A stretch of DNA of 11,023 nt from Nitrospinota bacterium (GTDB taxonomy: Bacteria > UBA8248): the NCBI GenBank assembly GCA_030754595.1, contig JASLZZ010000136.1, positions 1-11,023 on the forward strand, written 5' to 3'. The position numbers and the translations under genes are program-made. Positions 1 through 11,023 of the stretch are shown here, in pieces. The notes under the pieces were generated by a model that did not search any database, was not told where the DNA came from, and saw nothing but the letters and a program-made list of their open reading frames with translations. The first letter of the stretch is position 1; every line of letters begins with the position of its first letter.

Positions 1-166
1 GGGGTAGTTCGCTCCAGGGAGCCCCGGTCCACAGGATCCACAAGATACCCTCGAAGCACTTGCGGTTATCTGCCCAGGGGCGACCGCCCTTGGGATTAAT
101 CTTCCGGGGCGGGAGATGGGGCTGGATCAGCTTCCACTGCCAATCGGTGAGGCCACGCCATGCCAT
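1..166 (-). CDS. IS5-family transposase, N-terminal part (DUF4096-like; partial, 3' end outside window)
   Basis: Manual translation from ATG at 166: MAWRGLTDWQWKLIQPHLPPRKINPKGGRPWADNRKCFEGILWILWTGAPWSELP. This matches the LTDxQW..I.P.LP...GRP..D.R...GILWIL.TG.PW..LP signature. Shine-Dalgarno (SD) GGAGGAG at 180-174. Confidence 0.92.
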   Translation of the reverse strand, partial: MAWRGLTDWQWKLIQPHLPPRKINPKGGRPWADNRKCFEGILWILWTGAPWSELP

Positions 167-194
167 GGCTGCACTCCTCCCGGCGGAGAACCAC

Positions 195-223
195 AGCATA
201 CCAAGTCATTTTGAAGTTATGAA
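195..223 (-). promoter_or_regulatory. Putative sigma70 promoter of the transposase
   Basis: Minus strand TTCATA (223-218), 17-nt spacer, TATGCT (200-195), with an extended -10 TG (TGGTATGCT). Overlaps an inverted repeat at the IS end. Confidence 0.5.
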
Positions 224-230
224 ATGACTT
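203..230. repeat. 9-bp perfect inverted repeat at the IS end
   Basis: AAGTCATTT (203-211) and AAATGACTT (222-230), with a 10-nt spacer. Confidence 0.75.
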
Positions 231-231
231 C

Positions 232-513
232 TAGGGTCGCTGGGGCAATGGTAGCGTCGAGATTGGATCTCGCGCGCGTGATGGCGCGGTGGGTGGCGTT
301 GCCACCTCGGAAGAATTTCACCTCGACATCGAGGCCGTTTTTCTTGAAAATACCCTTGTCCAGGGCATAGAAGACCGGAAGGTGAACAACGATGGGGGAG
401 CGGACGGGCATCCCCACTACAAACTTGTCCGCCGCCCCGGCCGGATCCGGCCCCTGGACCGCGGCCATCCCCAGGAAAACAAGAAGTGTCAGGAAAACGT
501 ACGGAATTTTCAT
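232..513 (-). pseudogene. ABC transporter substrate-binding protein (NMT1/THI5/SsuA-like), 5' fragment interrupted by the IS
   Basis: ATG at 513 with GGGGGA SD; signal peptide MKIPYVFLTLLVFLGMAAV; family motif VFYALDKGIFKKNGLDVEVKFFRGG. Only about 94 codons of a roughly 330-aa family protein precede the IS. The frame reads EVIS* into the IS and stops at 217. Confidence 0.85.
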
Positions 514-705
514 CGGAATTTCCCCCGTTGGACAAGAAAAATCGACCGTGAAATCATAACTTTTTGCGCGCACTGGAGATTAAATTATTCTCGCTCTGTT
601 TATAATATAGGCACCTCTTTGTTATATACATACCTTATGGTTCGCTCCTTTCGGCGAGAAATGAAGCGGGGATTTTATTCATTATAAAACAAGAGGTTAT
701 TACTG

Positions 706-1083
706 ATGAGCTTACGTAATCCTGAGGTATTTTGTGTCGACTGCCCCGGCCGAAAAATTATGGCGCGCCTGCTGAGCAAGTGGACCGGCCTGGTCGTTCG
801 CTGCCTTTCTATGCGCACGATGCGCTATTCCGAGCTAAGAAGGACCATCGGCGGCATATCGCAGAAGATGCTGACCCAAACCCTGCACGAGCTCGAGGCG
901 GACGGGCTGGTCGAACGAAAGGTGCATCCCGTCGTCCCGCCGAAGGTAGAGTATTCGCTCACAGCCCTTGGGCTAACGCTCGTCGGCCCGCTCACCGAGC
1001 TGGGATACTGGGCCGAGACCCATGCCGCGGAAATCGAGGCGGCCAACCAACGCTACCAGGAGAAAACGAAGAAAACCGCCTGA
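706..1083 (+). CDS. HxlR-family winged helix-turn-helix transcriptional regulator
   Basis: DCP...LLSKWTGLVV, RYSELRRTIGGISQKMLTQTLHELEADGLVERK and PPKVEYSLTALG are typical HxlR motifs. SD GAGG upstream of the ATG. Confidence 0.93.
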   Translation: MSLRNPEVFCVDCPGRKIMARLLSKWTGLVVRCLSMRTMRYSELRRTIGGISQKMLTQTLHELEADGLVERKVHPVVPPKVEYSLTALGLTLVGPLTELGYWAETHAAEIEAANQRYQEKTKKTA

Positions 1084-1094
1084 CCGAAAGCGAT

Positions 1095-1487
1095 TTATTC
1101 GTCTCCAACAACCGCGATGGCTTGAATTTCCACCATCATCTCGGGTTTGGCGAACCCTGCAACCGTAATCAGGGCGCTGCCAGGGAAATTTTCGAGAAAA
1201 TATTCCTTGCGGAGATCGACGAACTGGTTTCCGTGGCGCACATCGAGGATAAAAACCGTCATCGTCACGATGTCGGTGAGTTTACCGCCGGCGCGGGCGA
1301 GCGTCTGGCCGATTTGCGCAAATGAAGCGTGCACCTGGGCATCGAAATCCCCCGCCAGCGAGTTTCCCTCCTCGTCCCGCCACATTCCCACCCCAGCGAG
1401 CCACACCATCTTCCCCGCTCGCGTAACGACCGCCGGTGAAAAAGACCGATCTTCCTGCCAGGTCCCCTTGAAATATTCTCGAGGCAT
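1095..1487 (-). CDS. RidA/YjgF/UK114 superfamily protein (non-Arg subgroup)
   Basis: FSPAVV, VWLAG, FDAQVHASFAQIGQTLARAGGKLTDIVTMTVF and MMVEIQAIAV. Start placed at ATG 1487 (1490 is the alternative) behind a GGGGGA SD, giving 130 aa, typical for the family. Confidence 0.88.
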   Translation of the reverse strand: MPREYFKGTWQEDRSFSPAVVTRAGKMVWLAGVGMWRDEEGNSLAGDFDAQVHASFAQIGQTLARAGGKLTDIVTMTVFILDVRHGNQFVDLRKEYFLENFPGSALITVAGFAKPEMMVEIQAIAVVGDE

Positions 1488-1521
1488 CATTATCCCCCAT
1501 TTCACGAGTTGCGTTGTGGAA

Positions 1522-2733
1522 TCATTTTTTTTCTGGCAGCCGGACCGCCACCAGCATCGCCGACCAGGTGACCACCCCATAGAAGAAAAAACTCACGTCC
1601 AGATTATAGCGCTCCGCCAGCCACCCTCCCGCCAGGGGAGCGATAAAATTCAGGCCACGCATGGTGTAAATCACGCCAACGGAGGAGGCAAGCACCTCGG
1701 GCTCGCAAAGGTCGGCCGTCGCCGTAAGGATGATGGGGCTCACGAAGCTGAACACCCCCGCCACCATCGAGATCAAAATCAGGGCGGTATCCCATTTCGC
1801 GAACGGGACGGCCACGGTCAGCGCCCCGGCCCCGAGAAGAGGCGCCATCAGCGCGGCCCGCGCGCCCCAACGGGAATACAAGTAGCCCATGAGCGGTTTC
1901 GAAACCGCCCCGGCCGCGAAGTATAGAGAAACGGCCAATCCGATGGCCGCCGTATCCATCCCCAGTTTTTTCGAGGCAATTAAGGGCAGGAACCCAATCA
2001 TCCCCTTGTATCCGATTCCCTGAAGCATGTAGGTCAGCGCAAGAAGAATGACATTTCTGTTCCGGAAGACGCGGACCAGCATCGACCGAACACCCTCCTC
2101 CTTGTGCGGTGCGGCTGCCCCGGCCGATTTCCCGTGAAAACGAACCCCCACCATCGGCAGCAGGGCCAGCGCGGGAACCGCGCAGGCGGCAACGGCAATT
2201 CTCCAGTTCGCCACGGCGGCGATGGCCGCCTGAAGAAGCGGCATGAGACTCGTCCCGATATTGCCGCCGAGTCCGTGATAGGAGATGGCGAACGAGCGGT
2301 GCGTCGAAAATCGCTCGGCGGCGAGTGCCGTGCCGCAGGGGTGGTAGGTGGAGTTTCCCGCTCCGGCCAGGAAAGAGAGCACGAGCAGAGAGGCGAAGCT
2401 ATGCATCCAGCCCATCATGACAAACGACACGGCGGACAGGCCCAACCCGGCGATGACTATCGCCTTTTTGCGGCCCGTGTAATCGGCCAGAATGGAGAGA
2501 GGATATAAAAACAGAAATGTCGCCAGGCTGAACGTGCTGAGCAACGTTCCGGCTTCGACGGTCGAGAGACCCAGGTCGGCCACGATAAGCGCCAGGACCG
2601 GAACGAGCATGTTCGAGAAGCCGTCGCTCAGTCCATGGGCCGAACCGATCAGGGTCAGATCGAAATAATCTCGCCGCCCCCAGGGAGCGGGCCCCCGCGG
2701 GGCGGAAGGAATCTCGCCTCTGCCCGCCGTCAT
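1522..2733 (-). CDS. Major facilitator superfamily transporter (Fsr-like)
   Basis: About 12 hydrophobic segments; motif A-like LADYTGRK and LYSRWGAR; GAGNSTYHP; GWLAERY. Start placed at ATG 2733, overlapping the upstream stop (ATGA). Confidence 0.9.
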   Translation of the reverse strand: MTAGRGEIPSAPRGPAPWGRRDYFDLTLIGSAHGLSDGFSNMLVPVLALIVADLGLSTVEAGTLLSTFSLATFLFLYPLSILADYTGRKKAIVIAGLGLSAVSFVMMGWMHSFASLLVLSFLAGAGNSTYHPCGTALAAERFSTHRSFAISYHGLGGNIGTSLMPLLQAAIAAVANWRIAVAACAVPALALLPMVGVRFHGKSAGAAAPHKEEGVRSMLVRVFRNRNVILLALTYMLQGIGYKGMIGFLPLIASKKLGMDTAAIGLAVSLYFAAGAVSKPLMGYLYSRWGARAALMAPLLGAGALTVAVPFAKWDTALILISMVAGVFSFVSPIILTATADLCEPEVLASSVGVIYTMRGLNFIAPLAGGWLAERYNLDVSFFFYGVVTWSAMLVAVRLPEKK

Positions 2734-3737
2734 CCCAAGTCGCGCCAGGCCGGGAGAAGACCGAAACCGTCCGCCTCGACGACGGCGCGGCATATGGCGC
2801 GGGCGAGAGCCACCTGGGCCGCCGCGCCGACCACATCGAGGGATTCTTTTTTATCCCCGCGCGATACGGCGAATACGACATCCCCGTCCACAGTGGTGTA
2901 GGAGGGCCGCACGGTTTTGATCAGACCGTTCGCCGCCATTTGCGAGAGCTTCTGGGTTTCGGGTTTCGTCAGTTGAACGTCGGTCGCGACAACACCGAGC
3001 GTGGTGTTCTCCCCCGGGTCGGAAAACCCCTCGTGGAGGCGGCCCCGGGTGCGGAGGTAGTGAGTCGTATCGACGATACCTCCCTCGGGCGCCTCGCCGC
3101 GCGGACCGGCGAGCGCAATGCCGGTACCGGGATCGTGCACTCCGCCATAGGCATTCACCGCCGCCACGGAGCCCACGACACCGCCTCTGGGCAGTTGCAC
3201 GCTGGCCGTCCCGAACCCGCCTTTCATCGCCCGCTCCCGGCCCAGGAGTTTGCCCACCGTAGCGCCTGTGCCCGCGCCGACGCTTCCCTGGGGGCCTTCC
3301 CGGTCCACAGCGGCTTCGCAGGCGGCGCGGCCCATGCCAGCATCGGGCCGAACATCCCCCCCTCCCGAAGCGAGATCGAACAAGACCGCGGCGGCCACTG
3401 TCGGCACCCTGTAGCCGGCCGCCGGAAATCCCCTGCCCTGCTCCTCGAGATAACGCATCACACCGTCCGCCGAGGCAAGGCCAAAAGCGCTTCCCCCCGT
3501 CAGGACGACGGCATCCAGGTTCCCGACCAGGTGCTCGGGGCGGAGAGCGTCGAGCCCCCGGGTGGCGGTCGCCGTCCCCCGAAGCTCGCAGGCGCCCACT
3601 GCGCCGGGAGGGCATATCACCACGCTGAGGCCGGTCAGAGCCTCCCGGTTCTGGGCGTGGCCCAGCAAAAATCCGGGAACGTCGGTGATGCAGCCGGACA
3701 GGTCGGGCGGCCTGTCCCGGTGAGAGGCCTCTTCCAT
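2730..3737 (-). CDS. Peptidase family S58 / P1 (DmpA/ArgJ-like self-cleaving Ntn-type hydrolase)
   Basis: ITDVPGFLLGH, LTGGSAFGLASADGVM, AAVLFDL, GSVGAGTGATVGK, KGGFG, AVNAYG, ENTTLGVVATD (autocleavage site) and DGDVVFAVS. ATG 3737 overlaps the upstream stop (TGATG). Confidence 0.92.
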   Translation of the reverse strand: MEEASHRDRPPDLSGCITDVPGFLLGHAQNREALTGLSVVICPPGAVGACELRGTATATRGLDALRPEHLVGNLDAVVLTGGSAFGLASADGVMRYLEEQGRGFPAAGYRVPTVAAAVLFDLASGGGDVRPDAGMGRAACEAAVDREGPQGSVGAGTGATVGKLLGRERAMKGGFGTASVQLPRGGVVGSVAAVNAYGGVHDPGTGIALAGPRGEAPEGGIVDTTHYLRTRGRLHEGFSDPGENTTLGVVATDVQLTKPETQKLSQMAANGLIKTVRPSYTTVDGDVVFAVSRGDKKESLDVVGAAAQVALARAICRAVVEADGFGLLPAWRDLG

Positions 3738-4390
3738 CAAAACTGAGGCAGCCCCTGAGAAGCCTGCGTGGGCAACTCGCCGTTTTCGAGAATATGATTA
3801 ATCACGAAGCGGTAATTCTCCCTCGGAACGGCGCCGACGAGCATGGCCTCATCGTTCACGACCACGGTGGGAATTCCCGTCACACCCCGATTGATCGCCT
3901 CGGTGTACTCCCTGACCGCCTGGTCGCGGTGGAACTCGCTCGCCACCTCGTCGCGGAACAGGTCCACGTCGAGATCGCTCTTTTCGGCTACGTCGGAAAG
4001 AACCTCGAGCTGAGTAATATCCCGGCTATTGGTGAAAATAGCCGCCAGGAGGTTCATGTGAAAGGCATCCCACATTTCGGGCCCCTGGGCGCGGGCGGCC
4101 AAACCCGCCTGAGCCGAAGGCATCGAGCAGATGGGGTAGTCCCCGCCGCCTTCCCACATACGGTAGTCGCCCGATTCGGGCTGGTCGTTGCACCGCTCCC
4201 AATTGCTCCGGCGGTAGTCGTTAAATACGGCTGTGGGGTCGGGCTCGGAACGGAGCATGAATACCCGAGGCTCGAGAATCACCTTGTCCCCGTATTCTTC
4301 CTTGATCATCTTCAGGCGCACGGCCGAGTTAAAACACCAGGGTCACAAAAAATCGCTATAGACAGTCAGCTTTACGGAATCCTGCTCCAT
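3737..4390 (-). CDS. DsbA/FrnE-like thioredoxin-fold oxidoreductase, probable selenoprotein (UPWC; Sec at TGA 4345-4343)
   Basis: Extending the 3737..4321 ORF upstream through one in-frame TGA gives MEQDSVKLTVYSDFL-U-PWCFNSAVRL. SD AGGGGTG precedes ATG ATG (4393/4390). C-terminal cis-Pro loop GVTGIPTVVVN and GAVP. 217 aa. Confidence 0.88.
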
Positions 4391-4400
4391 CATCGCACCC

Positions 4401-5294
4401 CTATGATCTGTTGAGTTGAAATCTCACTTTCACCGGCGTCCCCCGGCCCGCGCCGAGCTCGTCCGCCGCCCTGCCCTCGGGAAGAAAAATTTCAAGCCGG
4501 GACCAGCTGTTGAAATGTGCGCCGCACAGCCCCTTTTCCGCTTCCCGATAAAACTCGCTGAGCCCCCGGATGGTCATCCCCGCGATTTCGATGGTTGGGG
4601 TCAGCGTCCCCTCGTCCTCCCCCGCGAGGCTCTCGCCGTCCCAGAACGCCCCGGTATCGATATTCGTAATCAAATTACAGAAACGATCGACATATACCAC
4701 TTCGCCGTCGATGCCGCCTCCCGGCCGCACCTGGCAATCGGATATCTCCAGCTTCACCGGGTCATCGATTACGGGACCGAAATCCTCGGGGTCCTCCCCA
4801 ATCGATAGATAGCCCGCCACCGGGGCGAAAACATCCCTCCCGTGAAAGGTTGAGCTGATTTTCTCCAGGAAAAAATCAACCGCGCGCAAATCCCTCACCC
4901 AAAGATAAGCGGGGTCTTCGTAGATATGGGAGAAAATTCCGTTGTCCGGCCCCACGAAGAGATAGTTTTCGGTGGCCACCAGGATGCCCCGGCGATCTCC
5001 GCCAACGCCGGGGTCCACCACCGCCACATGAATCGTCCCCTTAGGAAAGTAGTGATACGCCATTGCGAGGACATCGGCGCCGACCTCGATGTTGTAGGGA
5101 TCGATTGCGTGCGAAATATCCACAATCTGGACTTCGGGGTTCACCCCGAATATGACGCCCTTCATCACCGCGACGGAATTGTCGTCGGTGCCGAAATCCG
5201 AAAGAAGCGTGATAACGCGGCGAGAGGATTCCTGCTCGTCGAGTTCCCGCCCCCCTTCGCCGTAGGGGTCCGGACGCGATTGCGCGTCGCTCAT
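4401..5294 (-). CDS. SAM hydroxide adenosyltransferase (DUF62/COG1912; fluorinase/chlorinase superfamily)
   Basis: ITLLSDFG, VAVMKGVI, IVDISHAI, FPKGTIHVAVVDPGVGGDRR, FVGPDNG and SSTFHGRDVFAPVA. ATG overlaps the mtaB stop (ATGA). Confidence 0.93.
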   Translation of the reverse strand: MSDAQSRPDPYGEGGRELDEQESSRRVITLLSDFGTDDNSVAVMKGVIFGVNPEVQIVDISHAIDPYNIEVGADVLAMAYHYFPKGTIHVAVVDPGVGGDRRGILVATENYLFVGPDNGIFSHIYEDPAYLWVRDLRAVDFFLEKISSTFHGRDVFAPVAGYLSIGEDPEDFGPVIDDPVKLEISDCQVRPGGGIDGEVVYVDRFCNLITNIDTGAFWDGESLAGEDEGTLTPTIEIAGMTIRGLSEFYREAEKGLCGAHFNSWSRLEIFLPEGRAADELGAGRGTPVKVRFQLNRS

Positions 5295-6688
5295 GTCACC
5301 GCCATACCCGAAATGGCCTCTTCCCGGCCGGCGGCCGGGCCCAGGTCCCCACCCTCACCGCCGGGTGATAGGCGCATGGGCACGATCTCTCCAATCCACT
5401 CCTCGGGCCCCTCGGCCGCCACACGCACGTAATTGTCCGTCAGGCCGGTGAGGAGACCGTCCTTCCGCCGTCCCTCGATAAGCACCTCGGCTTCGGCCCC
5501 GGCCTGCGAGGCCAAGAACGCGGTCCACTTTCGCCGGCCAAGCTCTCTGAGAGCGCGAACCCGGCGGCGCGATTCCACTCCGTGCAAACGGCCCGGCATC
5601 TCCGCGGCGGGGGTATTCTCACGCGGAGAGTACGGAAAGACGTGAAGGTAGGCGATGGGAGACTCCCGGACCCACGCCATCGTCCGCTCGAAGGCCTCCG
5701 CGCTCTCGCCCGGAAATCCCGCGATGAAATCGCCCCCGAGACACACTCCCGGAATCGCCCTCGCCAGTTCGGCGAACCGCCGGGCGCACCGCTCGGCCGT
5801 ATAGTTCCGGCCCATCGCCCGGAGAATCCCGTCGTCCCCGCTCTGAACCGGGATGTGAAAGTGGCGGCATGTATAGGTCCCCTTTTTTCTCCTTCCGTAC
5901 GCGTTCTCGGCGCTGACGCGCACGAGTTCGCGCGTCACCTCCCCCGGCTCCACGGAGGAAAGACGCACCCGCCGCAACCCTCCTTCCTCAACCAATCGGT
6001 CAAGGAGGCAGCTCAGAGTATCCCTTGGCTTCAAATCCCGGCCATAGGCGCCCAGATGAACGCCGGTGAGAACGATTTCCCGGTGGCCCCCCTCGGCCAG
6101 CCGCCGGGCGTGCCAGAGGCAATCATCCGCCGCGAGGGAGCGGCTAGGCCCGCGCGCGAGGGTCGTCGCGCAGAAAGAACACGAGAAATTACACCCATCC
6201 TGGACCTTGAGATAGGCCCTTGTCCGGCCTTCAAAATGTTCGAGAGGAACAGCGTCCAGCCGGTCTCGGCGGTCGATGGCGGCGGCGCGAACCTCGGCGG
6301 AAGCCCCTCCCTCCCGCCGCGCGGCGCTGGCTAGATGCTCTGACAGGCGCATCTTCTCGGCATTGCCCAAAAGGAGGTCCGCCTCCGGAATGAGCATCCC
6401 CCTGGGGTTAGCCTGGACCGAGCAGCCGGCAAGGACGATTTTCGCCCCCTCCGGCGCCCGGCGTCTCGCCTGCCGGGCAAGCCGTCTGCCCTCCCGATCG
6501 GCCTCGGATGTCACCGTACAGGTGTTAATGACATAAACATCCGCCTCGGCCTCGAAAGGAACAATCTCGCAGCCGCTCTCGCCGCACAAATGGCAAATCC
6601 CCTCGCCCTCAGCCTGATTGAGTTTACAGCCCAGACTGAAAACAGCGATTCGCCGGCGGGGAAATTTCAACCGATTCGATTCATGCAA
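5291..6688 (-). CDS. mtaB: tRNA t6A37 methylthiotransferase MtaB (radical SAM)
   Basis: LGCKLNQAE, INTCTVT, LAGC, RTRAYLKVQDGCNFSCSFC (CX3CX2C), IVLTGVHLGAYG, HFHIPVQSG, IAGFPGES, LHVFPYSPRENT and GLTDNYVRV. Start placed at TTG 6688 behind a GAGGG SD; the start is uncertain (TTG 6670 is an alternative). Confidence 0.92.
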   Translation of the reverse strand: MHESNRLKFPRRRIAVFSLGCKLNQAEGEGICHLCGESGCEIVPFEAEADVYVINTCTVTSEADREGRRLARQARRRAPEGAKIVLAGCSVQANPRGMLIPEADLLLGNAEKMRLSEHLASAARREGGASAEVRAAAIDRRDRLDAVPLEHFEGRTRAYLKVQDGCNFSCSFCATTLARGPSRSLAADDCLWHARRLAEGGHREIVLTGVHLGAYGRDLKPRDTLSCLLDRLVEEGGLRRVRLSSVEPGEVTRELVRVSAENAYGRRKKGTYTCRHFHIPVQSGDDGILRAMGRNYTAERCARRFAELARAIPGVCLGGDFIAGFPGESAEAFERTMAWVRESPIAYLHVFPYSPRENTPAAEMPGRLHGVESRRRVRALRELGRRKWTAFLASQAGAEAEVLIEGRRKDGLLTGLTDNYVRVAAEGPEEWIGEIVPMRLSPGGEGGDLGPAAGREEAISGMAVT

Positions 6689-6784
6689 GAGAAACCCTCG
6701 AGATAGCCCACGGGACGCGTCCAAGTGATTGACATTCAAGCAAATTCTAAGACGCTCTCTTCCGGCCCGCAAGGGTCCGATCAC

Positions 6785-6814
6785 TTGACGCAAGACGGGG
6801 GGAACTGATAGGTT
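6785..6814 (+). promoter_or_regulatory. Putative sigma70 promoter for the cox-like cluster
   Basis: TTGACG (6785-6790), 18-nt spacer, TAGGTT (6809-6814) with extended -10 TG, in the divergent intergenic region. Confidence 0.45.
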
Positions 6815-7000
6815 AGCCGCGCAATTTCCAAAGTGGTGAGGTCCATCAAATAAGTTTTTCAGCATTGATTTTCATGGGGTTTTCAGGCGTTTTGTCGGGT
6901 TGCCTGCTCCTTTAATTTCCGGGCGGGTCGGGCCACAATGAATATCGTTTGAATGTCCGCTACCGATTCGAGCAGACATTCCGAAAGGCGGGGGTGAACA

Positions 7001-7867
7001 TTGCGGGGATTCGACTTTGTAACTCCAACCACGGTACCGGCCGCACTCAAGGCGGCCAAAGGCAAGAAATATAAGTTCATCGCCGGCGGCACCAACTTCA
7101 TGCCCGACCTCCGGCACGATCACAGCGGCGGAATAAAGCTGGTGATCGACCTCATGCGCATCAAAACACTGAAGGGAATTTCCGCCTCCAAGGGGACAGT
7201 CAAGCTCGGCGCCCTCACAACCGTAACCGACCTCCTGAAGAGCCGCCTGATCGCCCGTGAAGCGCCTATTCTCACGGCCATGGCCGCCAAATTCGCCGGC
7301 CCCATCATCCGGAACCGGGCGACTGTCGCCGGCAACCTCATCGACGGAGGCCCGGCCGCCGACATCGTTCCTTCCCTTCTGGCCCTGAAGGCAGCCGTCA
7401 AGCTCGCCGGCCCCAAGGGAAGACGGACGGTCGCCCTCGATAAATTCCTCACCGGATACCGCACAACCGACATCAATCCGTGCGAGATCATTACGGAAGT
7501 CACTTTCCCCTCCCCCGGGAAAAACCACCTTCATGGCTTCTACAAACTCGCCCGGCGGAATGCGATGGCGATTACGGTCGTTGGCGCCGCGGTGGTGTTG
7601 AGGATGAAGGGAGACACCTGCCAGGAGGCGGGAATCTCGCTGGGCTCGGTGGCGCCCGTTCCCGTCCGATGCTACGAGGCGGAAAAGATTCTCGAGGGAG
7701 AAGCGATTACGCTCGATCTGACCCAAAAGGCCGCCGAAGCCTGCGCCGCCACCGCATCTCCAATCGACGACATCCGCGCTTCGGCCGAATACCGTCAAAT
7801 GATGTGCGAGGTCCTGCCGCGACGCCTGATATGCCAGGCGGCCGGGATTTCGATAGACCACAACTAA
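7001..7867 (+). CDS. Xanthine/CO dehydrogenase-family FAD-binding medium subunit (CoxM/CutM-like)
   Basis: FIAGGTNFM, LGALTT, IRNRATVAGNL, PAAD, EIITEV, KLARRNAMAI and PIDDIRASAEYR. TTG start with GGGGTG SD. Confidence 0.93.
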   Translation: MRGFDFVTPTTVPAALKAAKGKKYKFIAGGTNFMPDLRHDHSGGIKLVIDLMRIKTLKGISASKGTVKLGALTTVTDLLKSRLIAREAPILTAMAAKFAGPIIRNRATVAGNLIDGGPAADIVPSLLALKAAVKLAGPKGRRTVALDKFLTGYRTTDINPCEIITEVTFPSPGKNHLHGFYKLARRNAMAITVVGAAVVLRMKGDTCQEAGISLGSVAPVPVRCYEAEKILEGEAITLDLTQKAAEACAATASPIDDIRASAEYRQMMCEVLPRRLICQAAGISIDHN

Positions 7868-7906
7868 TTTACGCTTCTTACTTTTTTTCAGGAGGATAGG
7901 CCAAAA

Positions 7907-8149
7907 ATGGCAGCCGCGACCAGAAAGAAAGCAAAGGCAAAGAAAAAGGCAGCAACCAAAAAGAAAGCCGTACGCAAGAACGCCGCGAAGAAAAAAACCG
8001 CCAAGAAAAAGACAGCAAAAAAAGCGGTGAAGAAAAAAGCGGCAAAAAAGAAAGTCGCGAAGAAGAAGGTTGCAAAGAAAAAATCCGCCTCGAAATCCAA
8101 GCGGAAAAGATCGAGCGCCCGGAAATCGGCTGCCTATCGCCCGCCCGCC
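7907..8149 (+). repeat. Degenerate coding repeat (xAKKK pentapeptides)
   Basis: AAKKK TAKKK TAKK AVKKK AAKKK VAKKK VAKKK, with synonymous codons varying between units. Confidence 0.85.
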
Positions 8150-8617
8150 AAGCATTCGATCTCATTCACGGTCAACGGCGCGCAGGTCGAAACCGAGGTC
8201 TCCGCGCATACATCCTTGCTCTATCTGCTTCGCGATCTCGGCTTCACCGAGGTGAAGAACGGCTGCGAGGCCGGCGACTGCGGCGCCTGCACCATCATGC
8301 TCGACGGCGTCGCCGTCAACGCCTGCTGCATGCTGGGCGTCCAGGCAAACGGCCGGAAAATCGAAACCGTCAAGGGTATCGGCACCGTCGATAACCTCCA
8401 TCCGATCCAGGAAAAATTCATCGAACTCGGCGGCATCCAATGCGGATTCTGCACGCCAGGCATGATCGTGGCCGCTAAGGCCCTTCTGGACGATAATCCG
8501 TCGCCCACCCGCGAGGAGGTCAAGGTGGGGATATCTGGAAATCTATGCCGCTGCACGGGATATGTGAAAATAATTGACTCCATCGAAGCGGCCGCGGCCG
8601 ATATGGCTTCCAAATAA
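7907..8617 (+). CDS. 2x[2Fe-2S] small subunit (CoxS/CutS-like) with an N-terminal Lys/Ala-rich histone-H1-like extension
   Basis: FTVNG, GCEAGDCGACT, NACC, QCGFCTPG and GNLCRCTGY. SD AGGAGG at 7890-7895. The first 81 aa are low-complexity and basic. Confidence 0.93.
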   Translation: MAAATRKKAKAKKKAATKKKAVRKNAAKKKTAKKKTAKKAVKKKAAKKKVAKKKVAKKKSASKSKRKRSSARKSAAYRPPAKHSISFTVNGAQVETEVSAHTSLLYLLRDLGFTEVKNGCEAGDCGACTIMLDGVAVNACCMLGVQANGRKIETVKGIGTVDNLHPIQEKFIELGGIQCGFCTPGMIVAAKALLDDNPSPTREEVKVGISGNLCRCTGYVKIIDSIEAAAADMASK

Positions 8618-8629
8618 AGGAAGGAAAAC

Positions 8630-9583
8630 GTGACACCATCACAATCGGGCGGCGTAAAGCGCCGCAAGACTCGCGAGTTCGATTTTTCATCGGCAGAAGC
8701 CGTTCAGGAGAGCATCCGGCAAAACGATTACATCGCTGACAAGACCCTCGCGACCACCCTGTTTCTCGCCATGAAACTCGAAAAACCGCTTTTCCTCGAA
8801 GGCGAGGCCGGGGTCGGCAAGACCGAACTCGCCAAAGTGCTTGCCACGCTCCTCGACACCGAACTCATCCGCCTTCAGTGCTATGAGGGCCTCGACTCCA
8901 ACTCGGCCCTCTACGAGTGGAACTACGCCAAGCAACTGCTTCACATCAAGATGGAGGAGGGAAGCGAGGGCGACGCCAAGCAGATCGAGAAGGACATATT
9001 CTCCGAGGAATACCTCATCGAGCGTCCCCTCCTTCGCGCCCTTGTTCGTTCGAAGGAAAAACCGGCGGTCCTCCTCATCGATGAAATCGACCGCTCGGAC
9101 GAGGAGTTCGAGGCGTTCCTGCTGGAAATTCTCTCGGACTTCCAAATCACGATCCCCGAGATGGGAACGATCAAAGCCGCCCGAAATCCGGTCGTTGTCC
9201 TGACCAGCAACCGGACCCGGGAAATTCACGACGCCCTCAAGCGCCGCTGCCTCTACCTGTGGGTGGATTACCCCGCCTTCGAAAAAGAGGTCGAGATCGT
9301 TACGACCAAGGTCCCCGACGCGCCCATCAAGCTCGCCGAACAAATTTGCCGCTTCATGTGCCAGGCCCGGACGATGGATTTCTACAAGCGGCCCGGCGTC
9401 GCCGAGACCCTCGACTGGGCGCAGGCGCTGCTCGCTCTCCACAAGGACGAACTCGACGCGAATTCGGTCCGTGAGACCCTCGGCTGCATCTTGAAGTACC
9501 AGGACGATATCAAGCGCATCGAGGAAAACGGTATCGAGAGTATGGTCGCCACGGCACACCTTTCACCAGAGGTGGGGGTCTAA
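8630..9583 (+). CDS. coxD: MoxR-family AAA+ ATPase, CoxD-like
   Basis: Walker A GEAGVGKT; IRLQCYEGLD...LYEWNYAKQLL; Walker B VLLIDEIDRSDEEFEAFLLE; TSNRTREIHDALKRRC; KRPGVAETLDWA. GTG start with AAGGAAGGA SD. Confidence 0.93.
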   Translation: MTPSQSGGVKRRKTREFDFSSAEAVQESIRQNDYIADKTLATTLFLAMKLEKPLFLEGEAGVGKTELAKVLATLLDTELIRLQCYEGLDSNSALYEWNYAKQLLHIKMEEGSEGDAKQIEKDIFSEEYLIERPLLRALVRSKEKPAVLLIDEIDRSDEEFEAFLLEILSDFQITIPEMGTIKAARNPVVVLTSNRTREIHDALKRRCLYLWVDYPAFEKEVEIVTTKVPDAPIKLAEQICRFMCQARTMDFYKRPGVAETLDWAQALLALHKDELDANSVRETLGCILKYQDDIKRIEENGIESMVATAHLSPEVGV

Positions 9584-9605
9584 TCCGGGCCACCGAAAAT
9601 TTGCC

Positions 9606-10874
9606 ATGACCATTCGTCCCGTCGTTACAGGCTCCCTCCCCCACCGAAAAATCAGGATTCCCGGACAAGGGCTCCAGGGAGAGATCATCGGTTTCTGCCG
9701 GGTTCTTCGCCGCGGCGGGCTCAAAATCACCTCGGGTCGCATTATTGATGTTTTCAGGTCCTTCGAGCATCTCGAAGTCACCAACCTCGACTACTTATAT
9801 GCGGCAACGCGCTCCAACCTGTTATCGAGCCACGAGGAAATACCCCTGTTCGATGCGGTATTCCGGCAGTATTGGTTCGACGAGCAGGGAAATCCCTACA
9901 GCGGCGACAACAGCGAATCCATGGGCGACATTTTCGACGAAGACATCCCCGAAGGCGCGGGCGAGGAGGGGGCCGGCGGCGAGAAGAGCGAGGACGCCGA
10001 AAATCAAGACCAAAAAGAAGGCCAGGAAAGCTCCGGGCTTCCCACCGAAGAAGAAGACTCGGCCTCGAGCGAGGCGGGCGACGCCGATGAAGACGAGGAA
10101 GGAACTCCCTCCTACAGCCCGGCCGAAGTGCTCGGCGCGAAGGATTTTTCCACCTTCGACGCCGACCAAATTGCCGATCTCCGCCGCCTCATCCAGAAAA
10201 TCGTCCCCAAGCTCGCGACAAAGATCAGCCGGCGCAAAAAAAACGACCTTCGCGCCAGGGACATCGACCTCAAAAGAAGTGTCAAGCGGAGCATACAAAC
10301 CGGGGGCGAAGTCCTTCGCCTCTTTCGAAGGAAGCGAAAAATCCAGAAAACCCAGATTATCCTTATCTGCGACGTTTCGGGGTCGATGGACAGCTACAGC
10401 CAGTTCCTGATTCAGTTCCTCTACAGCCTGCAAAATGAGATCAAGTCGCTGCGCACCTTTGTCTTCAGCACCAGGCTGAGCGACGCCACCCCCTACCTCC
10501 GCCACAAGGACGTCAAATTCGCCCTGCAGCGCCTCGCCAACGAAGTACACGACTGGAGCGGGGGCACGCAGATCGGAAACTGCATCCGAACTTTTAATGT
10601 CGACTACGGGAGAACCATCGTCAACAGCCGGACGATCATATTGATCATTTCGGACGGCTGGGATCGGGGCGACACCGAAATCCTCGGCGAGGAAATGGAC
10701 CGGCTGACCAAAAAATGCCACCGCCTGATCTGGCTCAACCCTCTCCTGGGAAGCCCCGGCTACCGGCCCATCGACCGGGGAATGCGGACCGCCCTCCCCT
10801 ACTGCGACGACTTCATGTCAGCGCACAATCTCGACAGTCTTGTCTCCATGACCGAGCATATCTCCACAATTTAA
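9606..10874 (+). CDS. coxE: VWA domain protein, CoxE-like
   Basis: MIDAS DVSGSM, FVFSTRL, DWSGGTQIG, IISDGWDRGD, LIWLNPL and HNLDSL. Follows the CoxD-like gene. Confidence 0.92.
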   Translation: MTIRPVVTGSLPHRKIRIPGQGLQGEIIGFCRVLRRGGLKITSGRIIDVFRSFEHLEVTNLDYLYAATRSNLLSSHEEIPLFDAVFRQYWFDEQGNPYSGDNSESMGDIFDEDIPEGAGEEGAGGEKSEDAENQDQKEGQESSGLPTEEEDSASSEAGDADEDEEGTPSYSPAEVLGAKDFSTFDADQIADLRRLIQKIVPKLATKISRRKKNDLRARDIDLKRSVKRSIQTGGEVLRLFRRKRKIQKTQIILICDVSGSMDSYSQFLIQFLYSLQNEIKSLRTFVFSTRLSDATPYLRHKDVKFALQRLANEVHDWSGGTQIGNCIRTFNVDYGRTIVNSRTIILIISDGWDRGDTEILGEEMDRLTKKCHRLIWLNPLLGSPGYRPIDRGMRTALPYCDDFMSAHNLDSLVSMTEHISTI

Positions 10875-10991
10875 TTGCCTTACACCACCTTTACATAAGC
10901 ACCAATCTTTTCCTCCCTTCCCTCCGGCCACATAATCGGCTATATAATCTGCCCCAACCTTCCGAATGACTCGGTGAGGAGAGCGGACCCG

Positions 10992-11023
10992 ATGGCAAAC
11001 TTATTGATCTACACCGCCGACAA
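10992..11023 (+). CDS. Start of an unidentified gene (MANLLIYTAD...; partial)
   Basis: ATG at 10992 after GGTGAGGAG SD; TATAAT at 10943-10948; frame open to the window edge. Too short to assign a product. Confidence 0.5.
   Translation, partial: MANLLIYTAD

Follow-up and report, generated by a model that had tools for sequence, protein, structure and literature searches.

The minus-strand gene at positions 3737..4393 contains an internal TGA that is almost certainly read as selenocysteine (Sec) at the active site, and we consider it very probable that the gene product is a cytoplasmic FrnE/DsbA-like oxidoreductase in which Sec serves as the N-terminal, attacking residue of the active site, U17-P-W-C20. 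The gene lies in the DNA of Nitrospinota bacterium (UBA8248; GCA_030754595.1, contig JASLZZ010000136.1, positions 1 to 11,023), and the window hereafter means this whole analyzed stretch of 11,023 nt. Recoding of the TGA as Sec had been the central inference of a preliminary description of this DNA and is now supported by the conservation of the TGA, by the Cys-containing homologues, and by the Sec machinery of the genome. The gene, its parts and its two neighbors are as follows:

3737..4393, minus strand: full gene of the proposed selenoprotein, a thiol(selenol)-disulfide oxidoreductase of FrnE/DsbA-like type; 218 codons, one of them for Sec, followed by the terminal TGA
4391..4393, minus strand: start codon ATG, 7 nt past the TAG of the upstream gene; a second ATG is at 4388-4390
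4343..4345, minus strand: in-frame TGA, the Sec codon of residue 17, always in the context TGACC
4334..4345, minus strand: active-site motif U-P-W-C at the N-terminus of the predicted helix alpha-1; C17(U), P18, W19 and C20 are invariant in the protein alignment
3737..3739, minus strand: terminal TGA stop, overlapping, as TGATG, the start codon (ATG, 3737..3735) of the S58 peptidase gene downstream
3737..4321, minus strand: truncated ORF under translation table 11, with a GTG start and 194 aa; this start codon coincides with the GUG in the loop of the hairpin described below
4401..5294, minus strand: upstream neighbor, SAM hydroxide adenosyltransferase / (R)-SAM hydrolase-like (SAM_HAT/DUF62; PF01887, 6.5e-53, and PF20257)
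2730..3737, minus strand: downstream neighbor, peptidase family S58 (DmpA-like; PF03576, 6.3e-38)

Translation of the minus-strand frame 4393..3737 gives MMEQDSVKLTVYSDFL-TGA-PWCFNS…, and its 5' end reads, from 4393, ATG ATG GAG CAG GAT TCC GTA AAG CTG ACT GTC TAT AGC GAT TTT TTG TGA CCC TGG TGT, confirming the preliminary description, in which the same frame extended upstream through the TGA with CCC TGG TGT next to it. The start that it had placed just after the stop of the DUF62 gene (TAG at 4403..4401) also stands, and 46 of 49 orthologous loci have an ATG 14-18 codons 5' of the TGA, but the Shine-Dalgarno sequence that it had assigned to the gene is only a modest match, namely the G-rich candidate GGGGTG located 5-10 nt 5' of the ATG. 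The ORF called under table 11 indeed has no CxxC, as had been described; its sole cysteines are residues 68 and 89 in the numbering of the full frame. The protein ends in …GELPTQASQGLPQF with no Cys in the tail, and the terminal stop among the 49 orthologues is TGA in 26, TAG in 14, and TAA in 9. Both the DUF62 and the S58 neighbors adjoin the gene in 29/29 family-level loci. The sole contig from an RNA library (run X19) falls on the gene; it spans 3750-4066, short of the TGA, and is therefore silent on read-through and on transcription of the 5' part.

When the codon of residue 17 was read directly, TGA was found in 49/49 orthologous loci from 47 genomes of the phylum; a further locus (L052, in genome G009) stands outside these 49, its frame running off the contig end. 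A genome search also gave a high-scoring orthologue with the in-frame TGA in 48 of 51 genomes of the phylum. Because the TGA is present in all of the 49 loci, it is due neither to chance nor to an assembly error, and the same loci rule against a nonsense mutation confined to this strain, as contemplated in the preliminary description. At positions 4343-4345, furthermore, contigs from three DNA runs, each from a different study and one run possibly being the source sample, show TGA with no variant letter, neither TGT nor TGC appearing. The 49 loci span 43-96% protein identity, and a single conserved coding frame flanks the TGA: before it, 42-49 of the 49 sequences retain T-V-Y-S-D-F-L (…VRFTVYSDFL) with codons varying synonymously, and after it, PWCFNSAVRL is likewise retained. 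It could be argued that the TGA is plain nonsense, so that the gene would be a pseudogene or would yield nothing but the 194-residue product that starts at GTG and has no CxxC; indeed, gene callers with table 11 yield exactly this 194-aa ORF, and the public databases hold that form. A TGA fixed at one codon over so broad a range of identity, with 13-16 upstream codons under purifying selection in the same frame and U-P-W-C invariant, nonetheless makes plain nonsense highly improbable, and the truncated product would, according to the structural model, be devoid of strand beta-1 of the thioredoxin fold and begin only seven residues into helix alpha-1.

The preliminary description had also placed the TGA at the position of the nucleophilic Cys, and a Cys is indeed found there in full-length homologues with 28-42% identity (…SDxLCPWC…). 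The Cys-bearing homologues include P0044-48, P0051 (42% identity) and, in all, 34 full-length cluster representatives, which are single-domain proteins with an N-terminal CxxC-like motif. Those from metagenomes (for example P0051, P0052, P0057, and P0044-48), at 203-216 aa, match the present protein in length and have the block VYSD(F/Y/V)L-C-PWC(Y/F)N(x)AVRL in common with it; they have TGY (Cys) instead of TGA and are therefore annotated as full-length proteins. As another reading, the upstream 16 codons might be a leader peptide or regulatory uORF ending at the TGA, with re-initiation at the GTG 21 nt downstream. While a GTG does occur soon after the stop and the intervening nucleotides are conserved, the interval from TGA to GTG encodes P-W-C-F-N-S-A, which aligns residue by residue with CPWC[YF]N[AGS]A in the homologues that have Cys, and the supposed leader aligns with their strand beta-1; a regulatory uORF is thus scarcely credible.

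In support of the Sec reading, the genome has the complete Sec machinery. The four genes whose presence the preliminary description had proposed to check, selA, selB, selC, and selD, were all found in the same genome: tRNA-Sec (selC) scored 73.6 bits and has the anticodon TCA, SelA scored 495.8 bits and, like SelB, has no internal stops, and SelD (345 bits) is itself Sec-containing with U at GG-U-GSK. Across the phylum, SelA was detected in 49 of 51 genomes, the two misses being 67% and 79% complete; since SelA is nearly universal, the co-occurrence of the gene with SelA does not discriminate among readings. These results also bear on whether an amino acid other than Sec is inserted at the UGA, either through near-cognate suppression with Trp or Cys or because the code is reassigned (table 4 or 25). 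The C after the UGA makes a leaky context, TGACC being invariant, and a related database protein (P0156) has W at this position, which is probably an artefact of the gene caller. Nonetheless, of seven other long ORFs that were checked in the window, five end in TGA and none has it internally, SelA and SelB are uninterrupted in a genome with a complete Sec system, and a Trp at residue 17 would abolish catalysis. The position is, moreover, that of the catalytic Cys in the homologues, and exchange between Sec and Cys is a known pattern, as far as Table 3 of PMC1088965 goes. Decoding of the UGA as another amino acid is hence very unlikely.

Two further features, again on the minus strand, were recognized downstream of the TGA:

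4312..4327, minus strand: SECIS-like hairpin, nt 19-34 from the U of UGA, UCGGC [CGUGC] GCC-U-GA
4307..4327, minus strand: seven codons, S23-M29, with low synonymous variation, 19-39 nt after the TGA (codons +6 to +12)

The synonymous diversity of codons S23-M29 is the lowest of 150 seven-codon windows, and 0/100,000 random column sets were as low; within this stretch, GCC is used in 48/48 Ala codons, GTG in 42/49, and CTG in 44/49. The suppressed synonymous variation therefore indicates a constraint at the level of RNA downstream of the TGA. The hairpin itself has five pairs (3 + 2) and one bulged U, and its loop at nt 24-28 carries G25-U26. In MFE folds, a hairpin loop falls on nt 24-28 in about 34 of 39 distinct sequences; pair counts across the orthologues give 92.3% paired, and divergent clades retain a hairpin via linked changes (UCG…CGC to UCC…CGG or UCA…CGG-UUG, with G-C becoming A-U in 4 cells). 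As positive controls, we used Sec genes of the same genome that were found without any hairpin criterion, namely SelD together with four further PF01323 genes whose TGA stands at the CxxC position. In all five, a GC hairpin of 5-7 bp carries a G-first triloop at nt 21-27, and the loop position of the present hairpin matches that in 5/5 of these independently found genes; the control hairpins (-9 to -12 kcal/mol) are, however, far stronger than that of this gene (-3.6 kcal/mol).

Several other results speak against the hairpin. Synonymous recodings fold at least as well as the window's hairpin in 46% of cases with the codon usage of the gene itself and in 40% with that of all orthologues, and the 81 nt that follow the TGA have an MFE not better than that of shuffles (z = +1.2). 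On the 49-sequence alignment, RNAalifold did not recover the hairpin but gave a different 4-pair helix of -1.87 kcal/mol with no covariation. A loose SECIS filter is passed by the hairpin, but also by 7.1% of ordinary stops and 8.3% of random positions. No one pairing register fits all clades, and of three fixed registers, only the bulged one beats shuffles, modestly. A continuous 7-pair register was rejected for a C·C mismatch in 30/39 rows, and so was an upstream GGUGY/GCGCC helix, which has no two-sided changes and is broken in 10 and 7 rows. Rfam gave 0 matches on the window at gathering scores, and a permissive Rfam scan of 4230-4400 gave only chance-level matches to snoRNA/lncRNA. The candidate SECIS-like hairpin after the TGA is thus favored by the strong synonymous constraint and the linked changes between clades, and disfavored by its low stability, the RNAalifold result and the share of ordinary stops that pass the filter; its weakness is also a point on the side of plain nonsense. 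In E. coli fdhF, the SECIS is the textbook bacterial Sec element, a hairpin right 3' of the UGA and within the coding region, with one bulged U in its stem and, some 23-26 nt past the UGA, a G-U in its apical loop. Compared with it, the candidate element here is far shorter and weaker (3 + 2 pairs), and its bulged U is on the 3' side. The bacterial SECIS criterion in the available part of PMC1088965, a stem-loop directly 3' of the UGA whose small apical loop includes a G, describes this hairpin.

As to the protein family, the 218-residue read-through protein matches PF01323 (DSBA) in Pfam with 68.9 bits (6.7e-19), above the gathering cut-off of 25.6, and PF13743 also matches. In an AlphaFold model (pLDDT 90.7, pTM 0.87), strand beta-1 is predicted at residues 7-13 and helix alpha-1 at residues 18-37 with residue 17 between them, and helices 56-168 are inserted between the strands of a thioredoxin fold; U17-PWC20 would hence open helix H18-37, with Sec at the N-terminus of helix alpha-1. 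The best fold matches in PDB are D. radiodurans FrnE (TM 0.75-0.78, E about 1e-10; 5cp1 and 5cnw lead with TM 0.77-0.78), followed by SCO1869, YjbH, kappa-GST, and DsbM. FrnE, a cytoplasmic DsbA-family disulfide oxidoreductase (5cnw, 5cp1, 5co3, 5coh, and 5xwh), is also the top PDB match by sequence (E = 2.3e-5); the two proteins have the …SD(I/F)xCPWC… context in common, and neither has a signal peptide. Their identity is, however, only 18-19%, Cys in FrnE corresponds to Sec here, and FrnE is longer by ~40 residues; its C-terminal tail presumably contains a motif with extra cysteines, to one of which the C239S mutant entry 5cp1 points, whereas the tail of the present protein has no Cys. The lack of a signal peptide noted in the preliminary description fits the model, where beta-1 begins at residue 7. 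A periplasmic DsbA of the E. coli type, with a signal peptide and CPHC, was rejected, as the motif is UPWC and only six polar residues (MMEQDS) precede beta-1.

That DsbA-like bacterial selenoproteins exist, as the preliminary description had stated, is well founded: going by the available part of PMC1088965, the UxxC type called "form 1" (PF01323 / COG2761) has been in print since 2005, when Zhang, Fomenko & Gladyshev reported it for the first time, in metagenomic data from the Sargasso Sea, and it appears also in the available part of a 2026 review (PMC13188914). As far as the former text describes it, form 1 resembles the present protein in its Pfam family, in UxxC with Sec for the first Cys, in a hairpin of bacterial SECIS type directly downstream, whose small apical loop has a G, and in its widespread Cys homologues. 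The present protein is distinguished by its fixation as the Sec form in nearly all genomes of the phylum, by its conserved gene order, and by its unusually short hairpin. The published examples AACY01178397 and NIP15863.1 are likened to it by the descriptions of family and motif in the available text, sub-clade apart. The BSepDB supplement includes Nitrospinota among Sec-using species, with gene families not itemised.

For decoding, we propose that SelB would bind the short hairpin 19-34 nt downstream (loop G25-U26) and that the hairpin would thereby recruit SelB and Sec-tRNA(Sec) to the UGA at 4345..4343, so that selenium would be incorporated as Sec at residue 17 in place of termination; the second UGA, 3739..3737, is taken as the real stop. 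Judging from the family, the selenolate would then attack a disulfide, or a thiol oxidised in some other way, in the substrate; Cys20 would resolve the selenenyl-sulfide so formed, and the resulting Se-S bond would be re-reduced by a cellular reductant; the substrate and the direction of the redox reaction are suggested here by analogy.

Standard annotation truncates the gene, as the preliminary description had anticipated. Of 47 database homologues, 42 are 152-197 aa long, and the 13 aligned ones start at or after the residue following the active site; those of 190-197 aa begin at the same residue as the truncated table-11 ORF. About 21 other cluster representatives likewise start at MRL/VRL. 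Essentially every public record examined wrongly presents the gene as a "DsbA family protein" of 190-197 residues, without its active site. NCBIfam gave no model above its cut-off, the best being the Rcas_1661 (seleno)lipoprotein family with 41 bits against 190, and does not rescue the annotation; functional inference and metaproteomic searches hence miss the catalytic peptide in these marine bacteria.

While the present case leaves knowledge of Sec decoding and of DsbA-like selenoproteins (2005) unchanged, it adds a well-supported Sec enzyme that is fixed across nearly the whole phylum (48/51 genomes) in an organism whose selenoproteome is large, both of which bear on the selenium demand of marine nitrite oxidisers. 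A bolder reading, which we hold only tentatively and rather doubt, is that this is a lineage-defining, never-reverted Sec enzyme of the marine nitrite-oxidiser phylum (probably Nitrospinota), situated in a conserved MtaB / SAM-hydrolase / DsbA(Sec) / S58-peptidase / MFS string and decoded via an unusually minimal SECIS (3 + 2 base pairs, GUG-centred loop) that SelB would read for sequence, not stability. If this were true, the gene and the 20 or more further selenoprotein genes of the genome would impose a significant trace demand for selenium on nitrite oxidation in the ocean.

Many further selenoprotein genes are indeed present in the genome. Of the 155 candidates from a crude genome-wide scan for TGA with a hairpin, most were noise due to GC-rich frames; 20, chosen by eye, were compared with Pfam. 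Among the 20, three had no family match, as was also the case for L086 despite its CMD-like CxxU context, and two were discarded for matches unrelated to the TGA (LysE and rotamase). A paralogue of the present gene on contig C43 has UPHC with a hydrophobic N-terminal stretch and looks like the periplasmic type.

When the minus strand of the window was read from the ATG at 4393, the frame encoded MMEQDSVKLTVYSDFL, a TGA (4345..4343) and then PWCFNSAVRLKMIKEEYG…, and stayed open as far as the terminal TGA at 3739..3737. The TGA-interrupted frame that the preliminary description had placed upstream of a called ORF without CxxC is thus present as written (4393..3737), and the 194-aa product of that ORF indeed contains no such motif. 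The frame was also said to have its own SD and a start just after the DUF62 stop; the start stands, while the supposed SD is merely a G-rich run. The two features concerned are:

3737..4321, minus strand: table-11 ORF with a GTG start, 194 aa, the sole call in the ORF list for this frame
4401..5294, minus strand: upstream gene with SAM_HAT N and C domains (former DUF62), ending 7 nt before the ATG

Against Pfam, the 218-residue read-through product matched PF01323 DSBA at 68.9 bits (cut-off 25.6) and also PF13743, and its closest solved relative by sequence was FrnE of Deinococcus radiodurans (5cnw, E = 2.3e-5). The AlphaFold model, for which alignment A3 (27 read-through orthologues and Cys homologues) was the input, was confident (pLDDT 90.7, pTM 0.87); residue 17 lies between strand 7-13 and helix 18-37, where a thioredoxin fold canonically carries its CxxC, and residues 56-168 form a helical insertion. 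Five FrnE entries (TM 0.75-0.78) led the Foldseek ranking against the PDB, followed by SCO1869, YjbH, kappa-class GST, cytosolic DsbM and then periplasmic DsbAs. Just six polar residues precede strand beta-1, leaving no room for a signal peptide; as had been proposed, therefore, the modelled protein most likely resides in the cytoplasm.

When all 51 genomes of the phylum were searched in six frames, 48 of them, belonging to 15 genera, proved to contain a high-scoring orthologue (E ≤ 4e-53) carrying the in-frame TGA; G005, G006 and G008 had only a distant paralogue lacking it. The codon was then read directly at 49 loci in 47 genomes, a 50th (L052) being left out as its frame leaves the contig, and was TGA at every one, always in the context TGACC, with protein identity to the window ranging from 43% to 96%; restriction of the TGA to one strain is hence refuted. 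In the ten codons 5' of the TGA the amino acids are kept (T-V-Y-S-D-F-L in 42-49 of 49) and the codons vary synonymously (e.g., Val as GTG 24, GTC 11, GTA 6 and GTT 5 times), and this region is therefore translated in the selenoprotein frame; an ATG lies 14-18 codons 5' of the TGA in 46 of the 49 loci. Three DNA runs, each from a different study, furthermore gave contigs that cover positions 4343-4345; one of these runs may be the source of the window, and all the contigs read TGA with zero variants, none having TGT or TGC; run X14 represents a different strain, with four differences located elsewhere. The TGA is not a lesion. In the class-level relatives G001-G004 and G007 (L047-L051), a Cys precedes Sec (…YHDY-C-U-PWC…, i.e., C-U-x-x-C), and a His stands in place of Cys89, which the window's family has within FPNCSMPS.

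Cys was found at the codon in homologues, namely in five more distant, full-length proteins from a word-indexed search (28-33% identity, 204-212 aa, VYSDFL-C-PWC) and in closer forms from an exhaustive HMMER search, P0051 (42%, LTVYSDVLCPWCYNGAVRL), P0052 and P0057. The expectation that standard annotation truncates the gene was also borne out: 42 of the 47 word-search homologues are 152-197 aa long, and all 13 of these that were aligned start at or past the residue after the active site. Among the top 150 representatives, 34 are single-domain proteins with an N-terminal CxxC-like motif, and 21 more begin at MRL/VRL, the window's own false start, and are probable further Sec forms judging from their protein sequences. 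Another 67 (P0053, P0054, P0060 and 64 others) span 300-1200 aa and contain 3-10 DsbA-like stretches in tandem; in P0054, four CPFC motifs follow one another at intervals of about 190 residues. P0156 reads …SDFL-W-P… at the Sec/Cys position, and this Trp may reflect a TGA that a gene caller decoded with a different genetic code.

The window's genome (G000; 138 contigs, 96.9% complete) was found to carry selA, selB, selC and selD: a tRNA-Sec (73.6 bits; tRNA-SeC with anticodon TCA by ARAGORN), SelA (495.8 bits) on the same contig as a 639-residue SelB, and SelD (345 bits), itself a selenoprotein with U in GG-U-GSK. SelA occurs in 49 of the 51 genomes, the two lacking it being 67% and 79% complete. 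Within the window, TGA ends five of seven other long ORFs checked and is internal to none; it is otherwise a stop. Given the TGA at every locus read, the Cys homologues and this machinery, the proposal that TGA is recoded as Sec at the nucleophilic Cys position stands, and we regard a genuine Sec codon as highly probable. Further Sec genes and candidate Sec genes in G000 are:

C16:24543-25505 (L012): SelD, …KAGG-U-GSKLGPEDL…
C92:16953-17507, plus strand (L072); C56:78882-79337, minus strand (L073); C114:31303-31782, plus strand (L075); C43:20118-20561, plus strand (L076): PF01323 genes with TGA at the CxxC position (UPYC, CYV-U-PYA, UPWA and UPHC among the four)
20 candidates picked from a noisy scan for TGA read-through (L079-L097): three UGSC (PF24696), eight CMD/AhpD-like CxxU (PF02627), one AhpC/TSA-Redoxin with UPWC and two GrdB-like with UPLC

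Two of the four PF01323 genes lack the resolving Cys, and the UPHC paralogue is probably periplasmic because of its hydrophobic N-terminal stretch. Families known for selenoproteins were matched by 14 of the 20 candidates; L086 (ACSH-U-YAHN) had no Pfam match at 1e-5 and looks CMD-like. The organism is, as predicted from its genes, Sec-rich with a large selenoproteome.

Downstream of the TGA, codons S23-M29 (nt 19-39 from the U of UGA) have less synonymous variation across the 49 orthologues than any other of 150 windows of seven codons, a level reached by 0 of 100,000 random column sets; Ala is GCC in 48/48, Val GTG in 42/49 and Leu CTG in 44/49, and flanking codons vary freely. The window's RNA folds here as UCGGC[CGUGC]GCC-U-GA, a stem of five pairs and one bulged U whose loop contains G25-U26; among the 39 distinct sequences, about 34 have an MFE fold (nt 13-42) with a hairpin centred on the same loop positions. 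Divergent clades retain a hairpin by means of linked synonymous changes (-5.9 to -8.6 kcal/mol), as in UCC-GCC-GUG-CGG-CUG-G (7 pairs, loop GUGC) and UCA-GCC-GUU-CGG-UUG-A (perfect 7-pair stem, loop GUUC). All five comparison Sec genes of G000 (SelD and the four DsbA paralogues), found without any hairpin criterion, have a hairpin of 5-7 GC pairs with a G-first triloop at nt 21-27, agreeing with the window in loop position and G-U content; those of the four paralogues are each strong, and the SelD fold (-11.7 kcal/mol) comprises a 6-pair hairpin and a second small stem.

The window hairpin itself reaches just -3.6 kcal/mol, a stability equalled or exceeded by 40-46% of synonymous recodings (1-13% in divergent clades). 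The 81-nt fold after the TGA was no better than shuffles, the RNAalifold consensus did not recover the window hairpin, and an Rfam scan of the window and the TGA region found nothing. Fixed-register pair counts were modest (92.3% paired; both partners of one pair altered in 4 cells), and a loose hairpin filter was passed by 116/1629 terminal TGAs, 156/2211 TAA/TAG stops and 249/3000 random positions. Support for the SECIS-like element thus comes chiefly from sequence constraint and position rather than from thermodynamics. The GTG at 4319-4321 (minus strand), at which the truncated ORF falsely begins, is G25-U26-G27 of the element's loop, which is why many database entries begin at exactly VRLK/MRLK.

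Sec has a lower pKa, higher nucleophilicity and greater resistance to irreversible over-oxidation than Cys. In the mechanism that we propose, SelB·GTP·Sec-tRNA(Sec) would bind the hairpin and deliver Sec to UGA-17; the U17 selenolate would attack the substrate disulfide, and C20 would resolve the selenenyl-sulfide, the Se-S form then being re-reduced. The protein is a very well-supported example of the already-known DsbA-like UxxC selenoprotein type. Indeed, passages of earlier reports place a DsbA-like protein (COG2761, UXXC, 9 sequences) among 15 families introduced in 2005 from the Sargasso Sea (PMC1088965), a DsbA-like selenoprotein in Anaeromyxobacter, Desulfovibrio and Desulfotomaculum in a 2006 bacterial survey (PMC1794560), DsbA-like protein form 1 (PF01323, UxxC) in a 2026 review (PMC13188914), and Nitrospinota among the Sec-using taxa of BSepDB (PMC13326102). 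No description of this particular protein was returned by full-text searches that paired Nitrospina with selenoprotein or selenocysteine, or FrnE with selenocysteine.

Two long ORFs of the window, 6872-8155 (minus strand, 427 aa) and 8687-9559 (minus strand, 290 aa), had no Pfam/NCBIfam match at E ≤ 0.001. The order MtaB-like methylthiotransferase, SAM hydrolase (DUF62), DsbA(Sec), S58 peptidase and MFS is kept in 29/29 family-level loci, the MFS transporter itself being seen in 27, a figure limited by flank length. Terminator-like sites at either gene junction were absent, counts being no higher than in shuffles, and the selenoprotein gene's terminal TGA and the start codon ATG of the S58 gene overlap (TGATG, 3735-3739, minus strand), an arrangement that suggests translational coupling. 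The runs containing the window stretch are marine or seawater metagenomes.
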